Shown here piece by piece: positions 1 through 64,000 of a stretch of 64,000 nt of DNA. The notes beneath the pieces are model-generated. The model was not told where the DNA came from, searched no databases, and worked only from the letters and a program-made list of their open reading frames with translations. Each line of letters starts with the position of its first letter. Positions within the stretch are counted from its first letter, which is position 1. Origin of the DNA: Candidatus Woesearchaeota archaeon (GTDB lineage: Archaea > Nanobdellota > Nanobdellia > Woesearchaeales > ARS49); contig WJJS01000001.1 of the NCBI GenBank assembly GCA_014729505.1, positions 12,938 to 76,937 of the forward strand. Direction: 5' to 3'. The position numbers and the translations under genes were made by a program.

Positions 1-2013
1 AATAACAAGACGACCAGTGCATTTATTTTCCATAACCTTCTCAGCCCGTAGTAACAATTTCTCAGCAAACAACGGACAATCAATAACAAGACTTTCAAAC
101 TCCCCGCCCTCGCCAGCAACATTAAGACCTCTCTTTTCATGTAACCGCTGCAACTGTTTCACATCATCTCTGGTAATACTCCTGCCAAGCCACGACTCAT
201 CAAGACCATCACCAGCAATAGCAGTAAACCACAACACAAAACCATGATCGAGCAATTCGCGCATCTGCACCTCTTGAGGCTTATGCCACAAAGGAGAAAA
301 CATCTTGAGACCGAGCTCGTCACAAATACGCTCGATACGATCGCGCTGATATGTAGAAAACAAGGCCCCCGTTACGATACCTTGAATACCATACTGCTCT
401 TTTGCCGCACGAATAGTATGTTGCAGATCCAACAATTCCTTTTCCTTTTCACCAATAGTATTACCAATAACAAGAGGCAGACCCATTGATTGAGCCTGAA
501 GTGTTGTCAAATCAATAGTTGGCGTATGAAACATGAACGAATCAGGATTAGATGATTTCATCGTTATCAAACACGTCAACTCATAATTCTGCCTTTTCAT
601 AACATAAGCGGCATACGTACTGTCTTTACCTCCGCTAAATAGAACACCAAGCTTAACATTATGAGAAGGATAGAACTGAAGAAGATATTGTGACTTTAAG
701 AGTCCCTGTCGTTTTGCAAGTTTACCAATCGCATGATCAATTTTTGAACCGTACTGAGCAGCAATTTTCTTACGAGAAGCAAACTCCTCGGGAACACCCC
801 ATTCGCGAGCAATATCTCTTAACAATAACTTAGTAAGATCTCCAGAAATCTTATACTCGCCAGGAACACGCAACACATACTCGACAAGCGAACGATCAAG
901 AAAAGGAAGACGCAATTCAAGATGCAAAGCCATCGTAATAACATCATCACGATATAAATCACGCTCATACATCTTCAACAAACCCCACACACATTCCTTG
1001 TTCACATCCAGAGCCTTTTTATGACGTTCATACCCTGCAAAAATCTCCTCACTACCAAGACCAGAAAAAACAACCTTGCAACCATCCTCTTTAGCCAATT
1101 CACAAGCAAGAAAAAAAGTCAGTGCAACACCAACCTTCACCACATTAGAATCCTCAATAAGAGGAACAATACGAGACAAATACTGTGGAATATCATCTCT
1201 AGCAAGCTCGCGGACTTTAAGAGGTACGTCAAGAGCACGGGCAGCCCTTATAGCAGCATCAAGATCCTTAGCATTCGCATCTTTGATAGCCGCAGTGTAC
1301 AACGTGACTTCATGTCCATGATCCTTGAAATATTTAGCAAGAACAGTGCTATCCAAGCCACCACTAAACAACAATCCAATTTTTTGATGAGGAATTCGCT
1401 TTTTAATAGCCTCATCGAGCAAAGCTGCAGTTCTTGATTTAATACACTCATACGATTCAGTATGTTCGGGAAGATGCGTGACAAAAGAACGTTGTTGCCA
1501 AGAAACCGTATGAGAAGACACCTCAAAGAAAAGCAGTTGGCGAGGAATGAGTTCCTGCACATTTTCATACCCGAGATTCTCGAGCACTTTTTTTTCAGAA
1601 GCAAACGCAAAGACCTCGGTCGTATACACATACCACAATGGTTTGACACCAAACAAATCACGAGCAAGTAATAGTTGACCATCCCTTAGATACGCAAACG
1701 CAAAGACGCCGTCAAGAGAGGAGAGACACTCCTGACCGGACTCGTCGAGTACTCTGAGAAGAGCCTCCGCGTCATTTGCAGCATCAAGAACCAGTTCTTT
1801 CCAATTATAAATCTCACAATTAGCGACAAGCGTTCCACGACCAGACAAGGGCTGAGCAACATGATCAACAACAGCATGCAACGTATGACCAAGACAGCCG
1901 CCAGGCACCGGCTTCAATGCCTGTCCATCACGACCCCTCTCTTTAAGCAAACAAAGCGCTCTGCGTACCTGGGACTCTGCAGACGGGCCAAAAATACCTA
2001 CAATACCACACAT
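1..2013 (-). CDS. Asparagine synthetase (glutamine-hydrolysing, AsnB-like; N-terminal MCGIVG Ntn-glutaminase + SGGLDS PP-loop synthetase domain) fused in frame to a C-terminal MJ0570/Dph6-like PP-loop ATPase domain (LFSGGKDS...); 3' end runs off window
   Basis: Manual translation of minus strand from ATG at 2011-2013: MCGIVGIFGP...NCEIYNWKEL...LLFSGGLDSTVLAKY...KKIAAQYGSKIDHAIGKLAKRQ...VKLGVLFSGGKDSTYAAYVMK...EGGEFESLVIDCPLF, continuous frame verified block by block (481-900); no stop before position 1; not in ORF track because no stop inside window. Confidence 0.7.
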   Translation of the reverse strand, partial: MCGIVGIFGPSAESQVRRALCLLKERGRDGQALKPVPGGCLGHTLHAVVDHVAQPLSGRGTLVANCEIYNWKELVLDAANDAEALLRVLDESGQECLSSLDGVFAFAYLRDGQLLLARDLFGVKPLWYVYTTEVFAFASEKKVLENLGYENVQELIPRQLLFFEVSSHTVSWQQRSFVTHLPEHTESYECIKSRTAALLDEAIKKRIPHQKIGLLFSGGLDSTVLAKYFKDHGHEVTLYTAAIKDANAKDLDAAIRAARALDVPLKVRELARDDIPQYLSRIVPLIEDSNVVKVGVALTFFLACELAKEDGCKVVFSGLGSEEIFAGYERHKKALDVNKECVWGLLKMYERDLYRDDVITMALHLELRLPFLDRSLVEYVLRVPGEYKISGDLTKLLLRDIAREWGVPEEFASRKKIAAQYGSKIDHAIGKLAKRQGLLKSQYLLQFYPSHNVKLGVLFSGGKDSTYAAYVMKRQNYELTCLITMKSSNPDSFMFHTPTIDLTTLQAQSMGLPLVIGNTIGEKEKELLDLQHTIRAAKEQYGIQGIVTGALFSTYQRDRIERICDELGLKMFSPLWHKPQEVQMRELLDHGFVLWFTAIAGDGLDESWLGRSITRDDVKQLQRLHEKRGLNVAGEGGEFESLVIDCPLFAEKLLLRAEKVMENKCTGRLVI

Positions 2014-2054
2014 ACCACAAGAACAGAAAAAACGGTTTAAAAAACCTCTGACAA

Positions 2055-3866
2055 TTATAGATTACTGCGCTCAAGAGCAAGATTATGCGCTTTGATATAA
2101 TTCTCAACAAAATGCTTCCAATCCGCAGTCTCGGCGAGCTTTTTTGCACTAATGCGGTTCTCTGTACGTTCATGCTTTGACAAATGAGCAAAATCGTACA
2201 TGACATCAGTGAGTTTTTGAATCGCCAACTCCTCAGATTGTTTACGAGGAATCACAAAAATACCAGGAAAACGACCCTTAGCCTTGTCCTGCACGTACGA
2301 GCCAAAACCGGCCACGTCAGTAGTAACCGCGCTTACCCCAAGAGCACTAGTCTCAAGAGGAGTATAGCCCCAGGGTTCATAAAATGAGGGAAAGATACCG
2401 AGATTTCCGGCATTCAATGATTCTCGATACGTCAAATCCAACAAACCATCCGCACCCGTCAGATAAATCGGGTAGAACACGACCTTTACAGGATCATCCT
2501 CGTCATTAGCAAGACCTTCTTGACCAAGCATTGATAGAATAGGATCGGACTCTTCATGGTACAAATCATGAGTAGCCACCGGCGGTTTTCCCGACTGTTT
2601 TAGGCGACGAATCTTCACTTTCAAATCCTGCAACAAATCCTTATCAAAAATATTCTCCTTAGAAATTTGCTTTCCAGACACCAGCAAGTACGTTAAAGTA
2701 TTGCGTAACTCCTCGCCGAGATCATCAATATCATCCTTAATATCAAAAAAGTGAGAACGATTCTCCAACAATTCTGATTTAATGCTCTTCATACCGGCAG
2801 GAACCCAAAAGAACGTGATGATTGTCTTATTGGTTTTTTCCTTTTTGAGCCTCTCATTAAGACGGCTCAAGGACTTAATCAGCACATCAATACCCTTATC
2901 ATGAAACTCGTACCTTCCAGCGATAAAATAAATCAGCGTGTTTTCCAAATCAAACTCGTAATAAGGAAAAAAATAGTACATAAGAAACGTATGAATGCGT
3001 TGCTTAAAGATACGATGACGCACAGCAGATTCATCAAGAGTGGGAAACTTCGCAAAATCAAGACCATTTGTCACAATCACGTCGGGTTTTCTACCCAAAA
3101 ACTTCTCAGCCTCGGCACCAGTAATCGCACTAACAGTCGTAAACACATCAGCCTCACGAGCACAAATACGCTCCATCTGCACCTTTGCCCACAAGCCAGG
3201 ACCATGACGCTGCGCTTCACTTGGAGAAATAGAATCAAGCTGGTAAATATCCACTTTATTTGTTGCAAGAGTCCTGCCAAGCATAGTAGCATGAGTGGTG
3301 AATACGGATCCAAGAGGGACATTTCTGTCTTTACAATAGAGTAAAGCCGCACCAGACATCCATTCATGAGTATGCAACACTGTTTTTTTGTTGAAGATAC
3401 CGGTCAATTCCTCAACAACACGACCAACCGCCCAGGCCCACACGACAGGCTCATCAAAATCGTGATACTGCGTCGACAAAGAATCAAGCTTGAAACGCTC
3501 CCATAACAAGGTTTTTATCTCATTATTCTTATACTGGAAATCAGTATAATCAACAAGCATAACCTTAGGGGTGCCCTTAATCAACCATTGACCAGTATGC
3601 ACTTCAATGCCGACTTGTTTTAACCGTTCAAAGCAATCTTTGCACTGTTCGGGTACGGGGGTCTCCTCAAAAATACCGCGCAATTTATCAGGAAAATACG
3701 GTCCGATAAGGTAATAATTCTCATAATTCTCCTGCATAGAAGGAGCTTTAGACGTGACAACAGTGTAGATACCGCCAACTTTATTGCACACTTCCCACGA
3801 CACTTCAAAGAGAAGATCAGCACGAGGATCCATACGCTCATTCACGACTGCCGCGTATATAAACAT
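2055..3866 (-). CDS. Glycogen synthase, GT3 (eukaryote-like) family
   Basis: N-terminus EVSWEVCNKVGGIYTVVTSKAP...YYLIGPY closely matches the GT3 glycogen synthase signature (FEVAWEVANKVGGIYTV); 603 aa. Confidence 0.7.
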   Translation of the reverse strand: MFIYAAVVNERMDPRADLLFEVSWEVCNKVGGIYTVVTSKAPSMQENYENYYLIGPYFPDKLRGIFEETPVPEQCKDCFERLKQVGIEVHTGQWLIKGTPKVMLVDYTDFQYKNNEIKTLLWERFKLDSLSTQYHDFDEPVVWAWAVGRVVEELTGIFNKKTVLHTHEWMSGAALLYCKDRNVPLGSVFTTHATMLGRTLATNKVDIYQLDSISPSEAQRHGPGLWAKVQMERICAREADVFTTVSAITGAEAEKFLGRKPDVIVTNGLDFAKFPTLDESAVRHRIFKQRIHTFLMYYFFPYYEFDLENTLIYFIAGRYEFHDKGIDVLIKSLSRLNERLKKEKTNKTIITFFWVPAGMKSIKSELLENRSHFFDIKDDIDDLGEELRNTLTYLLVSGKQISKENIFDKDLLQDLKVKIRRLKQSGKPPVATHDLYHEESDPILSMLGQEGLANDEDDPVKVVFYPIYLTGADGLLDLTYRESLNAGNLGIFPSFYEPWGYTPLETSALGVSAVTTDVAGFGSYVQDKAKGRFPGIFVIPRKQSEELAIQKLTDVMYDFAHLSKHERTENRISAKKLAETADWKHFVENYIKAHNLALERSNL

Positions 3867-3928
3867 TTAACACTCTTTATGAGTAATAAAATATTTCTGA
3901 ACATCTTTTTGTTCATCCAAGCATCTGT

Positions 3929-6550
3929 TCAGTATTTCCTGAACAGCTTCACGATTTCGCCGAAAATCAAAACACTGGACGCTACAGCAGCAGCAATCAT
4001 CCAATCCATAAATGAAAGCGGAATCGTCTCAAAAAGAGTATTGAAAATACCAAGATGCACACTTGCAATTTGCAAACCAAAACTGAGCAACACCGCACCA
4101 ATCAACCATTTGTTAGACCATAACCCTACCGTAAAAATTGATTTCGTCTCAGAACGCTGATTAAGCACGTTAAACAACTGGAAAAGAACCAAGGTAGTAA
4201 AAGCCATCGTTTGCGCATATGTTTTATTCACCTCAGGCTCGTACCATTCAAACACAAAAAGAGTGCCAGCCATCATCAAAAGGCCAATAAACAACATAAG
4301 ACCTGCCCTGCTCTTGTTAACAATCTTTTCATCAATATCGCGAGGCTTTCGCTCCATAACTCCCGGTTCTTTAGGATCAACACTTAAACTCGTCGCAGGC
4401 AATAAATCAGTGGCAAGATTAATCCACAAAATCTGTCTTGCAGTTAACGGATCAATAAGGCCGAGAAGCGTTGCCACAAAAATAGTCAAAATCTCGCCGA
4501 CATTGCTTGATAACAAGTATATGACAAACTTCTTGATGTTATCATAAATAACGCGACCTTCTTCAACTGCACGAACAATAGTTGCAAAATTATCATCGGC
4601 AAGAATCATATCGCTGGCCTGACGAGAAACATCAGTACCAGTGATACCCATTGCAATGCCAAGATCAGCCTTCTTTAAAGCAGGAGCATCATTAGCACCG
4701 TCACCCGTCATAGCAACAATATGCCTGTTCTTACGCAGTGCATCGACAATATGCAGTTTATCCTCTGGATTAACACGGGCATAAATACTAATCTTTTCAA
4801 CATCACGCGAAAGATTGATAGACTCAAGCTCTACACCCTCAATAGCCCTGCCCTCAAGACCAATCTGTTTACCAATCGCTTTAGCAGTACCGAGATGATC
4901 GCCAGTAATCATCACCACCTTGATACCTGCAGCATTGCACGTCTTAATTGCTTTTTTAACCTCCTCTCGAGGAGGGTCAATCATGCCCTGCAACCCAATA
5001 AAGATCATGCTCTTTTCAATATCATCATGACTCAATTCATCCTTGAACTCCTTATAACAAAAACCAAGAACGCGCAAAGCCTGACTGGTAAATTCATCAT
5101 TTGTTTCAAGAATATGATCCCGATCCTCTTTAGTCAGCCGACGAACCTTTCCATCAACCAACATATGAGTACAAAAACCAAGCACCACTTCAGGAGCGCC
5201 CTTCGTATACGCCGTCTTCTTACCTTCAAAAGTGGAATGAATCGTCGTCATACACTTGCGTTCAGAACTAAAATCGATTTCATCAACGCGCGTATTATCA
5301 GAACGCACCTTGTCAAGATCAATACCTGACTTTGCTGCACTGACCAATAAAGCACCTTCAGTAGGGTCACCGACAATACTATGACGGCCCTGCTCCACAT
5401 CAAGCTGGGCATTATTGTTCAACACTCCTGCACGCAATAACGTATCAAGAGAGGATGTCTCTTTGGAAAAATCACCCTTTGGTTCATAACCAGAACCAGT
5501 TACCTGAACCACCTGTCCATCAACATACAGTTTTTTAACAGTCATCTCGTTATGCGTCAGCGTACCCGTTTTATCGGTACAAATCACCGTACACGCGCCC
5601 AGCGTTTCAACACTTGGAAGCTTGCGCATCAACGCCTTCTTCTTAGCCATGCGCTGCACGCCAAGAGCAAAAGCAATAGTAACCACTGCAGGCAAACCCT
5701 CAGGAATAGCAGCGACTGCAAGGGCAACAGCCTTTTCAAACACTTCAAGAAGATTTTTACCCAACAACACATCAACGCCAATCATCACCATAGCGATCAA
5801 GACCACCGCAGCAGTAAGCTGATATGCCAGTTTCTTGAGATCCTTTTGTATCGGCGTGGGCTCGCTTTTTGTCTTTTTGAGCATAGTTGCAATCTTACCG
5901 ATCTCAGTACGCATGCCAGTAGAAGTGACAACCGCCTTGCCGTGACCGGCAGTAACTGTCGTGCCAGAAAACACCATATTCTTCTGATCACCAATAGACA
6001 AACGATCAGCAATTCTCTTCACATCCTTTTTAACAGGAACAGATTCCCCGGTCAAAGCCGCTTCCTGCGTTTGCACATTCACCGCATCAATAAGACGAGC
6101 ATCTGCAGGCACAATATTACCTGTCTCCAGCACAATAATATCGCCCTTCACCACTTCTTCAGCAGGAATTTCGCGCCGACGACCATCACGAATAACAATG
6201 GCCTTAGGACTCACCATCTTACGCAATGCTTCAATAGATTCCTCGGCCTTATACTCCTGCCAAAAACCAAACAACGCATTAGCAATAACAACAATTGTAA
6301 TAACGTAAAAATCAATAAACTCTTGTAAAAACAAAGAAATACCCATCGCTGCCAAGAGAATCCAGACAAGAGGACTTGTAAACTGATGCAAGAAGATCAC
6401 AAACGGACTTATCTTCTTTTCACGCTCAAGAGCATTTTTACCAAACTTTTGCAAACGCTCCTTAGCCTGAGATTGTGATAATCCTTCCTTAGAAGAAGCA
6501 ACCTTATCAAATACCTTCTCCAAAGGCAGTTGATACCACTCTTTTTCCAT
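3929..6550 (-). CDS. P-type ATPase, type IIA (SERCA/PMR1-like Ca2+-transporting)
   Basis: DKTGTLT phosphorylation motif, [11 protein letters not shown] (TM4 PEGL), [49 protein letters not shown] (type II TM6 signature). Confidence 0.85.
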
Positions 6551-6648
6551 ATCCTGATGTACGCGCTAATAATTATATAATAGTTTCTATACCTGCTCTG
6601 GCAGACGACAAAAAATTTATATGCGTTGCACGTAACCGTCTAATAAAA

Positions 6649-7491
6649 ATGGTGAATGCAAGCGACCTGCTCACAACAACATACGTAACCTGTGATGTAA
6701 ACGACAGAATCTCCTCATTATTAGGAAAAATGAAACGAGCACAGGAAGGAGCTGCAGTCGTAACAAAAAAAGGAAACTATCTTGGCATTGTACATCGCAG
6801 TGCATTTCTCGTCTCGCGAGCGCATGCCAGCGATACAAAAGTAGCAAATATTTACCAACGCCGAAGCAAAGCAAAATCAAACTTTTTTGTACCAACATTA
6901 TCACGCACTTCTTCACTGCCAGTCATGTGCAAACGCATGCTGCAAAGCAATTCACGCATGCTGCCCGTCATGGAAAAAGACCGACTAATAGGAGTAGTTA
7001 AAGATATGGAGTTACTTAAGGCGATAGCTCCAGATTTCTCATCAATACCTGCATTTGAACTGGCAAGCACAGATTCAATAACGGTGAGAGAAAACAACGT
7101 TATTTATGCGGCCATGACTGCTATGAAAAAACACAAGATCGGACACATTCCTGTAGTGGATAAGAACGGAAAACTGTTAGGAATCCTCAGCGGTTATGAT
7201 TATCTGGAAATGCACTTACACTCACGATCACGAATGCATCAGTCACGCAAAGGAACACATTCTGACTACAAAAACCGAGGATTTGATACGGGCGAAAAAA
7301 TAAGTCTTGGAGACTTACCAGTACGAGATTTTATGAGCGAAAAAGTAATCACTGCAACGCCGCGCACAACAATCGCACAATGCATACAACTCATGATAGA
7401 CAATAATGCGCACAGCATTGTTCTCACACGATACGACAAGCCAGTAGGAGTACTTACCTGTCACGATATATTTATTCACGCCGCTCAATAG
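6649..7491 (+). CDS. CBS-domain pair protein (two tandem CBS pairs)
   Basis: Repeated hydrophobic-G-hhxxxD CBS-like segments (LGIVHRSAFL, LIGVVKDMELL, LLGILSGYDYL, VGVLTCHDIF); no other domain recognised. Confidence 0.55.
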   Translation: MVNASDLLTTTYVTCDVNDRISSLLGKMKRAQEGAAVVTKKGNYLGIVHRSAFLVSRAHASDTKVANIYQRRSKAKSNFFVPTLSRTSSLPVMCKRMLQSNSRMLPVMEKDRLIGVVKDMELLKAIAPDFSSIPAFELASTDSITVRENNVIYAAMTAMKKHKIGHIPVVDKNGKLLGILSGYDYLEMHLHSRSRMHQSRKGTHSDYKNRGFDTGEKISLGDLPVRDFMSEKVITATPRTTIAQCIQLMIDNNAHSIVLTRYDKPVGVLTCHDIFIHAAQ

Positions 7492-8320
7492 AAACGCCGG
7501 GAGTAAGAAGTTCCCGCGTAGATAAAGGACAGACAAACGAGGGCAACACTGGTTCTCCAGTACTTCGATTTTCAATTGTCGCGTCATGTCGTGATTGATC
7601 TCTTGAAAGAATGGCTCCGCGTGTTGCACGAAAATGAGTATACAAACGCGCAGCAAGTTCTTGCTCTGTAGGACCAACAATAGTATATTGTTGTCCATTG
7701 GACAATAAATGAACCTGCAACGGCATCTTATACGGCAAAACCAGTTCAGGACCATGAGCACTATTATCAAGATCCTGAGCAGACGCTGCAGAACCATTAG
7801 GATGCGAATGCCAGGTCAGTACATACTCGTGATTCGTTTGAGGACGACCATACGTGTGAGGCAAAATATGTTGACGAGCAACATGTTCAAGAACCTTACA
7901 ATCATCATCACTCCATTCATTTTTTGAAAGCAAAGGACGCGCTTTATCAATCGCTTCTACAACGCCAGTATTACCGGTACGCACGTGCACCCGGCGGGCG
8001 CGAGCAAACAGGCTCTTCATATTGTCAAGATGCTGTGCAGAACCCTCACGTAATTCATTGACATACTCGATCAAGTCAAGAAATTCATTACGCAAAGGAA
8101 CAACAATATAGCGTCCGTTACTCTCGCGGACAATACCGCCAGTTTCATACCCTTGTGTCAACTCGTGATTAGTCTGACTAAGCAAATCACTGCGTGTTTG
8201 ACTGTCCTCAAGCATTTGCATAACGCGAGGACGAATCTCGTCAAGAGAAATGGTGTGCTCGGGCGCGGTACAACCCGCAAGACCGGCCAGTACTATTGTT
8301 GCTAAACGTCGTCCACTCAT
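7472..8320 (-). CDS. Secreted lipoprotein, hypothetical (signal peptide + lipobox LAGC); contains HSHP...D motif
   Basis: N-terminus MSGRRLATIVLAGLAGCTAPE = signal peptide with canonical lipobox L-A-G-C; immediately downstream of lgt in same orientation. Confidence 0.5.
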   Translation of the reverse strand: MSGRRLATIVLAGLAGCTAPEHTISLDEIRPRVMQMLEDSQTRSDLLSQTNHELTQGYETGGIVRESNGRYIVVPLRNEFLDLIEYVNELREGSAQHLDNMKSLFARARRVHVRTGNTGVVEAIDKARPLLSKNEWSDDDCKVLEHVARQHILPHTYGRPQTNHEYVLTWHSHPNGSAASAQDLDNSAHGPELVLPYKMPLQVHLLSNGQQYTIVGPTEQELAARLYTHFRATRGAILSRDQSRHDATIENRSTGEPVLPSFVCPLSTRELLTPGVSIERRE

Positions 8321-8344
8321 AAAATATATATTGGGAAATATATG

Positions 8345-9133
8345 TTATAAAGGTTTCGGTGATTGGCGATACTGATAATAGAGTATTGCGCTGCCCGCGA
8401 TACACATAACGATATTGAACACCTGACCCAAGGTCAAACCAAGCAGACTTGGTTCGCCCACACGCAAAAACTCAGTACAAAAGCGAAACACTGCATATAA
8501 AATGAGCCAGATCGCAAGAAGACTTCCCGGACGAAGACCGCGATCACGCAAAAGCCACAGCACTACAAAAATAACAACATTATACGCGACTTCATACAAC
8601 TGGTTTGGATGACGAAACACCAATTGACCAAAAGCGTCAGTTTCACCACCAAAATTAACACCCCAGGGAAGCGACGTGACACGACCAAACAGTTCGCCAT
8701 TAATGAAATTACCCATCCTGCCAAAGGCTTGCCCAAGGGAAAGCGGCACAATCAAAAGATCGCCAAGCGAGAGCAACGATAAGCCAAAACGACGAGCAAG
8801 AATATACGCAGTAATAATCATCGCTACAAGAGAACCATGAAAACTAAGACCACCCTTCCAAATAGCAAGAATTTCAACAGGATGAGCAAAATAATAACCG
8901 GGCTGCCAAAACAGAACCTCAAACAGCCGCGCTCCAATAATCAACGCAACAACAAGCCAGACCATGAGCGAGTCCAACTGCTCAAGAGTAAGCGCAGTCT
9001 TTTCTTGACGAATACGACGACGAACATACCAGTACGCAAACAAAAAGGCCAAGACGTACATCACGCCATACCAATGAATCCTCAAAGGGCCAATACTAAT
9101 GAGGACCGGATCAATCGTGTGAATCCATACCAT
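8345..9133 (-). CDS. lgt: Prolipoprotein diacylglyceryl transferase (Lgt)
   Basis: IDPVLISIGPLRIHWYGVMYVLAFLFAYW N-terminus and GQAFGRMGNFINGELFGR signature align with bacterial Lgt (E. coli GAGRLGNFINGELWGR); polytopic membrane protein 262 aa. Confidence 0.85.
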   Translation of the reverse strand: MVWIHTIDPVLISIGPLRIHWYGVMYVLAFLFAYWYVRRRIRQEKTALTLEQLDSLMVWLVVALIIGARLFEVLFWQPGYYFAHPVEILAIWKGGLSFHGSLVAMIITAYILARRFGLSLLSLGDLLIVPLSLGQAFGRMGNFINGELFGRVTSLPWGVNFGGETDAFGQLVFRHPNQLYEVAYNVVIFVVLWLLRDRGLRPGSLLAIWLILYAVFRFCTEFLRVGEPSLLGLTLGQVFNIVMCIAGSAILYYQYRQSPKPL

Positions 9134-9893
9134 ATGTAGCTAATGAAAAAAGACGAATAAATGATAAGAGCGGAAACAGCGCAAGACCAACAACAAATCC
9201 TGCAAAAGGACTTAACAGATTGACGCTATAGATAATGACCTGAGCGAAAGCAAGACTGCCGGCAATCACGACCATCATAGGAACAAAGAGTTTCCAACGT
9301 CGAAGCCCGAGACGAAACGCGTAACGCACATTCAAGGAACCATACGAAATAAGAGCGAAATACACAAGAGCGACAAGCAAGATATAGAACGGAATAAAAG
9401 GCCATACAGGTTTTGTCGTCGAAGTAAGCGATGCAATAAGAGTGTAGCGCAAATCAACATAGAGCAAAGCAAAAAACAACACAAGACCGGAGATAAACCA
9501 TGGCAGATTTACCAAAAAGAAACGAAGAAAAAACCTCTTGACTTCATACATAAGCAAGCGTCTAGACAAATGCCACGCCAAACCCTGAAGAACACCATAC
9601 ACGACGTAAGCAATCAAACCCGCAAGCAGCGTATATAGCACAAACCGCAGTACAAGAGGTTGCAAAGTGCTATGAGACACTAACGTCCACACACTAAACG
9701 AGTCAAGCTGTTGCAACACTTGACCGATACCAGTAGTCAGCGTAAAGGACAATTCCAGTAAACGATCAACAACAGGAGCAGTAGCAAAACCTAGCACAAA
9801 AAGAAAAGAGACATCAATAAGACCAAGAGCAAGCACCACTAACACATTGTTTTTCATCACTCGTGCAGTATAGTAAATACTCTTTTGTAACAT
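9111..9893 (-). CDS. Polytopic membrane protein, hypothetical
   Basis: Multiple hydrophobic helices throughout 260 aa; overlaps lgt start, same strand (operon). Confidence 0.45.
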   Translation of the reverse strand: MLQKSIYYTARVMKNNVLVVLALGLIDVSFLFVLGFATAPVVDRLLELSFTLTTGIGQVLQQLDSFSVWTLVSHSTLQPLVLRFVLYTLLAGLIAYVVYGVLQGLAWHLSRRLLMYEVKRFFLRFFLVNLPWFISGLVLFFALLYVDLRYTLIASLTSTTKPVWPFIPFYILLVALVYFALISYGSLNVRYAFRLGLRRWKLFVPMMVVIAGSLAFAQVIIYSVNLLSPFAGFVVGLALFPLLSFIRLFSLATYGMDSHD

Positions 9894-9894
9894 A

Positions 9895-11898
9895 TTATTT
9901 CGAACTTTTGAGATACCAATTCCTCAAACGGACAACCTTATCAACAACAGAAGGATACATATAGAACTGACCATATTTTTTTGCAGTTTTACTCAGCAAC
10001 TTATCAAGCTCAAGCATTTTGTACATCACCTGAATAGCGTCCTTTTTGCGATCGTATCTAAACAATAATTTGACAAGTTCGACGCCATCATCAGGATGTT
10101 TGGTCAACTTGTAAAAAATCTCCGCGTGAGAAACAGCCTTATCAGGATCGCCCTTTTGCGCATACAGTATAGAGATTGCTCGATGATACTGGGCAATCCA
10201 GGGCTTCTTTTTATGAAACTCATCGAGCAACTGCATTGCCTCGTCTATTCTACCCTGCGCATGAAGAATCTCTGAGTGCGCATGAACAAGATCAAACTCG
10301 CGAGTCCAAGAAGGTGCTTTATCAAGCAAAGACAGTCCCTTTTTTGGTTTTCCAACAAACGCGAGCAACACTGCTTCCCACAAAAGAAGAAACTCATTAT
10401 GAGGCGCCCTCTTACGAGCTTGTTGTACCACTCGAAGAGCGCGATCGTGATTACCGACGTGACTTAACGCGTTTATCACATGCTCTTCATATTGAAGATC
10501 CTTCTTGTGATATGGCAATCCCCTCTCAAGATACGCCAAAGCCTTTTTTGCTTTACCGTCACTGCGAGCAATACGACTGCCAGTAAGATAGCCAGTCTGA
10601 TCCTTAGGATACCACTTGATAATTTTGTCAGCTATCGGATACGCTTTGCCAGGCTTACCGAAATGATCGAAATCTTCGAGAAGAACATACAATGCGCGAA
10701 AGTTTCTGGGAAACTTCATAAGGACTTTTTTTGCCAGATCGTAATACGAGGTCCAGTCATTGCATTTTCGCAGACACTCAAGAGCAGAAAGCCAATTATC
10801 CAGGGTAGGAGGTAAGGAAAGAAACACCTTAGCAGCTTCGCGAAACCGGCCGAGCTCACGCAAGCAGGTAGCCTTTGTTTCAAGCAACACTATTGAAGAA
10901 TACTGCTTTAACTTTTTGTTTATCTCCCGCAATTTCTCCCGTTCATTGCCCTGCGTAAACAAGACATGAGGGTACAATGATGGAAGTTTGTCAATCTCAG
11001 AAGCTCTCTTCGCATATTCATGCGCCTTTTTATTCTTGCCGATGGAGAAATACAACGCAGTCAATCGGTTACACACATCAGAATTTTCAGGTTGCAAGAC
11101 TGCAAGTTTTTCATAGTCAGCAATAGCTTTCTTGACTTGATCTGTTACCATAAACAAATCAGCTCGGGCAGTGAGAATGCCTTCATCAGGACCCATCAGA
11201 GATATTGCATGTGTAAGAAACTTCTCCGCTTCACTGAATTTTCCTTCGGCTTTAAGAGAATCCACATACACCACGTAATCATATTCTGCAAATGAAAAAT
11301 TCTCTGCAAACGCTTGAGCAAAAAACTTGTTGGCCTTTTTATGCTCATGATTGTCAAAATACCGGCGTGCAAGATCAAGAAGACTGCGTGCAAGACCAAA
11401 CTTACGATGAATTAACTTCAAGGTCTGCTTATACTTCTTGTCATTTCGAGCATAATAATACAGGTGAGCGAGATCTTCATAATGAGACACTTTAAATGGT
11501 TCGAGCTTGATGACTTTCTTCATCGCGCTAAGAGCTTTAGAACTGTTTGTTTCCCTAAACAACCAATACACACGAAGAGGCCAATACACATTATTTGGTT
11601 GCCTCCTCATATACCTACGCAAAAGCCTTTCTTCACCAACAGCGTCGTGAAGCTCCCTATAGACATCAACTTTACTTTGCATAACATCAATTTCTTCAAG
11701 ACCGCACTCTCTTGCTTTGTCAAGGATTGCCAAAGCCTCCTTTTTCTTTTTGAGCTTAGAGAGTAACTCTGCTTTTCTCTGCAAATACAAAGGATGGCGA
11801 GGATTCTTTTCCAAAGCTCTATTGACGATGCGAAGCTGTTGACTAGTTGGTAAGTACGGATTAACAAACGGGAACACGGAATAGGTACAAGTCTTCAT
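9895..11898 (-). CDS. TPR-repeat protein (start chosen at MKTCTYSVFPF..., internal to the 721-aa track ORF)
   Basis: Recurrent A/Y/L-rich 34-aa repeat pattern (AxxYYxxAxxxxxxKxxxAxxxF); upstream tttaaatagtataaaaa TATA-like box supports start at 11896-11898. Confidence 0.6.
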   Translation of the reverse strand: MKTCTYSVFPFVNPYLPTSQQLRIVNRALEKNPRHPLYLQRKAELLSKLKKKKEALAILDKARECGLEEIDVMQSKVDVYRELHDAVGEERLLRRYMRRQPNNVYWPLRVYWLFRETNSSKALSAMKKVIKLEPFKVSHYEDLAHLYYYARNDKKYKQTLKLIHRKFGLARSLLDLARRYFDNHEHKKANKFFAQAFAENFSFAEYDYVVYVDSLKAEGKFSEAEKFLTHAISLMGPDEGILTARADLFMVTDQVKKAIADYEKLAVLQPENSDVCNRLTALYFSIGKNKKAHEYAKRASEIDKLPSLYPHVLFTQGNEREKLREINKKLKQYSSIVLLETKATCLRELGRFREAAKVFLSLPPTLDNWLSALECLRKCNDWTSYYDLAKKVLMKFPRNFRALYVLLEDFDHFGKPGKAYPIADKIIKWYPKDQTGYLTGSRIARSDGKAKKALAYLERGLPYHKKDLQYEEHVINALSHVGNHDRALRVVQQARKRAPHNEFLLLWEAVLLAFVGKPKKGLSLLDKAPSWTREFDLVHAHSEILHAQGRIDEAMQLLDEFHKKKPWIAQYHRAISILYAQKGDPDKAVSHAEIFYKLTKHPDDGVELVKLLFRYDRKKDAIQVMYKMLELDKLLSKTAKKYGQFYMYPSVVDKVVRLRNWYLKSSK

Positions 11899-11953
11899 AG
11901 AGTAACACCTAAGTCGAGAAAAGTTTAAATAGTATAAAAACCATACTGTTTTC

Positions 11954-12124
11954 ATGGCCAAATTGACACTACGATGCACTTCATGCAACTGGAAATTCCG
12001 CAGAGTATACGAACCAAAACTGTGTCCTAATTGTGGCAAAGCCACCGTAGAAAAAGACAAACGTCAAGGCGCTTCTGACATTCTGCGAGAACTCGACGAG
12101 ATGCAGTCGGGTTTTGATCGCTAA
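11954..12124 (+). CDS. Small zinc-ribbon protein (56 aa, two CxxC pairs)
   Basis: MAKLTLRCTSCNWKFRRVYEPKLCPNCGKATVEKDKRQG...; below ORF-track size cutoff; divergent from TPR gene. Confidence 0.4.
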   Translation: MAKLTLRCTSCNWKFRRVYEPKLCPNCGKATVEKDKRQGASDILRELDEMQSGFDR

Positions 12125-12159
12125 CTACATTCTTGTCTATTCTTTTTCAGAACACTATT

Positions 12160-13257
12160 CTACGACACTTCGTGAGTTTTGTACACCACATTAAGCGCAT
12201 CAAGATTGCGCAGCACATACATGCCATCATTTTCTACAGTGCCAAGATCACTCCATGTCGCCTGAATACCCTGATAGTACTGAGCCTCTTTATTGAACAA
12301 CACTGTTGGCGTAACGTTAATAGCATATCTTGACATCAAACGCTGACCATCAGGACTGGACACATCATAGGACACCTGACTCAAGAACACCATACCAAAA
12401 TTATCCTCAAAAATGGAAGTTACTGCGGAAGTATCAGAACAGGTCTCACACGTTTCATCAGTAAGAATAATCATAGTCGCTAATCCTCTCACGGTCTTTT
12501 CTTCACGATCAACATAGGGAGCAGGAGTATCACGAAGCACGTATTTACCATCTGACTCCACAGAACCAATACTCTGCCAGCCAGCACGAATAAACTCATA
12601 CTCAGAAGCATCATTTGAAAGAATAAGAGAAGGCGTTCTTGTAATATTATAATGATCAAGAAGACGCTGACCGTCAGCACTGGATGATTCAATCGTTTCA
12701 ATAGCTGAAAAGACCATCCCATTCAGTTCCAACTGCGAAAGCAAACGCTGAGTATCAAAACATTCAGGACAATTCTCATCCTCAAGAACAAGAGCAGTCA
12801 CCAAACCAAATACTTCGCCATCAAGATTAGAATACGGAACAAGAGAGTCAGACAAGACATAACCACTATCACTTTTTACAAACAAAGGAATCTGATCAAG
12901 ACGAGGATCAGCACCCTCAATAACAATAGCCGGCAATTTTTCAATAGAGAACTCCTCAATCAAAGATACTGCCTGGGCTTGCGTCTTATACTCCACTTCT
13001 TCAAAGACAAGACCTGCAAGTTCCAAAGCCTGAACAATCTCAGACGCGTTTACACACTGATCACAAAACGGTTGAATAACAGTTGCACGCAGTGAGGATG
13101 ATTCACTAGGCACAATGTCAATAACCGGTTCCTCGCCAGCGCGAGAAACGTAAAAAGACAAGATCACATTAGCCAACGTTGCAATAACAATCAAAACAAC
13201 GAGCAATACATGCAGCGTCGTCCACGGTGATTGCATCTTTTTTGCTGACATAGACAA
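12160..13257 (-). CDS. Membrane-anchored protein with three tandem thioredoxin/glutaredoxin-like domains, each with a CxxC motif (CDQC, CPEC, CETC)
   Basis: N-terminal TM helix then three ~100-aa repeats beginning hhhhxxxxCxxC and ending NhTxTPohhh (Trx-fold pattern). Confidence 0.5.
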   Translation of the reverse strand: MSMSAKKMQSPWTTLHVLLVVLIVIATLANVILSFYVSRAGEEPVIDIVPSESSSLRATVIQPFCDQCVNASEIVQALELAGLVFEEVEYKTQAQAVSLIEEFSIEKLPAIVIEGADPRLDQIPLFVKSDSGYVLSDSLVPYSNLDGEVFGLVTALVLEDENCPECFDTQRLLSQLELNGMVFSAIETIESSSADGQRLLDHYNITRTPSLILSNDASEYEFIRAGWQSIGSVESDGKYVLRDTPAPYVDREEKTVRGLATMIILTDETCETCSDTSAVTSIFEDNFGMVFLSQVSYDVSSPDGQRLMSRYAINVTPTVLFNKEAQYYQGIQATWSDLGTVENDGMYVLRNLDALNVVYKTHEVS

Positions 13258-13367
13258 AAACCATTAGAGGAGATATTTAAGTATTATCGTACTGCAGGCA
13301 CACTTTGCAATACCTATAAACAACCTGTATTGAAACATTTAAATAATCTGACGGACGAGAGACTCAT

Positions 13368-15044
13368 ATGGACCTGACAGATCTCATACGGGAACTGGCA
13401 CTGCGCAATGCCGCAAAATTTGGCAAAGCAAACGCTAACGCTGTACTGGGATCAGTACTCAAAGCACGACCAGAACAAAAACAACACATCAACCTTATCA
13501 AACAACACGTACAAGGCATTGTCAATGAAATCAACACTCTTGACAGCAAGACATTACAACAAGCAATCGCCGCGTTACCAGAAAAAGAAAAAGAAACGCC
13601 AAAAGAAAAAACACTCAAAGACCTGCCAAACGTCAGTAATAGTGTCATCATGCGCTTTGCACCATCACCCTCAGGACCGCTGCACATAGCACACGCTTAT
13701 GGACTCAGTCTGAATTATCATTATGCAAAGCGATACCATGGCACATTCCTCTTTCGCATAGAAGACACGAACCCAGAAAACATCTATGCGCCTGCATATG
13801 ATATGATGGTCGAAGATGCACAATGGCTTACGAATAACGGCATAGATCATGTCATCATACAATCAGACCGGTTAGGCCGGTATTATGACATTGCAGAACA
13901 ACTAGTCGACAAAGAGAAGGCATACGTTTGTACATGCAACAGCGATGAATTTCGCACACTTCTCTTCAAAAAAACAGCCTGTCCATGCCGCACGGCAGGA
14001 GTCAAAGAGCACCTTAAACGCTACGCAGCAATGTTTTCAAGCTACAAACCAGGAGAAGCCGTCTTACGAAGCAAAACAGATATCACACACAAAAATCCGG
14101 CCATGAGAGATTTTCCACTCATGAGAATAAACGAGCATCCACATCCGCGCACAGGCACAGAACACCGCGTTTGGCCACTCATGAATCTTGCAGTATTTGT
14201 CGACGACATGGATTACCACGTCACACACATCATTCGAGCAAAAGAACACCGTGATAATGCAGCACGACAAGAATTTCTCTACAACGCGTTTGACCATCCA
14301 GTACCAGTAACGCTCTTTGTTGGACGCATCAATTTTACTGATATGAAAGTTAGCTGTAGTGCAACAAAAGCAGCAATAGAAGAAGGAAAATATACGGGAT
14401 GGGAAGATATACGATTACCTTTTCTACGACCATTACGACGACGAGGATACCAACAAGAAGCATTTATGAAATACGCCATAGAGATAGGCATCAGTCAAGC
14501 AGACAAAACAGTCAAAAAAGAAGAATACTTCAAAACACTCAATGCATTCAACAAAGATATTATCGATGCACATGCGAACCGCTACTTTTTCTTGCACGAT
14601 CCCGTACCGGTACACATTACCGACGTGGAACAAAAAACAATAACAATAGCTCTACATCCCGATGTCAAAGACCGAGGACTGCGAACCTTTAAGATTAACG
14701 GACACTTTTTACTAGAACGAAAAGATGTAGAACAATTACCAGACGGATTGCACAGGCTCATGGACTGCCTGAACTTTATCAAAAAAGGACAACAATTCAC
14801 CTTTCATTCATTTGCCTATGACGTGTTCAAACAAGAAGGACAACACATACTCCACTGGCTACCAGCACAAGACACACAACAAGTAATTGTACACCAGCCC
14901 GACGGAAAACAATTACAGGGAGTTGGAGAAACAACATTACAGGAAGTAGAAATCGGATCACTCATACAGTTTGAACGATTCGGATTTGCACGACTGGACG
15001 CTCACACAAGACAAGCACTAGAATTCTGGTATGCTCACAGATAA
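13368..15044 (+). CDS. gltX: Glutamyl-tRNA synthetase, archaeal type
   Basis: RFAPSPSGPLHIAHAYG (HIGH region) and overall class I GluRS architecture, 558 aa. Confidence 0.85.
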   Translation: MDLTDLIRELALRNAAKFGKANANAVLGSVLKARPEQKQHINLIKQHVQGIVNEINTLDSKTLQQAIAALPEKEKETPKEKTLKDLPNVSNSVIMRFAPSPSGPLHIAHAYGLSLNYHYAKRYHGTFLFRIEDTNPENIYAPAYDMMVEDAQWLTNNGIDHVIIQSDRLGRYYDIAEQLVDKEKAYVCTCNSDEFRTLLFKKTACPCRTAGVKEHLKRYAAMFSSYKPGEAVLRSKTDITHKNPAMRDFPLMRINEHPHPRTGTEHRVWPLMNLAVFVDDMDYHVTHIIRAKEHRDNAARQEFLYNAFDHPVPVTLFVGRINFTDMKVSCSATKAAIEEGKYTGWEDIRLPFLRPLRRRGYQQEAFMKYAIEIGISQADKTVKKEEYFKTLNAFNKDIIDAHANRYFFLHDPVPVHITDVEQKTITIALHPDVKDRGLRTFKINGHFLLERKDVEQLPDGLHRLMDCLNFIKKGQQFTFHSFAYDVFKQEGQHILHWLPAQDTQQVIVHQPDGKQLQGVGETTLQEVEIGSLIQFERFGFARLDAHTRQALEFWYAHR

Positions 15045-15565
15045 GATTCTTCCAATTCCTTTATTTTATCCTTTAACAACTTAATATGCTTAGCAATATC
15101 TTTCATATCCTGAGCAGAATGCTCACCGGATTTTCTCTCTTCCTTATACTGTTTTTCCAACATCTCCAAACCTTCCTTAAGCTTGACCACTTCATACTTT
15201 TTAGGTTGAGTAACGGAGAAAATCTTTTCCTCAAGTTTTTTCAAACGCTTCTCACGATTCTCGCGCGTATCAAGATATCGAGACAATTTCTCCTGCAATT
15301 TATCAATCTTCATTAACAATTCATTATGTTCGCGTTCCTCCTGCATCTGGCGCGAAAGAATCTTCTTTTCATTCTCCAACGCTTCAGAAACAGTCGCTTC
15401 AAGCTGATGAATATCCTTTTCAAAAGTTTCAGGAGAAATAGTCTTCAGACGATTAATAGCCATACGAACCTTCTCACGAGAACGCTCGCGCTCTTCAAGA
15501 CGTTTATTGGATTGTCCTAAATAATACAAAAGCGTGCGAACCTTAGAAACATCAAATGCCAACAT
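15035..15565 (-). CDS. Coiled-coil protein, hypothetical (charged E/K/R-rich)
   Basis: Heptad-like charged sequence; no catalytic motifs. Confidence 0.4.
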   Translation of the reverse strand: MLAFDVSKVRTLLYYLGQSNKRLEERERSREKVRMAINRLKTISPETFEKDIHQLEATVSEALENEKKILSRQMQEEREHNELLMKIDKLQEKLSRYLDTRENREKRLKKLEEKIFSVTQPKKYEVVKLKEGLEMLEKQYKEERKSGEHSAQDMKDIAKHIKLLKDKIKELEESYL

Positions 15566-15566
15566 A

Positions 15567-15989
15567 TCACTTAGGAGGGGGAGGAGGAATATCGTTAGTC
15601 GTTACTTCAGGTTCTGGAGGTAGCGATCCAGACATGCCACCCTGCGTAATCGACTCATGAATATCAGTCAACGTAGGAGCAATCACTTCTTGAAGTACAT
15701 CAGTCATAGCACCAACCTGCTTTTCCAATCGATCAATACGATTAACCACTGGTTTAATCTTGTCAGCGAACAATAATCCACCCTCTTCAATATGAATTTC
15801 GCGCAACGCCTCTTCAAAAATGTTCAACAATTTCTCAATATTTCGATTCAACTCCACAATAGAAATATGCAATCGCTTTGTTGGCGTGATATCCATCTCT
15901 TTTAGCGATTCCAACTCTTTTTTGAGATCTGCAATTTCCTGGTGTGGAAGAAGTTCATAATGTTCGGTATCCTTAGCCATAACAGTCAC
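15567..15989 (-). CDS. Hypothetical helical protein with Pro-rich C-terminus (PPPPPK)
   Basis: ORF with good context, 1-nt spacing to downstream gene. Confidence 0.4.
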   Translation of the reverse strand: MTVMAKDTEHYELLPHQEIADLKKELESLKEMDITPTKRLHISIVELNRNIEKLLNIFEEALREIHIEEGGLLFADKIKPVVNRIDRLEKQVGAMTDVLQEVIAPTLTDIHESITQGGMSGSLPPEPEVTTNDIPPPPPK

Positions 15990-16036
15990 CCTTTTTTTCC
16001 TTAATCAGGGGTAAACGCTATATAAACGTTTCGTCC

Positions 16037-16831
16037 CTATTTTCGCGTTGATTTCCTGCTTTTTTTCTTCGTTGCCTTCTTCTTTTTACGCGAAACAGAT
16101 TTTTTTGCGGTTTTCTTTACAGGTTTTTTTGCTTCTTTAGACCTGCCCGTTGATTTTTTAACATTTTTTTTACGCGCCTTGATCGAAGGAATAACCGGTT
16201 CTTCAGGTTCCACAAGAGGAGACTTACTGCGACGACGAGAACGCCAAGCGCCTACCATGATCATGATAAACACTCCAATGAGTACAATCATAAGAGCAGA
16301 AAAGAACGTCACGCCGGAGACTCCCTGAATGATGCCAGTAAAAAAATACCCTGTCCATGCAAGAGCAAACAGCACGTACAGTACCACCGCAATCGTCGCT
16401 ACCGCCTTGACCAAGAAGTCAGCAATCCTGCTTGACGGAAACATAAGCAAGATAGGCAACAATACCAAAACAAATGCGATAATAAGAAGAAAAAGCGATA
16501 CAATAAGAGCGACAACAAGGAAAAAAGACGTAACAGTCACATACGACCATGCAATAAGATGCTGCATATATGAAGCTTGAGCGCCAACAACGAGCGTTGT
16601 CACATACGTATATGCCGCAGCAAGAACCACACCAATAACACAGTATGACCAGCGAACTACAGCACGCGCAACAGGATGGGCAACGTCACGAAGACCTGCC
16701 TTAACAAAAGAAAACAACAACGCAGCAACAGCAATAATAATAGCGGATTCCCACAATACCGTAGAACTCACCGTTTGAGCGATATCATGAGGCCTCCACA
16801 ATAAGGAGAGAAAAGCATACCAGTCGATCAT
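16037..16831 (-). CDS. Polytopic membrane protein with C-terminal lysine-rich tail (KKxxKKxVSRKKKKATKKKSRK)
   Basis: Hydrophobic helices + highly basic 50-aa tail; ATGA overlap with upstream gene. Confidence 0.5.
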   Translation of the reverse strand: MIDWYAFLSLLWRPHDIAQTVSSTVLWESAIIIAVAALLFSFVKAGLRDVAHPVARAVVRWSYCVIGVVLAAAYTYVTTLVVGAQASYMQHLIAWSYVTVTSFFLVVALIVSLFLLIIAFVLVLLPILLMFPSSRIADFLVKAVATIAVVLYVLFALAWTGYFFTGIIQGVSGVTFFSALMIVLIGVFIMIMVGAWRSRRRSKSPLVEPEEPVIPSIKARKKNVKKSTGRSKEAKKPVKKTAKKSVSRKKKKATKKKSRKSTRK

Positions 16832-17517
16832 TTTTTATTCCTCTTTCTTACTTTACGAGTCCTGGTAGTATAAGTTTCTTTCGCTGCTGTCGCTCTACGA
16901 AAAAAACCAGAACCTCGCTCAAGAAGACGACCCCACACGCCACGAGCAGAACCGATCAGTGCTGCACCGATTACTGCAAACAATACAACAGCTGCAGAGG
17001 AAAAGCGACTGATCTCGTTTGCATGAGCAACAGAAGTAATATGAACGATCAAACCAAAAAGGAAGGAAACAAACGAAAAGATCCACGTACAAATGACGAT
17101 CCATCCAATTATTGAAGGCATTTTATCATTTTTAACTACTCCTCGATTTTCGAAGAATACATACGTCCTAAGAAACAGAAAGTAAAGACCTGCAAGGAGA
17201 ATACCATACACCCCGATAATCACTGTAACAGTCAACATTACATAGAGCAAAAAAGCCACATTGATCTGAAAATCCACCACGCCACTAAAAAGAGCGCTTG
17301 CCAGAGTGATATATACCCAGTATCCTAGAAGAAACGCTGCAGTAGCAGCAAAACGTACCGCCCTGGTCTTCAAAGAAATAAGGACTTCATGTTTGCGTTT
17401 TCCGCTGCCAAGCGCTGCAAGAGCGAGCAGAATCACCACACCAATAGAAATGGTGATGCCCTCAATAAAATGTGCGGGCGGCACAGCCACTGAAATGATA
17501 AAATCACTGAATGTCAT
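16828..17517 (-). CDS. Polytopic membrane protein, hypothetical
   Basis: Hydrophobic helices; basic C-terminal tail. Confidence 0.45.
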   Translation of the reverse strand: MTFSDFIISVAVPPAHFIEGITISIGVVILLALAALGSGKRKHEVLISLKTRAVRFAATAAFLLGYWVYITLASALFSGVVDFQINVAFLLYVMLTVTVIIGVYGILLAGLYFLFLRTYVFFENRGVVKNDKMPSIIGWIVICTWIFSFVSFLFGLIVHITSVAHANEISRFSSAAVVLFAVIGAALIGSARGVWGRLLERGSGFFRRATAAKETYTTRTRKVRKRNKK

Positions 17518-17605
17518 AGTCTCTTTTTTATTGCAGGAAAAAGTTCAAAGTTATAAACTTTTCAGCGACAATTTTTTAAAGAATCCGATGAAAAAGCATC
17601 CGTAC

Positions 17606-17640
17606 GGGCCGGTAGCTCAACCTGGTAGAGTGCTCCGTTG
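17606..17640 (+). repeat. Duplicated 5' fragment (35 nt) of tRNA-Ala(GGC)
   Basis: Identical to 17730-17764; preceded by ttttttaaag TATA-like box at about -30. Confidence 0.8.
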
Positions 17641-17696
17641 CGATGCTTTCGCCCATCGACAGCGAGGTCCGATCTCACTTGCGTGAGATCCGACAG
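17641..17696 (+). other. Conserved structured element, copy 1 (CGATG..CATCG hairpin + GGTCCGATCTCAC-TTGC-GTGAGATCCGAC hairpin)
   Basis: Shares motif with 20047-20108 and 22430-22462, with compensatory base changes in the hairpin stem. Confidence 0.5.
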
Positions 17697-17729
17697 TTTT
17701 ATGAATAGGTGTTTTTAGTATACGTTTAT

Positions 17730-17803
17730 GGGCCGGTAGCTCAACCTGGTAGAGTGCTCCGTTGGCTTCGGAGAGGCTGCGGGTTCAAATCCCGCTCGGT
17801 CCA
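17730..17803 (+). tRNA. tRNA-Ala (GGC)
   Basis: Manual cloverleaf: acceptor GGGCCGG/TCGGTCC with G3:U70, anticodon loop TTGGCTT, T-arm GCGGGTTCAAATCCCGC, discriminator A. Confidence 0.85.
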
Positions 17804-17858
17804 TGGGTGGCCTTGACGCCCTTTTTTTGATCAAACTTTTTGTAAAAGTTTGCGGTTA

Positions 17859-17879
17859 GAGGCTGCGGGTTCAAATCCC
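17859..17879 (+). repeat. Duplicated 3' fragment of tRNA-Ala (variable/T-arm)
   Basis: gaggctgcgggttcaaatccc identical to tRNA-Ala 17773-17793. Confidence 0.7.
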
Positions 17880-17893
17880 TTCAGGCTCATCTT

Positions 17894-17913
17894 GAAACTG
17901 CTCGCGCAGTTTC
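17894..17913 (+). terminator. Perfect 8-bp hairpin GAAACTGC-tcgc-GCAGTTTC followed by T-run
   Basis: Seen directly; downstream of tRNA-Ala locus. Confidence 0.35.
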
Positions 17914-18127
17914 GTGTTTTTTCACCTGCGATGAAATGCGGCACTCAACCAACTGCTGAAACCCCTCTCACACCATTCTTCAGACCAGTTCTCGACCACA
18001 CCATGGCCCGAACGGTGCGCTTGCTGCCTATAGTCGTCAACAACACGGTAGTTTTACCGGATCTTATCCTTCTTGTTTTACGATTTGTCCACAAGGTTTA
18101 TCAATGAGAGCGTGACAACACCATATT

Positions 18128-18754
18128 ATGGGGGCGTTACTCTTTGACTTTTGGGGAACATTGCTAGATCACGGCACGTACAGTCCTATTCGACAAACAT
18201 ACAAGATCATGCGACCACGCATGAGATTTGGTGATTTTGTTCCTCGATTCGAACAAGCTTTTATGACCGCCACATTCGAATCACAAGAACAGGCGTTTAA
18301 GGCGGCAGCAGAAGAACTCCACGTACGGCTCAAACCATTCATGGTTGACAAACTTATAGGTTTATGGAACAAAAGCCGTCTTCTCGCACAACCATACCCA
18401 GAAACATTTACTGTTCTTGAAGATCTCAAAAAAGAACACAAACTCGTCCTCTTGTCCAATACAGATTGTTTTGTAGAATCAGTGCTTAATAAATTTGAGA
18501 TAGAAAAATACTTCGATCTTATAGCACTATCATACCAAACCGGACTACTCAAGCAAGACGCGAAATCATTTGCATTAGTAGCAAAAAAACTGAAAATGAA
18601 AAAAAATGATCTCATCATGATTGGTGACAGCATGGAAACAGACATAAACGGAGCGGAACGCGCAGGAGTGCGAGCGATACTTGTAGATCGACGTGATCGA
18701 CGAGCACACGATCCAAAGATTGCAGATCTGACAGGACTCAAGGAGGTACTGTAA
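18128..18754 (+). CDS. HAD-superfamily hydrolase (subfamily IA-like)
   Basis: LLFDFWGTL (DxD motif I), SNT (motif II), IGDSMETDINGAERAG (motifs III/IV). Confidence 0.7.
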   Translation: MGALLFDFWGTLLDHGTYSPIRQTYKIMRPRMRFGDFVPRFEQAFMTATFESQEQAFKAAAEELHVRLKPFMVDKLIGLWNKSRLLAQPYPETFTVLEDLKKEHKLVLLSNTDCFVESVLNKFEIEKYFDLIALSYQTGLLKQDAKSFALVAKKLKMKKNDLIMIGDSMETDINGAERAGVRAILVDRRDRRAHDPKIADLTGLKEVL

Positions 18755-19161
18755 TGGACTGTTTGTTTTGCAAGATCGCGAAAAAAGAAATGCCAAGCGA
18801 AGTCCTCTACGAAGACGACGATATTTTTTGCTTCTTAGACATTAGGCCAATCAACAAAGGACACGCACTTATCATACCAAAACAACACCACGAAAACCTC
18901 TTTGATACGCCAGACGACTTGCTCAGCAAACTGATCATTACCGCCAAAAAACTAGGAAAGGTCATCCTGAACACCGTACAAGCTGACGGTCTTAATCTGG
19001 GCATGAACAACAAGCCAGCAGCAGGACAAGTAATTTTTCACACACACTTACATGTCATGCCGCGATTTGAAGATGACGGACATACACACTGGAAAGGAAA
19101 AGAAACAACAAAAACAGAGCGCGAAGCAGTAGCAGAAAAAATCAAAGAACAACTGCACTAG
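18754..19161 (+). CDS. HIT-family (histidine triad) hydrolase
   Basis: CLFCKI...GHALIIPKQH...HTHLHVMPR histidine triad. Confidence 0.75.
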   Translation: MDCLFCKIAKKEMPSEVLYEDDDIFCFLDIRPINKGHALIIPKQHHENLFDTPDDLLSKLIITAKKLGKVILNTVQADGLNLGMNNKPAAGQVIFHTHLHVMPRFEDDGHTHWKGKETTKTEREAVAEKIKEQLH

Positions 19162-19257
19162 CAAGAGCGCTATACTCCACATATTTCTTAAGTATACCTG
19201 CAGCTAAATGATAAAAATAGTCTGTGCGTTCTTTTTACTTCCATTCTTTTAAAAGAG

Positions 19258-19542
19258 GTGTTAATCGTGTCCCAAAAACAATTTACAACAGTATCGATCA
19301 TAGTCTTTCTCGTTTTGCTGAGCAGTACAGTACTCGCTATCTGCGATCAAACAATTGGAACATCAACAACGCTCAGTAGCGATATCGTGAACTGCAGCAC
19401 AACAAATGGGGTAACCATAAACTCGTCAAACGTCGTGCTGGATTGTGCAGGTCACACGATAATGAGCAATGGGACAGGTCTGCTCAATATTTACGGTGTG
19501 GAAGTAGAACCGGGATTAACAAATGTGACTATACAAAACTGA
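19258..19542 (+). CDS. Secreted N-x-T/S-rich protein fragment (signal peptide, beta-helix-like repeats), GTG start
   Basis: Hydrophobic N-terminus then NCS/NGT/NSS/NVT sequons; terminates at TGA 19540-19542. Confidence 0.3.
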   Translation: MLIVSQKQFTTVSIIVFLVLLSSTVLAICDQTIGTSTTLSSDIVNCSTTNGVTINSSNVVLDCAGHTIMSNGTGLLNIYGVEVEPGLTNVTIQN

Positions 19543-19549
19543 AACATAA

Positions 19550-19936
19550 ACGGATACTGCAGAACTACGCATTAATGGAGGAATTGTCAATATTAGACAA
19601 GGACGAAGCGTTAACGTAGATCTTGACAATGATAATAAAGCCGATCTGGTCATAACGACAACTAGCGTAGAGTACAGCACACTTGGAGTGACACTGAAAA
19701 AGTACGAAAAACCAGAACCGGTCATTACAGGAGAAGCCACGACAGAGGAACCAACAACAGAACCAGAACCTGAGCCGGTTGACGAACCAGTTGTGCAACC
19801 ACAGCCCGAACCTGAAAGCGACGAGCAAGCAGAGCCCGAACCAGAACCGCAACGTTCTGTTTTGCTTTACATCGTCATTGCAGGAGTAGGTTTAGTAGGC
19901 ATTGGCATTGTGGTGTGGTACTTATTCAAAAAATAG
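19550..19936 (+). pseudogene. Fragment encoding Pro/Glu-rich linker + C-terminal TM anchor of a surface protein; different frame from 19258-19542, no ATG
   Basis: Frame-2 ORF opens right after TAA at 19547-19549: ...KPEPVITGEATTEEPTTEPEPEPVDEP...LLYIVIAGVGLVGIGIVVWYLFKK; probable disrupted surface-protein gene. Confidence 0.3.
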
Positions 19937-20002
19937 AAGGCAGGAAAACCCCTGCTCATTTTTACTTTCTTTTTTCTCAAGAGTACAAAAACCTTTAAAA
20001 AA

Positions 20003-20012
20003 GACTTGTCTT
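20003..20012 (+). promoter_or_regulatory. TATA-like box (tttaaaaaag) about 25 nt upstream of the partial tRNA-Met copy
   Basis: Seen in sequence; archaeal promoter spacing. Confidence 0.35.
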
Positions 20013-20031
20013 CTCGAATATTCCAGAAGTA

Positions 20032-20046
20032 TGGTGGCGGAGTGGC
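20032..20046 (+). repeat. Duplicated 5' fragment of the tRNA-Met locus (4 nt flank + tRNA nt 1-11)
   Basis: tggtggcggagtggc identical to 20132-20146. Confidence 0.8.
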
Positions 20047-20108
20047 ATATTCCGATGTTTTCCGCCATCGACACGGAGGTCCGATCTCGCTTGCGCGAGA
20101 TCCGACGG
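20047..20108 (+). other. Conserved structured element, copy 2
   Basis: atattCCGATGTTTTCCGCCATCGACACGGAGGTCCGATCTCGCTTGCGCGAGATCCGACGG; matches 17641-17696 with covarying stem positions. Confidence 0.5.
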
Positions 20109-20135
20109 TAGTCAAGTAACACGAGTATCATTGGT

Positions 20136-20253
20136 GGCGGAGTGGCTTAGCCTGGTTAGAGCACCGCGCTCATAGGTCATACCTTTGAGCACTGAGCTTT
20201 CGAGCTATGACGAAGAAACGCGGGGGTCACGAGTTCAAATCTCGTCTCCGCCA
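20136..20253 (+). tRNA. tRNA-Met (CAT) with ~43-nt intron at the canonical 37/38 position
   Basis: Acceptor GGCGGAG/CTCCGCC, anticodon stem CCGCG..CGCGG, loop CTCATAG, T-arm ACGAGTTCAAATCTCGT, discriminator A; intron gtcatacctttgagcactgagctttcgagctatgacgaagaaa. Confidence 0.75.
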
Positions 20254-20396
20254 CTTTTTTATGGTGGGTGAGTGTAAGCGAACCCTCCTTTTTTTTCACA
20301 TTTTTCTCAAAAATTTGGTTTATTTTTTTGTCTTTGCCACTTTTTTTGTGCTGTTGAGCGTTAGCGAGGCGCACTTGTCATTTCACAGTACCATGC

Positions 20397-20759
20397 TCAA
20401 TCCTCAAAGGGATGAGAAAAAAGACGAAGATGCTGCTCAAGTTGGTGAGGATCCCAGATTTCAAGATGCGTAGAAAAAGGAATTATTTGACAGCGATTTG
20501 TCCACGGCCATGTTTCAGGATCGGGGAATCGCAGGTACGGATTGCAGACGACTTCATAGCGTTGCAGCACATCAAGATCAGGTGTTTGTTCAATGAGGTA
20601 TTCTTGATCTTTAGTAACAAGCAAGCCCATAACGAAAGCATCTTCAAGTACGCGGCATAACGTGTTGCGACCGTACCATCGACTGCATTCTTGAGGAAGC
20701 GCCAATTTATTATTACGATACGTGATAATGGGAGATAAGGGTATTGAGCGTCTTCGCAT
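20397..20759 (-). CDS. Hypothetical protein
   Basis: ORF only; no recognisable motif. Confidence 0.25.
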   Translation of the reverse strand: MRRRSIPLSPIITYRNNKLALPQECSRWYGRNTLCRVLEDAFVMGLLVTKDQEYLIEQTPDLDVLQRYEVVCNPYLRFPDPETWPWTNRCQIIPFSTHLEIWDPHQLEQHLRLFSHPFED

Positions 20760-20866
20760 GACAATACAGACAAAAAAACGATTTATAAATGCCGCGATAA
20801 AAGGCCATTACAACCTAAACGTTTAAATAGAAAATTTGCCTAATTGGCAAAAAAGGAGGTGAATTC

Positions 20867-21232
20867 ATGGCAAAAAAACCATCAATGTGGAAGCAAGTAG
20901 GTAATTGGGCCTTTATAGGCGGTGTTATCCTTGCAGTAGTGATTGGACTATTTTCTAGTCAAGTCGGCAATCTTGGACCTACACTCACGACAGTACTCGT
21001 CATTTTAGGATTGATCGTAGGATTGCTCAATGTCCAACCAGACGAAGCACTACACTTTTTGGCAGCTGCAGTCTCAATTGTTGTCGTCGCAGAATTTGGC
21101 GGTGCAGGATTTGAGCAAGTACAAACAGTAGGACCTGCTCTATCAGGACTATTTATGTCGCTTAAGACGTTTGTCGTTCCGGCAACAGTCGTTGTGGCAT
21201 TAGCAGCACTCTTTAGTGTAGCACGAGACTAA
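20867..21232 (+). CDS. Small membrane protein (3-4 TM helices), hypothetical
   Basis: Strong SD-like aaaaggaggtga 6 nt upstream; hydrophobic helices. Confidence 0.5.
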   Translation: MAKKPSMWKQVGNWAFIGGVILAVVIGLFSSQVGNLGPTLTTVLVILGLIVGLLNVQPDEALHFLAAAVSIVVVAEFGGAGFEQVQTVGPALSGLFMSLKTFVVPATVVVALAALFSVARD

Positions 21233-21293
21233 GTCTCGTCTTTTTCTTTTTCTTTTCATAACATTTTTAAGGAGTATATTTGACTTGCAGATC

Positions 21294-22355
21294 ATGGTTT
21301 ATTCGCTAGTCAGACCGCTGCTTTTTCGCATGGACGCAGAAAAAGTACATCATCGCCTCGTCAGGTTAGGAACGATGCTCCAACAAGTTCCCCTCGTCTT
21401 GCCGGTGCTTCGCAGTATCTTCACGTATCAGCATCCCGCACTACACGTACAAGTGGACGGCGTAGCGTATGAAAACCCGATAGGGTTAGCAGCAGGTTTT
21501 GACAAAAACGGCGAAATACCTCGATTTATGAGCAGTTTTGGTTTTGGACACGTAGAAATAGGCTCTGTGACAAGTAAACAACACACAGGCAATCCAAAAC
21601 CGCGAGTGCATCGCGTAATAGAAGAACAAGCATTAGTTATCAATTATGGACTAGCAAATCACGGTGCTGCAACAGTAAAACGACGAATAGCAGCGTATGA
21701 TGAAAAGATGCCTATTGGAATTAGCATCGCAAAGACACCCCGCGTAGGAGGAGAACAAGGGATACGCGATTACGCACAATCATTTAGAGATCTATCCATG
21801 CATGGAACGTATACGACGATAAACATCAGTTGTCCAAATGTGGCAGACGGAGAAACGTATGGAGAGAATCCCCGATTATTGCGATCTTTATTGCAAACAC
21901 TCTCAAAAGAAAAAATCGTCTCACCCGTATATCTCAAACTCAAACCAGATTATTCGCACAAACAAATCGATGACATACTCGAGGTTATCAATTCGTTTCC
22001 GTTTGTAAAAGGAGTAATCATCGGCAATCTCACAAAAGAACGAAAAGGGGCAGTCGCGAAAAGAACAGAGTCGGGCGGTATCAGCGGAAAACCAACTAGA
22101 AACAAAAGCACAGCATTAATACGATACGTCTACAAGAAAACAAATGGTCAACTCACCATTATTGGGTGCGGCGGTATCTTTACTGCCCAAGACGCGTATG
22201 ACAAAATAACATCCGGAGCAAGCATGTTACAACTCATAACGGGCATGATCTATTTAGGACCTAGCACCATAAGAAACATCAATAAAGGGCTTGTTACACT
22301 GCTCGAACAAGACGGATTTAAAAGCATCACCGAAGCAACAGGTTCGCGAGCGTGA
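21294..22355 (+). CDS. pyrD: Dihydroorotate dehydrogenase, class 2 (quinone-dependent, N-terminal membrane-association extension)
   Basis: ENPIGLAAGFDKNGE, GFGHVEIGSVT, IIGCGGI motifs; ATG at 21294 preferred over TTG at 21285. Confidence 0.8.
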   Translation: MVYSLVRPLLFRMDAEKVHHRLVRLGTMLQQVPLVLPVLRSIFTYQHPALHVQVDGVAYENPIGLAAGFDKNGEIPRFMSSFGFGHVEIGSVTSKQHTGNPKPRVHRVIEEQALVINYGLANHGAATVKRRIAAYDEKMPIGISIAKTPRVGGEQGIRDYAQSFRDLSMHGTYTTINISCPNVADGETYGENPRLLRSLLQTLSKEKIVSPVYLKLKPDYSHKQIDDILEVINSFPFVKGVIIGNLTKERKGAVAKRTESGGISGKPTRNKSTALIRYVYKKTNGQLTIIGCGGIFTAQDAYDKITSGASMLQLITGMIYLGPSTIRNINKGLVTLLEQDGFKSITEATGSRA

Positions 22356-22413
22356 AAGAAAACCACGTTCAAATCCGTAAACTTCTTAACTGGGGCATTT
22401 TATGTGCATATAT

Positions 22414-22462
22414 GCCGACGTCGCATACTCTGCGTATCGATGTTTTCCGCCATCGACACGGA
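22414..22462 (+). other. Duplicated 5' 14 nt of tRNA-Ser followed by conserved element core (CGATGTTTTCCGCCATCGACACGGA), copy 3
   Basis: gccgacgtcgcata then ctctgcgtatCGATGTTTTCCGCCATCGACACGGA; identical core to 20054-20078. Confidence 0.5.
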
Positions 22463-22539
22463 CGCGCGGCATTCGCTATTGCTCAGCCCCGCAAGACACA
22501 AATCTTAAAAGGCAGTTCCTTTGTTACTCACTTATTCTT

Positions 22540-22718
22540 GCCGACGTCGCATAATCTGGTACGCTAAAAAACGCATTAGCGTTTTTGGCGCGCCGAAAAG
22601 CTTTGCTTTTCTCGCGTTGCGCCGGTCTTGAAAACCGGTTCCCTTGGGTGCTCGAAAATCTGCGATTTTCGGCACGTACAAAAGCTGACGCTTTTGTCCG
22701 TATCCCGTTTCAAATCCG
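22540..22718 (+). pseudogene. Pseudo-tRNA-Ser: nt 1-22, ~56-nt insertion, anticodon arm + variable arm start, ~51-nt insertion, degenerate T-arm lacking 3' acceptor
   Basis: Segments 22540-22561, 22618-22649, 22701-22718 match the intact tRNA-Ser at 22756; no complementary 3' acceptor strand. Confidence 0.45.
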
Positions 22719-22755
22719 TAAACTTCTTAACTAGTGGCATTTCATGCGCATATAT

Positions 22756-22837
22756 GCCGACGTCGCATAATCTGGTATTGCGCCGGTCTTGAAAACCGGT
22801 TCCCTTGGGTATCCCGGTTCAAATCCGGGCGTCGGCG
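22756..22837 (+). tRNA. tRNA-Ser (TGA), type II with long variable arm
   Basis: Acceptor GCCGACG/CGTCGGC, 3-bp D stem, anticodon stem CCGGT/ACCGG loop CTTGAAA, variable arm TTCCCTTGGGTAT, T-arm CCCGGTTCAAATCCGGG, discriminator G. Confidence 0.85.
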
Positions 22838-22891
22838 TTTCTATGACGCGAAAGCGTCATCCCATTTTTGAAGTAGTGATTTGAACCGGGG
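22833..22891 (+). repeat. 59-nt direct repeat copy 1 (last 5 nt of tRNA-Ser + 54 nt trailer); second copy at 23751-23809
   Basis: Exact match cggcgtttctatgacgcgaaagcgtcatcccatttttgaagtagtgatttgaaccgggg. Confidence 0.8.
22841..22868 (+). terminator. Perfect hairpin ATGACGC-gaaa-GCGTCAT followed by cccattttt T-run, 3' of tRNA-Ser
   Basis: Seen directly. Confidence 0.4.
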
Positions 22892-23068
22892 CCAGTCAAG
22901 CTTTGCTTGACGTTGTCCTGGTTTCAAATCCGGGCGTCGGCGTTGTGGGCGCGTTAGCGCTCTTTTTTGTTGTTGTGATTTGAACCGGGGCCAGTCAAGC
23001 TTTGCTTGACGTTGTCCTGGTTTCAAATCCGGGTGTCGGCGTTGTGGGCGCGTTAGCGCTCTTTTTTT
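22876..23068 (+). repeat. Tandem direct repeat, 2 x ~99 nt, each containing inverted repeat GATTTGAACCGG...CCTGGTTTCAAATC and a tRNA-Ser 3'-end-like segment (cctggtttcaaatccgggcgtcggcg)
   Basis: Units 22876-22974 and 22975-23068 nearly identical (one g/t difference). Confidence 0.8.
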
Positions 23069-23135
23069 GATTGCTGCATCATTTCGAATCTAAACCATAA
23101 CCTTTATAAACTATGGCCACTATAGTAACTATAGT

Positions 23136-23336
23136 ATGCCAACAACTATCCAACTCAGCAAAGAAACCAAGAAGCTAATAAGCACGTTTGGTTCCAAAGA
23201 AGATACTTACGACACGATAATTAGAAGACTGTACAAATTAGCTGTTAAGGAGCAACTGAAAGAATTCTTGCTCTCATCAGAAGGAACAATGCCGATAGAT
23301 GAGGCGATTAAGAAAGCCAAGAAAAAATGGCAATAG
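23136..23336 (+). CDS. Putative ribbon-helix-helix (CopG-like) antitoxin
   Basis: N-terminal TIQLSKETKKLI beta-strand-then-helix pattern of RHH proteins; 66 aa; overlaps downstream gene by 10 nt. Confidence 0.35.
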   Translation: MPTTIQLSKETKKLISTFGSKEDTYDTIIRRLYKLAVKEQLKEFLLSSEGTMPIDEAIKKAKKKWQ

Positions 23337-23668
23337 TAGAGATTACGAAAACACTCTATGAACAGATAGATCGAAAATTCAAAGGAAAAAGTGTCAAAGT
23401 ATTACAACATTTGAAATCATTAGAAGAATCGCCAAAGAAAGGAAAACTCCTAGGAACCATAGGAGGAATAGTGATTAAAGAAGTAAAGTATGAAGGTTTC
23501 AGATTTTATTTCATCACCGACGGATTCAAACTCAAATATACCTCCTCTGAAGATCTTACCGACTTACTTTTGCGGGTTGTAAGAATGTCAGATAAGAAAC
23601 ATCAGCAACAGACTATCGACGAGATCAAACAGATTCTACTAACCATCGGTGTTGAAGGTTTGACTTGA
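23327..23668 (+). CDS. Putative RelE/ParE-family toxin
   Basis: KKGKLLGTIGG-IVIKEVKYEGFRFYFITDG and LLLRVVRMSDKK resemble the RelE/ParE G..L.G.L.G....R.G.YRiiY..d...i.il.i.hR pattern; 113 aa. Confidence 0.35.
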   Translation: MAIVEITKTLYEQIDRKFKGKSVKVLQHLKSLEESPKKGKLLGTIGGIVIKEVKYEGFRFYFITDGFKLKYTSSEDLTDLLLRVVRMSDKKHQQQTIDEIKQILLTIGVEGLT

Positions 23669-23750
23669 TAGCCTTCCTTGGCTTGATGTAATGCAAACCG
23701 CATGCACAGGTAAAAAATAACTCAAAAGAAGCCCAGAACCAACCATACAC

Positions 23751-23809
23751 CGGCGTTTCTATGACGCGAAAGCGTCATCCCATTTTTGAAGTAGTGATTT
23801 GAACCGGGG
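23751..23809 (+). repeat. 59-nt direct repeat copy 2
   Basis: Exact match to 22833-22891. Confidence 0.8.
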
Positions 23810-23854
23810 ATCTTTGCTTGGCAGTATGCTGATGAAAATACGGCGTTTCAAGAA

Positions 23855-24286
23855 TTATATCAAACCAGTAATTGCTGCAGAGACAAAGAAAATGATGAGG
23901 AAAAAACCAAGCATAATCACATTTGCAGCGATCATGAACCCGAGCCAGACAAGACCGACAAGAGCGCCCTTACCGTAATCAACATGCAACATCCACGAAG
24001 GCAAAAGCAAATACAACGCGAGCTGTACGATCATACCAATAGCACTGATAATGATACTTGCAAACGAGCCCACATTCATAGCAAGCAATCCTATAAGAGC
24101 ACTGAACACGCCAAGAATCAGCGCAGGCCACAACGATTGCACATACGTTCGCGGCACATGAAAAATCTTCGCACTCAACCACAACAGCAAGGCACTAAGA
24201 GGAGTAAAGATAACAAAAACAACAAGAGAGACAATAAGTGTTCCAAGAAAACTCAGGTATGGCAGCTGAGGCTCAACGATCGTCAT
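23855..24286 (-). CDS. Membrane protein (4 TM), hypothetical
   Basis: Hydrophobic helices. Confidence 0.45.
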   Translation of the reverse strand: MTIVEPQLPYLSFLGTLIVSLVVFVIFTPLSALLLWLSAKIFHVPRTYVQSLWPALILGVFSALIGLLAMNVGSFASIIISAIGMIVQLALYLLLPSWMLHVDYGKGALVGLVWLGFMIAANVIMLGFFLIIFFVSAAITGLI

Positions 24287-24382
24287 AGTAGTGGAAAGCA
24301 GACGTCACATAAAAACTTTGCTAGAGAACATTCTAGATCTATAACTATTGTACACTGCTCGAAAAACAATGAAGATCACGTT

Positions 24383-24625
24383 TCACTCGATATCCTCATC
24401 AGCTAACAACGCTGGTTCAGTAAAACCCTGCAGCATATCAAGAATCTGAATAATATAATCCTCGTCCACCTCAGTAAACTCATTACCCTGCATACTGTCA
24501 AGAAAATCCTGAAATAATTTAAAAATCTGAGCCTTTTTCATACCTTTCTCAGACAAATCAAGAACTACTTGCTGCAAAGCTTGCAGAGGGTCAGCAGAAC
24601 GAAGAGCGTTTTTTATTTGTCGCAT
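24383..24625 (-). CDS. Small acidic hypothetical protein downstream of S10
   Basis: ORF in operon context. Confidence 0.3.
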   Translation of the reverse strand: MRQIKNALRSADPLQALQQVVLDLSEKGMKKAQIFKLFQDFLDSMQGNEFTEVDEDYIIQILDMLQGFTEPALLADEDIE

Positions 24626-24939
24626 TAGACATCAATCATTTCGATTTCAATCTTTACAGATTCTGCGGGAATTTGAATACGCATAACGAGTCGCAAAGCG
24701 CGCTCATCAAGACCAAGATCGATTAATCGCTTGAAAATACGCATTTCATAGCGTTCCCACGTCGCAGTACCATCACCAGAAGTTGCCTTACGGGTAGTCA
24801 GACGAAGTTTCTTAGTAGGAAGAGGTACGGGCCCGCGCATTTCTGCACCGGTTTTTTCAGCTATATCAGAGATTGCCTTGCAGATATCGTTCAACTTGTC
24901 GATATCGATACTGGTTAGTTTTATTCGGGCCTTTTGCAT
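24625..24939 (-). CDS. rps10: Ribosomal protein uS10 (start at MQKARIKL)
   Basis: RIKLTSIDIDKLNDICKAI...GPVPLPTKKLRLTTRK...THKRLIDL pattern of S10. Confidence 0.85.
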   Translation of the reverse strand: MQKARIKLTSIDIDKLNDICKAISDIAEKTGAEMRGPVPLPTKKLRLTTRKATSGDGTATWERYEMRIFKRLIDLGLDERALRLVMRIQIPAESVKIEIEMIDV

Positions 24940-24965
24940 GGTAAACAAAAAAATAAAAGGGCTAT

Positions 24966-26255
24966 TTAAGCCTTTTTAACAAGATCAACACAGACGCCAG
25001 CAGCGACTGTCTTACCACTGTCACGAACAGCAAAGCGGGACAATTTTGGATTGTCCTTTTGCGTCTCAATGACCAACGCTTGTACCGGCTTGAACTTGAT
25101 GATCGCAATGTCTCCATTCTTGACAAAATCAGGCTTTTCCTGAAGCGTCTCACCAGTAGCAGGGTTTAGTGTCTTTACGATCTCTGTTACTCTACACGCG
25201 ACCTGAGCCGTGTGAATGTGGAACACAGGTGTGTAGCCGATAGTGATCACAGATGGGTGATCCATTACCACTACTTGACCGGTAAACTCCGTAGCAACTG
25301 TAGGCGGATTGTCTGTATGTCCTAGCACATCTCCACGAGCGATATCCTTAATACCAATACCACGAACGGAGAATCCAACATTATCGCCGGGCAGAGCCTT
25401 TTGCATTTGCTGGTGGTGCATCTCAATGGACTTACACTCTCCAGTCACTCCCTTACCTTCACGACCAGGAGTTACAATAACCTTATCACCGACCTTCATT
25501 ACTCCAGTCTCAACTTTACCAACGGGAACAACGCCAATACCCTTGATGTTATACACGTCTTGCAAAGGCAAGCGGAGAGGAAGATCCGTAGGTTTTTCAG
25601 GAACATTCAAACTGTTCAATGCGTCAAGCAGTGTCTTACCCTGGTACCAAGGCATCTTGTCAGATTTCTTGACAACATTATCGCCTTTTAGAGAAGCAAT
25701 AGCAACAAATTGTACGTCGTCAACCTTCCAACCGGCTGTCGTTAGAGTCTTCTTGACATCTTCAACAACCTTCTTGAACTTGTCTTCAGAGTACTCAACT
25801 CCGCTGATATCCATTTTGTTAACAGCAACGATAAGCTGGCTAACGCCAAGGATCTTTGACAATCGGGAATGCTCAATCGTTTGAGCATTAACACCGTCAT
25901 TAGCAGCGACAACAAGCACGGCAGCATCCGCTTGAGATGTTCCCGTAATCATGTTTTTGACAAAATCCCTGTGTCCAGGAGCGTCAATGATCGTAAAATA
26001 GAACTTGTCTGATTTGAATTCTTTGTGCGCAAGATCGATAGTTACACCGCGCTCCTGCTCTTCCTTTAATCCATCCATAACAAAAGCAAACTCAAAACCG
26101 CCCTTACCGAGCTGTTCAGCTTTCTCTTTGAGTTTACGCATTGCTTGCTCATCAATGTTTCCACTATCGAAAAGCAATCGTCCAACCGTCGTGGACTTTC
26201 CGTGGTCAACGTGTCCAATGAACACGAGATTCATGTGTGGTTTATCTTCAGCCAT
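24966..26255 (-). CDS. tuf: Translation elongation factor 1-alpha (aEF-1A)
   Basis: [28 protein letters not shown]-domain motifs; 429 aa. Confidence 0.95.
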
Positions 26256-26346
26256 TGTAAGTTACCCCCTCTTCTCTTGAGTATACCTGAAAAGATTTTA
26301 TGACCCTATATAAATGTTACTGTTAATGTGAGATGCTCTTCTCGTC

Positions 26347-28515
26347 CTATTGCGCGTCGGTCAAACCCTTTCTCTCACGGATTTGTTTGACAACCTTGTC
26401 CTGCAATTCTCCTGGGAGCCGTTCAAAGACCTGATCGACGAGAGAACTGTTTCCACGACCGCCAGTCGCACTACGCAATTCTGAACTCCATCCAAACATC
26501 TCGGCGACAGGAAGCTTTGCACGAATCATCACCATAATATTCTCCTGATTCATATCAAGCAATTGTCCGCGTTTGTTACTGATCAATTTACTGACATCGC
26601 CCATATGCTCGACGGGAGCATCGATTTGGTGAATTTGCTTAGGTTCGTAAAGCACAGGAGTTGCCGCCATGATAGCCTGACGAATACCGTCGCGAACAGC
26701 AGGATACATCTGCGCAGGACCGCGGTGGATCGCATCCTCGTGAAGCTTTGCATCCATCAAAGAAACCTTCACTTTAACACAAGGCTCTCGCGCAACAGGA
26801 CCTGCATTCATAACATCTTCAAACATGTCAAGAACCATTTCCATAATCTCGTTAATCTGCACAATTCCTCTCGTCAAATCAAGAAAGACACAACCGTTAT
26901 GGATATCCTTAACACTCAATGCAACCTTGTTATCCCAACCGCAAGCAACAAGCACGTCACGCATTTCCAGATCTTTCTTTTTAACGCGACCTTCACTAAT
27001 CTTACCTTCTCTGATAGCATCAATAACTTCTTGTTCGAGAGGTTCAACCTTGAAGTACAACTTGTTGTGCTTATTAGGAGATTTTCCTTCAAAAGTATCA
27101 GATTCTCTTGTAACATTTTCACGATACACGACGATAGGAGGACTAGTTTTTACCTCAACACCCTTCTCAGACTTAATACGATTCTCAATAATTTCAAGAT
27201 GCAATTCTCCCATGCCGTGAATCAAGTGTTCGCCTGTCTCCTCATTGATCTCGACTTTAAGCGTAGGATCCTCCTTGACAACCATTCTCAACACTTCAAT
27301 AAGTTTTGGAAGATCGCTAGGTTTTTTTGCCTCAATAGCTTTAGAGACAACAGGCTCAAAAATGTGTGTGATCTCTTCAAAAGGCTCGGTAGGTTCTGTA
27401 GTAATCGTCTCACCAGGAAACGCTTTGACGCCAGCCAAACCAATAACATTACCAGCAGGACTACTCGGCACAATATCACGCTTTGCACCATTAAAGACAA
27501 AAACCTGCTGAATACGACTGGGCATCTTGGCGCGATTCAAATATACACTATCGCCTTTACTAATAGTGCCGGAAAAAATGCGACCACAGGAAATCTCACC
27601 AGCCTGAGGATCGACGACAACCTTAGTGATACAAATAAAAGTAGGCCCTTTTGGATTTGCTGCAAGAAGAGACTTGCCCTCCTCACTTTCAAGATCTCCC
27701 TTCCACAATTTAGGAATGCGATATTTTTGAGCCTGCGTAGGACTTGGATGATGTCGAATACACATGTTAAGAATCACTTCATGAATAGGTGCTTTTTTCT
27801 GCAAGACCTTATACGCTTCACCGCCCTGTTCATATGCATCAATAATATCCTTAAACCCAATATTATTTCTTTGCATATACGGAACTGAAAGTGCCCAATT
27901 ATGAAATGCACTGCCAAAAGCAACAGTACCATTTTGTACATCAACCTGCCACTCCTTCTTATATTCTGCAGGAGCAATGTTTGCGATAAGCTTATTCACT
28001 TCACCAATCACCTTCAAAAAACGCTCCTGCATTTTGTCAGGGGCAAGCTGCAATTCCTTTATCAAACGATCAACCTTATTGATGAACAAAACAGGCTTAA
28101 CACGCTCTTTTAGAGCCTGACGCAAAACCGTCTCGGTTTGAGGCATAATACCCTCAACAGCACACACAAGAACAATCGCACCGTCAATAGCGCGCATAGC
28201 ACGCGTTACGTCACCGCCAAAATCAACGTGACCCGGCGTATCAATAAGATTAATCAAATATTCCTTGCCATCAAACTGATGCACCATTGACACTGCAGCA
28301 CTATCAATAGTAATACCACGAGCCTTTTCATCCTCATGAAAATCAAGAGCGCAAGCCTTACCAGCGAGTAACTCACTCATCATGCCAGCTCCCGCTAAGA
28401 GATTATCAGAAAATGTAGTCTTACCGTGATCAATGTGAGCACAAGTACAAATATTACGGATTTGATCGGGCTTGCTAGAAATTTCTGCAACCCTTTCTGA
28501 CATCTTTTTAGCCAT
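26347..28515 (-). CDS. fusA: Translation elongation factor 2 (aEF-2)
   Basis: AHIDHGKTTFSDNLL, DTPGHVDF, NKVDRL; diphthamide-region HRGPAQ; 722 aa. Confidence 0.95.
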   Translation of the reverse strand: MAKKMSERVAEISSKPDQIRNICTCAHIDHGKTTFSDNLLAGAGMMSELLAGKACALDFHEDEKARGITIDSAAVSMVHQFDGKEYLINLIDTPGHVDFGGDVTRAMRAIDGAIVLVCAVEGIMPQTETVLRQALKERVKPVLFINKVDRLIKELQLAPDKMQERFLKVIGEVNKLIANIAPAEYKKEWQVDVQNGTVAFGSAFHNWALSVPYMQRNNIGFKDIIDAYEQGGEAYKVLQKKAPIHEVILNMCIRHHPSPTQAQKYRIPKLWKGDLESEEGKSLLAANPKGPTFICITKVVVDPQAGEISCGRIFSGTISKGDSVYLNRAKMPSRIQQVFVFNGAKRDIVPSSPAGNVIGLAGVKAFPGETITTEPTEPFEEITHIFEPVVSKAIEAKKPSDLPKLIEVLRMVVKEDPTLKVEINEETGEHLIHGMGELHLEIIENRIKSEKGVEVKTSPPIVVYRENVTRESDTFEGKSPNKHNKLYFKVEPLEQEVIDAIREGKISEGRVKKKDLEMRDVLVACGWDNKVALSVKDIHNGCVFLDLTRGIVQINEIMEMVLDMFEDVMNAGPVAREPCVKVKVSLMDAKLHEDAIHRGPAQMYPAVRDGIRQAIMAATPVLYEPKQIHQIDAPVEHMGDVSKLISNKRGQLLDMNQENIMVMIRAKLPVAEMFGWSSELRSATGGRGNSSLVDQVFERLPGELQDKVVKQIRERKGLTDAQ

Positions 28516-28527
28516 AGTCTATCACCT

Positions 28528-28713
28528 TTACTTAGACGGTTTAAGCTTACGAGCTTCTGCCGTCCATTTAACATTACGAGGTTTGCGCTTGAGTTTTACA
28601 TGACTCTTCTCACACTTCCTTTTACAAAAGTGCAATTCCTTGCCATCGTTTTTTACAAACAACATGCCCGTTCCCGGAGGAATGGACATCCCACAAAAAG
28701 CACACGTAGCCAT
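28528..28713 (-). CDS. rpl24e: Ribosomal protein eL24 (L24e)
   Basis: CAFCGMSIPPGTGMLFVKNDGKELHFCKRKC zinc-ribbon. Confidence 0.85.
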   Translation of the reverse strand: MATCAFCGMSIPPGTGMLFVKNDGKELHFCKRKCEKSHVKLKRKPRNVKWTAEARKLKPSK

Positions 28714-28995
28714 CTACTTCCTCCCCCGACCGCCACGAGACAACGGACGAGCCTCAAGTTCAGTTTCACGAAGCATCAAAATATCATCGATTTGCACAGG
28801 ACCGCGCACATTACGACGAAGAACCTTATCCTTATCACGACCATCAAGGACACGACAACGTACTTGAATAGCCTCCCCACGAGTGCCTGTACGACCAATC
28901 ACTTCTTCAACACGTGCAGGAACAGCAGGGCTGAAGCGAACGCCGCCTTTTTTCTCTTCCTTTTGATCCTTACGCACTGGTTTTTTTGCTGCCAT
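28714..28995 (-). CDS. rps28e: Ribosomal protein eS28 (S28e)
   Basis: [21 protein letters not shown]...[25 protein letters not shown]. Confidence 0.85.
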
Positions 28996-28996
28996 T

Positions 28997-29329
28997 TTAC
29001 GCTGCCTTTAGATTTTGTTGGATTTCTTGAATAACCTTCTTAGCATCGCCCTCGGCGATAATTGCTACTGCCGCTGTAGACACCGGAAGACCGGCAGCAG
29101 TGCCAAGATCTTCCTTATTATCAATCTCGACACAAACAATATTCTTCTCCTTAGCAAGAAGAGGCAAATGCATCACAATTTCAGGTGGCGACACATTCTT
29201 TGCAAACGCTACAAGTTTAGCCGTACCACGCTCAAGAGCTTTTGTAACCTCATTTGAACCCTTCTTGAGTTTTCCTGTATTTTTTGCGATCTCAATCGCT
29301 TCCAAGACTTTATCGGTAAGTTCACTCAT
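28997..29329 (-). CDS. rpl7ae: Ribosomal protein L7Ae (eL8), start at MSELTDK
   Basis: [50 protein letters not shown]; ATG at 29327-29329 with upstream track-ORF extension rejected. Confidence 0.85.
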
Positions 29330-29463
29330 GATACCCCTCCGGAGATTAGAAACCTCCTCGGCCAAAGGCCTCATTGGATACCAATTTGAGCAAGACGGTG
29401 GTATATAAAAGTATCGTCTATAATCGAGAAGTATATAAACCAATTTTGTTTCATAAGGAACAC

Positions 29464-29703
29464 ATGGCAAAAAAGAGATGGAAAACAGTACTCATATACG
29501 TAGCATTCATATTTTTGGGACTATTGTGGGGAGTGATAGAAGAATTCTACATGGAACCAAGCAATGAAGAAAAACTCGACGAGTATATCTCTTGCGGTCT
29601 TGAAATGAACTGGTGCATAAACGACTGCTACGGAAACTTTGCATGCAAAGAAGACTGCATACAACAAAGAATTATTTGTGACAAAGAGACACTTGATCAA
29701 TGA
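29464..29703 (+). CDS. Small Cys-rich membrane-anchored protein (start at MAKKRWK)
   Basis: N-terminal TM helix + C-terminal 8-Cys region; paralogous to next gene. Confidence 0.4.
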   Translation: MAKKRWKTVLIYVAFIFLGLLWGVIEEFYMEPSNEEKLDEYISCGLEMNWCINDCYGNFACKEDCIQQRIICDKETLDQ

Positions 29704-29963
29704 AAAAAAATATCATATTCATAGCTAGCGGATTGCTTCTTTTGTTACTATTTTTTATTGGCGCAAGCATATGGGCAACACATTATTTCGCCCAGAACAT
29801 TGAAAAAGAACTCGAAGGAGCCCGAGGATGTCGCACAAGTTTTGAACGATGCTACAACGAATGCACAGACTATATGCGAGAACAATGTGTACATACTTGT
29901 TTAAGTAACAGATATTTGTGTGAAGAAAGAACATTGGGTTGGGAAGCGCCGACGCCAGGGTAA
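29700..29963 (+). CDS. Small Cys-rich membrane-anchored protein, paralogue of previous
   Basis: MKKNIIFIASGLLLLLLFFIG TM + CRTSFERCYNECTDYMREQCVHTCLSNRYLCEE; ATGA overlap. Confidence 0.45.
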   Translation: MKKNIIFIASGLLLLLLFFIGASIWATHYFAQNIEKELEGARGCRTSFERCYNECTDYMREQCVHTCLSNRYLCEERTLGWEAPTPG

Positions 29964-29974
29964 TATTTAAATAC
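29961..29974 (+). promoter_or_regulatory. TATA-like box (taatatttaaatac) about 30 nt upstream of tRNA-Gly
   Basis: Seen in sequence. Confidence 0.35.
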
Positions 29975-29999
29975 TGACACAAGACGTTCAAAGAATTAC

Positions 30000-30107
30000 G
30001 CGCAGATAGTACAATGGCTAGTATAGCGGCCTTCCACTGCACGGCAGAAGCAAGCCGTTGATCCGGGTTCGAAAATGAATCTTTCATCGAATGTCCCGGT
30101 CTGCGCA
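30000..30107 (+). tRNA. tRNA-Gly (TCC) with two introns: 16 nt at anticodon loop and ~20 nt inside the T-loop
   Basis: Acceptor GCGCAGA/TCTGCGC + A; D-arm TAGTACAATGGCTAGTAT; anticodon stem GCGGC/GCCGT loop CTTCCAC; T-stem CCGGG...CCCGG enclosing 27 nt (7-nt loop + intron). Confidence 0.65.
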
Positions 30108-30111
30108 TTTT

Positions 30112-30614
30112 TTACTTTTTACAACGAGCATTGTTTTGTCTCCAAACGCAATATGCTGCATATTTTTCCTTCTTTATGTGGTGATTAAAACCGATGAGTT
30201 GGAAAAGTAAATAGTCTTTAGCTGGAATTCGTAGAGTAAAACAATGCTTGTGTTTTGGATTGGTCGAATATCTTGTGTGCCACGTAGAACTTATGCCTTC
30301 TGCAAGAAGCATTTGTTGAACTTGACGTCTTGCATCCTCGTTGGGATTATAGGCAATGATGCTACTTCTATAAACGGCACCCTCATCATCGAAGAACGCT
30401 CTTAACCCGTCCGCCTTAGAATTTTATCTTTTGTGATTTCTTTCGAGATTGTCCAAGGGCGATCAAGAGTATATCCAAGTTCACATATCTTCTCAAAAAG
30501 AAGTCGATTAGCTACTTGAAGGCGATGTTTATTCCTTCCAAAATAGATGTAGATTCCCGGCAAAACTTTTCGAACTGCCGCGGCTGCAGAACAGTTGAAC
30601 ATAGGAGCAGACAC
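30112..30614 (-). pseudogene. LAGLIDADG-family homing endonuclease pseudogene (N-terminally truncated, one frameshift near 30402)
   Basis: Two overlapping minus-strand ORFs join as ...IYIYFGRNKHRLQVANRLLFEKICELGYTL... / LRAFFDDEGAVYRSS...RYSTNPKHKHCFTLRIPAKDYLLFQLIGF (second LAGLIDADG motif LRAFFDDEGAV). Confidence 0.5.
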
Positions 30615-30855
30615 GGGCTACTACAAGGACTATATTGCAGAACCTGAAAATGTACGAAAGAAACTTGAAAAAGAAGCCGCAGAAAGGGTCTTACTGTTTC
30701 AAATCGCGTCTGAAGATGGAGCGGACATGAACCGGATAGATGGCGGAAAAATTGTACGTTTATATCCGGAAAAACCATCTCAAGAACAAGGATTTTTCTC
30801 GCGAGTATTGCACGATGCAAACACATTAAAGCCCAAAGCTTTATATAATAATTGA
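30595..30855 (+). CDS. Hypothetical protein (uncertain)
   Basis: ORF only. Confidence 0.2.
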   Translation: MNIGADTGYYKDYIAEPENVRKKLEKEAAERVLLFQIASEDGADMNRIDGGKIVRLYPEKPSQEQGFFSRVLHDANTLKPKALYNN

Positions 30856-30889
30856 TAATTTATACCTTATAATATAGGGGGGGAATAAT

Positions 30890-31126
30890 ATGCCATACGA
30901 TAAAAGTCTTGATAAACAGCTCTTTAGTGAGTCAGTAGAATTTGAAACCACGAGACTAACAGTTAGTGTATTCTCGTACAACGACGGAACACCAAAAATC
31001 CAGATCGCCAGAGAAAATAAGAACCGCGACGGAGAATGGCAGTTTGCAAAGCTTGGCCGCATGGTCAAAGCAGAAGCTGAAGCCGTCTTACCACTACTCA
31101 AGAAAGCGGTAGAATCACTCGATTAG
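30890..31126 (+). CDS. PC4/YdbC-like ssDNA-binding domain protein
   Basis: RLTVSVFSYNDGTPKIQIARENKNRDGEWQFAKLGRMVKAEAEAVLPLL resembles PC4-like fold pattern; GGGGG SD-like upstream. Confidence 0.45.
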   Translation: MPYDKSLDKQLFSESVEFETTRLTVSVFSYNDGTPKIQIARENKNRDGEWQFAKLGRMVKAEAEAVLPLLKKAVESLD

Positions 31127-31470
31127 CGCGATAAGTGCACTTCAGTAGCATTGTCGCCAGATCCTATAACGACATAAACATCAGTACGTTCTTGATCGAA
31201 AAACACGGTGTACGGCAACGTTCCCCCATCAGATTGAAGAGCAGTCGTCGCGTAGCACATCGATTTATTCTTATATGCTGTCATACCCTGAATAACGGTT
31301 TTCACACCATCTTCAGTCGTTAATTCTCCTGCTTTACACCACTCCGTGGAAGGAGCGGATGGTGCAGTTATGACTCCAGCATTCTTGGAACTCGTCGTTT
31401 TCAGCGTTTGCTGACAAGCGCTCATCAACAATAAAGACACTAGGATCATCACTACACACAATCGTTTCAT
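31123..31470 (-). CDS. Secreted lipoprotein, hypothetical (lipobox LMSAC)
   Basis: MKRLCVVMILVSLLLMSACQQ signal peptide. Confidence 0.5.
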   Translation of the reverse strand: MKRLCVVMILVSLLLMSACQQTLKTTSSKNAGVITAPSAPSTEWCKAGELTTEDGVKTVIQGMTAYKNKSMCYATTALQSDGGTLPYTVFFDQERTDVYVVIGSGDNATEVHLSR

Positions 31471-31505
31471 GAACGAGCACCTGTATTTTCCAGTATATAA
31501 GTTTA

Positions 31506-32186
31506 ATGGCTTTGCTCATAAGGTATATAAGGGAAAGACACATCACTATAGCAAAAGAGATGGCCTTAGAAACATTTCACCACTATCAGCACCTGTATGA
31601 AGAATTCTTCAGTGTTCGATTCAAACCAATACCCATAGTTGATATTGTCGAAGACTACGACCTCGTCGCAGGAAGCGTGCGCATCCACGAAAACGCATCA
31701 CGATGGTACTTCTTCATCCCAGAACGACTCACCGAATGGGAACTCTTTGTACTGCTTGAAACAAAACAATGGCTCAGTCCCAACACAGAAAAAGTTGTTA
31801 TACGAAACAAGATAAAAGAATTGACAACAAGAAAAGGAATAGCTGAAGCGAGGGCACAACATTTGTACGACTTATTCATGCAAGTCACCTGTGGATATGG
31901 ATTACTCGAAGTATTGCTTGGCGATGCGAAACTCAAAGCCATACGCATTCACACACTCAACAAGGTAAGCACGGTAAAAGTTGACATTGAACACTACGGG
32001 GAATGTAACACGAACCTTCTATTTACCAAAGAATTTATTGACACACTCTCAAAAAAATTACGACACGAGCGATGCGCAGGACTCGAACCATGCTCTATTC
32101 GCATAGGCGATATCCCGGTTAGCGCGCACGTCAAAGACGAAGCAGGACAACACCTGCACTCAAGGACTATTAAAATAAAGAAATAG
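31506..32186 (+). CDS. Hypothetical protein
   Basis: ORF; no motif recognised. Confidence 0.35.
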   Translation: MALLIRYIRERHITIAKEMALETFHHYQHLYEEFFSVRFKPIPIVDIVEDYDLVAGSVRIHENASRWYFFIPERLTEWELFVLLETKQWLSPNTEKVVIRNKIKELTTRKGIAEARAQHLYDLFMQVTCGYGLLEVLLGDAKLKAIRIHTLNKVSTVKVDIEHYGECNTNLLFTKEFIDTLSKKLRHERCAGLEPCSIRIGDIPVSAHVKDEAGQHLHSRTIKIKK

Positions 32187-32199
32187 CAATGCTCAGCAA

Positions 32200-33807
32200 T
32201 CAGGACTCTGGCGGCATATTATGCTCGGTTTCTTGACCTGAAGCAATCACGTCATCAATGCGAAGAATCATCTGTGCCACTTCTGAAGCAGCTGTAATCG
32301 CCTGAGTCTTAATGCGCAGGGGCTCGATTACGCCAGCATCAAAACTGTTTACGATTTTACCCGCATGCACATCAATGCCAGCCTTTTTACTGCCAGCATC
32401 ATGAGCCGCTTTTAATTCGGTCAACACATCAATAGGATCAAGACCTGCATTTTCCGCAAGCGTCCGAGGAATGATTTCCAGTGATTGAGCAAAAGCCTGC
32501 ACAGCCAACTGTTCACGACCACTCAACGTTTCTGCATACACACGAAGACCTCGAGCAAGTTCTATCTCTGTAGCACCGGCACCAGTAACCACTTTACCAA
32601 GCTTGAGCGCAGCAGCAATATCACCAATAGCATCAGTCAACGCGCGTTTAGCCTCGTCAGCGATATGATCAGTTCCTCCGCGCACAAGAATAGAAACAGA
32701 CTTAGGATTAGTGCATTCAGTAACAAAAATCATCTCCTCACCAGCAATACGACGTTCAGTCACCTGGCCAGCAGCACCCAAATCCTCAGCACTCAAATCT
32801 TCAAGATTAGACACGACACGACCGCTAGTTGCAAGCGCCAACGATTCCATATCACTTTTCTTTACACGACGACAAGCAAGAATACCCTCCTTAGCAAGAA
32901 AATGCTGCGCAATATCATCAATACCCTTTTGACAAAACAACACCGACGCGCCAGTAGCCTTCACTTTAGAAACCATAGCACGGAGCATTTTCTCTTCTTG
33001 ATCAATAAACGCCTGCATCTGTGACGGATCAGTAATGGAGATCTTTGCATCGATCTCAGTATTTCGAATCTCAAAAGCTGCATCAACAAGAGCAACCTTC
33101 GCATTCTTAACAATTCTTGGCATCGACGGATGAACAGCTTCCTTTTCAATAATAATGCCTTCAATAAGTTCGCTGTCTTCAACACCGCCACCAGCCTTTT
33201 TCTCGATCTTTACATGATCATCATCAAACTCAAAAACGCCGTCTTTTTGTTCAGCAACACGAAGCACTGCACGAACGGCGATTGTAGAAAGTTTTTCCTG
33301 AGCAGATTCTGCACCCTTACCATTAATTGCAGTCATTCCAATCTTAATAAGCGTATCAGTATCATCTCGAGCAATATCATCAGCAAACTCTGCGAGCAAC
33401 TCATGAGCCTTAACCGTAGCCATGCGATAGCCACGAGCAATCACTGTTGGATGAATATCCTGATCAAGCAAATTCTCAGACTGTTTGAGCAGTTCACCAG
33501 CAATAACAACAGCAGTTGTGGTACCATCACCGATCTCCTCCTCTTGAGTTCTCGACACCTCTACAAGCATCTTCGCAGCAGGATGATTAACCTGCATCTC
33601 TTCTAGAATAGTCACACCATCATTAGTGATCGTAATCTCGCCCATACTGTCAACGAGCATCTTATCCATACCCTTAGGACCGAGTGTTGTACGAACAGCC
33701 TCAGCAAGCGCTTTAGCCGCAAGAATATTATTACGTTGTGCAGATCGTCCAGTCACACGCTGCGATCCTTCAGGCAAAATAAATATAGGTTGCATTTCTT
33801 TTGACAT
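32200..33807 (-). CDS. ths: Thermosome subunit (group II chaperonin)
   Basis: [44 protein letters not shown]; 535 aa. Confidence 0.9.
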
Positions 33808-33863
33808 ACTAATCCCCCGTGTATACCATCACTATCACTTTCTTTTAAACGTTTCGTCTGCCC

Positions 33864-35107
33864 ATGCAATGCAAAGACAATAATAAAGTTTATAGCAAAC
33901 GTCATGTTCTTACCAGTATGCGCGTTTTTGAAAGAGGGGAACTGAGACTCTTATGGCCGTTTTATGCCGATTATCTACTATCACAACTACTCTTTTTTGC
34001 ACCAGCGTTTTACATCGTGTATTTTCTGGATATTGGCCTGTCCTTGTTTCAGTTAGGACTTGTTATGGCTGCAGCACCACTGGCAGGTCTGCTCTTTGAG
34101 ATTCCAACAGGAGCCGTAGCAGATCTGTACGGGAGAAAATTTTCAGTCCTGCTAAGCTTTCTACTGGTAGCAGCAGGTTATTTGCTTCTCTTCTTCTTTA
34201 CAAGTATCCCAGCACTTATTGCCATTTTTGCGTTAATCGGATTTGCAGGAACATTCTGGTCGGGAGCAAAAGATGCGTGGGTTGTTGATCTTATAGGAAA
34301 AAGAAAAACATTACTCCAAATTATTTTGCAAAAGCAGATTTTCTCAGCAGTCTTGGACTAGTCATATCAGGCATCCTTGGAGCGTTCATTGTTGAAGTCA
34401 TTGGCCTACGATCCATATGGTTATTTGCTGCAGGTGCGTACGCGATATCATTTGTAGTTCTACTCACAGCCCCTGAACGTTATCGCAGACGACACACTTC
34501 ATTTAGTCGAGCTCTTAAAACTGTAACACAACAAAGCGGGGATGCGTTACGATACTGTCGAATGCACCACATACTTTACGCATTTTTCATTGCAAGCGCT
34601 CTTTGGCTTATCGCAGGAGCAATAGGAGGAGTCATGGCATGGACACCCTTTCTTATCGAACTTGGTTTTGCAGAACAACACTTTGGCTACTTGTGGAGTG
34701 CGATGGCCGTAGTACAAATGATGGGACTTGCCATCTCACAATTCGCTCTAAAAACGATCTCGTCTCGAAAAGTGATCATTGTTGCCCAGTCATTGTTTGC
34801 TGCAACTCTCCTTGCCGTGTATTGGGTATCTTCACTGCCGTTTGCGTTGTTACTGGTACTGTTTAGCATCTTATTTGCCTCAGCAAAAGCACCTTCATTA
34901 AACGTGTTCTTTCATCGGTTTACTCCTTCATACATGAGAGCAACCATCGGTTCAGTCAAGGCAACACTCGGCGCAGCTATAGCCATACTCATGATGCCGA
35001 TTTCAGGACATTTTATTGACACTATAGGTGCTCAAAACGCATTATTTAGCGCGGGACTTGCATTACTGCCTGCAGTAGGGATATACCTGCTAATGAAAGA
35101 ACACTAA
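33864..35107 (+). pseudogene. MFS-family transporter interrupted by a frameshift in an A-run near 34300 (track ORFs 33864-34361 and 34562-35107)
   Basis: Shifting frame at gaaaaagaaaaacatt gives continuous ...LIGKRK/NITPNYFAKADFLSSLGLVISGILGAFIVEVIGLRSIWLFAAGAYAISF...RYCRMHHILYAFF joining the second ORF; 12-TM topology overall. Confidence 0.5.
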
Positions 35108-35133
35108 ATCTTTAAATAGTTCCTTTCACTGAT

Positions 35134-36117
35134 TTGACCAAAAAGAGAATGTATGATATCATTACTATAGGATCCGGTACTGTCGACGTATTTGTAGAAA
35201 CAGAAGACAAGCAAATAGTGCCGCACAACAATCATCAAGACGTTTGCTATCACATCGGGGACAAAGTACTCATCAAACGATTGCAGCACAGCACCGGTGG
35301 CGGAGGAACAAACAGTGCTGTAGGATTCTCGCGTATGGGACTCAACACTGGCTGGATAGGTCAAGTAGGCCAAGACGCGAATATGCACTATATTATGGAA
35401 ACGCTGCAACAAGAACGCGTCACCTTTCTTGGCAACTGTTCAAAGGGTATGAGCGGTTACAGCGTTATACTCGTCGGACTGCGAAAAGACAGAACGATAC
35501 TTACCTACAAAGGAATCAACAATATGCTTGCCGTAAAGGACAAGGATCTCAAACAATTGAAAACGAAATGGTTCTATTTCTCATCAATGATGGACAAAAG
35601 CTTACGCACGCAAAAAAAGATAGCACAACACGCTAAGAAAAAAGGCATACGATATGCGTACAATCCGAGCTGTTACCTCGCAGAAAAAGGAATGAGAGTG
35701 CTCGGACCCATTGTACGAGGAGCCACAGTGCTTGTAATGAACGCACAAGAAGCAGCATACTTGCTTGACACTTCGCCACAACAAAAAGCAGAGAATGCCA
35801 GAGCACTCACCAAGTACGGCCAGTACGGTATTGTCACCGACGGGCCGCGGGAAGGCTATGCAAGCGACGGTACTCATCTGTACGTGTGGAAACCACGAAA
35901 AGCAAAAATCGTCGAAACAACAGGAGCAGGAGACAGTTTTGCTGTTGGAGTTGTCACAGGCATTATCAAAGGCATGACCCTAGCACAATCACTACAATTA
36001 GGCTATGCAAATGCAGTTTCAGTACTCGGAGAGATCGGTGCAAAAAACAACTTGCTCACATATCGTAATGCTCGACGAGAACTAAGGGAACATCCAGTGA
36101 GGGTAAAACGAATATGA
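35134..36117 (+). CDS. PfkB-family carbohydrate/nucleoside kinase
   Basis: IGSGTVDVF N-terminal GG-like motif, TTGAGDSFAVG anion-hole/DTxGAGD motif. Confidence 0.75.
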   Translation: MTKKRMYDIITIGSGTVDVFVETEDKQIVPHNNHQDVCYHIGDKVLIKRLQHSTGGGGTNSAVGFSRMGLNTGWIGQVGQDANMHYIMETLQQERVTFLGNCSKGMSGYSVILVGLRKDRTILTYKGINNMLAVKDKDLKQLKTKWFYFSSMMDKSLRTQKKIAQHAKKKGIRYAYNPSCYLAEKGMRVLGPIVRGATVLVMNAQEAAYLLDTSPQQKAENARALTKYGQYGIVTDGPREGYASDGTHLYVWKPRKAKIVETTGAGDSFAVGVVTGIIKGMTLAQSLQLGYANAVSVLGEIGAKNNLLTYRNARRELREHPVRVKRI

Positions 36118-37028
36118 TTATATCACTCAAACGTATGCTTGCACAAGCGAACAAGAAAAACTACGCTGTTGGCGCGTACAACATCAATAACATGGAATTT
36201 GTCCAAGCAGTTGTCAGCGCAAGCGAAAAAATGAACAGTCCAGCAATAATCTCGACAACAGAGGGAGCAATACGTTACGCAGGCATGCCATACCTGAAAA
36301 CGCTCGTCTACACGGCAGCAGCACACACAAAAATACCTATCACGTTTCATCTCGATCACGGAAGAGATTTTACGGTGATCAAACAAGCGATAAAAGCGGG
36401 ATACTCCTCAATAATGTATGACGGCAGTCATCTGCCTTTCAAAGAAAATGTTCGCAACACTGCAAAAGTCGTGCGATGGGCGCACAAAAAAGGAGTCAGC
36501 GTTGAAGGAGAACTAGGAACTATAGGTGGTGCAGAAGATCTCGTCAGTTCAAGAGAAATTATCTATACCGATCCAGACACTGCAAAAGAGTTCGTCGAAA
36601 AAACAGGAGTTGATGCACTCGCAATTGCTATTGGGACCAGTCACGGCGCGTACAAATTTTCAAGCACACCAACACTTGATATTGCGCGCCTCAAAACAAT
36701 AAAAAAACTCACTAAACTACCGCTCGTACTGCACGGCGCAAGTGAAGTACCACAATATCTGGTACGACAAGCGAACCGCTATGGAGCAACACTTGGCAAA
36801 GCTCGAGGAGTGCCAGACGCACAAATACGACAAGCAGTCAAGCACGGCATCAATAAAGTCAACGAGGATACGGACTTGCGCTTAGCATTTCTAGCCTCAA
36901 CTAGAAAAACACTCGTAAAACAACCAAGCGTATTTGATCCGCGAAAAATCCTTGGACCCGCACGAGATTACGTACAAAAAATCGTCGAGGATCGCATCAA
37001 ACTTTTAGGGAGTAAAGGTAAAGCATGA
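36114..37028 (+). CDS. fba: Class II fructose/tagatose-1,6-bisphosphate aldolase
   Basis: YAVGAYNINNMEF, FHLDHG, GELGTIGG, class II (metal) aldolase pattern; 304 aa. Confidence 0.8.
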   Translation: MIISLKRMLAQANKKNYAVGAYNINNMEFVQAVVSASEKMNSPAIISTTEGAIRYAGMPYLKTLVYTAAAHTKIPITFHLDHGRDFTVIKQAIKAGYSSIMYDGSHLPFKENVRNTAKVVRWAHKKGVSVEGELGTIGGAEDLVSSREIIYTDPDTAKEFVEKTGVDALAIAIGTSHGAYKFSSTPTLDIARLKTIKKLTKLPLVLHGASEVPQYLVRQANRYGATLGKARGVPDAQIRQAVKHGINKVNEDTDLRLAFLASTRKTLVKQPSVFDPRKILGPARDYVQKIVEDRIKLLGSKGKA

Positions 37029-37465
37029 AGGTTATACTAGGAGCAGATCATGCAGGATTCGCACTCAAAGAACACCTAAAAAAATACTTGAGCGCAAAAG
37101 GATACGACGTAATTGATCTTGGTGCAACAGTTCTCAAACCACGCGATGATTACCCAGACTATGCTGCTCGAGTTGCAAAACGCGTCGTAAAGCATAACGA
37201 ACCAGGCATTCTGGTGTGCGGCAGTTCTGAAGGCGTCTGCATTGCAGCAAACAAATTCAAAGGCATACGAGCAGTCTCGGCATGGTCAAAAAAAGTAGCA
37301 AAACTATCAAGAGAGCACGATAATGCAAACATACTCTGCTTATCAGGGTGGTTGCTCAGTAAAGAAAAGGCAAGCGGTATAGCTGACACGTTCTTAAGCA
37401 CGGCTTTTTCTAAGGAACCACGGCATGTCCGCCGTCTCAAAAAGATCGAAAAACTAGAACAATGA
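37025..37465 (+). CDS. rpiB: Ribose-5-phosphate isomerase B (RpiB/LacAB family)
   Basis: MKVILGADHAGFALKEHLKKYLSAKGYDVIDLG, GILVCGSSEGVCIAANK. Confidence 0.8.
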   Translation: MKVILGADHAGFALKEHLKKYLSAKGYDVIDLGATVLKPRDDYPDYAARVAKRVVKHNEPGILVCGSSEGVCIAANKFKGIRAVSAWSKKVAKLSREHDNANILCLSGWLLSKEKASGIADTFLSTAFSKEPRHVRRLKKIEKLEQ

Positions 37466-38088
37466 TACGCGTCATCCCCGCAGTCAATGCCACAACAATG
37501 CTGGCTTTACGAAAAAACATCTCAATCGCAGAAACACTCAGTCCACTTATTGACGTCGATATTTGTGATGGAAGATTCGTCGCGCGAAAAACGGTTTCCT
37601 TAACTCAATTACGAGGTCTGACAACAAAAAAGTTGAGCATTGATTATATGGGTCAACATCCAGCACGTGCGTTTGTTCGACTGCCAAAAAACACGTATCG
37701 TTTTGTGTTCCACGTCGAGGTAGCCAATGATATCGATGCTCTTATACGACGCTGTAAAGCACATAAGATCATTGCATCAATAGGATTGAATCCCGAGACT
37801 CCTGTTTCGAGTATCGCAAAGTATCTGGGTAAAGGAGTGCAGGTTCATCTCCTCACAGTACATCCAGGAAAAAGCGGACAAGAACTCATCCCTTCAGTAT
37901 TGCAAAAGGTGCGAAAGATCAAAAAGATACGGGAAGACACAAGGATTGGTATTGACGGAGGAGTAAACCTCAAGACCGCGAAACTGATCAAACGATATCC
38001 GCTCAACTATGTCTCAGCAACGTCAGCAATCTTTGGCGCAAAAGACCCAAAGAACGCGTTTAGGGAACTTAAGAAGGCGCTCAACTAG
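37462..38088 (+). CDS. rpe: Ribulose-phosphate 3-epimerase-like TIM-barrel protein
   Basis: LLTVHPGKSGQELI and GIDGGVN resemble Rpe MxVxPGFGGQ / DGG motifs; ATGA overlap with rpiB. Confidence 0.6.
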   Translation: MIRVIPAVNATTMLALRKNISIAETLSPLIDVDICDGRFVARKTVSLTQLRGLTTKKLSIDYMGQHPARAFVRLPKNTYRFVFHVEVANDIDALIRRCKAHKIIASIGLNPETPVSSIAKYLGKGVQVHLLTVHPGKSGQELIPSVLQKVRKIKKIREDTRIGIDGGVNLKTAKLIKRYPLNYVSATSAIFGAKDPKNAFRELKKALN

Positions 38089-38091
38089 ATT

Positions 38092-38134
38092 TTTTTTCCT
38101 TTTTCGTATATGTGAATGCAATTAACAGGACGAG
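38092..38134. repeat. Duplicated copy of the ferredoxin gene 3' end (direct repeat of 38219-38261)
   Basis: ttttttcctttttcgtatatgtgaatgcaattaacaggac present twice. Confidence 0.6.
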
Positions 38135-38209
38135 CATTCTGCCGCTGTTTTTGCCCAGCGGTTGCAATGCGTGACGCTCGGCTTTGCCTCGATCACGCAG
38201 TTAGAATTT

Positions 38210-38467
38210 CTAGATTCTTTTTTTTCCTTTTTCGTATATGTGAATGCAATTAACAGGACAACACTCTGCGGCGTCCATATTATCTTTGAGATCATCGAGT
38301 TCGAGATGTTCTTCAAGACCGACCTTTTTGGCTCCCTTCAAATCAACTTTGCCATCATCACTTATCGTCCAAAATTCTTCAGCAATAGCAGTACAACTAC
38401 CACAACCAATACATTCAGAACGCTCATGAACAATCCTGAACTTTTTATCTTTGTTTTTCTCAGGCAT
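38210..38467 (-). CDS. Small 4Fe-4S ferredoxin-like protein
   Basis: CIGCGSCTAIAEEF and AAECCPVNCIHIY cysteine clusters. Confidence 0.7.
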   Translation of the reverse strand: MPEKNKDKKFRIVHERSECIGCGSCTAIAEEFWTISDDGKVDLKGAKKVGLEEHLELDDLKDNMDAAECCPVNCIHIYEKGKKRI

Positions 38468-38492
38468 AGCAACACTCCCGAAATATTACTTT

Positions 38493-38732
38493 TTAATTGT
38501 TTCGCCAGACATGAGTAATGGCGCCAAGCGTATTGAGCAACAGCACAAGACTAGAGAGAAACAGCAATGCAAGAGCGATCATCAAAAACATCTCATCATC
38601 GACGTACAACCCCTGAAGAACTAAGGTTCCTTTCTTGAGCAAAAAAATAACTGCTGATGCTACTAAGGAAAGAATGCCGAGAATAAGCGAGAGTACCTCT
38701 CTAAAAATGCTGCTGTTCTGTAACAAGGTCAT
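38493..38732 (-). CDS. Small membrane protein (2 TM), hypothetical
   Basis: Hydrophobic helices. Confidence 0.4.
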   Translation of the reverse strand: MTLLQNSSIFREVLSLILGILSLVASAVIFLLKKGTLVLQGLYVDDEMFLMIALALLFLSSLVLLLNTLGAITHVWRNN

Positions 38733-38826
38733 AAGACTGAGAAGACAAGGACAACATATAAATTTTGCTTATCCTTATTGAGTAATCAACAGCAAGATTA
38801 AATACTATTATCCCATCGCGGTACGC

Positions 38827-39483
38827 ATGTGTGGCCGCTACGCAATAGTCCAACAAAAAAACGATCTTGAAACATTCTATGACGCCAACATGAAAGCAGC
38901 ATGGAAACCGCGATACAACGCAGCACCCACACAAGAATTACCACTAGTGCTTGACGCAGATCCTGCGCATATCGTAGTCGCTCGATGGGGACTTATTCCT
39001 TTTTGGGCAAAAGACGACAAGATAGGAGCACGACTCATCAACGCACGAAGCGAAACTGTGGCAGAAAAACCGACTTTTCGAACATCGTTTAAGAAACGAC
39101 GATGCCTCATTCCCGCTACACATTTTTACGAATGGAAGAAAACAACAAGCATCAAGAAACCATTTGCAATTCATCTGAAGTCAAAAGAGTTGTTTTCATT
39201 TGCAGGACTGTGGGATGAATGGAAGAGTTCTAAAGGAGAATTGATTCGCACGTTTACAATATTGACGTGCGGTCCTAACAGTGTAATGAAAAAGATCCAT
39301 GATCGCATGCCGGTCATACTCAAAAAATCTGACGAAGAGGCGTGGATGAATCCTACGAGCTCAGAGACTGCACTGCAGAAGTTGTTGAAACCTTTTTCAT
39401 CGTCGCAACTCGTCGCGTACGAGATCAGCACGCTTGTCAACTTGCCGACAAACGACAACCCTGCAGTAGTACAACCAGTCTAA
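38827..39483 (+). CDS. SOS-response-associated peptidase (SRAP/YedK/HMCES family), abasic-site processing protein
   Basis: N-terminal MCGRY (Cys2 nucleophile), LIPFWAKD, HFYEWKK motifs. Confidence 0.85.
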   Translation: MCGRYAIVQQKNDLETFYDANMKAAWKPRYNAAPTQELPLVLDADPAHIVVARWGLIPFWAKDDKIGARLINARSETVAEKPTFRTSFKKRRCLIPATHFYEWKKTTSIKKPFAIHLKSKELFSFAGLWDEWKSSKGELIRTFTILTCGPNSVMKKIHDRMPVILKKSDEEAWMNPTSSETALQKLLKPFSSSQLVAYEISTLVNLPTNDNPAVVQPV

Positions 39484-39535
39484 TCTCTACATTCTTTCTC
39501 ACAAGTCACAAGACACGACTTCGCAGCGCTTTTTA

Positions 39536-40006
39536 GTGACTACGCTTTTGTTTTTTGTCATGGGGTTATTAGGGGTGCGAGGAGAACAACGTATCATCAA
39601 TGATCATATTCTCTACTATGCCGTTTATCACACGCCGTGTTTATTGATCGACGCAGCAAACTGTGCAAACCCACACAAACTATATCCTCTGGCACGTGAA
39701 GAACAACTCTACAACATCCACGTTATTGAAGTCGAACTACTCTACGTTTTTCGCGACGTCCTACTGCGCTGTCACCGCTTTGCACAACAACGAGCAGTGC
39801 GCCACATACTCCTCACGACATTCAACCAACTCTTTCACTATCAAGACGCCAAAGAAAACGACAACATCCACGAACATGCATGGGAATTGCTGCGCACACT
39901 AGGACAACGCTATGACGTACGCGTCGGCATACATCACCGTCACGAAGCGCGCGCAAGACGATTTTGTGACGCGATCATTACGCAGCACTCTCTGGCGGGA
40001 TATTGA
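39536..40006 (+). CDS. Hypothetical protein; possible degenerate RecA/RadA-fold (inactive P-loop GLLGVRGEQR, LLIDAAN...P segment)
   Basis: Weak pattern resemblance to inactivated RecA-like proteins (ImuA/RadB-like); same operon as SRAP and PolB-like gene. Confidence 0.3.
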   Translation: MTTLLFFVMGLLGVRGEQRIINDHILYYAVYHTPCLLIDAANCANPHKLYPLAREEQLYNIHVIEVELLYVFRDVLLRCHRFAQQRAVRHILLTTFNQLFHYQDAKENDNIHEHAWELLRTLGQRYDVRVGIHHRHEARARRFCDAIITQHSLAGY

Positions 40007-40009
40007 ATT

Positions 40010-40324
40010 ATGGGACATACCGTATGGAGCCAACGGATGAATGCAGAGCGCATCATCACAGAACTACTTCGTTACAAGAAAGCATTGCGAAGCGAACAAC
40101 AAGCACTGTTTGACGAATTACTGAAACGATCCATGAATCATCTCGGTACCATAAGTTACGCAAACAGCATGCACACCTGGGCATTACTGCTCTTATCAAT
40201 ACTACTAGAACAAGAACAACGCATAAAGAAACTAGAACATGTGGTTAATAGATACCTATCAAAAAAAGAACAAGATCGTCGTGTGGCTGAAAACGAAAAC
40301 GACGAATATGCATCGAACCTATGA
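40010..40324 (+). CDS. Hypothetical helical protein
   Basis: ORF in operon; 4-nt spacing from previous gene, overlaps next. Confidence 0.35.
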   Translation: MGHTVWSQRMNAERIITELLRYKKALRSEQQALFDELLKRSMNHLGTISYANSMHTWALLLLSILLEQEQRIKKLEHVVNRYLSKKEQDRRVAENENDEYASNL

Positions 40325-42794
40325 GTACTCTGTCACACTCTACGCACACGAAGATGCACGAGAATTCCTTACAACGAACAAGATTGCTTTTACAGAACAA
40401 CTCAAAAAAGATCCTTTTCGCAACAAGAAACATGTTCTTGCCATAACGTTATCATGCGAACGACTCGCACCATTTGTAAGATGGTTTGAACTCGGCACCA
40501 AACACCGCATACCGCTTTACAATGCAGATATCACGCCGGAACAACGCTTTCTTTACGAGAACAAGCTAGTACCGTGCAGCAACGTGCGAGACGTTGATGG
40601 GAGACTTGTACACGTCAACGAATCCGCACCACCGCTAAGCACTGTTCATTTGCGATGCGCCACACAAGGACCTATTACACGATTAGAATACCAGGATCAC
40701 ACTATCGTAGGCGAGGAACGAGAAGTACTCGCGCATTTTACGCAACGCTTCAGACAGGACGATCCAGATGTACTACTTATGCGACGAGCATACAAAGCAG
40801 TACCACATCTCTTTGAACGGTTACGTGCGAACGGATTGCACGTGCCTTTTCATCGATGGGATGAGATACCGCTGCGCCACCGCGGCGGCAAGACACACTT
40901 CAGTTACGGAAGAGTATATTATCAAGATCACTCGTTTCAACTGCGAGGACGATTACTCGTTGACACGGCAAGCAGTGTAGGATCAACATGCTCTGTACCT
41001 GCAATCATCGAACTTGCACAGCTCACAGGCACTCGATTCCAACGCGTAGCAGCACGCAGTTTCGGTGCCTCATTTCAACTTCAACTCGTCAAAGAACTGC
41101 TCGCCCAAGATCTGCTTGTGCCATACAAGGAAAAACCCTTTGATGAACCGCTGCGCATGACAGAGTTATTCGACGCAGACAGAGCAGGACATACCTTTGA
41201 TCCTCAACTAGGATTTCACAATGATGTTGTAGCAATAGACTTCTCAAGCATGTATCCATGGATCATCCACAACTACAACATCAGCGCAGATACCATACTC
41301 ACAAAAAAAGGAAAGAAGACCAAGATTCCTGCAGTACCAATTGATGTAACCACACAATATCAAGGAGTGATACCAAAAGCAATCAAACCATTGTTAGATC
41401 GACGCATGTACTACAAAAAACATCCGACGCCGGAAAACAAACGACGAGCAATAGGACTAAAAACACTGCTCGTGACCTGTTATGGTTATCTGCGATTTCG
41501 CGAATTTAAAATGGGACTTGCCACATCACACATGGCAATTTGTTCATACGCGCGAGAACTCCTCCTACAATCAGCAACGCTTGCAGAAGAACAAGGCTTT
41601 CGCGTCATTCACGGCATCATCGATTCACTCTACATATCAAAAAAAGACATTACCACAACAGAAGTCGAAACATTTCGAAAAGAACTAGAACACATGAGCG
41701 GTATACCCGTTGCCTGCGATGGCATCTTCAAATGGATCGTGTTTCTTTCACGACGACATGACAACACTGTCGGAGTGCCGGCCCGTTATTTTGGCGCATA
41801 TAAAAATGGTGGCATTAAAGCAAGAGGTATTGAAGTACGACAATCGAGTGCGCCGCTACTTATACGACGATTCCAACAAAACGTGTTAGAAGAGCTCGCA
41901 GCGTTTTCAACGAAAAGAGCGATACAGGATCACTTGCCACAAGTCATGAAACGCGCACGAGCAGTCCTGCACGATCTGCCTGCGACGCCACGAGAAGAAC
42001 TGTGTTGCAGAATACGCATCAGTAAGACCACGTATTCTCGAAACATTCCACAACGGCAAGTGATACGCTTGTTAACACAACAAGGGAGAGACATTATCGC
42101 TGGACAGGTCATACGGTTCTGGTACAGTGCGAATGGACCGTTACTAGTCGATATGACTGGAAGGCCAGACTACAAAAAATATCGCGATTTGTTATTACGC
42201 GCAATACACTCAGTGTACCAGCCTTTCGGTTATACTACCAAACAACTACAACACCTCCTATTAGACGAATATCAAAGCGTTCTGCAAGATTTTGCGCGAC
42301 AACAGATCCGCTACGAATACGTGCCTATGAAAAAACACTATGCACAAAAACGAGGACTGTCAGAGAGAATCCTGCGACAACGACTGGAACGACAAGGATG
42401 GACGGTGTGGCGCGGCGGCAGCATACATATTACTCGTTATGAAGAACTGTATCCCAACGTACGACGAAAGTACGAATTACTCATCCGTCTGCTTGACGAT
42501 CATAAGCCAGACACAAAAGAAATACTGCAATATTATTGCATGATACAGCACGGCATGCCAGATTTTCTCTGCTACAAAAATGGACGATTCAAATTTGTTG
42601 AATGCAAATTGCAATACGAGCAATTAAGTCATCGACAAAAACGCTGCATTATGAAGCTACAAGACCTGGGATTTGATGTGGAAGTTCACAAACTCGTTGA
42701 CAAACGCACAAAAATGAGAGAGGCACTAGTTGACATGTTTACCAATTGCAAAATAGTACGAGAACGACAACTAGCCCTACTCTCAACATGGTGA
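40239..42794 (+). CDS. Family-B DNA polymerase-like protein lacking recognisable 3'-5' exonuclease motifs, motif C variant IIDS, fused to C-terminal VRR-NUC nuclease domain (start uncertain, 40239 or 40306)
   Basis: Motif A AIDFSSMYPWII, motif B KTLLVTCYGYLRF, motif C region RVIHGIIDSLYI (DTD replaced by IID), KxY KKYRDL; C-terminus GMPDFLCYKNGRFKFVECK...LSHRQKRCIMKLQDLGFDVEV = VRR-NUC (PD-(D/E)xK) pattern; no DxE/YxxxD exo motifs found. Confidence 0.7.
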   Translation: MWLIDTYQKKNKIVVWLKTKTTNMHRTYEYSVTLYAHEDAREFLTTNKIAFTEQLKKDPFRNKKHVLAITLSCERLAPFVRWFELGTKHRIPLYNADITPEQRFLYENKLVPCSNVRDVDGRLVHVNESAPPLSTVHLRCATQGPITRLEYQDHTIVGEEREVLAHFTQRFRQDDPDVLLMRRAYKAVPHLFERLRANGLHVPFHRWDEIPLRHRGGKTHFSYGRVYYQDHSFQLRGRLLVDTASSVGSTCSVPAIIELAQLTGTRFQRVAARSFGASFQLQLVKELLAQDLLVPYKEKPFDEPLRMTELFDADRAGHTFDPQLGFHNDVVAIDFSSMYPWIIHNYNISADTILTKKGKKTKIPAVPIDVTTQYQGVIPKAIKPLLDRRMYYKKHPTPENKRRAIGLKTLLVTCYGYLRFREFKMGLATSHMAICSYARELLLQSATLAEEQGFRVIHGIIDSLYISKKDITTTEVETFRKELEHMSGIPVACDGIFKWIVFLSRRHDNTVGVPARYFGAYKNGGIKARGIEVRQSSAPLLIRRFQQNVLEELAAFSTKRAIQDHLPQVMKRARAVLHDLPATPREELCCRIRISKTTYSRNIPQRQVIRLLTQQGRDIIAGQVIRFWYSANGPLLVDMTGRPDYKKYRDLLLRAIHSVYQPFGYTTKQLQHLLLDEYQSVLQDFARQQIRYEYVPMKKHYAQKRGLSERILRQRLERQGWTVWRGGSIHITRYEELYPNVRRKYELLIRLLDDHKPDTKEILQYYCMIQHGMPDFLCYKNGRFKFVECKLQYEQLSHRQKRCIMKLQDLGFDVEVHKLVDKRTKMREALVDMFTNCKIVRERQLALLSTW

Positions 42795-42882
42795 TTTTTA
42801 TCACCGAACGGTGTCGGCCTACTCGTGTCTTTCTTACGAATTCTTTTTATAGAAAGAATGATTTAGATACGGTGGGGGTATA

Positions 42883-43659
42883 ATGCACAAAGCATTAACG
42901 ATAGTATTGCTAGGAATTCTTCTAGTTGGATGCTCAACAACACTAGACACGTCGTCGACAAATCCGCCAACAGCGCCGCACTCAACTTCAAGTCCTCCAA
43001 CAACACAACACCCCGCAACAGAGAACAATTCACAACACACCACAACACAAAATGATTCACAATATCCGACAACGCAGAACGATTCACAACACACGGCAAC
43101 CAATGACTACGTTGCGGGACGAGAACTCTTCAAACTACAACGGGATTCAGACAGTGCACTGGGACAACGAGTAACAGACTTTTTCCCACTTCCTGCAGGA
43201 GCAGTTCTTGTCGAGACAAGACATTTTGGAGCGCAACAATTCAAAGCAAATCTTGTATCAAAAACAGGAGACATATTTCCTTTAGTCAATGATGAAGGAT
43301 ACATTCTTACCACTACGCTGCACTCTTTTGCGGCAGGCCAGTACCTGCTAGACATGATCATCAATGGCGAAGTTACCTTTATCATACGAACACCGGACAT
43401 AGAAGAAGCAACATCATGGAGCGGAGCCGGCAAGAAGTTCACCCCCTTCTTTACACTTTCAGGAACCAACACCTTTGAGATGTCGTTTCAAGGAAATGGA
43501 TTATACATCGTGTCACTATACAATCAAGCAGGAGAACGCATCGCCGTACTTGCACAAGGCGACACCACAGAAAAAACAAACACTGACGTAACCGTACCAC
43601 AAGGACTCTATCTGTTAGGTATAGAATCAACAGGAGTCTGGGACATACAACTCAAATAA
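42883..43659 (+). CDS. Secreted lipoprotein with Thr/Ser/Gln-rich linker (lipobox LLVGCS), hypothetical
   Basis: MHKALTIVLLGILLVGCSTT signal peptide; repeated NDSQ(H/Y)(T/P)TTQ units. Confidence 0.55.
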   Translation: MHKALTIVLLGILLVGCSTTLDTSSTNPPTAPHSTSSPPTTQHPATENNSQHTTTQNDSQYPTTQNDSQHTATNDYVAGRELFKLQRDSDSALGQRVTDFFPLPAGAVLVETRHFGAQQFKANLVSKTGDIFPLVNDEGYILTTTLHSFAAGQYLLDMIINGEVTFIIRTPDIEEATSWSGAGKKFTPFFTLSGTNTFEMSFQGNGLYIVSLYNQAGERIAVLAQGDTTEKTNTDVTVPQGLYLLGIESTGVWDIQLK

Positions 43660-43671
43660 TTCCAACTACTT

Positions 43672-44157
43672 CTAATTAAGAGCGACAATCGCCGTATTAA
43701 GAAGAGTGGCAAACAAAACCCAGAACGCATAAGGAAGCAACAACCACAACGTGACCTTATTCACACGATAAAATGCGCTTATCATACCAACAATCGCGCC
43801 GTTGAGCAGAATAATGTCAACCAGCGCCGCCAAAGGATTCTGCAAACCAAAAAATAAGATACTCCATAACATATTAAGAACCCAATGAGCTGCAAACCAG
43901 TACGACGCGTTCTTATCAGGCCAGACAAGATAGAGTGCAATACCAATAAGCGTGAATAAGGTAAGCCACACCGGGCCAAACAACCATGAAGGAGGTTGAA
44001 ATGCGGGAAAGGTCAATGTCAAATACCACGTTCTCACACTACTCGCGGTAAAAAAACTTCCAATAAATCCCGCTGCATGGGAGATAAGCAAGCACAGAGC
44101 AAGAGTACGCCATCGCATACGTATAAGAAAGCTCCAGAGTTTTTTAAGATTATGCAA
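43672..44157 (-). CDS. tspO: TspO/MBR family tryptophan-rich sensory protein
   Basis: PSWLFGPVWLTLFTLIGIALYLVW, 5 TM, Trp-rich. Confidence 0.8.
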   Translation of the reverse strand: MHNLKKLWSFLIRMRWRTLALCLLISHAAGFIGSFFTASSVRTWYLTLTFPAFQPPSWLFGPVWLTLFTLIGIALYLVWPDKNASYWFAAHWVLNMLWSILFFGLQNPLAALVDIILLNGAIVGMISAFYRVNKVTLWLLLPYAFWVLFATLLNTAIVALN

Positions 44158-44209
44158 CAGTAGATTTTTATGTACAAAGACGCTTTACCACCAAAAAAAA
44201 GAGGAAGTC

Positions 44210-44617
44210 ATGGCGTACAACATTATTTACAGAGGATCCCCATCGTTTCGAGGATACCTCGTCTGGTTTATCGTAGCGTTCTCGCTCATTGCGCTAGGCT
44301 ATGTCGTACACCCGTTACTCATACTCTTATCCCTGCCCTTCTTCATGATACCCCTCATCGACAAATTACGACACACCTACATCATTGCCACAAACGAAAT
44401 AGTGCAACGCACAGGCATAATCCGCACGGTTACACAATCAGCAACATTTAAACACATTACAGGCTTAACAGTACACCAAGGAATAGCGGGAAAAATACTT
44501 GGTTATGCAACAATAACGATCGACACTTCAGGCGGAGCAACAAACAAAGAATTCAGCTGGAAATTCGTAAGAAAAGCACACGATATCAGCATGATGATAC
44601 GCAAAAAAATACAATAA
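44210..44617 (+). CDS. Membrane protein with bacterial PH (bPH_2/YdbT-like) domain
   Basis: Two N-terminal TM helices then YIIATNEIVQRTGIIRTVTQSATFKHITGLTVHQGIAGKILGYATITIDTSGG pattern. Confidence 0.55.
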   Translation: MAYNIIYRGSPSFRGYLVWFIVAFSLIALGYVVHPLLILLSLPFFMIPLIDKLRHTYIIATNEIVQRTGIIRTVTQSATFKHITGLTVHQGIAGKILGYATITIDTSGGATNKEFSWKFVRKAHDISMMIRKKIQ

Positions 44618-44659
44618 TATTTTATACTGAGACAGTACCAAAAATTTTGAGGTGATACC

Positions 44660-44854
44660 GTGTTAGAAAACCATGTCTATAATCTAATGCAGCAACTCGT
44701 TGAAGAACACAAAAGTCTGTGGCGCATCAAGAAATTCTACACCAAAGATGCGGGAAAGTGCAAAGATTGCAAAGCGTTTTGGGCAAAAATGAAAAAAGAC
44801 AAAGAAGACCATATCAAAGAACTGCGAGGCCTTATAAAGAAACACCTGAAATGA
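44660..44854 (+). CDS. Small hypothetical protein (CKDCK motif)
   Basis: ORF only. Confidence 0.3.
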   Translation: MLENHVYNLMQQLVEEHKSLWRIKKFYTKDAGKCKDCKAFWAKMKKDKEDHIKELRGLIKKHLK

Positions 44855-45369
44855 TTGATTTTTCGCGAGTACCGGATCTGGCACGAGATCCATCGTACTC
44901 CTTTTTACTTCTCACGACACAACAGTCATCACTGCAACTTCCAAAACAACGTACCGCATATCTAGGACTACTCATTCCAGTAACAGGAAATGCCATACGC
45001 GTTGAAGAAACACTCGTCGGTATTTTATACCTGGGGCCAGAAGACGTGCGCATCAAAAAACTCTTACCATCAAACGAAAAAGAAGAACAACAACTGCAGG
45101 AAATAACACACGCCATAGAAGAAACACTAAACGAAAACAAGACGTTAACTATACCACAGGACCTGCTGCTTTTTCTCACAACACAAGAAGCACAAGCAGG
45201 ATATCCTATGAACCGAGTAGGAGAAGAACTACAGTACGAAGGGACGTTTCCTACGAGATTATGGTACGTGGCAAAAGAAGAAAAAAATCCGCCAGTATAC
45301 ATAGCCATACAAAGCACCATTGGTGGAGAATACGTAGGAATATTTATTGCAACGCGACCACGAACCTAG
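44851..45369 (+). CDS. Hypothetical protein (start at MIDFSRVPDL, ATGA overlap with previous)
   Basis: Track ORF 44719-45369 trimmed to internal ATG that overlaps previous stop. Confidence 0.4.
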   Translation: MIDFSRVPDLARDPSYSFLLLTTQQSSLQLPKQRTAYLGLLIPVTGNAIRVEETLVGILYLGPEDVRIKKLLPSNEKEEQQLQEITHAIEETLNENKTLTIPQDLLLFLTTQEAQAGYPMNRVGEELQYEGTFPTRLWYVAKEEKNPPVYIAIQSTIGGEYVGIFIATRPRT

Positions 45370-45794
45370 AGAAAACGCGTAATACGATCAATCAAACGCT
45401 TCATAACCTTCTCAGAAAGAACACGATTACTCTCCTTAGGCAAACCCTTGAACTGTTCATCAACAAAAGATTCACCTTCAAAAGACACTTCATTCTTATA
45501 GCGAGGAATAATATGAAAATGAAAATGACGCACACTATTGTTAGTCTGCATGTAATTAAACCAATCAGGATGAAACGCTTGTTGTAACGCAGATTCAATC
45601 CTTTTAAGAATGCGAAACGCTTCAATCAGCTCTTCTTCACAAAGAGAAGTGAACCCTTCCTTATGCTCCTTATGAACCAAAACACTAGCCCCGGGAAGAA
45701 ACTGACTAAGATTTAAACGAAACACCCAATTACCAAAATCCTTGACAAAAGTAATATCTTGCTTGTTTCTCAATTGACAAAAGATGCAGGTCAT
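45366..45794 (-). CDS. HIT-family protein (second copy in window)
   Basis: MTCIFCQL..., HFHFHIIPR histidine triad. Confidence 0.7.
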   Translation of the reverse strand: MTCIFCQLRNKQDITFVKDFGNWVFRLNLSQFLPGASVLVHKEHKEGFTSLCEEELIEAFRILKRIESALQQAFHPDWFNYMQTNNSVRHFHFHIIPRYKNEVSFEGESFVDEQFKGLPKESNRVLSEKVMKRLIDRITRFL

Positions 45795-46024
45795 GGGATA
45801 GTAGAAAGAGAAAAACAATAAATAAGTTTTGAATTCATTTTAGCGCAGTAGTACCTATGAGATCTACTTCCATATACAATTCTTCCTGTCTACCGATTAC
45901 AGAAATCGTCTTTTTCTCTATACTACTCATTTTGCTACAGTACTGCCAATGCAGGACTACTTTCGAAAGCCCAAGGTATGTTCAACGGGATTGCAGTACT
46001 AACGTTATTATCGTTGAATAAGAA

Positions 46025-46040
46025 TCCCCGCCCCCGGACT
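46025..46040. repeat. Duplicated 16-nt fragment of the tRNA-Tyr 3' end/T-arm
   Basis: tccccgcccccggact identical to 46146-46161; adjacent palindromes ctgcagaaaacacttcgtgtttttgcag and gaaccaggaacctggttc. Confidence 0.7.
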
Positions 46041-46145
46041 CAGCGTTAACCTGCGGTTAACTGGCTGCAGAAAACACTTCGTGTTTTTGCAGTGAACCAG
46101 GAACCTGGTTCAAGCCTTGTAAGATATTGTTTCCAAAAAGAAAAG

Positions 46146-46269
46146 TCCCCGCCCCCGGACTTGAACCAGGAACCTCGCGGTGACGGCTGACTCGCCTTCA
46201 CGTCTCGAGCGTTGCTCGGAATCAGTTGAGTTTCTACAGCCGCGCGCTCTACCATTGAGCTAGGCGGGG
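46146..46269 (-). tRNA. tRNA-Tyr (GTA) with ~52-nt intron at canonical position
   Basis: Reverse complement: CCCCGCC TA GCTCAATGGTAGAGC G CGCGG CTGTAGA [intron] CCGCG AGGTT CCTGGTTCAAGTCCGGG GGCGGGG A; C1:G72 as expected for archaeal Tyr. Confidence 0.8.
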
Positions 46270-46346
46270 ATAGACGAGAAAAAAAACTACGGGGTTTAAA
46301 AGGGTTTTGGACGAAAAGACATAAATATCCCTTGCTTTGAGCCTTT

Positions 46347-46664
46347 TTGATCATGACACCTCTCGATTATCTGGCAGTCTTTGAAGAACTTCGACGATAC
46401 GACGATGATCTTCCTAATAGAGAATTTGATGACTGGCATCCGTCATGGCCCAAACTGAAAGGCAGAGGCAATTCAATAGTGGGGTTACTACTCTATTTGC
46501 ATTTAGGACAAAGGCAGGGTTTGTTTGGAGATGAAGTAGAAGGTTGCCTTAGGCACGAATGGAGTGTGAAATCAGGACGTTATACGACGCCAGAAGAGAT
46601 AAAGTTGATCAACAGAACCTTAGACTATGTTATAGAGTATCTGCGAGAAACTACTTCACGATAA
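46347..46664 (+). CDS. Hypothetical protein
   Basis: ORF only. Confidence 0.3.
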   Translation: MIMTPLDYLAVFEELRRYDDDLPNREFDDWHPSWPKLKGRGNSIVGLLLYLHLGQRQGLFGDEVEGCLRHEWSVKSGRYTTPEEIKLINRTLDYVIEYLRETTSR

Positions 46665-48057
46665 ACTGCGCTTTATTTGACTGTACAGAGCCCTTCTTGT
46701 CACCAGCACTGAAATGAACAATGATAGGATCGAGCGTGATTGTTCCAATCATTTGCACACGACTGCGAATCTTATACGTGACAAAGACTTCTTGACGACC
46801 TTCAACATTTTTGAATTCCCACTTAATACGAGTGCCAAGCGTGTCATGAGTGGACTTACTCTTCAAGGTCGCAACAGCAGAGGGTTTAACATGTCCAGGA
46901 CCGAATTCGCTTAGCACTTCAAAGACCTTTGGCACTTTTTCCACCAAGGAAATATCAACAGGAGAACGCGATCTATTGCGCACCTGTACATGAATAGAGA
47001 GCTCCTTACCACCATGATGGCGACGAATATTCTTCTTGACGACAACAGGAGCGCGAAACATATAATACGCTCCAAGCGCCAGTAACGCGATAATAATGAA
47101 AATAAGAATAGGCCAGTAATTTTTTGAGACCACAATAGTCTTGGATTCTTCAGGATCTAACTGAACAGTCCACACATACACACCGTCTTCTCGCTCAACT
47201 GAAGGCTCAGTCGATGAAAATAAGTTATCAAACCAGCTAACATCAAAACGATACGTATGACGCTTCACATCATTACCATTGTTTGTAAGCGTCACCACAT
47301 CGCGTGTTCGCAAAAATGATGAAGAGGATTGCAACTCTTCGGCTACCTCGCCGTATTCTGCCACTCTAAAAGCAACAGGCGAAGCTTCCATGCGAATCGT
47401 ACGATTCTCGTGTTCAGTAACCAGTGTTGCGCGCAGTTCATCCTCTTGAGGACGAAGGTCAGGATCGAGATCTGCAGTAAACGTGACTGTTTTTGTCTCG
47501 TCAGGACCCAACGTTACCGCGTGCTGGGCATTAATCAAATTACTGCGCACGTACAAGGTCATTTCAGTGATGTTACGTGGGTTCAAGTTTTCCATTTCAA
47601 GAGAATATGTTATGGGTTGTCGAGGATCAACAGACTCGGCAATATGTACTGTGGAACGCACTGAAGGCGTATACAAACGAGGAGTATCCACTAGCGGTTT
47701 CAAACCGACTAGAGGAGTCTCTTTTTTGACAACGCCAAATTGTCGGGCACTAAACGTGATAGGAATAAGATAAAATGCAGGATCATCAACATGCACTTGA
47801 CGAATACGCAATTTTGTAGTTAAACCCTGCGGCGGAACCCGAAGAACGTCTTTTGTAGAGACATCCCAGCGAATGTCAAGGGTGTACATAGTAATATAGA
47901 CCGTTTCACTCGAGTCATGAGTAATAGTCATATCAAATTCTGCAGTTTCATTCATGCGGATCGAGCGTTCATCAGGAGAAATCTGCACATCAAAAGAAAA
48001 CGCAGCAACACCAAACGCGCACAACAACAAGATGACCAATACAGTAATTCGTTTCAC
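46651..48057 (-). CDS. Secreted/surface protein with N-terminal signal peptide and C-terminal TM anchor, hypothetical
   Basis: MKRITVLVILLLCAFGVAAF signal; ILIFIIIALLALGAYYMF near C-terminus. Confidence 0.5.
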   Translation of the reverse strand: MKRITVLVILLLCAFGVAAFSFDVQISPDERSIRMNETAEFDMTITHDSSETVYITMYTLDIRWDVSTKDVLRVPPQGLTTKLRIRQVHVDDPAFYLIPITFSARQFGVVKKETPLVGLKPLVDTPRLYTPSVRSTVHIAESVDPRQPITYSLEMENLNPRNITEMTLYVRSNLINAQHAVTLGPDETKTVTFTADLDPDLRPQEDELRATLVTEHENRTIRMEASPVAFRVAEYGEVAEELQSSSSFLRTRDVVTLTNNGNDVKRHTYRFDVSWFDNLFSSTEPSVEREDGVYVWTVQLDPEESKTIVVSKNYWPILIFIIIALLALGAYYMFRAPVVVKKNIRRHHGGKELSIHVQVRNRSRSPVDISLVEKVPKVFEVLSEFGPGHVKPSAVATLKSKSTHDTLGTRIKWEFKNVEGRQEVFVTYKIRSRVQMIGTITLDPIIVHFSAGDKKGSVQSNKAQFIVK

Positions 48058-48106
48058 AAGACTACCTCTTTACTGTTAGGTACATGATTCATTTATATAA
48101 ACATTT

Positions 48107-50236
48107 CTACTGTAAGCGACTGACATTCTCATATTTCGAGATGGACACTACATGATCTGCAAAACTCTCAATCTTTCGCTCATGACTTACAATAATTACT
48201 TGGTCAAGCTCAAGAGAGTCAAGGACCTCGCGCAAACGATCAAGCTGCTGGGACGAAAAACCATCGGTGGGCTCGTCAAGAATCAGCACATCCCTCGTCT
48301 TAATAGTAGTAATCAAGTTATTAATGACCTTAGTTAGCGCAAGACGATACGCGAGCGCACAAGCGGTACGCTCACCGCCACTCAAATTATCAATCGTTGT
48401 CTCATAACCATTTTGCTCAATAATAGGTGTGAACTCATCATCAAGACGTGCAGAAAACAAATCATCATCAACAAGAGCCGCAAACCACTCGGCAAACAAA
48501 TCATTAAAATTGTGATAAATACGCGCTAACACCTGCTTTTCAATATCCTGCATGAGCGGAATAAAATAACGCGACAACCAGTCACGCGTTTGAGAAACAT
48601 AACGCATCTTCTTTTGAGCCTTCACCTTTTCCTCGATCTCCTTATCAAGCGAATCAATTGTTTGAGAGAGAAGATCAGCTCGCTGAGCAAGCGCCGCAAC
48701 ACGCGCATGCAATTCCTGAAACGCACTAAGAGCAGTATCAAGACGTTTTTTCACCTCCTGCATCGCTTCAGGAACACCAGGAGTAATACGTTGACGCAAA
48801 AGTGCCAGTTCGTTCTTATGATCTTTTTCCAAGGTCATGAACTTCTCCAAGCGGGACTTCAATGTGAGAAGTTCCTTTTCTTGCTCTTGGCGCTGCGCAA
48901 CCTTTGCACGAACTTGCGCTTGAGCCTTTTCCTTTTCAAACATTTCTTGCAGCGCGGACCGAATATCCGAACACCTTTTTTCCAACTGTTCTTTTTGCTC
49001 CTTTTGCGACAATATCTTATCCTGCATACGCTGCAATTTTTGAGACTCCCGCTCAGCAATATTTTGCTTATGCTCTACAGACACGTTCTGCAAACAAGTC
49101 GGGCACTGAGACAAATTATTAATCGCCTGCTTCAACTCCTCGCTCTGCGAGATATGAGTACTACACACGGTGAGTCGCTCACGCACAGATGTTAATTCCT
49201 GCTCGACACTCTTTTGCTCCTCTTCGATCTTTTTGCGCTGCTCAGCAAGCTTCTCCTCGGTCAAGTGAGGCTCCAAAGGCACAGACACTGCCTGTGTCAA
49301 CACCGCGATACGAGAACGAAGATCCTCAGAAAATTGCGAAGTCTGAACGCATTTCTCTTCGAGAAGACGAATTTTTGTAATAAGTTCTTGTTGTTCTTTT
49401 GCAACGCGTTCCCTTTCTGCCACTTCCTTTTTTATCGTCTCAACCACTTGAAACGCAGAATCCTTTTGCGCCTTGACATCACGAAGCGATGCGATAGTGT
49501 GCGCATGATCCTTCTTCTTTTCTTGGAGTCCTTGTTGTTTTACAACAATATCCTTTGTAAACCCTTCAAGGTTGCGCTGCTTGTCACGAAGCGTGCGCAG
49601 GTAAGGCTGCGCATTATCACAAATACGCTTATACTTGTCAATATCAAAGATCTTTCGAAGCACATTAATCCTTGTCTCAGCACTCTCAGTCAAAATCCGC
49701 TTCATCTGCTCTTGAGGAGTATAAACCGTATACCGGTAAATCAACGTTTTACTCTTTGTCAGCATATCTTGAGGGTAGCCAAGCAAGTCAAGAATGCGCA
49801 CCTTGAGTTCAGTAGGAGTCAAATTATGCACGACACCATCAATAATAAGCACGCCTTCATCTTGATCAACAGTTCCTCGAGACGCTTTTAGAGATCGCTT
49901 GATAAACACATGCTGACCGTTCACGTTGAACTCGAGCGTCACAGATCCCTTTTTTGTACCATGACGAAGCAAAGCATTACCTGATAACATACCCCGAAGA
50001 ATGCCAAACAATGAAAACTCAATTGCGAGAAGAACCGTAGATTTGCCAGCACCAATATCGCCCTGCAACAATACCTTTCCTTGAGAAAATGATAACTTCT
50101 CATTAACATAAGAACGGATATTTTCCAGTTGTAAAGAGAGCAATCGCATAGTAAGAGGAAGAGGCAAAAGAGTATATAAGCACTGTTGGCGAGAACTATA
50201 TATCTTTTGGCACCACAAACTGTCTATGGTGTTCAA
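48107..50236 (-). CDS. rad50: Rad50-like SMC-family DNA repair ATPase
   Basis: Walker A GDIGAGKST, long coiled coil with zinc hook QCPTC, signature/Walker B LSGGER...LILDEPT, D-loop, H-loop SHE. Confidence 0.8.
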   Translation of the reverse strand: MNTIDSLWCQKIYSSRQQCLYTLLPLPLTMRLLSLQLENIRSYVNEKLSFSQGKVLLQGDIGAGKSTVLLAIEFSLFGILRGMLSGNALLRHGTKKGSVTLEFNVNGQHVFIKRSLKASRGTVDQDEGVLIIDGVVHNLTPTELKVRILDLLGYPQDMLTKSKTLIYRYTVYTPQEQMKRILTESAETRINVLRKIFDIDKYKRICDNAQPYLRTLRDKQRNLEGFTKDIVVKQQGLQEKKKDHAHTIASLRDVKAQKDSAFQVVETIKKEVAERERVAKEQQELITKIRLLEEKCVQTSQFSEDLRSRIAVLTQAVSVPLEPHLTEEKLAEQRKKIEEEQKSVEQELTSVRERLTVCSTHISQSEELKQAINNLSQCPTCLQNVSVEHKQNIAERESQKLQRMQDKILSQKEQKEQLEKRCSDIRSALQEMFEKEKAQAQVRAKVAQRQEQEKELLTLKSRLEKFMTLEKDHKNELALLRQRITPGVPEAMQEVKKRLDTALSAFQELHARVAALAQRADLLSQTIDSLDKEIEEKVKAQKKMRYVSQTRDWLSRYFIPLMQDIEKQVLARIYHNFNDLFAEWFAALVDDDLFSARLDDEFTPIIEQNGYETTIDNLSGGERTACALAYRLALTKVINNLITTIKTRDVLILDEPTDGFSSQQLDRLREVLDSLELDQVIIVSHERKIESFADHVVSISKYENVSRLQ

Positions 50237-51122
50237 GAGCAGTAATGAAGCGTTTTATTCTGTCAATACTAAGGTCTGATTGTCCAAACTGTCGACGAAG
50301 AGTCACCGACAAGACCGTGCCGCGCTCGTAACGACAGGTACTAGTATCAGTGAAAAAATAGTACTTGCCGTTAATCTTTTTTAGAGCGATAAGATGATGA
50401 TGTGCGCCATCCTTACAAAGCCATATCGGTCTTTTATGATTAAGATCAGAATACCACTGCGTAATTGAATCAACAACAACGTCGAGCTTCACTTTTTGAA
50501 CCTGTTGCAGGGTCTTAAAGAATTTTGGAGCGTGCTTTCTAATAGCTGCACGATTTCTTGTGTTCATGGCCCTAGAAAGAGCACAGGCAGCAGAACAAGG
50601 AGTGTGAGAGATAAAAGGAAATTTTCTCATCAGTTTCTCACGACGGGAAAAATACTCGTAATACGAATATTTCTTTTCAAGATACTTCTCTTCTTGCTCA
50701 CGAATAAACTCCCGAACACAACAAGCAGGATACCCATACAGTTTGCCAGCAATTTTATGAGCTGCTGTTTGACGGCCGCGCTTTATTTCAGACAAATAGT
50801 TCTCAAAAAGCTTTTTCTGCTTTTTTGAAGAAAAAACGTCAAAACCGTACCACGTACCTGCCATTTCCCACTCAATAATATTCTTATGAATACGCGCAAT
50901 CTGTTCAAACGATTTAGGATGGCTCACAGAGAAAAGACAGTTATTTTCCTGCAGATGAAACTGGAAATGCCTGCGCTCATCCAAAGTTGTGGGCGTGATA
51001 CGAAACTGAAGATAGGTAGCAGGCTTTAAACCTGCGGCAAAAAGAAGCAAACGCATACGCGCAGCAGTATCAAGGGCAGGCGTATCCTCTGCAAAGTCAA
51101 GAAACCTCCTCTTTTTATCCAT
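50196..51122 (-). CDS. Hypothetical Cys-rich protein (YGYPACCV, HTPCSAAC motifs), co-oriented upstream of rad50
   Basis: ORF overlapping rad50 start; no phosphoesterase motifs (not Mre11). Confidence 0.4.
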   Translation of the reverse strand: MDKKRRFLDFAEDTPALDTAARMRLLLFAAGLKPATYLQFRITPTTLDERRHFQFHLQENNCLFSVSHPKSFEQIARIHKNIIEWEMAGTWYGFDVFSSKKQKKLFENYLSEIKRGRQTAAHKIAGKLYGYPACCVREFIREQEEKYLEKKYSYYEYFSRREKLMRKFPFISHTPCSAACALSRAMNTRNRAAIRKHAPKFFKTLQQVQKVKLDVVVDSITQWYSDLNHKRPIWLCKDGAHHHLIALKKINGKYYFFTDTSTCRYERGTVLSVTLRRQFGQSDLSIDRIKRFITALEHHRQFVVPKDI

Positions 51123-51199
51123 GATCAGTGGTACGACAACGCAGTATATATTTGTTTTGGACCAAAAAGTTTAAGAATCCATTAAAAATCAATTGTCAC

Positions 51200-52063
51200 A
51201 TGAAATTTCTCGCCATCGGTGATCTGCACGGCGCCATACCAAAGATTCACTTCAAGAATTTTCAGGCGGTTATTGCGCCAGGAGACTTTTGTTCAGATGC
51301 ACCACGACAATACATGTTTCAAGCATTACAATATAATTTGTCACATCCCACAAAAAAAGAAAAACAATGGTATGATATTGTAGGCAAACGCAAAGCAAAA
51401 GCAATGATTGAACAAAGCCTTGCAGACGGCAGAGTCATAGTAGAACGACTCAACGCTCTGAACGTACCTGTATATGTCGTACCAGGAAACTGGGACTGGA
51501 CACCAAAAGATGACAGCGATTGGCATTATTACAGAAAGCATCACTGGACAGCACTTCTTGAAGGATTAGAAAATATAATCGATTGCCATCATCGCCTCGT
51601 CGATGCAGGAACATTTGATATCATAGGACACGGCATTATTTCAGGACCGGAATATCCGCAACACAAAAAAGATCAACAACAACTCACTGCAAAACAACGA
51701 AAAGAAAAACGACGCGAGTACGACAGACAATATCGCAAACTGGACCGTTTATTTCAGCAATCACAAAAACCAGTACTTTTTATTTCTCACAATGTGCCTT
51801 ATGGCACGCCATTTGACAAGATCAACAATCCGTCCTCGCCACGAGACGGAGAACACGTAGGGTCAGTACTTGCAAGAAGAATGAGTCTCAAATATTCGCC
51901 GCTGCTAGGCATCGCAGGACACATGCACGAATATTTTGGCAAGTGCAGACTTGGAAAAACAACGTGGATTGATACCGGTTTTGGCTCAGATGTCAATGTA
52001 GCAATTGACGCAGCACCGCGAAAAATCCGTAAGATAGTTTTCAAAGGGAACACTGCAGTATAA
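51200..52063 (+). CDS. Calcineurin-like metallophosphoesterase (start at MKFLAIGDLHG)
   Basis: GDLHG, GDF, GNWD, ISHNVP, GHMHE motifs. Confidence 0.65.
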   Translation: MKFLAIGDLHGAIPKIHFKNFQAVIAPGDFCSDAPRQYMFQALQYNLSHPTKKEKQWYDIVGKRKAKAMIEQSLADGRVIVERLNALNVPVYVVPGNWDWTPKDDSDWHYYRKHHWTALLEGLENIIDCHHRLVDAGTFDIIGHGIISGPEYPQHKKDQQQLTAKQRKEKRREYDRQYRKLDRLFQQSQKPVLFISHNVPYGTPFDKINNPSSPRDGEHVGSVLARRMSLKYSPLLGIAGHMHEYFGKCRLGKTTWIDTGFGSDVNVAIDAAPRKIRKIVFKGNTAV

Positions 52064-52123
52064 AACGCCCCAACTTTTTTATAGATCCAGACCTCCAAAG
52101 AAAAATAAGATAAAAAAACACAG

Positions 52124-52525
52124 GTGAAGCTAATGAAACTCGATAAGAAACACGAAATTGCACTTCAAGAAGTCGCAGACGCGCATTTTGCTCTTCAACA
52201 GCGATTAAACGAAATCGTCTTTTTAGAAGGTGCAAAACTCTTTGAACCAATAAAAGACATGAGTCTTGATCCGGGCGACATCGTCAAGATTGAAAACCAA
52301 CTCTTTAAACTCCTCGAACAGTACCCTGAATTCAACGGATACCTTGATGCAAGAAAAAAAGCACTGCCCGCCATGCTCGATTTAATGACTAAAATGAAAA
52401 AGGCAAAAAAAGACGATTGGAAACAACTTGTCGAGACAGAACTGGGATTGGAGATTTCTAAAGGAGTACGACTCATGGCAAGCAAAATGGGCATCTCCTA
52501 CGGTTCAAAAGTGTACATCCAGTGA
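52124..52525 (+). CDS. Hypothetical protein
   Basis: ORF only. Confidence 0.35.
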   Translation: MKLMKLDKKHEIALQEVADAHFALQQRLNEIVFLEGAKLFEPIKDMSLDPGDIVKIENQLFKLLEQYPEFNGYLDARKKALPAMLDLMTKMKKAKKDDWKQLVETELGLEISKGVRLMASKMGISYGSKVYIQ

Positions 52526-53574
52526 AACGAATCGTAGTTGTTGGCGGCGGATTTGCAGGAGCATATATCTGCAAAAAACTCGAAAACGCATTCGATGTCA
52601 CACTCATCGATACAAAAAACTATTTCGAATTTACGCCTTCCATTCTGCGATGTTTAGTTGAACCAGACCATCTACGAAAAATACAAGCACTGCACAGAGA
52701 GTATCTTGCAAAAACCACTGTATTGCAGGACACGGTTATTTCCATACCTCAACTGGAATGCAAAAAAAACCGTGAAGTACGTACAAACTCACAAACGTAC
52801 GGTTACGATTATCTCGTACTCTGCACAGGATCATCGTATAGTCTGCCAATAAAAGACCGAGAAGTCATAGCGGCAACGAGAGCAGAAGAACTAACACGTT
52901 ATCATCGCAGGCTTGAAAAATCAAAAAGTGTTCTTGTCATTGGAGGAGGACTTGCAGGTGTTGAAATGGCAGCAGAACTCTGCACTGTCTTTGCAGATAA
53001 AGCAATTATTCTGGCAGACTCCCATAACGTCCTAATGAGTCGCGCACCAAAAAAAGCACAACAATACGCACAACGATTTTTAGAAAAATACGACGTAGAA
53101 CTTATCTTTGGAGAACGAGTAAAGGAACACAAAAAAGGAGCATTCATCTGTGAGAGCGGCCGCCGCATTAGCGCAGACTTTGCCATACTCTGTACAGGCA
53201 TCAAGCCAAACTTTGATTATCTAAAAGAACACAAAAAAGTGCTGAGCAAACGAAAATATGTCAACGTCAAAGACACACTACAAATCAAAGGACACCCATG
53301 TATTTTTGCAGCAGGCGATATTACGGCAATAAAAGAAGAAAAAACAGCACAAAACGCAGAAGAACACGCAAAAATTGTGGTCAAAAATATTATGAACCTG
53401 GAAAAAGGCGAAACATTACAGCACTACGAGTCCAAGAAGCGCACAATGGTCATCAGTCTTGGAAAACATAATGGAATACTGATCAAGAAAAAATGCGTCT
53501 GGACAGGACTACTGCCAGGACTTCTCAAACGAGCAATAGAGAAAAAAACAATGTGGCGTTATCGATATTTGTAG
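52522..53574 (+). CDS. FAD-dependent pyridine nucleotide-disulfide oxidoreductase, NDH-2 (type II NADH:quinone oxidoreductase)-like
   Basis: Two Rossmann GxGxxG motifs: VVVGGGFAGAY and VLVIGGGLAGVEMAAEL; AAGDIT. Confidence 0.7.
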   Translation: MKRIVVVGGGFAGAYICKKLENAFDVTLIDTKNYFEFTPSILRCLVEPDHLRKIQALHREYLAKTTVLQDTVISIPQLECKKNREVRTNSQTYGYDYLVLCTGSSYSLPIKDREVIAATRAEELTRYHRRLEKSKSVLVIGGGLAGVEMAAELCTVFADKAIILADSHNVLMSRAPKKAQQYAQRFLEKYDVELIFGERVKEHKKGAFICESGRRISADFAILCTGIKPNFDYLKEHKKVLSKRKYVNVKDTLQIKGHPCIFAAGDITAIKEEKTAQNAEEHAKIVVKNIMNLEKGETLQHYESKKRTMVISLGKHNGILIKKKCVWTGLLPGLLKRAIEKKTMWRYRYL

Positions 53575-53780
53575 TAACAGTAGTTTTTTTTTTCGAGAAT
53601 ACAGGTTGTTGCGTTACAGGTTATACCTCAAGCCAGTACCAGAATTTTCTACCGTAGCGCTTATCGCAGCCCTGATGGTAGTTGTTGGAGGTTTCTTGAT
53701 AGTAAGGCGGCAAGCTTAAGGATTTTGGCCTAATCCGCTCAATTTTGGCCCGTTATCACCAACTAGGCCTTAAAAAGGGT

Positions 53781-53790
53781 AAGATTTATA
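53781..53790 (+). promoter_or_regulatory. TATA-like box (tttataaacc) in the intergenic leader upstream of tRNA-Asp/tRNA-Lys/rpoH
   Basis: Seen in sequence; about 110 nt upstream of tRNA-Asp. Confidence 0.25.
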
Positions 53791-53901
53791 AACCCCCTCA
53801 AGTTTTTTTGGAAAAAATGGCGGGTAGACATAATTCTCACTGAACTGCAAACTATGTGAGTGAGACGTCTATCACACGTGAGGAGTCATAATGACCCTTG
53901 C

Positions 53902-54025
53902 GCCCTGGTAGTGTAGTGGCCTATCATGAAGCCCTGTCGAGACGAAAACCGTCGCATAAAGGCTTCGACCCGGGTTCAAAGACGGCGTCGGGTTAACCGA
54001 TCCGCTGAAATTCCCGGCCAGGGCG
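53902..54025 (+). tRNA. tRNA-Asp (GTC) with two introns (20 nt at anticodon loop, ~31 nt in T-loop)
   Basis: Acceptor GCCCTGG/CCAGGGC + G; anticodon stem AAGCC/GGCTT loop CTGTCGA; T-stem CCGGG...CCCGG enclosing 38 nt. Confidence 0.65.
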
Positions 54026-54063
54026 TGTGCTCAGCATCCAGCATGCTGGGAGTATACAACAAA

Positions 54064-54179
54064 GGGCCGGTAGCTCAGCCTGGTAGAGCACCTGACTTTT
54101 ATGAAAGTCAAGGACATCAGGTGGTCGCGAGTTCAAAACGATCCCGCGTATGCGGTTCGTGAACGTCTCGTCCGGCCCA
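54064..54179 (+). tRNA. tRNA-Lys (TTT) with two introns (~14 nt at anticodon loop, ~28 nt in T-loop)
   Basis: Acceptor GGGCCGG/CCGGCCC + A; D-arm TAGCTCAGCCTGGTAGAGC; anticodon stem CCTGA/TCAGG loop CTTTTAT; T-stem GCGAG...CTCGT enclosing 35 nt. Confidence 0.65.
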
Positions 54180-54187
54180 TTTTTACT

Positions 54188-54433
54188 ATGGCAAAAACAA
54201 CCTTCGACGTATCCAAACACGTGCTTGTACCAAAGCACAAAAAGGTGAGTGAAAAGGAGAAAAAAGAATTACAAGAGCGATACTCCCCCTCACTAAAAGA
54301 ACTGCCGCGCATCCTACAAAACGATCCTGCAATACAACATCTCGACATCAAAGAGAACGACGTTATCAAGATCGAACGCAAAAGCATGACTGCAGGAACG
54401 ATCACTTTCTATCGGAGGGTATCGAATGGTTGA
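54188..54433 (+). CDS. rpoH: DNA-directed RNA polymerase subunit H (Rpo5)
   Basis: MAKTTFDVSKHVLVPKHKKVSEKEKKELQERYSPSLKELPRILQNDPAI...TAGTITFYRRV; track ORF start 54101 rejected because it overlaps tRNA-Lys. Confidence 0.85.
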   Translation: MAKTTFDVSKHVLVPKHKKVSEKEKKELQERYSPSLKELPRILQNDPAIQHLDIKENDVIKIERKSMTAGTITFYRRVSNG

Positions 54434-55910
54434 TCAAACACGACTCATTTTACAAAAATTCTTTGAAGAACACAGCTTTGTAGAAAGCGATATTGAATCA
54501 TTCAACCAATTCGTTGACCAACAATTACAGGAAATCATTGACGAAAACAGAGTAATTGAACCTGCGATTATCCCACCGAACGTTGAAAGCTTCAAAATAC
54601 GACTCGACAAAGTATGGGTAACAAAACCAGAAATTACCGAAGCAGACGGCTCGAAACGAATGGTTTATCCGCAAGAAGCAAGACTTCGAAAACTCAGTTA
54701 CGCAGCACCCATCTATCTGGAGATAAGTTCTCACATCAATGACGTACAACGAGAAACGTTTACGACACAAATAGGCAACCTGCCCATTATGCTCAAGAGC
54801 AATTACTGCCACCTCAATAGGTTAAACAGAGACGAACTCTTTGCCAAAGGAGAAGATCCTGATGATCCTGGCGGATACTTCATTATCAACGGTACAGAAA
54901 GAGTACTCGTCAATATTGAAGACCTGGGAGCAAACCGTTTTCTCGTCGAGCGTACGGGAGGAGTATCAAAATACACCGGCAAACTATTCAGTGAAGCGGG
55001 ATCGTACAAAATACCTCACATGATCGAAAGACTCAAAGACGGCATCTTCTACCTCTCATTTACACGAGTAAAACGCATACCGCTGATACTCGTACTCAAA
55101 GCTCTTGGTTTGACAAAAGATGAAGATATCGTACGAACAGTCTCAGACAAAAAACAATACGATGAAGTCCTCATTAACATTTTCGAATACGTCGGTGTAA
55201 AAAATGCAGAAGACGCAATCGATACAATGGCCAAAAAAATTGGCATCACACAAACAAAGGACATACGATTACAACGCATGAGCGAAATCATCGATCGATT
55301 CCTCTTGCCACACCTAGGAACAGAAAAAAGCGACCGCATCAAAAAAGCACATAACTTATGCAAAATGGTGCGCAAGTTTATCGATGTATCAAATGGCAAA
55401 ATGCGAACAGATGACAAAGATCATTATCTCAATAAACGAGTAAAAATGAGCGGCGATCTCCTGGCAGATCTATTGCGCACAAACATCAAAGTACTCATCA
55501 GCGATCTGCTTTACAACTTTCAGCGCATCGTCAAAAGAGGAAAATTTCCAAGCATCAAAGTAATCATCAGAGACCAACTACTCACCATGAGAATATACGG
55601 AGCGATGGCTACAGGAAACTGGGTTGGGGGACGAAAAGGAATAAGCCAACGAATACAACGAACAAACCATCTCAACACCATCAGCTATCTTCAAAAGGTA
55701 GTATCACCACTTTCAACATCACAGGAAAACTTCCTAGCACGTGAACTTCATGCTACACATTTAGGACGACTCTGTCCAAGTGAAACGCCGGAAGGAACAA
55801 ACATCGGGCTACGAAAGAATCTAGCACTACTTGCTTCTGTAAGTAAAGAAGGCAATGAAGAAGAAGTGCACAAAGCATTGCAAGGATTAGGGCTGCGAGG
55901 TTTTGAGTAA
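54426..55910 (+). CDS. rpoB2: DNA-directed RNA polymerase subunit B'' (Rpo2 N-terminal part)
   Basis: N-terminal half of Rpo2; 494 aa; operon position H-B''-B'-A'-A''. Confidence 0.9.
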   Translation: MVDQTRLILQKFFEEHSFVESDIESFNQFVDQQLQEIIDENRVIEPAIIPPNVESFKIRLDKVWVTKPEITEADGSKRMVYPQEARLRKLSYAAPIYLEISSHINDVQRETFTTQIGNLPIMLKSNYCHLNRLNRDELFAKGEDPDDPGGYFIINGTERVLVNIEDLGANRFLVERTGGVSKYTGKLFSEAGSYKIPHMIERLKDGIFYLSFTRVKRIPLILVLKALGLTKDEDIVRTVSDKKQYDEVLINIFEYVGVKNAEDAIDTMAKKIGITQTKDIRLQRMSEIIDRFLLPHLGTEKSDRIKKAHNLCKMVRKFIDVSNGKMRTDDKDHYLNKRVKMSGDLLADLLRTNIKVLISDLLYNFQRIVKRGKFPSIKVIIRDQLLTMRIYGAMATGNWVGGRKGISQRIQRTNHLNTISYLQKVVSPLSTSQENFLARELHATHLGRLCPSETPEGTNIGLRKNLALLASVSKEGNEEEVHKALQGLGLRGFE

Positions 55911-57716
55911 ATGGCAACAGAAGTATTTCTCAACGGAAAATATGTCGGTACCGTCGACAATCACAGGGATTTTTTAGACTCGCTCAAGACAGAACGACGA
56001 CGAGGAGCAATCAGTAACAACGTCAATGTACAATACGAAGAACACCTTGATCGCATCCATGTGGAAACCACCAGAGGTCGAACGAGACGACCACTCATCG
56101 TTGTACAAGACGGAAAAAGTCTTATCACCGATGAGATAATCCAACAACTGCAAAAAGGAGAACTCACCTGGAATAATCTAGTGGAGAAAGGTATTATCGA
56201 ATACCTTGATGCAGCAGAAGAAGAAAACGCACTCGTAGCGTTTTACGAAAGAGAACTCACACCATCACACACCCACCTGGAAGTCTCACCATTAGCAATG
56301 TTTGGACTTGTCACATCAATGGTTCCCTACGGCAATTTCAGTCAATCAGCACGATTACTCATTGGAGCAAAAAATCAAAAATACGGAATAGGACTGTACA
56401 CGGCAAACTATCTTCACCGTCTAGATATGGATGTCAATATTCTTCACTACCCGCAAATGCCCATAGTACAATCACTCACACATGGCATATCACGAAATGA
56501 AAAACACCCTGCAGGGCAAAACGTTGTCGTCGCAGTCATGAGCTACAAAGGATACAACATTGAAGACGCAATAATCATCAACAAAGGCAGTGTCGATTTC
56601 GGCTTTGCACGATCTACCTATTTTCGACCGGCAGTTGCAGAAGAACTACGCTACAGCGGAGGACTCACAGACCAGGTCAGTGTGCCGGACAAAGAAGTCA
56701 AAGGCTACAAGTCAGAACGCGATTATCGACATTTAGAAGATGATGGAATAGTATATCCAGAAGCGGTTGTCGGACCAGAAGATGTCATTATCGGAAAAAC
56801 AAGTCCGCCACGATTCCTTTCCTCGCTCGACGAGTACAGCCTTGCAGGAAACATACGACGTGAAAGCTCAGTAGGTCTTAAACACGGAGAAAACGGCGTG
56901 GTCGACTTTGTTGTGCTTACAGAAAACGGAGAAGGAAACAAACTCGTACAAGTCAGACTGCGCGATCAACGATTGCCAGAAATCGGTGACAAATTCACAA
57001 GCCGCGCAGGACAAAAAGGAATAGTCGGACTCATTGTTCCAGAAGCGGATCTTCCTTTCACATCAAACGGTATGACGCCAGACATTATCTTCAGTCCACA
57101 CTCCATACCCGGACGTATGACCGTATCACACTTACTGGAAATGCTCGGCGGAAAAACAGGAGCTCTTGGAGCGCGAAAAGTTGATGCAACATCCTTTAGT
57201 CCAGAACCGGAAGAGCGCATACGACAAGAACTGCTCAGTTTAGGATTCCGTGAAGACGGCACAGAAACACTCTACAATGGTCAGACAGGAGAACGCATAC
57301 AAGCAAAAATCTATGTCGGCTCCATGTACTACCTAAAACTACGACACCTCGTCGCAAACAGAATACAATCACGTGCAAGAGGACCAATACAACTCCTTAC
57401 AAGACAACCAACAGAAGGACGTGCAAAAGAAGGAGGACTTCGACTGGGAGAAATGGAAAAGGACACGCTTGTTGCTCACGGTGCATCACTACTCCTCAAA
57501 GAACGATTTGACTCTGACCAAACACTTGTACCAGTCTGTGAAAGCTGCGGAGTCATAGCAATTCATGACAGTGTAAAAAACAAACGACATTGCCCAATCT
57601 GCGGAGAAGGAGTCGAAGTCTCAGATATCGAGATAAGCTATGCATTCAAACTCATACTGGACGAATTCAAAAGCCTAGGATTATATCCAAAAATGATATT
57701 GGAGAGTAAATACTAA
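55911..57716 (+). CDS. rpoB1: DNA-directed RNA polymerase subunit B' (Rpo2 C-terminal part)
   Basis: GDKFTSRAGQKG, zinc-ribbon CESCG...CPICG at C-terminus; 601 aa. Confidence 0.9.
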   Translation: MATEVFLNGKYVGTVDNHRDFLDSLKTERRRGAISNNVNVQYEEHLDRIHVETTRGRTRRPLIVVQDGKSLITDEIIQQLQKGELTWNNLVEKGIIEYLDAAEEENALVAFYERELTPSHTHLEVSPLAMFGLVTSMVPYGNFSQSARLLIGAKNQKYGIGLYTANYLHRLDMDVNILHYPQMPIVQSLTHGISRNEKHPAGQNVVVAVMSYKGYNIEDAIIINKGSVDFGFARSTYFRPAVAEELRYSGGLTDQVSVPDKEVKGYKSERDYRHLEDDGIVYPEAVVGPEDVIIGKTSPPRFLSSLDEYSLAGNIRRESSVGLKHGENGVVDFVVLTENGEGNKLVQVRLRDQRLPEIGDKFTSRAGQKGIVGLIVPEADLPFTSNGMTPDIIFSPHSIPGRMTVSHLLEMLGGKTGALGARKVDATSFSPEPEERIRQELLSLGFREDGTETLYNGQTGERIQAKIYVGSMYYLKLRHLVANRIQSRARGPIQLLTRQPTEGRAKEGGLRLGEMEKDTLVAHGASLLLKERFDSDQTLVPVCESCGVIAIHDSVKNKRHCPICGEGVEVSDIEISYAFKLILDEFKSLGLYPKMILESKY

Positions 57717-60406
57717 TGCCAGAAGAAGTCAAACCGGACGAAGAAGTAAAAACTGAAGACACTGAAGACTCAGAGGTTGATGACGAAGAACAAAAAAACA
57801 TCCTTCGAGAATCACTCTCACGAGAACGAATGGAAGGACTGCAGCGTCACGTCTCAAAGAAAGTTAACAGCATAGTCTTTGGGATACTCAGTCCGAAAAT
57901 GATTCGAAAAATGGCAAGTGTCAAAGTAGTCACACCAGAACTCTACGACAAAGAAGGATATCCTGTCGACGGCGGACTCATGGACGTGCGTTTAGGAGTC
58001 ATTGATCCTGGACTGCGCTGCAAAACCTGCGGCAGCAAACTCAAGGAATGTATCGGACACTTCGGATACATAGAACTGGCACGACCGGTCATACACATCA
58101 GTTACATCAAAATCGTCTATTTACTATTACGAAGCACCTGCGGCGACTGTGGACGAGTCCTCATACCAGAAGATAAGATCCGCAAATACTCGAAATATCT
58201 CGAACGCATCGAACAACAAGAAGGAATCGCTGCAAAACGAAACGCCGTCAAGGAAATCGTCGACACATTCAAAAAAGTCAACAAATGCCCGCACTGCAGT
58301 GCAAAACAAGAAAAAATCGTTTTAGAAAAACCAAGCACATTTATCGAAGGAGAAAAAAGACTCACGCCAATAGATGTACGCAGTCGCTTAGAAAAAATAC
58401 CTGATGAGGATCTGCCACTTTTTGCAATCAACCCTGAAATGGGACGGCCAGAATGGTTAGTACTAACAATACTTGCAATACCTCCAGTAACAGTGCGCCC
58501 GTCAATAACACTGGAGAGCGGGGAGCGAAGCGAAGACGATCTCACACACAAATTAGGAGATATCGTCCGTATAAATCAACGATTATTTGAAAACATCAAT
58601 GCAGGAGCGCCGGAAATCATTATCGAAGACCTATGGGATCTATTACAGTATCACGTGACAACATTCTTTGATAACGGCGTAGCACAACTACCTCCGGCAC
58701 GTCACAGAAACGGACAACCACTCAAAACAATAACGGAGCGTATTAAGAGTAAAGAAGGACGAATACGCCGAAACCTTGCAGGTAAGAGAACTAATTTCTG
58801 TGCAAGAACTGTCATCAGCCCGGATCCAATGCTTAAGATCAACGAAGTAGGAGTGCCAAAAATCATGGCTAAAAAACTCACAGTTCCAGAAGTGATCAAT
58901 GAATGGAACATGGCGTACCTCAAGAAATTCGTTGAAAACGGTCCAGACAAATACCCAGGATCAAACTATATCATCAGACCTGACGGTAAACGAAAAAAGA
59001 TTACAGACGAAACAAAAGAAGCAGCACTAGAAGAATTGCAACCGGGTTACATCGTTGAACGACATCTTCTCGACGGTGATGTTGCGTTATTTAACCGCCA
59101 ACCTTCACTGCACAGAATGTCAATGATGTGCCACAAAATAAAAGTGCTGCCTTACAAAACATTGCGATTAAATCCTGCAGTATGTGCACCATACAACGCA
59201 GACTTCGACGGGGATGAGATGAACCTGCACGTACCACAAACAGAAGAAGCACGAGCCGAAGCAGAAATACTCATGGATGTACAAACACAACTCATCAGTC
59301 CGGGTTATGGACGAAGTGCTGTTGGCTGTATTCATGACGGAATTTCAGGAAACTATGTGCTAACAAAAGATCTGGAATTTGATCGACAAACAGCAATAGA
59401 CATTCTCAGTTCCATTGGATACTTTGACTTTTCAAAATTACCACACAAGAAAAAAATAAGCGGAAAAGAAATATTCAGCGCACTTTTACCAAAAGATTTC
59501 AATTATGTAGGAACAACAAAACAAGGAGAAAAAGTGACGGTACGCGACGGACAAATCATTGAAGGAGTAATGGACATAAAAGCAATCGGCGGAGAAGGAA
59601 ACGGAGATCTTCTGCGACTATTGCACAAACAATATGGTCCGGCAGCAACAGTAGAAATGTTGCACTACATCTTTAAGCTTGGCATCGAAGTACTTCTTCG
59701 CACCGGTCTCACAAGTGCTATCGGCGATGTTGATCTGCCACCATCAGCTCGAAAAGAGATCAATGAACTGCTTACAAAAGCAGAAGAGGAAGTGCAAGGT
59801 TTTATCGACGCATACGAAGCAGGAACACTCGAAGCATTTCCAGGACGAACAGTCAAACAAACACTGGAATTAAAGATCATCCAGGTTCTCAACAAAGCAA
59901 GAAACGGCTGCGGTAATGTAATAAAGAATAATGTGCATGAAAACTTCAACAGTCACGTTCTTATCAATAGCGGAGCTCGAGGAAACATACTCAACGTTGT
60001 ACAAATGTCTGCTTGTGTAGGACAGCAGGCACTGCGAGGAAGCAGAATAGACAAAGGCTACTCGGGACGAACACTGTCGTGCTTTAAAAAAGGAGATCTC
60101 TCGCCGGCAGCAAGAGGTTTTGTACGCACAGGATTCAAAAACGGACTCAACCCAAAGGAATTCTTTTTCCACGCGATTACAGGAAGAGATGCACTGATGG
60201 ATACTGCGCTTAGAACGCCAAAATCCGGATACCTTTATCGACGATTAGCAAATGCCCTGCAAGATCTACGGGTTGAATATGATAATACCGTACGCGATGC
60301 AAACGGCATGATTATCCAATTCGAATACGGTGAAGACGGCATTGACGTTTCGCGAAGCGAAAGCGGAACAATAGATGTTAAACGCATAGTGGAGTTGATC
60401 AAATAA
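57716..60406 (+). CDS. rpoA1: DNA-directed RNA polymerase subunit A' (Rpo1N)
   Basis: Zn-finger CKTCGSKLKECIGHFG, NADFDGDEMN catalytic motif; 896 aa. Confidence 0.95.
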   Translation: MPEEVKPDEEVKTEDTEDSEVDDEEQKNILRESLSRERMEGLQRHVSKKVNSIVFGILSPKMIRKMASVKVVTPELYDKEGYPVDGGLMDVRLGVIDPGLRCKTCGSKLKECIGHFGYIELARPVIHISYIKIVYLLLRSTCGDCGRVLIPEDKIRKYSKYLERIEQQEGIAAKRNAVKEIVDTFKKVNKCPHCSAKQEKIVLEKPSTFIEGEKRLTPIDVRSRLEKIPDEDLPLFAINPEMGRPEWLVLTILAIPPVTVRPSITLESGERSEDDLTHKLGDIVRINQRLFENINAGAPEIIIEDLWDLLQYHVTTFFDNGVAQLPPARHRNGQPLKTITERIKSKEGRIRRNLAGKRTNFCARTVISPDPMLKINEVGVPKIMAKKLTVPEVINEWNMAYLKKFVENGPDKYPGSNYIIRPDGKRKKITDETKEAALEELQPGYIVERHLLDGDVALFNRQPSLHRMSMMCHKIKVLPYKTLRLNPAVCAPYNADFDGDEMNLHVPQTEEARAEAEILMDVQTQLISPGYGRSAVGCIHDGISGNYVLTKDLEFDRQTAIDILSSIGYFDFSKLPHKKKISGKEIFSALLPKDFNYVGTTKQGEKVTVRDGQIIEGVMDIKAIGGEGNGDLLRLLHKQYGPAATVEMLHYIFKLGIEVLLRTGLTSAIGDVDLPPSARKEINELLTKAEEEVQGFIDAYEAGTLEAFPGRTVKQTLELKIIQVLNKARNGCGNVIKNNVHENFNSHVLINSGARGNILNVVQMSACVGQQALRGSRIDKGYSGRTLSCFKKGDLSPAARGFVRTGFKNGLNPKEFFFHAITGRDALMDTALRTPKSGYLYRRLANALQDLRVEYDNTVRDANGMIIQFEYGEDGIDVSRSESGTIDVKRIVELIK

Positions 60407-61533
60407 TGGTACATAAAGATCTCGAAGAATACGCAGGCGTATTACCGCCAAAACTCCTAGAAGAGATTGAAGAACAGGCGCCTGCAAGCAAGCGAAAAAA
60501 AGTCGGACAAATCGTTTACGATGAGTACATGAAAGCGCGAGTAGATGCAGGAGAAAGCGTAGGTCTTATCAGTGCTGAATCAATAGGAGAGCAGGCAACA
60601 CAGATGACGCTTAACACCTTCCACTTTGCAGGAGTCGCAGAAATGAACGTCACCATGGGATTGCCTCGAATCATTGAAATCCTTGACGCGAGAAAAGCAA
60701 TCAAAACACCAAAAATGGAAATTTATCTTAACAGTCCTTACAACAAAGGAAAGGACATCAGACAAATAGCGCTCTCAATCAAAGATACCAGACTGGGAGA
60801 ACTGGTCAGCGAGTATGCAATCAACATCTTTGAATTCGTCATCGACATCCATCTCAATGCAGAAAAGATGCAACTGCTAAGCCTAACACCTGCAAAAATA
60901 AGCAAGCTCCTTGACAAAGCACTGGGAAAAGTCACCAAAATAACAGATGCAGGAGAAAACAAAATTTCACTGCAACTCAAGGCAAAAGAAGACCGCAATC
61001 TCAACACACTCTACAAACTCAAAGAAAAAATAAAGGATGTACACGTAAAAGGAATCAAAGGCATACGACAAGTCCTGCCAGTACGACGACAAGATGAATT
61101 CATCATCATCACCGCAGGAACAAACCTGAAAAAAGTCCTCGCCCTTGAATTTGTTGATCCAACACGAACTATCACCAATGACGTTCACGAATTTGCAAAA
61201 GTGATGGGCATCGAAGCTGCACGACATTTGATCATTGAAGAAGTCTACCGCGTAATCGAAGCACAAGGATTGAGCGTGGATATCCGCCACATCATGCTTG
61301 TTGCAGATACCATGTGCGTGACAGGAGAGATCAAAGGAATAACGCGATACGGTGTTGTAAGCGAAAAATCAAGCGTGCTTGCACGAGCATCCTTTGAAAC
61401 GCCAATAAGACACCTCATCAATGCAGCATTACTCGGAGAAGTCGATAAGCTTAATAGTGTTGTTGAAAATGTCATGCTGAACCAGCCAGTACCCATAGGA
61501 ACTGGACTACCACAACTACGAGTCAAGGAATAA
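60406..61533 (+). CDS. rpoA2: DNA-directed RNA polymerase subunit A'' (Rpo1C)
   Basis: 375 aa, ATGA overlap with A'; trigger-loop region. Confidence 0.9.
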   Translation: MVHKDLEEYAGVLPPKLLEEIEEQAPASKRKKVGQIVYDEYMKARVDAGESVGLISAESIGEQATQMTLNTFHFAGVAEMNVTMGLPRIIEILDARKAIKTPKMEIYLNSPYNKGKDIRQIALSIKDTRLGELVSEYAINIFEFVIDIHLNAEKMQLLSLTPAKISKLLDKALGKVTKITDAGENKISLQLKAKEDRNLNTLYKLKEKIKDVHVKGIKGIRQVLPVRRQDEFIIITAGTNLKKVLALEFVDPTRTITNDVHEFAKVMGIEAARHLIIEEVYRVIEAQGLSVDIRHIMLVADTMCVTGEIKGITRYGVVSEKSSVLARASFETPIRHLINAALLGEVDKLNSVVENVMLNQPVPIGTGLPQLRVKE

Positions 61534-61793
61534 TGGATAACGAAGAAATACGAAACCTGTTTAAAGACGGCAAACTCGTTATAGGCACTGATAGAGTACT
61601 CAAAGGAGTGCGCGAAGGTACCATAACAAAAGTCATTGCTGCAAAAAACTGTCCAGAAGAAACGCTCAAAGAACTTGCACATTACAAAAAGCTAACTACT
61701 ATCGATATAGAACACTCAGACCTTACAAACGAACAACTTGGCGTACTGTGCAAGAAACGCTTTTCTATAGCTCTTATCGGCGTACTTGCATGA
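61533..61793 (+). CDS. rpl30e: Ribosomal protein eL30 (L30e)
   Basis: GKLVIGTDRVLKGVREGTITKVIAAKNCPEE. Confidence 0.85.
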   Translation: MDNEEIRNLFKDGKLVIGTDRVLKGVREGTITKVIAAKNCPEETLKELAHYKKLTTIDIEHSDLTNEQLGVLCKKRFSIALIGVLA

Positions 61794-62227
61794 AACGCAT
61801 ATTCGACACCCAAACCATGCAAGTAATGCGTATGTTTGAACAGATAACACACGCGAATCTCAAAGACTGTTTCACCGAAGACGAGATACAATATTTTATC
61901 GTCGAAGAACACCAAATAGGCAAAGCAGTTGGAAAACAAGGGCGCAACCTCAAAAAATTAGAGAAAGCTTTAAAAAGGAAAGTCAAAATCGTTGAATACA
62001 GTAGCGATCTTGCGACATTTGTTCGCAATCTCTATTATCCTACCAAGATAGAAGATATCGTCGTGGAGGAAGAGACAGTAACCATCATGCCAGCAGATCT
62101 GCAGGCGCGAGGATACCTGATCGGGCGTGGCGCAAACACGCTTAGACGAATCGAACGGATCGTACAACGCTACTTTGATATTAAAGAAATTAAAATCGCA
62201 CCATGGTCAAAAAAGCAAGAGGCTTAA
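61790..62227 (+). CDS. nusA: Transcription termination/antitermination factor NusA (archaeal KH-domain type), start at MKRIFDTQ
   Basis: KH motifs [19 protein letters not shown] and [16 protein letters not shown]; ATGA overlap with L30e. Confidence 0.8.
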
Positions 62228-62640
62228 ACGCAGGCAGCAAATTACGACAGCGACGAGAACGATTCCGCTGGAGTCAAAAAACATGGGTACGAAAATTTTT
62301 GGACCTGAAACGAAAATCCGACCCTCTGGAAGCTGCACATCAAGCTAAAGGTATTGTTCTTAAAAAAGTGCAAGTAGAAGCAAAACAACCAAACTCAGGT
62401 CTTCGAAAATGTGTCAGAGTACAATTGACGAAAAACAGCCGACAAGTCACTGCAATGCTTCCAGGAGACAAAGCAAAAGATTTTGTTGACGAGCACGACG
62501 AAGTCATCATCCAATGTATTGGAGGAGCAAAAGGTCGGGCAAAAGGAGATCTTGGAGGAGTGCGCTGGGAAGTAACACATGTTAACGGACAAAGCCTCAA
62601 GGATTTGCGCAAAGGAAAGATAGAGAAGGCAAGAAAATAA
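62203..62640 (+). CDS. rps12: Ribosomal protein uS12
   Basis: [27 protein letters not shown]..., canonical position after nusA. Confidence 0.9.
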
Positions 62641-63236
62641 TGGATATACTCGTGTTTGACAAATGGAGTGCAAAAGATCTGGCAGTTGAAGATCCAGGTC
62701 TGCAACGATATATCACACTTGATCCTGCGTATCGAAGCAAGACAGGAGCGCGATACGGCGGCCGACGATTCTACAAATCAAAAATCTTTATTGTAGAACG
62801 CTTAATCAACAAACTCATGGTACCGGGACATCGGGGGAAAAAACACAAAATCACGAGCGGACATGTCACAGGCAAAGCAGCAAATGCACGACGCATCGTC
62901 GAAGAAGCATTCGAACTCGTTGAAAAACGCACAAAAAAGAACCCTGTCGAAGTCTTTGTCAAAGCACTGGAAAACGGAGCTCCACGAGAAGAAATACTCA
63001 CGATCGAGTACGGTGGTGCCAGATATCCAAAAGCAGTAGATGTAGCACCACAACGACGCGTTGATTATGTACTGCGACTCCTCGTCCATGGATCGTTTGA
63101 CCGCTCCTTTAACAAAAAGAAAAGCATGGCACAAGCACTGGCAGACGAAATCGTCGCAGCATATTCTATGAGTGCAGACAGTACTGCTATTTCCAAAAAA
63201 AACGACGTCGAACGACAAGCAGACAGCAGCAGGTAG
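62640..63236 (+). CDS. rps7: Ribosomal protein uS7
   Basis: 198 aa, ATGG overlap with S12 stop; LINKLMVPGHRGKKHK... Confidence 0.9.
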   Translation: MDILVFDKWSAKDLAVEDPGLQRYITLDPAYRSKTGARYGGRRFYKSKIFIVERLINKLMVPGHRGKKHKITSGHVTGKAANARRIVEEAFELVEKRTKKNPVEVFVKALENGAPREEILTIEYGGARYPKAVDVAPQRRVDYVLRLLVHGSFDRSFNKKKSMAQALADEIVAAYSMSADSTAISKKNDVERQADSSR

Positions 63237-63282
63237 TTGTCCGATCAGTAGTTTTTTATAACACAGAATACTCAATGCACAT

Positions 63283-64000
63283 ATGAAAAGAGGTCTTATA
63301 CTGGTAGTATTGCTCTGCGTTCTCAATATTGTTATAGCCGAGACTACAGGCGGCACTACAGAAACAGGCCACTTCAGTCAATCAGGACAACTCCTCAACA
63401 TCAATGATCAAGATAATGACGGGGTAGTTGATAGCAGCGATCGTTGCCAAAACACGAGAGAAGAATCAGTAACCCTGCAAGGATGCGCAGAAGAACAACT
63501 CCTTGAAGAAGCACGCTTTACCGTTCCCCTCACAGAAGGAGTAAACGAGATCGCACCAGAAGACACCATTGGTACGGTTCCAGAAGATTTCACCGTTATC
63601 ATCATCAAAGAAGGAGACTTCTACACCCTACACGTTGACAGTCTGGACAATGAACCACTACTGCTAGAAGAAGGAAAAACCATACGAGTACACAGTGTCA
63701 CACATACCGTTGCATCCATTGCTGAAAATGCAGTAGAATTTTCATGGGAATACGCGCCGGACTTCACCCCACATTCATTGTGTCAACAAGTGTATCTCAC
63801 CTACTTGCCCATTTCAACAACAGAAGTACTGGCGCATCCCACCTGCTACGTTCAAGATGGAAAGGAACTCATCGTATACACTACAAAAATCACGTGCACG
63901 CACCGCGTTACTGACACGGTTATTCTCAGTGATGATCGGGCATGCGAACTTGCAGGACTAGGAACTGCATGCATGCGAAACGAACAATGCAGTACAGGTT
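63283..64000 (+). CDS. Secreted protein with signal peptide, hypothetical; 3' end beyond window
   Basis: MKRGLILVVLLCVLNIVIAETTGG...; open frame to window end. Confidence 0.4.
   Translation, partial: MKRGLILVVLLCVLNIVIAETTGGTTETGHFSQSGQLLNINDQDNDGVVDSSDRCQNTREESVTLQGCAEEQLLEEARFTVPLTEGVNEIAPEDTIGTVPEDFTVIIIKEGDFYTLHVDSLDNEPLLLEEGKTIRVHSVTHTVASIAENAVEFSWEYAPDFTPHSLCQQVYLTYLPISTTEVLAHPTCYVQDGKELIVYTTKITCTHRVTDTVILSDDRACELAGLGTACMRNEQCSTG

Follow-up and report, generated by a model that had tools for sequence, protein, structure and literature searches.

A glutaminase and an asparagine-synthetase-like domain fused to Dph6 in a Woesearchaeota archaeon: a probable single-chain, glutamine-dependent diphthine--ammonia ligase

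Why would an archaeon carry what looks like an asparagine synthetase and a diphthine--ammonia ligase in a single polypeptide? The question is raised by the gene at the left edge of a 64,000-nucleotide stretch of DNA from a Candidatus Woesearchaeota archaeon, which we call the window. Diphthamide, a conserved modification of elongation factor 2 (EF-2) that serves translation fidelity, is the target of diphtheria toxin, and to our knowledge the cellular source of ammonia for the last step of its synthesis has never been shown. Nature's clearest hint that the donor can be glutamine comes from fused archaeal enzymes, which also offer a test system contained in one protein. The preliminary description of this locus read the gene as an in-frame fusion in which an Ntn glutaminase and an AsnB-type PP-loop domain are followed by a second PP-loop domain of the MJ0570/Dph6 type. 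We find that the three-domain gene is real, and that it most likely encodes a glutamine-using enzyme that would finish the diphthamide modification of EF-2.

The open reading frame (ORF) lies on the minus strand at positions 1..2013 and covers residues 1-671 of a 680-residue, three-domain protein. Read from 2013 to 1, its 671 codons include no stop, and the remaining two frames are stop-rich. The ATG at 2013..2011 is the earliest start past an in-frame TAA at 2064..2062, which puts a cysteine at residue 2, the place where an Ntn amidotransferase needs it. The frame runs off the left edge of the window nine residues short of the C-terminus, which we read from an identical full-length protein in NCBI nr (P0001, 680 aa), named "diphthine--ammonia ligase [Ca. 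Woesearchaeota]". Pfam recovers all three domains: GATase_7 at residues 50-145, Asn_synthase at residues 196-335 with a second stretch, and Diphthami_syn_2 at residues 454-666 (E 1.5e-60). Every motif quoted in the preliminary description is present, namely MCGIVG (residues 1-6), SGGLDS (217-222), LFSGGKDS (458-465) and EGGEFES (635-641). Two genes might also be joined in this way by a frameshift, an overlooked stop codon or chimeric assembly, and the end of the ORF is indeed out of view at the window edge, but we found no support for such an artefact. The reading frame is uninterrupted, the other frames are closed, the identical protein is in nr, and in at least 120 protein clusters (56-62% identity) a single ORF has the same architecture, as it does in 75 of the best 80 reference-genome loci, which come from independent assemblies. 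Because of this recurrence we regard an artefact as ruled out and give it virtually no weight. Carriers of the fusion include Woesearchaeota, other Nanoarchaeota, Iainarchaeota, Nanohaloarchaea, Methanolobus and Methanomethylovorans; in many DPANN archaea and some methanogens the fusion is the common form of Dph6, and it occurs in hundreds of species.

Proteins of this kind are already known. AsnB-DUF71 fusions, in which a GAT-II domain is followed by an Asn_synthase PP-loop domain and Dph6, were described in Methanohalophilus mahii, Methanosalsum zhilinae and 'Ca. Nanosalinarum sp. J07AB56', and glutaminase was proposed in the same paper as the source of ammonia for the amidation of diphthine by Dph6 (de Crecy-Lagard et al. 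2012, Biol Direct 7:32, PMC3541065). The Woesearchaeota protein has the same domains (GAT-II, Asn_synthase PP-loop, DUF71/Dph6) in the same order on one polypeptide, and the same proposed role. Relatives from Methanolobus, Methanomethylovorans and Nanosalina carry the same diagnostic residues, and over the AsnB-like module our copy is ~40-44% identical to methanogen and Nanohaloarchaea versions, a figure that refers to relatives of the 2012 sequences rather than to those sequences themselves. Eukaryotic Dph6 (yeast YLR143W) likewise combines Dph6 with a domain proposed to supply ammonia, but there the partners are RidA/YjgF-like, of the RidA deaminase type, and sit at the opposite, C-terminal end of Dph6 (PMC3541065). 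Beyond the 2012 proposal, we found no paper in the literature searched that assays a fused enzyme biochemically or addresses glutamine-dependent diphthamide synthesis. The fusion, and the idea that its glutaminase feeds Dph6, have been in print since 2012, and our finding therefore adds no new concept. What is new is a detail: judged by its residues, the "AsnB" part is not a canonical asparagine synthetase.

The assignment of the C-terminal domain (residues 454-671 as far as the window reaches, ending at 680 in P0001; positions 1..654, minus strand) is secure. It scores 256.4 bits against a cutoff of 197.3 for the archaeal Dph6 equivalog family (NCBIfam TIGR03679, Dph6_archaeal) and 204.9 against 23.2 for PF01902, in line with the MJ0570-family membership claimed earlier. 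Its 227 residues match the stand-alone archaeal enzymes PF0828 (PDB 3RJZ/3RK0/3RK1) and PH1257 (PDB 2D13), with E ~1e-57 to 2d13 and 3rjz, and in Foldseek comparisons with TM 0.94-0.96 and rmsd 1.2-1.6 Å to 3rk1 and 2d13. Shared with these enzymes are the PP-loop (SGGKDS, residues 460-465, 619..636), the EGGEFE motif of the Dph6 subfamily (residues 635-640, 94..111; equivalent to PF0828 E183, E186 and E188) and the proposed EF-2 contacts. Among 120 homologues there is no variation at S460, G462, K463, D464, S465, E635, G636, G637, E638 or E640, and position 461 is S or G. The PF0828 residues at the modelled EF-2 interface, S44, Y45, E78, Y103, Q104, A149, E183, E186 and E188 (PMC3541065), map to S492, F493, E526, Y555, Q556, G601, E635, E638 and E640; across the same homologues seven of the nine positions are invariant, the Y45 position is Y or F (Y in 103/120), and the A149 position is A in 108/120. 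Whereas stand-alone Dph6 is a protein of ~220-237 residues with no attached ammonia source, the fusion has ~450 further residues on the N-terminal side, which supply the glutaminase and another PP-loop domain.

The presumed substrate is encoded in the same window. EF-2 (26347..28515, minus strand) retains the diphthamide-acceptor His597 (codon 26725..26727) in the loop LHEDAIHRGPAQ. Other diphthamide-pathway families had no match besides the fusion gene in a Pfam scan of the 48 ORFs of the 64-kb window. The preliminary description had also raised the question of a separate dph6 elsewhere in the genome; at the local scale that we covered, there is no second dph6 in the window and none within ±10 kb of the fusion in the reference-genome loci.

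The protein's opposite end holds a class-II (Ntn) glutamine amidotransferase domain (about residues 1-175; 1489..2013), which matches Pfam GATase_7/GATase_6 and has the fold of the AsnB N-domain. The nucleophile is Cys2, the mature Cys1 (codon 2008..2010), and is invariant in 120/120 family members. The equivalents of AsnB R30, N74, E76 and D98 are invariant as well, and with C2, N65, E67 and D81 fixed throughout the family the domain keeps the nucleophile and the oxyanion/amino-group residues of AsnB. It differs at the glutamine-binding arginine (E. coli R49, human Arg-48): this residue and the following Leu align with Leu45-His46 (1876..1881), both invariant in the family, and Leu-His occupies the position in 80/81 sequences of the wider clade, the remaining one being gapped there. 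Given that the replacement holds across the clade, glutamine binding must differ from that of AsnB, or the donor may differ.

The domain between these two, an asparagine-synthetase-like, putatively adenylating PP-loop domain (residues 188-435; 709..1452), is the best-conserved part of the protein (0.84, against 0.74 and 0.72). Together with the glutaminase it has the two-domain fold and arrangement of AsnB (EC 6.3.5.4), with TM 0.80 to E. coli AsnB (PDB 1CT9) and 0.74-0.80 over AsnB/ASNS structures, human ASNS (PDB 6GQ3) included. The alignment to 1CT9 reaches no further than residue 449 of the 553 in the E. coli protein, ~35 residues short of the module's end; most of the AsnB C-terminal region is therefore without a counterpart. 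The first PP-loop (SGGLDS, residues 217-222; 1348..1365) is invariant at S217, G218, G219, D221 and S222, as are K395 and K416, so that the SGGxDS loop and the ATP/PPi-site lysines of AsnB (K429, K449) are kept. The residues of the acceptor side are another matter. Canonical AsnB reads SGEGSDE where this protein reads SGLGSEE (residues 317-323; 1045..1065), with Leu319 at the catalytic Glu (E. coli E348, human Glu-364) and Glu in place of D351. Leu319 is present in 120/120 homologues, and the position is never Glu, whether in the wider clade (0/81) or among the full-length or fused representatives tabulated (0/106). Likewise VKVG (residues 292-295; 1129..1140) aligns with the AsnB TT(I/V)R stretch, which, following the older mutagenesis literature, we take to have a role in aspartate binding. 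Human ASNS variants E364A, E364Q and D367A are inactive (PMC6748925). With residues that are experimentally required for asparagine synthesis replaced, and with scores below the curated cutoffs, narrowly for the general asparagine synthase family (TIGR01536, 265.3 against 267.1 bits) and widely for AsnB proper (NF006949, 200.6 against 499 bits), we rule out that the glutaminase and middle domains form a canonical asparagine synthetase. The AsnB identity given in the preliminary description thus holds for the fold and the PP-loop, and fails for the enzyme itself, in which the catalytic Glu, TTxR and the glutamine-binding Arg are all replaced. The label also misleads metabolic reconstruction, and the fusion gene is no ground for assigning asparagine synthesis to the genomes that carry it.

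It could still be argued that the fusion merely secures co-expression of two independent enzymes, an ammonia-dependent Dph6 and a true asparagine synthetase that uses glutamine, and that no ammonia passes between them. Stand-alone Dph6 is active with NH4+ in vitro, the fold and the glutaminase-synthetase arrangement are those of AsnB, and TIGR01536 is missed by 1.8 bits only. We nevertheless consider such a pairing quite improbable, as the residues essential for asparagine synthesis are missing in every member, the score for AsnB proper falls far below its cutoff, and the fusion is kept across very distant archaeal lineages. The linker between the AsnB-like module and Dph6 (residues 436-453; 655..708) is also short and conserved (at least 96% of members have Y443, L444, F447, Y448 and N452) and is modelled with pLDDT ~90, and an AlphaFold2 model of all 680 residues (pLDDT 92, pTM 0.88) forms one compact unit. 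The conserved linker and the model suggest that the domains pack in a fixed manner.

If the chain does not make asparagine, what does it make? We think it probable that the product is a diphthamide synthetase, a diphthine--ammonia ligase that draws on glutamine and works as a single chain. Glutamine would be hydrolysed by the N-terminal Ntn glutaminase, and the ammonia set free would pass through the AsnB-like middle domain, the constant partner of such glutaminases, to the C-terminal Dph6 domain, all within one molecule; Dph6 would then adenylate the diphthine carboxylate on EF-2 His597 and amidate it to diphthamide. The middle domain, which keeps an ATP/PPi-binding PP-loop site and has lost the residues for forming beta-aspartyl-AMP, would most likely serve as a structural, tunnel and possibly nucleotide-sensing adaptor between glutaminase and Dph6. 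The use of glutamine, the passage of ammonia to Dph6 and the middle domain's role are inferences from features that are themselves directly observed: the catalytic residues of glutaminase and Dph6 are invariant, the EF-2 histidine is intact and the fusion is stable across lineages, all of which fits this reading, as does the compact model. The glutamine-dependent amidation within one polypeptide suggested by the preliminary description is thus well matched by the evidence as a probable function; its novelty does not stand, given the 2012 paper.

The adaptor role sits less easily with the middle domain itself. Its conservation is the highest in the protein, and an invariant PP-loop with both ATP-site lysines would seem more than a passive conduit needs. 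It is also possible that the enzyme is bifunctional, the AsnB-like domain being an active adenylating amidotransferase for a carboxylate other than aspartate (a second substrate, or diphthine), with the glutaminase either shared with Dph6 or reserved for the middle domain while Dph6 takes free ammonia. Sets of 81 to 150 sequences show no variation in SGGxDS or in the equivalents of K429, K449, E352 and human Glu-414, and the rebuilt acceptor pocket (IEDSNVVKVGVAL, SGLGSEE) is strongly conserved inside the Woesearchaeota family. Two proteins (P0139, P0177) have lost Cys1 and the Dph6 motifs together and retain an intact middle domain. The 2012 paper itself proposed that ammonia might serve both PP-loop domains, and a reviewer of that paper asked the same (PMC3541065). 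On the other hand, no candidate second substrate is known, and clade members differ in what they have at the catalytic-Glu position (L, S, F, N, T, V, I, Q, M), as one would expect of a site without chemistry. Moreover, a few lineages degrade the middle PP-loop and keep glutaminase and Dph6: in four divergent fused proteins (P0188, P0233, P0245, P0255) the scored glutaminase residues and Dph6 are intact, Cys1 being retained in three, with P0245 truncated at its N-terminus. Both this pattern and the joint loss in P0139 and P0177 rest on a handful of sequences. An extra biosynthetic amidation is also unlikely to persist in the reduced genomes of DPANN archaea, and on balance we consider bifunctionality unlikely.

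A related reading gives the conserved ATP pocket work to do. We speculate, tentatively, that the AsnB-like module represents a distinct short amidotransferase clade that abandoned asparagine synthesis, and that in the fused enzyme its pocket may act either as a second adenylation site (for diphthine/EF-2 or another substrate) or as a nucleotide-gated relay that would lengthen the ammonia tunnel over two PP-loop sites; the Arg to Leu-His change could also mean altered donor recognition. This is possible, if somewhat doubtful, and the papers that we found describe neither a working ATP pocket nor altered donor recognition in such a module. The residue-level list is now available to guide a test of which PP-loop domain uses the ammonia.

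Members of the short AsnB-like clade also occur on their own. We counted a protein as genuinely stand-alone if a stop codon follows the module and the locus has no Dph6 ORF, and four loci qualify (L032, L062, L078, L080). A larger set of 53 "stand-alone" representatives was set aside, its count being inflated by fragments: P0121 runs off its contig, and the tails of both P0121 and P0124 continue into Dph6. Since the genuine cases have no dph6 in the locus, the module can work without a covalently attached Dph6, which speaks for a bifunctional enzyme; for the fused protein we continue to favor a glutamine-dependent diphthine--ammonia ligase. We found no conserved operon partner of the fusion across the 80 reference loci. 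The commonest neighbour, present in 18 of the 80, has the appearance of a DRG/Obg-type GTPase when judged by eye.

On the minus strand of the window, 2013..1 reads as a single open frame of 671 stop-free codons, with the remaining two frames there packed with stops. Pfam matches all three domains along it, namely GATase_7 (residues 50-145), Asn_synthase (residues 196-335 and a second stretch) and Diphthami_syn_2 (residues 454-666, E 1.5e-60), so the in-frame three-domain fusion claimed in the preliminary description stands, and every motif that it named is found in the translated ORF. Its assignment of the C-terminal domain to the MJ0570/Dph6 type is likewise upheld, since TIGR03679, the NCBIfam archaeal Dph6 equivalog, scores 256.4 bits, above its 197.3 cutoff. 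After an in-frame TAA (2064..2062), the first start is the ATG at 2013..2011, which makes Cys residue 2 of the fused protein, where an N-terminal-nucleophile amidotransferase requires it. The ORF exits the window nine residues short of its end, and an identical full-length protein of 680 aa is present in NCBI nr (P0001, named diphthine--ammonia ligase). A precomputed match to PF28410.1 (Pfam) lies on nearly all fused homologues P0001-P0120, P0001 included.

The fusion is an already published, database-annotated architecture. De Crecy-Lagard et al. (2012, Biol Direct 7:32, PMC3541065), who predicted that DUF71 is Dph6, described it for Methanohalophilus mahii, Methanosalsum zhilinae and 'Ca. 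Nanosalinarum', recognised two units in the AsnB part, one GAT-II and the other an Asn_synthase PP-loop domain, and proposed that NH3 is supplied by glutamine hydrolysis. The functional idea of the preliminary description, a glutamine-dependent amidation within one polypeptide, is reasonable. Term searches of later archaeal diphthamide-gene surveys gave no mention of the AsnB-like–Dph6 fusion.

At least 120 database clusters share the three-domain content, and the best 120 (675-740 aa, 56-62% identity) belong, where named, to Woesearchaeota or Nanoarchaeota. A profile of the N-terminal module alone (glutaminase plus middle domain) found 386 relatives in reference genomes; 75 of the best 80 loci encode the three-domain form as a single ORF, a contig end truncates another, and the other four are true two-domain genes that stand alone. 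Judged by their record titles, fused loci occur in Woesearchaeota, Nanoarchaeota, Iainarchaeota, Nanohaloarchaea/Nanosalina, Methanolobus and Methanomethylovorans, with single records labelled Altiarchaeota, Nanobdellota and Acidobacteriota and numerous additional ones deposited as "uncultured Methanosarcinales". Given this recurrence in clusters and loci, we exclude an artefact with near certainty; the frameshift or stop between domains that was named as a possible refutation is nowhere in the open frame. As to whether a separate dph6 exists elsewhere in the genome, the answer is negative for the 64-kb window, where we found no second Dph6 or AsnB-like gene, and for ±10 kb around each of the best 80 loci, and it applies at that scope. 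Nor did any conserved partner gene recur near the fused gene across the 80 loci. One Woesearchaeota genome (L021 16..3150, also P0127, 1005 aa) has the three-domain protein extended in frame at its N-terminus by about 340 aa of SMC_N/AAA sequence, and the glutaminase of this longer protein is without the N-terminal Cys; it is a genuine four-part fusion whose glutaminase is dead, or else a gene-call/assembly chimera.

Residue positions were taken from an alignment of 120 fused homologues (A1), mapped to PDB chains via HMMER alignments. In the Dph6 domain, the SGGKDS PP-loop and the EGGEFE motif are conserved, and of the nine residues modelled as the EF-2 interface of PF0828 (S44, Y45, E78, Y103, Q104, A149, E183, E186 and E188; PMC3541065), seven have invariant equivalents, the Y45 position holds Y or F, and 108 of 120 homologues have A at the A149 position. 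AlphaFold2 run with A1 on all 680 residues gave a mean pLDDT of 92, a pTM of 0.88 and a linker pLDDT of about 90; the linker is short and conserved, with Y443, L444, F447, Y448 and N452 each in at least 96% of members. So high a pTM for a three-domain chain suggests that the domains are packed in a fixed arrangement rather than tethered loosely. In Foldseek comparisons, residues 1 to ~450 match E. coli AsnB (1ct9) as a two-domain unit (target-normalised TM 0.80, 2.9 A) and the C-terminal domain matches PF0828 and PH1257 (TM 0.94-0.96); no solved structure spanning all three domains was found, the best query-normalised TM being 0.59.

In the glutaminase, Cys1 never varies, nor do the residues that correspond to E. 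coli R30, N74, E76 and D98. Unlike E. coli AsnB and human ASNS, the fused enzymes have Leu and then His, both invariant, where the Arg that binds glutamine would stand (E. coli R49; human Arg-48, positioned to contact glutamine, Zhu et al. 2019, PMC6748925), and Leu-His recurs in 80 of 81 sequences from reference-genome loci, the remaining one being gapped there. Invariant in the middle domain are the SGGxDS PP-loop, the K429 and K449 equivalents (K449 is human Lys-466, described as essential) and the equivalent of human Glu-414, described as absolutely conserved. All 120 homologues have Leu319 in place of the SGEGSDE Glu (E. coli E348, human Glu-364), the D351 position holds Glu, and the AsnB TT(I/V)R stretch reads VKVG; in the human enzyme, E364A, E364Q and D367A each yield an inactive variant (Zhu et al. 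2019, PMC6748925). Across the 81 sequences, methanogen and Nanohaloarchaea fusions included, Glu is absent at the E348 position (L 61, S 12, F 2, N 1, T 1), every sequence keeps the middle PP-loop and K395, and at K416 there are 80 Lys and a single Arg. Glu is also missing there from the 106 fused or full-length members of the 150 closest 50%-identity representatives. The curated family models agree, on sequence scores, that the module is not AsnB proper (TIGR01536, 265.3 against a cutoff of 267.1; NF006949, 200.6 against 499). The earlier label of asparagine synthetase therefore does not hold, and a better name for this half is a non-canonical AsnB-like amidotransferase module. That the fusion merely co-expresses a true asparagine synthetase with Dph6 is improbable, being contradicted by the missing catalytic residues.

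We think it fairly probable that the fused enzyme is a single-chain glutamine-dependent diphthamide synthetase. The glutaminase would release NH3, the Dph6 domain would adenylate and then amidate diphthine on EF-2, and the AsnB-like domain, having lost asparagine synthesis, would act as an adaptor that completes the glutaminase site, carries the tunnel and perhaps senses nucleotide. Divergent members lend this adaptor mechanism small-sample support: in P0188, P0233, P0245 and P0255 the middle PP-loop is degraded but the glutaminase residues that were scored and the Dph6 motifs are intact (Cys1 of P0245 cannot be judged because its N-terminus is truncated; the other three keep Cys1), and in the fused representatives P0139 and P0177 a Cys1 to Thr change (MTRI...) goes together with degradation of the PP-loop and EGGExE motifs of Dph6. 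P0139 and P0177 retain an intact PP-loop and lysines in the AsnB-like domain, and this survival favors the main rival, in which the middle domain would itself be active as a second site of adenylation, on a carboxylate other than aspartate; we regard this as possible but rather unlikely. The ATP site of the middle domain is intact, and the domain is very highly conserved (mean majority-residue frequency 0.84, above 0.74 for Dph6 and 0.72 for the glutaminase). Stand-alone forms also speak for a second site. An exhaustive search with residues 1-450 gave 698 representatives at E <= 1e-30, and the best 150 comprise both fused proteins (a Dph6 domain in 53) and shorter ones. Among the latter, P0121 and P0124 are contig-end fragments of fused genes, and many stop cleanly just past a conserved "...YL.." motif, where fused proteins run on into the linker. 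At four loci (L032, L062, L078 and L080) the gene stands alone, closed by a stop codon and lacking any Dph6 ORF close by; their stop-to-stop ORFs of 467-519 aa carry Leu at the E348 position and Leu-His at R49/L50. The module can therefore exist without a covalently attached Dph6, and it is a distinct short AsnB-like clade. Which PP-loop domain uses ammonia, and what the AsnB-like one catalyses, was asked by the reviewer L. Aravind in 2012, and the authors replied that ammonia might serve both (PMC3541065); we found no later paper on which domain uses ammonia in the literature searched.

The putative substrate is encoded in the window: EF-2 lies at 26347..28515 on the minus strand and carries LHEDAIHRGPAQ with the acceptor His597. 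The window is archaeal in content, with RNA polymerase subunits B and A both split and with NusA-KH, S12, S7, thermosome and EF-1alpha besides EF-2. Other diphthamide-pathway, asparagine-synthetase and Asn-tRNA-pathway families had no match among 48 Pfam-scanned ORFs of the 64-kb window, a span too small to judge absence. Directly upstream of the fused gene, 2055..3866 (minus) encodes a 603-aa protein with an end-to-end match to PF05693, the glycogen synthase family of eukaryotic type (487 bits), which is unusual in a DPANN archaeon. Lgt, the prolipoprotein diacylglyceryl transferase and normally a bacterial lipoprotein-maturation enzyme, has a full-length match in this archaeal genome at 8345..9133 (minus; PF01790, 238 bits). 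Two additional Rfam tRNA matches, 20136..20253 (plus, 118 nt) and 46146..46269 (minus, 124 nt), are absent from the ARAGORN output and are probably intron-containing archaeal tRNAs. Two plus-strand ORFs, 33864..34361 and 34562..35107, match the N- and C-terminal halves of the MFS_1 profile, and this apparently split transporter may reflect a frameshift, pseudogene formation or a gene that is truly in two parts. At 40239..42794 (plus), an 851-aa protein joins a family-B DNA polymerase domain to a C-terminal VRR-NUC nuclease domain.

Follow-up and report, generated by a model that had tools for sequence, protein, structure and literature searches.

Archaeal membrane lipids have ether-linked isoprenoid chains and the opposite glycerol stereochemistry to bacterial lipids. 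The prolipoprotein diacylglyceryl transferase Lgt has been stated to be absent from archaea (mBio 2026, PMC13251419), and the bacterial lipoprotein enzymes more generally to have no known archaeal homologs (PMC6098224; Nat Commun 2025, PMC12462473; JBC 2026, PMC13631571). The absence of Lgt has served as an argument that archaeal lipids need different enzymes. The lipoprotein lipidation proteins described in Haloferax volcanii are AliA and AliB (arCOG02177 and arCOG02178; PMC12462473, PMC13631571), of which AliA occurs in DPANN archaea "with some gaps" (PMC12462473). In DPANN, lipoproteins are predicted to be widespread (PMC12462473). Halocyanin of Natronomonas pharaonis, a classic archaeal lipoprotein, is a lipid-modified cupredoxin (cited in PMC12462473).

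Here we describe an Lgt gene in a 64-kb stretch of woesearchaeal DNA (hereafter the window). Together with its DPANN relatives, which form a conserved clade with intact catalytic residues, it is a direct, clade-wide, and unreported exception to the statements of Lgt absence made in papers from 2018 to 2026.

A full-length Lgt homolog in Woesearchaeota

8345..9133, (-) strand: Lgt (prolipoprotein diacylglyceryl transferase homolog), 262 aa, with matches to PF01790, TIGR00544, and 5AZB

This open reading frame (ORF) carries the motifs IHWYG and GRMGNFINGELFGR. It matches PF01790 over profile positions 1 to 240 of 240 (E = 1.1e-70; 238.1 bits; cutoff, 24.9) and scores 216.8 bits against TIGR00544, a full-length, equivalog-level match (cutoff, 118.9). 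The Escherichia coli Lgt structure 5AZB is matched with E = 4e-44 (query residues 6 to 260, chain residues 11 to 288). All nine essential E. coli Lgt residues are kept, and the 5AZB alignment is concordant: Y22, H99, R139, N142, E147, G150, Y213, R217, and E221 of the ORF correspond to Y26, H103, R143, N146, E151, G154, Y235, R239, and E243 of the E. coli enzyme. Each is also kept in 115 to 120 of the 120 closest relatives, with exceptions that are mostly alignment gaps or truncations. A crude hydropathy scan gave six peaks for the ORF, and the solved enzyme has seven transmembrane (TM) helices.

By its sequence, then, 8345-9133 is a genuine full-length member of the Lgt family. An earlier note on this DNA had called it a bacterial-type Lgt of 262 aa. 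The family models, the structure match, and the nine residues bear this out. The archaeal enzyme is also predicted to be catalytically competent. An NCBI protein that is 100% identical to the ORF has already been automatically named Lgt and is assigned to Candidatus Woesearchaeota archaeon.

Archaeal context of the gene

The window is part of a metagenome-assembled genome, and contamination is a general risk in DPANN bins. We therefore weighed three kinds of artifact: contamination by bacteria, chimerism of the contig, and a transfer of very recent date into a single genome. The window codes for aEF-2, EF-1α, a thermosome, RpoA', an archaeal GluRS, Rad50, and PolB. Archaeal genes flank Lgt on both sides of a single contig, with the GluRS gene about 4 kb away and those for EF-1α, aEF-2, the thermosome, and RpoA' farther off. 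Related loci contain EF-1α, EF-2, S10, histone, and diphthamide synthase, and the gene order Trx-like - partner - Lgt - Ca-ATPase - glycogen synthase is common to independent assemblies from other samples. The GC content (0.454) and GC3 (0.426) of the Lgt gene are inside the range of the neighboring genes.

The markers, the repeated gene order, and the neighbor-like composition together exclude contamination, which the earlier note had likewise considered unlikely. The artifact explanation is further opposed by the occurrence of the partner-Lgt pair in 11 distinct archaeal modules and by nearest relatives that are archaeal. It is effectively refuted, and we give it next to no probability. As a separate observation, ARAGORN made no call for two tRNA matches in the window (118 and 124 nt), and this points to introns in them.

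Relationship to other Lgt sequences

At least 116 related sequences, 46 to 65% identical to the window Lgt, cluster with it in neighbor-joining (NJ) trees, where support for the group ranges from weak to moderate, and those among them with an organism name all come from DPANN archaea. The best bacterial matches are 35 to 46% identical. All 16 of the named top matches are archaeal (13 Woesearchaeota, 1 Aenigmarchaeota, 1 Nanoarchaeota, and 1 "archaeon"). The earlier note had proposed a phylogeny to see whether the nearest neighbors are bacterial, and they are not. Lgt is widespread in Woesearchaeota, Nanoarchaeota, and Aenigmarchaeota and has already been automatically annotated there. Its description as uncommon in archaea thus holds for the literature but not for these lineages. 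A scan of GTDB genomes with the conserved motifs as patterns was swamped by bacteria and returned one archaeal locus, so it does not serve as a species census.

An NJ tree placed 116 DPANN sequences apart from 79 bacterial sequences in 125 of 200 bootstrap replicates. Support for archaeal monophyly dropped when Firmicutes, Actinobacteria, and Bacteroidota Lgt sequences from plasmid records were added. With these phyla included, a group of archaea with or without one low-GC bacterium appeared in 146 of 200 replicates, and strict archaeal monophyly received only about 40% bootstrap support. The NJ trees from both data sets recovered no donor lineage or deep placement.

We infer that, most likely, a bacterial lgt gene entered DPANN once, long ago, and was then inherited and spread among these archaea. 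The native composition of the gene indicates that any transfer from bacteria is old. The horizontal acquisition suggested by the earlier note is therefore supported in a refined form, as an old and clade-wide event and not a recent one in a single genome.

A different history would make DPANN Lgt ancestral: an Lgt that existed before LUCA or early in archaea would have been passed down vertically, with AliA branching off from it later and no bacterial transfer. Consistent with this, AliA (arCOG02177) is possibly derived from the Lgt family (Hong et al., PMC12462473), and the archaeal sequences separate from the sampled bacteria in the NJ tree. The archaeal group also joins the larger tree near the junction of Terrabacteria and Gracilicutes, and the identities of archaeal Lgt to each sampled bacterial group (38 to 41%) are slightly lower than those between the bacterial groups (42 to 65%). 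However, identity between archaeal Lgt and the Proteobacteria, Nitrospirota, and Desulfobacterota proteins is about 40%, and both sets are only 25 to 33% identical to the plasmid-borne Firmicutes, Bacteroidota, and Streptomyces copies. Moreover, Lgt is limited to a subset of DPANN among the sequences examined, recent surveys detected none outside DPANN among archaea (PMC13251419, PMC12462473), and many bacterial genes are known in DPANN genomes (PMC8204110). We therefore regard vertical descent as very unlikely and favor the old bacterial transfer.

The conserved operon partner of Lgt

9111..9893, (-) strand: conserved membrane partner of Lgt specific to DPANN, 260 aa, about six TM helices, CTL1/PNS1/CysZ-like predicted fold
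7472..8320, (-) strand: predicted lipoprotein, 282 aa, signal peptide MSGRRLATIVLAGLAGC, lipobox LAGC, Cys17

The earlier note had placed Lgt in an operon with the lipobox lipoprotein. The linkage itself stands, with 7472-8320 beginning 24 nt past the Lgt stop codon on the same strand, but a conserved partnership does not. A homolog search with the lipoprotein returned only itself, a search of PDB sequences gave no match, and the gene is missing from the syntenic locus L092 and the syntenic P0003 contig. Weak collinear similarity (E = 9e-5) links it to a lipobox protein downstream of Lgt at the Aenigmarchaeota locus L085. Its assignment as a JAB/JAMM metalloprotease (PF14464) stays below threshold: the Prok-JAB score is 19.8 bits against a cutoff of 25, and HSHPNGSAASAQD is one residue short in the spacer of the E...HxHx7Sx2D motif. 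The gene downstream of Lgt is an orphan insertion specific to its lineage.

The truly conserved operon partner of Lgt is instead the upstream gene 9111-9893, whose stop codon overlaps the Lgt start by 23 nt. The partner lies directly upstream of Lgt, overlapping or abutting it, in 11 of the 12 archaeal modules, and it was found beside lgt at none of 79 bacterial loci. When two distant partner homologs were taken as starting points, an Lgt gene was directly downstream of both.

The partner belongs to a new, tightly linked, and previously undescribed protein family. It is matched by no Pfam or NCBIfam model, and a Pfam scan of 120 family members (E ≤ 0.01) likewise found none, including PF04515 (Choline_transpo). 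A word-indexed search with the partner alignment returned three proteins only, as the index fails on this hydrophobic family; an exhaustive HMM search defined the family as only 314 clusters. A profile search of PDB sequences was empty, and Foldseek gave no significant match to the PDB. An AlphaFold2 model from three sequences was unusable (pLDDT, 61) and was rebuilt with 120. The predicted structure shares the CTL/SLC44 fold (the next match scores 6.8), and a conserved arginine pair is absent from the family. The possibility that the partner is a divergent Lgt paralog was ruled out (hhalign probability, 0.1%). From its gene linkage, we propose that the partner may work with Lgt, for example, in lipid donor presentation or headgroup handling.

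Farther upstream are two more genes:

9895..12060, (-) strand: TPR-repeat protein matching multiple TPR Pfam families, ending 1 nt before the partner start
12160..13257, (-) strand: membrane-anchored thioredoxin-like protein with three CxxC repeats and Thioredoxin_2/_3 and Glutaredoxin matches

The TPR-repeat gene is probably co-transcribed with the partner but is not a conserved feature of related loci: in L090, L092, and the P0003 contig, the partner and the thioredoxin-like gene have no TPR gene between them. The thioredoxin-like gene is a recurrent neighbor of the partner-Lgt module. Its product is 33% identical to the L090 homolog (E = 1e-62), and the P0003 contig and L092 encode, close to the module, proteins comparable in size and family.

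Lipobox proteins as candidate substrates

31123..31470, (-) strand: predicted lipoprotein and candidate Lgt substrate, 115 aa, MKRLCVVMILVSLLLMSAC, ...LLLMSAC, Cys19
42883..43659, (+) strand: predicted lipoprotein and candidate Lgt substrate, 258 aa, MHKALTIVLLGILLVGC, ...ILLVGC, Cys17

Both of these lipobox proteins had been pointed out before and were confirmed here. The first has no family match, and the family matches of the second are all below threshold.

We then asked how often a lipobox prefix is followed by cysteine, using 168 called genes pooled from the window and seven related loci. Where the prefix stands in an N-terminal signal-peptide context, cysteine follows in 18 of 106 cases (17%), which is 12-fold above the background cysteine frequency of 1.4% (binomial p = 1.8e-14). 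For prefixes internal to proteins, which served as a control, the count is 7 of 587 (1.2%). Lipobox proteins are thus truly enriched. This test of cysteine versus other residues in called genes replaced a null model based on shadow ORFs, which misclassified real small lipoprotein genes lying under longer antisense ORFs. Around the modules, 15 of 113 called genes carry lipoboxes, cupredoxins among them, and lipobox genes repeatedly adjoin the partner-Lgt module in a same-strand cluster.

A proposed lipoprotein pathway

No LspA (PF01252) was found by phmmer with E. coli LspA, a query validated against solved LspA structures, in the window and 14 archaeal loci (about 237 kb). The sole weak match (L001, 3755-4102; E = 0.02) is an MscL channel, and none of the seven small membrane ORFs of the window matches PF01252. 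A complete bacterial Lgt-LspA-Lnt pathway is therefore not demonstrated.

We consider it quite probable that this woesearchaeal archaeon has a catalytically competent Lgt that derives from an old bacterial transfer, is coupled to its partner, and lipidates lipobox proteins. Proteins with lipobox signal peptides, three of which are encoded in the window and one directly downstream of Lgt, would be exported. Lgt would then move a diradylglyceryl group from a glycerol-headgroup phospholipid to the thiol of the lipobox cysteine with release of glycerol phosphate. Phosphatidylglycerol or its archaeal analog archaetidylglycerol is a candidate donor. Some peptidase would subsequently cut off the signal peptide. 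With Lgt translationally coupled in DPANN to the lineage-specific six-helix partner (9111-9893), the module would provide a bacterial-type lipoprotein route, beside or instead of the haloarchaeal AliA/AliB.

DPANN Lgt might instead have been repurposed, for example, for phospholipid headgroup or lipid remodeling with its CTL-like partner, while an AliA-type enzyme from another part of the genome lipidates the lipobox proteins. The report of AliA in DPANN, gaps notwithstanding (PMC12462473), would fit this alternative, as would the failure to find LspA nearby. The DPANN-specific partner, with no counterpart beside bacterial lgt, is also a hint of modified function. Yet the residues used for prolipoprotein modification in E. 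coli, including H103 and Y235, are all kept across the clade, lipobox genes recur in the same-strand cluster adjoining the module, and by its score the window protein is a full-length Lgt at the equivalog level. Repurposing thus appears unlikely to us, and lipidation of lipobox proteins is the reading that we retain.

Much more tentatively, and with the balance somewhat against it, an Lgt module with a CTL/CysZ-fold partner may make lipoproteins in a large part of DPANN, where it would replace or complement AliA/AliB. The lipid substrate can be read in two ways. The Lgt fold, aided by the partner, may act on archaeal ether lipids of opposite stereochemistry, in which case lipoprotein lipidation would not be bound by the "lipid divide." Alternatively, the membranes of these archaea may contain bacterial-type glycerol-3-phosphate (G3P) phospholipids, either self-made or scavenged. 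In line with this second reading, some Woesearchaeota have been reported to carry bacterial genes for G3P dehydrogenase and for fatty acids (PMC8204110). It is now testable whether an Lgt-fold enzyme uses archaeal lipids, which lipids Woesearchaeota actually have, and whether Lgt fills the DPANN gaps in the distribution of AliA.

Comparison with known systems

The woesearchaeal protein resembles bacterial Lgt (E. coli 5AZB/5AZC) in being collinear over its full length, with 35% identity to the E. coli enzyme and up to 46% to proteins from Burkholderiales metagenome-assembled genomes. It has the GRxGNFINGELxGR signature together with all of the essential residues, and the same genome encodes candidate substrates with lipoboxes. 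It differs in that its host is an archaeon and in having a shorter head-domain region (262 versus 291 aa), the gaps falling opposite E. coli residues ~160 to 195. In addition, neither LspA nor Lnt was seen near the archaeal gene, and its translational coupling to a membrane partner specific to DPANN has no counterpart beside bacterial lgt.

Small cupredoxins with lipobox signal peptides, of the same protein class as halocyanin, adjoin the partner-Lgt module in related DPANN loci (L082, 10792-11220; L090, 3175-4001), whereas the window encodes no such cupredoxin, and modification of the DPANN proteins is a prediction. Like Lgt, AliA and AliB are polytopic membrane proteins, and the role proposed for them is the same: to join a membrane lipid to the cysteine of the lipobox in proteins that archaea export. 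However, the similarity of AliA to Lgt is marginal (HHpred probability, 29%; PMC12462473), whereas the window protein is an unambiguous Lgt.

The predicted fold of the partner resembles that of CTL/SLC44 proteins (yeast PNS1, 9F63; human CTL1, 7WWB) and CysZ (3TX3), but sequence similarity to them is not detectable, and the partner has about 6 helices compared to 10 in PNS1. To our knowledge, the only other proteins with a fold of this type are CysZ and the eukaryotic CTL/PNS1 proteins, and what the latter do is a matter of debate (PMC13160678). A genetic tie to Lgt is a new finding for proteins of this kind; if the tentative reading above holds, it would be the first functional clue for the CTL/PNS1 fold, pointing to lipid handling. 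Coupling to a phospholipid-using enzyme in 11 of 12 modules makes the partner a concrete lead for the CTL/PNS1/CysZ fold.

Identification and genomic context of a predicted archaeal Lgt

Three adjoining genes of the Candidatus Woesearchaeota window are considered here:

9111-9893, minus strand: membrane protein of ~260 aa; 23-nt overlap of its end with the Lgt start
8345-9133, minus strand: predicted Lgt of 262 aa, carrying 'IHWYG' and GRMGNFINGELFGR
7472-8320, minus strand: lipobox protein of 282 aa, starting MSGRRLATIVLAGLAGC; 24 nt after Lgt

Judged from its sequence, the middle gene encodes a prolipoprotein diacylglyceryl transferase (Lgt), as an earlier note had proposed from an N-terminal motif and a signature. 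The entire Pfam model PF01790 is covered (E=1.1e-70), the TIGR00544 equivalog model scores 216.8 bits (cut-off 118.9), and the E. coli Lgt structure 5AZB aligns with residues 6-260 (E=4e-44). In alignments, all essential E. coli residues (Y26, H103, R143, N146, E151, G154, Y235, R239, and E243) are retained, and each is kept in 115-120 of the 120 closest relatives. The E. coli sequence used for this comparison is consistent with the 5AZB alignment.

The window also encodes aEF-2, EF-1α, a thermosome subunit, RNA polymerase A', an archaeal-type GluRS, Rad50, and a family-B polymerase, and the GC (0.454) and GC3 (0.426) of lgt are inside the range of adjoining genes. Furthermore, the gene order Trx-like, membrane protein, Lgt, (convergent CBS), Ca-ATPase, and glycogen synthase is common to independent assemblies (a 128-kb JGI contig and locus L092). 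Contamination, chimerism, and recent transfer of the gene are therefore excluded, in agreement with the earlier view that a contaminating bacterial contig was unlikely. An NCBI entry on a 79-kb contig, 'prolipoprotein diacylglyceryl transferase [Candidatus Woesearchaeota archaeon]', is 100% identical to the window Lgt.

Other features were recorded in the window. Two Rfam tRNA matches of 118 nt (20136-20253, plus) and 124 nt (46146-46269, minus) are not called by ARAGORN, and thus are probably intron-containing archaeal tRNA genes. A sugar-phosphate cluster (35134-38088, plus; 43672-44157, minus) includes a PfkB kinase, class II fructose-bisphosphate aldolase, RpiB, and ribulose-phosphate 3-epimerase, with a TspO/MBR protein in the same region; some of these genes may be of typically bacterial kinds. 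The N- and C-terminal halves of the MFS_1 transporter model fall on separate short ORFs (33864-34361 and 34562-35107, both plus), in what looks like a split or disrupted MFS gene. Two six-helix membrane ORFs (16037-16831 and 16828-17517, both minus) overlap by 4 nt, and neither matches Pfam or NCBIfam.

A conserved operon partner upstream of Lgt

The earlier note had placed Lgt in an operon with the downstream lipoprotein. The lipobox neighbor is indeed adjacent and on the same strand, but the conserved operon partner of Lgt is the upstream ORF at 9111-9893, and the lipoprotein is an orphan. A homologue search with the latter returned only itself, and the syntenic loci (the 128-kb JGI contig and L092) lack it. 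The first downstream protein of the Aenigmarchaeota locus L085 has weak collinear similarity to it, including an HxH…S..D motif (E=9e-5). The JAB assignment of the window's lipoprotein falls below threshold, and a twin arginine in the signal peptide of that lipoprotein (residues 3-9, SGRRLATIV) recalls a Tat motif.

By comparison, a homologue of the partner, 252-284 aa long, is likewise placed upstream of Lgt in the ten further distinct archaeal modules that have one, including those of Aenigmarchaeota and Nanoarchaeota (L086), where the two genes overlap by 1-23 nt, abut, or are separated by 1 nt. The sole exception among archaeal loci is L001, which is without a partner. A partner-family HMM found no match around any of 79 bacterial Lgt genes when up to 10 kb was taken on either side. 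For two distant family members used as starting points, the gene immediately downstream was in both cases an Lgt. Among 1.84 billion representatives, 314 clusters at 50% identity belong to the family.

The partner matches neither Pfam nor NCBIfam, and none of 120 family members has a Pfam match. A relationship to Lgt was rejected (hhalign probability 0.1%). A confident AlphaFold model from 120 sequences (pLDDT 96, pTM 0.89) has a predicted CTL1/PNS1/CysZ-like fold, and a Foldseek search with it against the PDB found nothing. A 2026 structural study (PMC13160678) describes the CTL/PNS1 fold as unusual, of unknown function and probably non-transport, with lipid-like densities in a groove and a resemblance to CysZ.

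In many related loci, an ORF of 44-46 aa with a single helix and a conserved LFPTPxPQAFA-like C-terminal motif precedes the partner gene, often accompanied by a single-helix ORF of ~60-105 aa (Cys-containing in L082). Neither was detectable in the window by tblastn. Short single-helix ORFs near the partner are as follows:

L082: 9047-9184, 8716-9036
L085: 2160-2300, 1863-2159
L086: 2256-2393
L088: 9077-9211, 8886-9074
L087: 3929-4243
L093: 6736-7050

Lipobox proteins and putative redox neighbors

Two further lipobox ORFs named in the earlier note are present:

31123-31470: …LLLMSAC, Cys19
42883-43659: …ILLVGC, Cys17

Lipoboxes were counted with a PROSITE-type prefix in 168 called genes, pooled from seven related loci and the window. 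Cysteine follows the prefix in 18 of 106 cases in an N-terminal signal-peptide context, an enrichment over the 1.4% cysteine background (p=1.8e-14); inside proteins the same prefix is followed by cysteine at the background rate (7/587). Lipoboxes occur in 15 of the 113 called genes of loci around Lgt, and in related loci many lie in a same-strand cluster adjoining the partner-Lgt module. These include two cupredoxins in L090, a cupredoxin next to a list of smaller proteins such as the 117-aa one in L082, a run of three proteins in L085 (its first member with a non-canonical FAGC box that fails the pattern used for the 15/113 count), and small proteins in L087, L088, and L093.

Another recurrent neighbor, no more than a few genes from the module, is anchored in the membrane and contains three thioredoxin-like repeats with one CxxC apiece (CDQC, CPEC, and CETC). 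It occurs in the window (12160-13257, minus), L090 (1414-2472), L092 (4269-5360), and the 128-kb JGI contig, and the window and L090 copies are 33% identical (E=1e-62). In L082, L087, and L093, the module is followed by small glutaredoxin-like genes. Together, these genes hint at a thiol-redox theme connected with the cysteine that would be lipidated.

Distribution and phylogeny of DPANN Lgt

The 120 best database matches are 47-64% identical to the window Lgt, and all 16 organism-named sequences among them are archaeal (13 Woesearchaeota, 1 Aenigmarchaeota, 1 Nanoarchaeota, and 1 'archaeon'). At all related loci examined, there are archaeal genes or the partner that is specific to DPANN. Because a scan of the GTDB species representatives was patterned on universal Lgt motifs, its output was mostly bacterial; the best bacterial Lgt sequences (Burkholderiales, Nitrospirota, Desulfobacterota, and Bdellovibrionota) reach 36-45% by tblastn. 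The nearest neighbors, which the earlier note had suggested checking for bacterial origin, are archaeal.

A neighbor-joining (NJ) tree puts 116 DPANN sequences and 79 bacterial sequences on cleanly separate sides (bootstrap 125/200). On average, the archaeal sequences are 38-41% identical to any one of the bacterial groups sampled, and those groups are 42-65% identical among themselves. A larger data set added Firmicutes, Actinobacteria, and Bacteroidota copies from plasmid records, which are 25-33% identical to archaea and to Proteobacteria, except for Collinsella (41-44%) and E. faecalis, whose truncated copy was left out of the tree. Strict archaeal monophyly then had ~40% bootstrap, and 'archaea with or without L041' appeared in 146/200 replicates. 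We conclude that the DPANN sequences belong together in a single group, for which support is weak to moderate.

The L041 Lgt (DAOVYC010000035.1, 981-1778) joins the DPANN clade in 93/200 bootstraps of the larger tree and may hint at the donor lineage. L041 is an unclassified bacterial MAG of low GC (40%), whose contig carries bacterial DnaB, GlmS, and a lipobox DUF192-like protein and is without the partner gene.

Because Lgt is universal in bacteria and patchy in archaea, transfer from bacteria to archaea is the most economical reading. This reading agrees with the horizontal acquisition proposed earlier.

Other steps of the pathway and known lipidation systems

A phmmer search with E. coli LspA, a query validated against solved LspA structures, found no LspA in the window and 14 archaeal loci (~237 kb); a single weak match in the archaeal loci was MscL. 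PF01252 matched none of the small membrane ORFs of the window and is absent from the gene tables of related loci. The window holds no lipid-synthesis genes. Bacterial G3P dehydrogenase and fatty-acid genes are reported from some Woesearchaeota (Castelle et al., PMC8204110) and bear on the lipid donor. We infer the enzyme activity of DPANN Lgt and its lipid donor, as well as what the partner does and the step that cleaves the signal peptide.

The earlier note had called Lgt uncommon in archaea. Full-text searches for Lgt together with DPANN lineage names yielded no report of an archaeal Lgt; in Woesearchaeota, Nanoarchaeota, and Aenigmarchaeota, the enzyme is widespread. Given also the automatically annotated NCBI entry, archaeal Lgt is, as far as the literature searched shows, familiar to annotation pipelines and not to the field. 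The original observation is thus confirmed and its interpretation supported.

For archaeal lipoprotein lipidation, Hong et al. propose AliA/AliB in place of the bacterial enzymes, and they note that DPANN are rich in lipoproteins and have AliA 'with some gaps' (PMC12462473). According to a paper of August 2026, too, homologues of the bacterial lipoprotein enzymes are unreported in archaea (PMC13631571). DPANN Lgt adds a new archaeal branch to a known family, and its partner is a newly found protein that is obligatorily linked to it.

Follow-up and report, generated by a model that had tools for sequence, protein, structure and literature searches.

A structured tRNA-intron module, possibly mobile, beside duplicated tRNA 5' segments in a Woesearchaeota archaeon

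Archaeal integrases of the SSV and pNOB8 types give rise to direct repeats of tRNA segments that break in the anticodon or T loop, with the incoming copy restoring the gene, and the pieces of split tRNAs are processed by the same splicing endonuclease that acts on BHB introns. Split tRNA genes are documented in Nanoarchaeum equitans and Caldivirga maquilingensis, with recently split examples in Desulfurococcales (PMC3218864). In Caldiarchaeum subterraneum, an orphan tRNA-Thr 5' fragment lies upstream of the intact gene, and integration was proposed to be linked to intron gain and gene disruption (Sugahara et al. 2012, PMC3293823). As summarised in a 2014 review (PMC4090602), similar tRNA introns of Thermoproteales are found at different positions, and their spread supposedly took place at the DNA level by a mechanism given there as unknown. 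In the present study, we describe a family of small archaeal tRNA-intron modules for which no earlier description was found in the literature searched, and of which the explanation that we prefer, at a probability of about 45%, is a mobile mini-element resembling an intron, whose insertion takes place at tRNA loops and at the DNA level.

The window, by which we mean the whole 64-kb stretch of DNA that was analysed, is chromosomal, has a GC content of 43% and belongs to a Woesearchaeota archaeon (DPANN). Its DHODH protein is 100% identical to an NCBI entry for a 'Candidatus Woesearchaeota archaeon'. Its genes include archaeal housekeeping genes (GluRS, aEF-1alpha, EF-2, thermosome, RNA polymerase subunits); every Pfam-matched larger ORF was a housekeeping gene, several others were without any match, and no integrase, transposase or reverse transcriptase was seen among the larger ORFs of the 64 kb. 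Four tRNA genes were present, with canonical introns in the Met and Tyr genes. Short partial tRNA copies were observed near all four, some of them downstream of every one.

Three matches to the core CGATGYTTTCSSCCATCGACA were found in the 64 kb, all on the + strand (starts at 17641, 20053 and 22438), against 0.00 expected from 100 shuffles, and the three-copy shared motif described in a first-pass annotation of this DNA is therefore real. The cores follow the pattern CGATG(C/T)TTTC(GC/CG)CCATCGACA (17641-17661, 20053-20073 and 22438-22458), while a second pattern, GGTCCGATCTC(A/G)CTTGCG(T/C)GAGATCCGAC, describes hairpin 2 at 17666-17694 and 20078-20106, with the hairpin GGTCCGATCTCRCTTGCGYGAGATCCGAC starting at 17666 and 20078. 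Upstream of each core stands a duplicate of the beginning of the following tRNA gene (Ala-GGC, Met-CAU and Ser-UGA), and the corresponding intact gene lies 85-340 nt downstream of that core. The fusion of the motif to a duplicated tRNA 5' fragment, likewise proposed in that annotation, is borne out by the repeats at all three loci. All features located below are on the + strand.

At the Ala locus, the orphan tRNA piece forms the left direct repeat (17603-17640; 37 of 38 nt identical to 17727-17764 in a repeat search), running from -3 to tRNA position 35 and breaking within the anticodon loop. It is followed by the core (17641-17666; pattern match, covariation and covariance model), with stem S1 (CGATG/CATCG) and stem S2 (TTCGC/GCGAG), the latter predicted to be pseudoknotted with S1, and then by hairpin 2 (17667-17694), a stem of 12 bp interrupted by one C-C mismatch and capped by a TTGC loop. 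The tail of the insert (17695-17726) holds an A/T-rich box, TTTTATGAATA, approximately 30 nt before the intact tRNA-Ala(GGC), where it may act as a promoter. The intact gene itself occupies 17730-17803 (57.5 bits with the Rfam tRNA model; also called by ARAGORN), and its first 35 nt belong to the right direct repeat.

The orphan piece at the Met locus, TGGTGGCGGAGTGGC (20032-20046), equals 20132-20146 and consists of 4 nt of leader and tRNA positions 1-11, in agreement with the 4 nt of upstream flank noted earlier. The Met core (20053-20078; S1, with TTCCG/CGGAG as S2) was supported by the same three kinds of evidence as the Ala core; hairpin 2 (20079-20106) has a G-C pair where the Ala copy has A-T, and the tail (20107-20131) has no T-run before the intact gene. 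This tail runs into AUUGGUG, which resembles a GUUGG(U) block in the tails of intact introns. The intact tRNA-Met(CAU) (20136-20253; Rfam tRNA, 55 bits) contains a canonical intron of 45 nt, which has no relation to the element.

At the Ser locus, the orphan piece covers tRNA positions 1 to approximately 22 (22414-22436; compared with 22756-22778, the first 14 nt are identical and overall identity is 83%) and is itself preceded by about 47 nt copied from the upstream region of the gene (22368-22413). The core (22438-22463; pattern match and covariance model) is identical to the Met core. The claim that the Ser copy keeps the first hairpin only proved to be wrong: the covariance model places hairpin 2, GCGCGGCATTCGCTATTGCTCAGCCCCGC, at 22464-22492 in the family-consensus form (..CATTCGC TATT GCTCAG..; TTTCGC..GCTCAAG type), closer to the consensus than the Ala and Met versions, and this copy has the best covariance-model score in the window (61.3 bits). 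The intact tRNA-Ser(UGA) is intron-less (22756-22837; Rfam tRNA, 58.5 bits). A second, defective tRNA-Ser copy, recognised from the sequence and the repeat search at 22540-22720, carries two intron-like inserts, one of them at the same D-region position as the element in the first copy, and is cut in the T loop. Altogether, the locus comprises three 5' starts, the defective middle copy with its two inserts, and 3' pieces that fall within a 99-nt tandem repeat; its history is more complex than one insertion, since the promoter region was duplicated and a second, defective copy is present.

The inserts between the direct repeats measure 86 nt (Ala) and 85 nt (Met), which are full intron lengths, and nothing else lies between these repeats. 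Just one other repeat-flanked 86-nt insert exists in the window (38132-38217), with perfect 42-nt direct repeats on both sides and no tRNA. It holds the best sub-threshold covariance-model match of the window (38143-38200; 11.5 bits, E 0.019), which shows compensatory changes in both S1 and S2 and is probably a distant, fourth family member.

The arrangement is similar to that of Caldiarchaeum tRNA-Thr in that an orphan 5' fragment forms a direct repeat upstream of an intact gene for the same tRNA. The Caldiarchaeum repeats, however, bracket 1.8 kb with a recombinase gene, whereas those of the window enclose nothing but a structured unit of 85-86 nt, free of protein genes; in Caldiarchaeum the new intron is in the reconstituted gene, whereas in the window the intron-like unit accompanies the orphan fragment and is missing from the working gene. 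With split tRNAs the loci have in common that separately encoded tRNA pieces stand next to extra sequence, and a promoter-bearing 5' tRNA segment with a structured extension does resemble a 5' half gene, which would pair with a 3' half encoded elsewhere, as in Nanoarchaeum equitans; at some loci of other genomes the reverse-complement motif even precedes a 3' tRNA piece. Such a function is nevertheless very improbable for the window copies. A complete gene for the same tRNA lies directly downstream at three of three loci, one extension is common to Ala, Met and Ser, unlike the complementary sequences of known split tRNAs, which are specific to each pair, the Met and Ser fragments comprise only 11-22 nt of tRNA, and neither a partner half nor a reverse-complement copy was found in the window with the covariance model on both strands.

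The pattern was scanned by exact match against one genome per GTDB species, which gave 101 matches, most of them chance matches in bacteria, and against JGI metagenomes. Copies judged to be true in the GTDB scan numbered seven in six loci, the records being titled 'uncultured Methanosarcinales archaeon' (L008, L022, L087), Woesearchaeota (L036, L093) and 'archaeon DeMMO2_30' (L045). The metagenome scan added three loci (L102, L103, L109) and re-found two of the GTDB loci as L104 and L108. Most of the 101 GTDB matches and four of nine metagenome matches were rejected as chance, lacking both S2 complementarity and hairpin 2; the true members have in common a hairpin of the type GUGGGUUUCGC..GCUCAAGCCCAC. 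Further copies of the motif, for which a wider search had been proposed in the first-pass annotation, thus exist in other archaea and are linked to tRNAs.

In two metagenome loci (L103 and L109), the module is a 76-nt anticodon-loop intron of tRNA-Ser(CGA) according to ARAGORN, and at L103 pairing is seen between CUCGAA of the anticodon loop and UUUUGAG at the intron end. At L087/L104 it forms the third of three inserts, placed in the T loop, of a gene that gives a tRNA-Arg(CCU) call once all three are removed; on inspection, this T-loop insert shows a 4-bp helix (UUCA/UGAA), flanked by a 3-nt bulge on either side, adjoining the T stem. We consider the module a genuine tRNA intron, with predicted splicing, in these other archaeal MAGs and metagenome contigs, an assignment that comes from two distinct intron-type examples in a family of about ten members. 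The window copies do not share this position, as all of them lie upstream of complete genes, and no BHB is evident at them, the sequence before the would-be 3' site being a duplicated exon that is not complementary to the 5' junction.

Two other loci, L008 and L045, repeat the arrangement of the window, with an orphan 5' piece, core, hairpin, tail and an intact multi-intron tRNA gene in that order. The mirror arrangement occurs at L093 and twice in tandem at L036, where an intact tRNA is followed by tail, hairpin and core on the opposite strand and then by an orphan 3' piece that begins in the T loop. The orphan sequence GCGAAGT at L036 is the complement of the 3' acceptor strand and not the 5' strand itself (GCGGAGT), which makes the antisense reading secure. 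Polarity was the same in all eight cases with an orphan piece: the core lies next to that piece, the tail next to the working gene, and the direct repeats extend from a tRNA loop to no more than 4 nt from the gene end. One copy (L022/L108) stands alone with no tRNA nearby, and at L102 the element is followed by the 3' part of a tRNA.

Because position, tRNA and orientation all vary within the family, we infer that it moves between tRNA genes, and the antisense copies together with the duplication of flanks point to insertion at the DNA level rather than to reverse splicing alone. At tRNA-gene loops in some genomes, the unit would be removed from the precursor as a BHB-type intron. In the window, the three insertions would have entered tRNA-Ala at its anticodon loop and both tRNA-Met and tRNA-Ser in the D region, each event also leaving the 5' segment of the gene in duplicate, with the resulting order of ancestral promoter, orphan 5' piece, element and complete tRNA gene. 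The second 5' copy would keep the tRNA functional and make splicing of the element unneeded.

The family also bears comparison with the transposed BHB introns of Thermoproteales (Fujishima et al. 2010, as summarised in PMC4090602), the summary implying spread of introns between genes there as the present copies do here. In contrast to those introns, the element belongs to another lineage (DPANN/Woesearchaeota and other MAGs), has a near-invariant structured core and a covarying hairpin, and is found also outside tRNA reading frames, with orphan pieces, in both orientations and with duplication of tRNA segments. Products of this kind, fused to orphan pieces, in both orientations and with a duplicated segment, are not reported for Thermoproteales introns in the literature searched.

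The intron status of the module elsewhere reframes all three explanations offered in the first-pass annotation, namely att-junction scars, a regulatory or processing leader and a new tRNA-linked small RNA. It is also the starting point of a rival that requires no mobility of the element and only ordinary gain and loss of introns. According to this account, the element was once a normal intron; an intron-less gene, or its 5' part, recombined alongside, and the old 5' exon and intron are now a decaying pseudogene. The junction of orphan piece and core does resemble an exon/intron junction, a full intron equals the insert in length, an ancestral promoter stands in front of the orphan piece, and the Ser locus looks like a series of displaced gene copies differing in intron content. 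Against these points, the elements of L093 and L036 are antisense beside an orphan 3' piece, and an antisense unit cannot be a spliced intron; the tRNA-Met of the relative L111 (see below) has no such intron at that position; three loci within 5 kb would need three independent and precise replacements; and no tRNA gene is present at the site of the possible fourth copy. We rank relics of replaced, intron-bearing alleles first among the rivals, ahead of a functional RNA, att scars and split-tRNA halves in that order, and regard them as unlikely.

The structure of the element was analysed in an alignment of 11 family members. The full unit is approximately 76-87 nt long and consists of a 26-nt core, a long hairpin and a variable tail of 20-30 nt. 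The core consensus CGAUGNUUUCNNCCAUCGACANNGAR is near-invariant across genomes of 31-56% GC, an invariance that is partly an artefact of the search since the members were collected by an exact-match pattern. For the same reason the invariant S1 (CGAUG/CAUCG), being fixed by the search pattern, is uninformative. The long hairpin behaves differently, its sequence drifting while pairing is kept: eight of the ten pairs of hairpin 2 were changed on both sides among the 11 members, 90% of cells were paired, the observed covariation score was reached in none of 500 shuffles, and the signal was lost when the partners were slid. Selection on a paired structure, as put forward in the first-pass annotation, is upheld by these figures. 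In S2 (UUCNN with NNGAR), compensated pairs were also observed, with GC changed to CG twice and U-A alternating with U-G, and in true members the two bases after ACA covary with core positions 11-12.

The 56-nt Ala and Met copies differ at eight positions, six of which fall within three compensated pairs. The compensatory pair in hairpin 2 on which the first-pass annotation had relied was real, and the two further pairs lie in the core, where positions 11-12 and 22-23 read GC/GC in Ala and CG/CG in Met. The wobble pairs, and the prevalence of U-G over other pairs at one position of the hairpin, speak for RNA of the + strand rather than for a DNA cruciform or an antisense RNA. The covariation supports a predicted sense-strand RNA fold, made of the long hairpin and of a helix that would turn the core into a small pseudoknot. 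We hypothesise that S2, overlapping S1, forms a compact H-type pseudoknot with modelled stems of 5 and 5-6 bp and loops of 1, 1 and 3 nt. The GUUGG(U) block is conserved in intron tails; a long-range pairing of this block with the core sequence CCAUCGAC was considered and rejected, duplex energies being no better than with shuffled tails except at L087.

Several other readings of the core were discarded. C/D, H/ACA and K-turn motifs were dismissed by inspection, as the RUGAUGA/CUGA box pair and tandem G-A pairs are absent. The reverse complement of the core reads ATG GAC GAA ACC ATC and opens a 69-aa ORF in L102; coding on the opposite strand was rejected because variants fall at second codon positions (GAC/GGC/GCG, ACC/AGC/AAC) while third positions are invariant. 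Searches of Rfam at gathering and permissive thresholds, with the window, a 7.5-kb region and six related loci as queries, returned only tRNA, the best overlap with the element being Chlorobi-1 at 14.4 bits on the opposite strand (E 5.8). Neither this motif nor intron-sized, repeat-flanked units were found described in the literature searched.

A further rival is an RNA that serves the host, either as a leader for processing or regulation or as a small RNA, perhaps circular, set free from tRNA precursors, with the fragment borrowing a strong tRNA promoter or processing signals. The near-invariance of the 26-nt core over genomes of 31-56% GC, the compensatory changes between copies of one genome, the preference for sense RNA, the position of the element behind a tRNA promoter and the stand-alone copy are all in its favour. 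On the other hand, no Rfam family was matched, C/D and H/ACA boxes are absent, the window yielded neither a target nor a partner sequence, genomes differ in the number and placement of copies as expected of a selfish element, the syntenic part of L111 covered is without the element, and compensatory change is expected of active mobile-element lineages too. We therefore hold a host RNA to be rather improbable and infer that the element has no host function; nothing in the analysis supports the new small RNA or regulatory leader suggested in the first-pass annotation.

The closest available relative of the window shares 56% identity in DHODH. A syntenic contig of a distant relative, L111, has the order HAD, short unannotated opposite-strand ORF, HIT, ORF and DHODH, with S10 and EF-1alpha further on, and a second relative (L112) is not syntenic and has no copy of the element. 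In L111, the promoter and leader stand directly before tRNA-Met(CAU), which contains a canonical intron homologous to the 45-nt intron of the window gene, with no orphan piece or element; the element is absent from the whole syntenic part covered, which includes the Met and Ser loci. The leader of L111 aligns upstream of the orphan Met fragment with a score of 38, a value reached in none of 2000 shuffles, and no alignment of the L111 promoter or leader to the tail before the intact window tRNA-Met was obtained. By local alignment, the ancestral tRNA-Met promoter box CCTTTAAAAAAG, conserved with L111, is located at 19993-20004, upstream of the orphan fragment. It follows that the ancestral promoter would now drive the fragment and the element.

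The first-pass annotation had placed TATA-like boxes 25-30 nt upstream of the Ala and Met copies. At Ala, an A/T-rich TATA-like box, TTTTTTAAAG (17571-17580), with a putative promoter function, does lie some 26-35 nt upstream of the orphan fragment; at Met this spacing did not hold, the box being approximately 33-44 nt from the tRNA-like start. Judging from these sequence features, the old tRNA promoter probably directs transcription of the orphan piece together with the element. In the case of Met, the further proposal that the element is transcribed as a leader is plausible, with the ancestral promoter upstream and no T-run in between: lacking a T-run before the tRNA-Met gene, the precursor probably carries fragment and element as a long leader, and this 5' leader of about 110 nt would be cut off by RNase P. 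For Ala, the transcript may end at weak T-runs and the tail may supply a new promoter. The possibility that the tails are diverged copies of the upstream promoter and leader, with the insert then reduced to 56 nt, was rejected, as local alignments were no better than shuffles at Ala, Met and Ser.

The duplication geometry resembles that left by integrases. As in att duplications of the SSV and pNOB8 types, the direct repeats of tRNA segments in the window break in tRNA loops, and it could be argued that a larger virus or plasmid element, whose attP carried part of a tRNA and the motif, lost its body after integration. Breaks in anticodon, T and D loops are typical of integrase crossovers, elements occur in both orientations, other partial tRNA copies lie downstream of every window tRNA gene, and a 918-nt segment with two small ORFs, bracketed by 59-nt repeats, is found beside tRNA-Ser; a precedent is offered by Caldiarchaeum, where 1.8 kb, including a recombinase gene, separates the tRNA-Thr 5' fragment from its gene downstream (PMC3293823). 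What separates the window from these systems is that the unit is intron-sized and, as its sequence context indicates, a working intron inside tRNA genes elsewhere, and that neither integrase nor cargo was found between the repeats or elsewhere in the window. The motif was also absent from 2.9 million viral contigs in two pattern scans, and blastn against phage and plasmid records returned nothing meaningful. Random deletion, moreover, is unlikely to have spared the same complete unit of 85-86 nt between both the Ala and Met repeats. The scar explanation of the first-pass annotation survives in modified form only, with the direct repeats in place and no integrase, viral or plasmid match, and in its full form we consider it doubtful, slightly more so than a host RNA.

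A mobile, intron-like mini-element inserting at DNA level accounts for the loci at the probability stated above, and several points count against it. No insertion enzyme or donor molecule was identified. The Ser locus, with its duplicated promoter region and second, defective copy, is more complex than one insertion would leave it. To our knowledge, variable direct repeats of 15-42 nt fit no known transposase, and a MITE or IS-derived miniature transposon was rejected in any case, the insert ends CGATGC... and ...ATACGTT not being inverted repeats and the flanking repeats measuring 15, 38 and 42 nt. The duplicated segment could originate from integrase-like recombination with a very small donor, from short-homology recombination, from widely staggered nicks or from an RNA intermediate; a circle of approximately 100-130 bp is very small for site-specific recombination. 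The compensatory changes between the Ala and Met copies are a further objection, since they could reflect a host RNA function.

Going further, the element may be a new kind of selfish DNA in DPANN archaea, protein-less, defined by its structure and approximately 86 nt long, which would insert at stem-loop DNA, chiefly in tRNA-gene loops, in either orientation and be mobilised in trans by a candidate recombinase or nuclease. An insertion without duplication would then survive only where the splicing endonuclease excises it, and would become a tRNA intron; an insertion with duplication of a tRNA segment would give the orphan-piece arrangement of the window. We put this forward tentatively, as a possibility well short of even odds.

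In practical terms, the loci are a warning for tRNA annotation, as standard tools miss orphan pieces and multi-intron genes. The element is also a candidate structured RNA, with a possible compact pseudoknot and a hairpin, that belongs to no described family. Should it be merely a relic, the loci would remain a record of how fast tRNA genes are remodelled in reduced DPANN genomes. The gain of archaeal tRNA introns, and their movement between genes, has been a long-standing question since the finding in Thermoproteales, and the family gives material on which this can be tested, with a trackable conserved core, intron copies, and apparent by-products or intermediates of insertion that show a duplicated flanking tRNA segment and the element on one strand or the other. 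If mobilisation in trans is the true explanation, these loci would offer a direct view of the origin and spread of archaeal BHB introns.

At the tRNA-Ser locus (22368-22755), three gene starts were observed. Two intron-like inserts break up the middle tRNA-Ser copy (22540-22720), which stops in the T loop. At 22368 and again at 22709 the junction TTCAAATCCG|TAAACTTC is present, and from this twofold occurrence the locus appears as if promoter-to-T-loop units had been added repeatedly. Downstream of tRNA-Ser lies a 99-nt tandem repeat (22865-23062, 96% identical). In each unit a piece of the T arm in antisense orientation is found together with a hairpin and a copy of the 3' end of tRNA-Ser in sense orientation. 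A 59-nt perfect direct repeat, starting within the last bases of tRNA-Ser, was also found (22833-22891 and 23751-23809, copies 918 nt apart). Two small overlapping ORFs between its copies (23148-23336 and 23327-23668), for which a weak match to DUF7557 was the only one obtained, look like a toxin-antitoxin-style cassette.

Short copies of the 3' part of the tRNA were likewise identified downstream of the tRNA-Ala (17858-17879), tRNA-Met (20330-20367) and tRNA-Tyr (46017-46040) genes, at distances of 86-121 nt; the intervening spacers were rich in hairpins and did not contain the motif. A comparable 3' piece lies downstream of the tRNA-Met gene on the syntenic contig of a distant relative, where this gene lacks the element.

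A further insert of 86 nt (38132-38217), bracketed by perfect 42-nt direct repeats (whole region 38090-38259), is located in the gap that separates a ribulose-phosphate epimerase gene from a small opposite-strand ORF. The covariance model of the element gave a weak match inside this insert (11.5 bits), in which the two helices of the core each show compensatory changes.

The tails of intact introns share the block GUUGG(U), as seen at four loci from other genomes or metagenome contigs (L087:2145-2235, L103:2835-2866 and L093:7790-7811, all on the minus strand, and L102:937-960), and AUUGGUG (20129-20135) forms the end of the Met insert in the window. This block could pair, wobbles included, with the invariant core stretch CCAUCGAC; the pairing was no better than in shuffled controls, except in L087.

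In two element-carrying loci (L045:4400-4647 and L087:2160-2400, the latter on the minus strand), tRNA genes carry two or three introns, located at non-canonical positions; these genes were missed or only partly resolved by ARAGORN at default settings and by Rfam at the gathering threshold. Counts of tRNA genes in genomes of this kind should therefore be treated with caution.

Follow-up and report, generated by a model that had tools for sequence, protein, structure and literature searches.

The tRNA-Met gene at 20136-20253 of the window (by which we mean the whole stretch of 64,000 nucleotides analysed from this Woesearchaeota archaeon) is preceded by a second copy of its own start, and the DNA that separates the two copies includes a conserved element of 57 nt, which we call E. 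The best explanation, to which we give a probability of about 0.55, is a lineage-specific insertion-duplication in which E would be the end of a tRNA-gene-associated insertion/recombination module and tRNA-Met would still be read from its old TATA box. According to this explanation, an insertion of about 85 nt, with E as its left 57 nt, would have come to lie between nucleotides 11-14 of tRNA-Met and the remainder of the gene. The segment from -4 to +11/14 would then stand on both sides, leaving the promoter and a dead stub upstream and the intact gene downstream. E would belong to a small family of at least three copies, each of them immediately 3' of a truncated tRNA 5' piece (Met, Ala and Ser). 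It could have spread as a unit by recombination, or it could be the conserved end of an integrative element, either a miniature one or a remnant. A working role within the tRNA is improbable.

The duplicated start of tRNA-Met

All the features located below are on the plus strand. The sequence TGGTGGCGGAGTGGC is found at 20032-20046 and again at 20132-20146, at an offset of exactly 100 nt, and with up to two mismatches allowed these are the only two sites in the 64 kb, where shuffled sequences lead to an expectation of 0.03. The repeat can be followed to 18 nt with one mismatch (20032-20049 and 20132-20149, 94% identity). The duplicated segment opens 4 nt 5' of tRNA nucleotide 1 (20136), and the upstream copy, hereafter the stub (20032-20049), matches the gene exactly from -4 to +11 and, with one mismatch, to +14. 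The original prediction of a 15-nt partial 5' copy that begins 4 nt before the tRNA is borne out by these coordinates.

Upstream of the stub there is a TATA-like box, tttaaaaaag, at 19994-20003, which is the putative ancestral promoter of tRNA-Met. No other cluster of A/T-rich 8-mers is present in the 60 nt that precede the stub, and the box ends 28 nt before the stub, close to the distance of about 25 nt that had been proposed. When we asked by local alignment whether the duplication includes the promoter, the similarity was no better than that obtained with shuffles. Downstream of the stub, the Met copy of E spans 20053-20109 and is followed by a non-conserved spacer (20110-20131) devoid of a TATA-like box; the 60 nt before 20136 contain no 8-mer with seven or more A or T. 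The locus has an attL/attR-like layout: the inserted DNA, 82-85 nt long, is bordered by a 15-18-nt repeat, the tRNA is intact, and the insertion is missing in a related contig (see below). At the other end of the gene, a degenerate second tRNA-Met 3' end with its terminator is found at 20330-20367. This copy belongs to repeat family D12, is 74% identical to 20244-20281 and starts 86 nt downstream of it.

The intact gene and its canonical intron

Regarding the gene itself, the Rfam tRNA model gives 55 bits over 20136-20253 (model positions 1-71, the anticodon loop carrying an insertion of 45 nt). The exons are 20136-20174 and 20218-20253, and the intron of 43 nt (20175-20217) is placed at position 37/38 by the splice-motif check. 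In our manual parse the anticodon stem is CCGCG/CGCGG and the loop consists of CUCAUA, the intron and A, the anticodon being CAU. The splice motif has an outer helix of 5 bp, which is the anticodon stem, an inner helix of 6 bp (GUCAUA/UAUGAC), bulges of 3 nt each (UA/G and AA/A) and a central helix with 2 of 4 Watson-Crick pairs. The intron also carries a conserved box D'/C'-like core, GAGCACTGAGCTTTCGAGC, which is identical in the tRNA-Met of the related contig. The stretch 20136-20253 is in these respects a canonical archaeal intron-containing elongator tRNA-Met, and the proposal of an intact tRNA-Met(CAT) with a 43-nt canonical intron stands. The G1-C72 pair and the anticodon stem point to the elongator type and against the initiator; judged on sequence alone, the gene could alternatively be a tRNA-Ile2(CAU).

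With its default settings ARAGORN did not detect this tRNA(CAU) at 20136-20253. With introns allowed, it displaced the intron by three bases and named the gene Ser(cga), an identity that is ruled out by the short variable loop. There is a risk for annotation here, as tRNA finders overlook or misname this tRNA-Met and the stubs could pass for halves of a split tRNA.

Comparison with the nearest relative

The closest relative available is a syntenic Woesearchaeota contig from JGI (L012). It shares with the window the gene order HAD, HIT, tRNA-Met, a small ORF, DHODH and tRNA-Ser, and then EF-1alpha and EF-2. In the window the DHODH gene sits between the Met and Ser loci; its product is identical to an NCBI protein of a Candidatus Woesearchaeota metagenome-assembled genome, and the next-best match, 56% identical, is on L012. 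The genes around it are core genes, GluRS, EF-1alpha and EF-2 among others, and a neighbouring ORF gave no homologue except itself.

In L012 a promoter, aaccTTTAAAAG, is followed directly by tRNA-Met with the same spacing as in the window, where the box is at -42 from 20036 (-41/-42 for its L012 homologue), and both the stub and E are absent from this locus. Because the L012 promoter leads straight into tRNA-Met, we consider the first copy of the 15-mer in the window to be the ancestral gene start. On the evidence of this comparison, the 82-85 nt after the first copy, together with the second copy of the gene start, is the derived insertion-duplication.

Stubs of this kind were found at none of the nine tRNA genes in the DPANN contigs L012, L015, L016, L018 and L019; contig L017 was also sampled and contains no tRNA gene. 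Partial 3' copies of tRNA genes like those of the window are present in L012 and L016.

Copies of E at the tRNA-Ala and tRNA-Ser loci

The combination of a truncated 5' piece and E is found at two further tRNA loci of the window, as a repeat analysis of positions 17000-23500 revealed. At the tRNA-Ala locus (17603-17697) a stub at 17603-17640 (-3 to +35) is followed by E at 17641-17697, and at the tRNA-Ser locus (22413-22462) a stub of approximately +1 to +22 precedes a fragment made up of the initial 25 nt of E. The Ala copy of E reads CGATGCTTTCGCCCATCGACAGCGAGGTCCGATCTCACTTGCGTGAGATCCGACAGT and the Met copy CGATGTTTTCCGCCATCGACACGGAGGTCCGATCTCGCTTGCGCGAGATCCGACGGT. They differ at 8 of 57 positions (14%; 49/57 identical), the Met copy scores 90 bits with the covariance model of E, and a 21-nt core pattern of E occurs at the Ala and Met sites only, against 0.01 expected. 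The third copy (22438-22462) is truncated and identical to the Met copy at 25 of 25 positions; it obtains 32 bits with the covariance model, which aligns it as E minus its second hairpin. The original prediction had taken the Ala locus as an instance of the same arrangement, which holds for the partial copy and for E but not for the intron, since tRNA-Ala is without one according to the Rfam tRNA model.

In all three cases the left end of E, CGATG, abuts the tRNA 5' piece: after +34 at Ala, at about +22 at Ser and after +14 plus TTC at Met. E is also on the transcribed strand, downstream of the tRNA promoter, at 3/3 loci. To the right of E, by contrast with its conserved left part, the 22-29 nt that follow have no significant similarity between Ala and Met. 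The flanking duplications are perfect (35/35 at Ala and 15/15 at Met) whereas the copies of E differ at 8/57 positions, which suggests either gene conversion or that the copies had already diverged when they were inserted, separately and fairly recently.

E may be, or may have been, mobile, a reading drawn from two full copies and one fragment at three sites in one genome. What speaks against a mobile module is that the right part of the insertion is unconserved between Ala and Met, where a discrete element would have two defined ends; direct repeats of 15-38 nt, variable in length, likewise speak against a target-site duplication of the transposase type. To our knowledge, an insertion of 85 nt is far below the size of any known integrative element, and an excision circle of 100-124 nt would be physically implausible. 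An element of the MITE type was considered and rejected: no terminal inverted repeats were seen, the repeats measure 15/18, about 22 and 38 nt, and the right end is unconserved.

Short-range direct repeats are frequent around these genes, with 10 of the 15 families of the 64-kb window located at the four tRNA loci. Partial 3' copies were found downstream of all four window tRNAs, namely Ala (17858-17879), Met (the copy at 20330-20367 described above), Ser (22865-23062) and Tyr (about 46017-46110). In an all-against-all comparison of the short inserts near tRNAs, E alone had several copies, and the other tRNA-adjacent inserts showed at most low-complexity or hairpin similarity to it. There is also a site away from tRNA genes, 38090-38259, where a 42-nt perfect repeat surrounds an unrelated, hairpin-rich insertion of 86 nt. 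Therefore, the process would not be strictly confined to tRNA genes.

The source of the sequence is a metagenome-assembled genome, in which misjoined variant paths can give rise to short tandem structures, and an assembly artefact or a collapse of strain variants has to be weighed for that reason. We find it hardly credible. The same architecture appears at three separate loci, the copies of E have diverged with compensatory changes, the repeat lengths (15, 38 and 22 nt) do not resemble k-mers, and the neighbouring repeats are inexact, with identities of 74-96%.

A predicted fold for E

The copies of E likely share a fold that, in our model, consists of two hairpins and a pseudoknot. The first hairpin, P1 (20053-20070), is formed by CGAUG/CAUCG around an 8-nt loop, with 5/5 pairs in both full copies. 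In the proposed pseudoknot (20060-20078), positions 20060-20064 pair with 20074-20078, again with 5/5 pairs in both copies, and an ACA linker separates P1 from the 3' pseudoknot strand. Hairpin 2 (20079-20106), present in every fold, has a stem of 3 + 8 bp, in which one mismatch (C/C) occurs, and the loop UUGC. Altogether, both full copies can form every one of the 21 pairs in the model.

Three of these pairs are changed on both sides, two of them CG/GC swaps in the pseudoknot and the third an A-U to G-C change in hairpin 2. Inside these three pairs, 6 of the 8 differences between Ala and Met are compensatory, a count to be read with a shuffle control of 59/500, with a floor of 1 in 8 given by two sequences and with a pseudoknot that was proposed after the differences had been seen. 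Shifting the pairing partners abolishes the pairing, and the duplex energy of the pseudoknot is -6.2 kcal/mol for the cognate strands against -3.4 and -4.9 for the cross-combinations. The compensatory changes favour a nucleic-acid fold under selection. As an observation on their reach, they cannot separate selection for a function in the host transcript from selection for the spread of E itself, and they could equally mean that E has an RNA function in the leader. A bolder reading is that E is a previously undescribed small element of pseudoknot plus hairpin which specifically enters tRNA 5' halves, duplicates the start of the gene and thereby spares the tRNA, and is from then on read from the tRNA promoter, being either a miniature mobile element specific for tRNA genes or an ncRNA released by RNase P; this appears unlikely to us.

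The same eight differences could be read as those of a coding sequence. An ATG at 20055 opens 18 codons (MFSAIDTEVRSRLREIRR) in the Met copy, and the Ala copy has 21 codons (MLSPIDSEVRSHLREIRQFYE); the conserved block begins 2 nt before the ATG, the Met block ends at the stop codon, and the changes are synonymous or conservative (L/F, P/A, S/T, H/R and Q/R). Nevertheless, a rough count gives about 3 synonymous against 5 non-synonymous changes, with no clear signal of purifying selection, no ribosome-binding site is suitably spaced, the frame falls within a tRNA leader, the Ser copy diverges past codon 7, and base-pair compensation accounts for the differences more completely. It is thus very improbable that E encodes a micro-protein.

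Transcription and processing of tRNA-Met

TATA-like boxes at -31 to -33 were found for tRNA-Tyr, for the Ala stub, for the intact tRNA-Ala and for the Ser and Gly tRNAs of L012, and genes with such a box would be almost leaderless. The intact tRNA-Ala has its own box at -33, TTTTATGA, which lies within the insertion: after hairpin 2 of the Ala locus comes TTTT, and these bases also serve as the new TATA box. The Ala stub-plus-E transcript and tRNA-Ala may therefore be separate RNAs. In the case of tRNA-Met, both the window (counted from 20036) and L012 have the box at -41/-42. Because no TATA-like box is found between E and the intact gene, tRNA-Met would be transcribed from 19994-20003 with a leader of about 104 nt. 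The gene is probably read through the stub and E, leaving these 104 nt or so for RNase P to remove, and read-through transcription followed by leader removal at tRNA-Met is what the position of the boxes suggests. RNase P would cut at 20135/20136 and the splicing endonuclease would take out the 43-nt intron. The contrast between almost leaderless genes elsewhere and about 104 nt to remove here is what makes the processing of tRNA-Met worth attention.

Folding predictions for the Met precursor (20028-20256) give separate modules. One is the cloverleaf of the tRNA, another is hairpin 2 by itself, and in the third, a minihelix-like hairpin of 7+5 bp, the stub is paired to the 5' half of E. With the stub held by E in this way, the predicted fold gives no reason to expect it to compete for the 3' acceptor strand. 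The stub-E helix and the P1 plus pseudoknot of E are mutually exclusive, and the energies favour the stub-E helix, with -42.6 kcal/mol when the stub is free to pair and -28 without it. Nevertheless, the complementarity between stub and E is not beyond chance, being matched by 92 of 1000 shuffles at Met and by 706 of 1000 at Ala. Duplex energies between the loop of E and the cognate tRNA 5' strand were likewise within chance, with no clear cognate preference for Ala.

These results bear on the possibility that E is a functional RNA placed on tRNA promoters, either a cis-acting leader structure, which could sequester the decoy 5' strand, time the cleavage by RNase P or terminate transcription, or an ncRNA freed from the dicistronic precursor by RNase P cleavage at the tRNA 5' end. 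Such a function would agree with the compensatory changes that preserve pseudoknot and hairpin in both copies, with the position of E behind a tRNA promoter and on the transcribed strand at all three loci, with the co-transcription that the lack of a TATA-like box downstream of E requires at Met, with the predicted precursor, where E sequesters the stub and leaves the real tRNA to fold, and with the terminator-like UUUU after hairpin 2 at Ala. However, the conserved fold of E would not form in the predicted Met fold, where the stub-E helix is favoured, and that helix rests on a complementarity within chance. In addition, L012 does without E, the Ser copy is minus hairpin 2, and E is without C/D or H/ACA boxes, K-turn or Rfam match. 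We consider a functional E possible but rather doubtful, and prefer the insertion-duplication.

The suggestion that the leader copy might pair with the 3' acceptor strand, as a hint of processing control, had a mixed outcome. Such pairing is trivially possible, the copy being identical to the real 5' strand, but in the predicted fold the copy is locked with E; a role in processing control is neither supported nor excluded by a stub-E complementarity at the level of the shuffles given above.

Introns and split tRNAs

Split tRNA halves usually end at the splice position 37/38, and the genome has no intact gene for that tRNA. At the Met locus the stub ends at +11/+14, an intact tRNA(CAU) follows 100 nt on and no trans-splicing partner is required, and we rejected a split half on these grounds. 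The window showed no separate 3' half that lacks its 5' part, nor any complementary leader partner. Together with the absence of stub and E from L012 and of a bulge-helix-bulge motif, these observations agree with what had been argued from the start of the duplicated segment, namely recombination or duplication and not a split-tRNA half.

We also rejected the insertion as an intron at Met. A bulge-helix-bulge scan of every register that would restore the tRNA gave at best 3/4 central, 4/7 inner and 1/6 outer pairs; no splice restores tRNA-Met because the self-complementary tetramer needed within the repeat is absent. At the Ala locus a motif can be drawn at position 14/15 with 4/4 central, 5/7 inner and 5/6 outer pairs. 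This motif stems from a quasi-palindrome of the acceptor and D regions, with the acceptor strand as the outer helix, and we gave it no weight.

It could still be argued that the stub is a true 5' exon and that the stretch up to the second copy is a non-canonical intron, or that the stub is a split or alternative 5' half. The host belongs to the DPANN, a group with split tRNAs and endonucleases of broad specificity (PMC5829648), the Ala copies allow the motif just described, and copy 1 is paired with the 3' acceptor strand when a transcript that reads through the Ala locus is folded in silico. Against this, Met has no acceptable motif (3/4 central and 1/6 outer pairs at best), the Ala motif reflects the quasi-palindrome, an intact gene is present every time, and the intact tRNA-Ala has a TATA-like box of its own at -33. 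Taking both sides together, a stub that serves as an exon is highly unlikely, and we retain the insertion-duplication.

Searches for relatives of E and for recombinases

With Rfam 15 (cmscan, E<=10, plus strand) no family overlaps E, and between 17400 and 23300 only tRNA was obtained above threshold. The lone Rfam entry that overlaps E is a minus-strand Chlorobi-1 hit whose 14 bits fall below the gathering score of 50. By our own inspection, the layouts of HDV-like, pistol, K-turn, C/D and H/ACA RNAs fail to fit E.

The pattern of E gave 7 matches among the GTDB species representatives, all of them bacterial and ascribed to chance, and 2 in the JGI metagenomes, both in GC-rich coding sequence and likewise due to chance. 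IMG/VR contained nothing beyond chance matches, and BLAST against the INPHARED phages and the PLSDB plasmids gave no match to E. Neither for E nor for the tRNA 5' segments was there an attP candidate in IMG/VR, INPHARED or PLSDB, collections where DPANN mobile elements are poorly covered. The covariance model of E, run on the window and on the L012, L015 and L016 loci, recovered the three known copies and no others. Genes for an integrase, a transposase or a reverse transcriptase were absent from the surroundings of all three E loci, the neighbours being housekeeping genes or genes without a recombinase domain.

Comparison with known systems

Mobile-element integration at tRNA genes is the working model for the interruption and splitting of archaeal tRNA genes and for the fragments that surround them. 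In attP x attB integration the product is a 5' tRNA fragment, the inserted element and a reconstituted tRNA, as in Caldiarchaeum subterraneum, where a tRNA-Thr-F fragment is followed by a 1.8-kb insertion and tRNA-Thr-II (PMC3293823). The Met locus resembles the archaeal integrative elements of the SSV1 and pNOB8 types in having a direct 5' fragment upstream of a complete tRNA with the insertion between them, in the absence of the insertion from a related genome, and in a repeat length set by the shared tRNA sequence. It differs from them in that the insertion is of 85 nt and has no recombinase gene, no donor element was found, and one 57-nt module occurs at three tRNA genes with its left end always at the fragment.

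Split tRNAs and broad-specificity endonucleases are known in DPANN (PMC5829648). The split tRNAs of Nanoarchaeum equitans and Caldivirga, with their trans-spliced 5' and 3' halves, have in common with our loci the DPANN host and a 5' piece with a promoter directly in front of it and non-tRNA sequence after it. However, the stubs described here end at +11/14, +34 or about +22, a complete gene is present in cis, and there is neither a complementary pair of GC-rich leaders nor a bulge-helix-bulge.

Dicistronic tRNA-linked RNAs, such as the plant tRNA-snoRNA transcripts, and structured pre-tRNA leaders likewise share the tRNA promoter and are released by tRNA end-processing, whereas E, as a putative RNA, is without guide-RNA boxes and lies upstream of the tRNA and after a stub. 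With MITEs and REP-like elements E has in common a small size, richness in hairpins, several copies per genome and direct repeats at the flanks; unlike them, its known targets are tRNA 5' halves only, and the flanking repeats are long and variable (15-38 nt). The theta (HDV-like), pistol and hammerhead ribozymes also combine a compact hairpin, a pseudoknot and a hairpin beside tRNA sequence. Nevertheless, by our own inspection E has neither the P2 helix of pistol nor the P1/P2 nesting of HDV-like ribozymes, and with a spacer of 22-29 nt, a cleavage inside E could not make the tRNA 5' end.

Significance

What sets this arrangement apart from the integrations described so far is a tiny insertion free of genes, the same folded 57-nt module at three tRNAs, and perfect repeats around a diverged module. 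The tRNA-Met locus shows a very small insertion that severs the start of a gene from its body while the tRNA remains intact, and an uninterrupted relative is at hand for comparison. Should E turn out to move or to have a function, it would add a new cause of fragmented tRNA genes in DPANN archaea.

Duplicated and interrupted tRNA sequences

The tRNA-Ser locus (22360-23065) is a mosaic, in which we found a tandem duplication of 342 nt that includes the promoter. A second copy of the gene (22540-22720), with a TATA-like box of its own, has no 3' acceptor strand and is broken by two inserts, 55 and 52 nt long and both rich in hairpins. Furthermore, two 99-nt tandem units lie 3' of the intact tRNA-Ser, each of them composed of a reverse complement of the T arm, a hairpin, the T arm, the 3' acceptor end and a terminator hairpin. 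Just past this array there is a pair of ORFs (23136-23668) whose layout resembles that of a toxin-antitoxin pair: a small ORF with a weak match to DUF7557 (66 aa) runs into the beginning of a second ORF, which is 113 aa long and has no family.

Regarding the 3' ends of other tRNAs, the minus-strand region 46017-46140, downstream of tRNA-Tyr (46146-46269), contains a perfect T-arm palindrome (CTTGAACCAGG tt CCTGGTTCA), followed by two hairpins and then by the tRNA-Tyr 3' end AGTCCGGGGGCGGGGA. This region amounts to a 3' fragment of tRNA-Tyr with the T loop interrupted by about 52 nt. The same layout was found after the tRNA-Ser of L012 (4165-4250), the contig of the closest available relative. 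In addition, tRNA 3' ends are repeated perfectly over 18-19 nt in L012 (1846-1962) and in L016, another DPANN contig (3951-4116), the repeats lying 75-150 nt apart with unrelated sequence between them.

A repeat-flanked insertion was also found where there is no tRNA, between two convergent genes (38090-38259). Here a perfect direct repeat of 42 nt lies on either side of a hairpin-rich insertion of 86 nt, which equals in size the insertions at the tRNA-Ala (86 nt) and tRNA-Met (85 nt) loci. The insert is not related to E, the conserved 57-nt structured element behind the 5' tRNA stubs. Elsewhere in the window (43004-43100) there are three CACAAC-rich tandem units of 27 nt, 77-79% identical.

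Promoter spacing and the tRNA-Met gene

In most tRNA genes the TATA-like box starts 31-33 nt upstream of tRNA nucleotide 1 (boxes at 17697-17704, 17574-17583 and 46294-46301 in the window, and at 4013-4020 and 11404-11411 in L012). Nearly leaderless transcripts are therefore expected, and, judging from this spacing, most tRNA genes here should be nearly leaderless, like those of Nanoarchaeum equitans. The exception is tRNA-Met, whose TATA-like box lies at about -42 in both the window and L012.

The tRNA(CAU) genes (20136-20254 in the window and 1748-1863 in L012) were labelled tRNA-Ser(cga) by ARAGORN with introns allowed, because the intron was placed 3 nt off, and both went undetected without the intron option.

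The tRNA-Met intron (20175-20217; L012 counterpart 1788-1826) carries a conserved CUGA ... (U/G)AUGA pair, similar to boxes D' and C', and its core shows no differences between the window and L012, the contig of the 56%-identity relative. Through the 9 nt located 5' of CUGA, CUUUGAGCA, the intron can base-pair with the anticodon arm from G31 to A37. This pairing places C34 opposite the nucleotide five positions upstream of CUGA, and a guide role of the intron in cis is thus possible. Guidance of 2'-O-methylation in cis is known for the tRNA-Trp intron, and haloarchaeal tRNA-Met is methylated in trans by sR-tMet (PMC4033218). In this archaeon, as the predicted pairing suggests, 2'-O-methylation of the wobble C of tRNA-Met could be guided in cis by its own intron.
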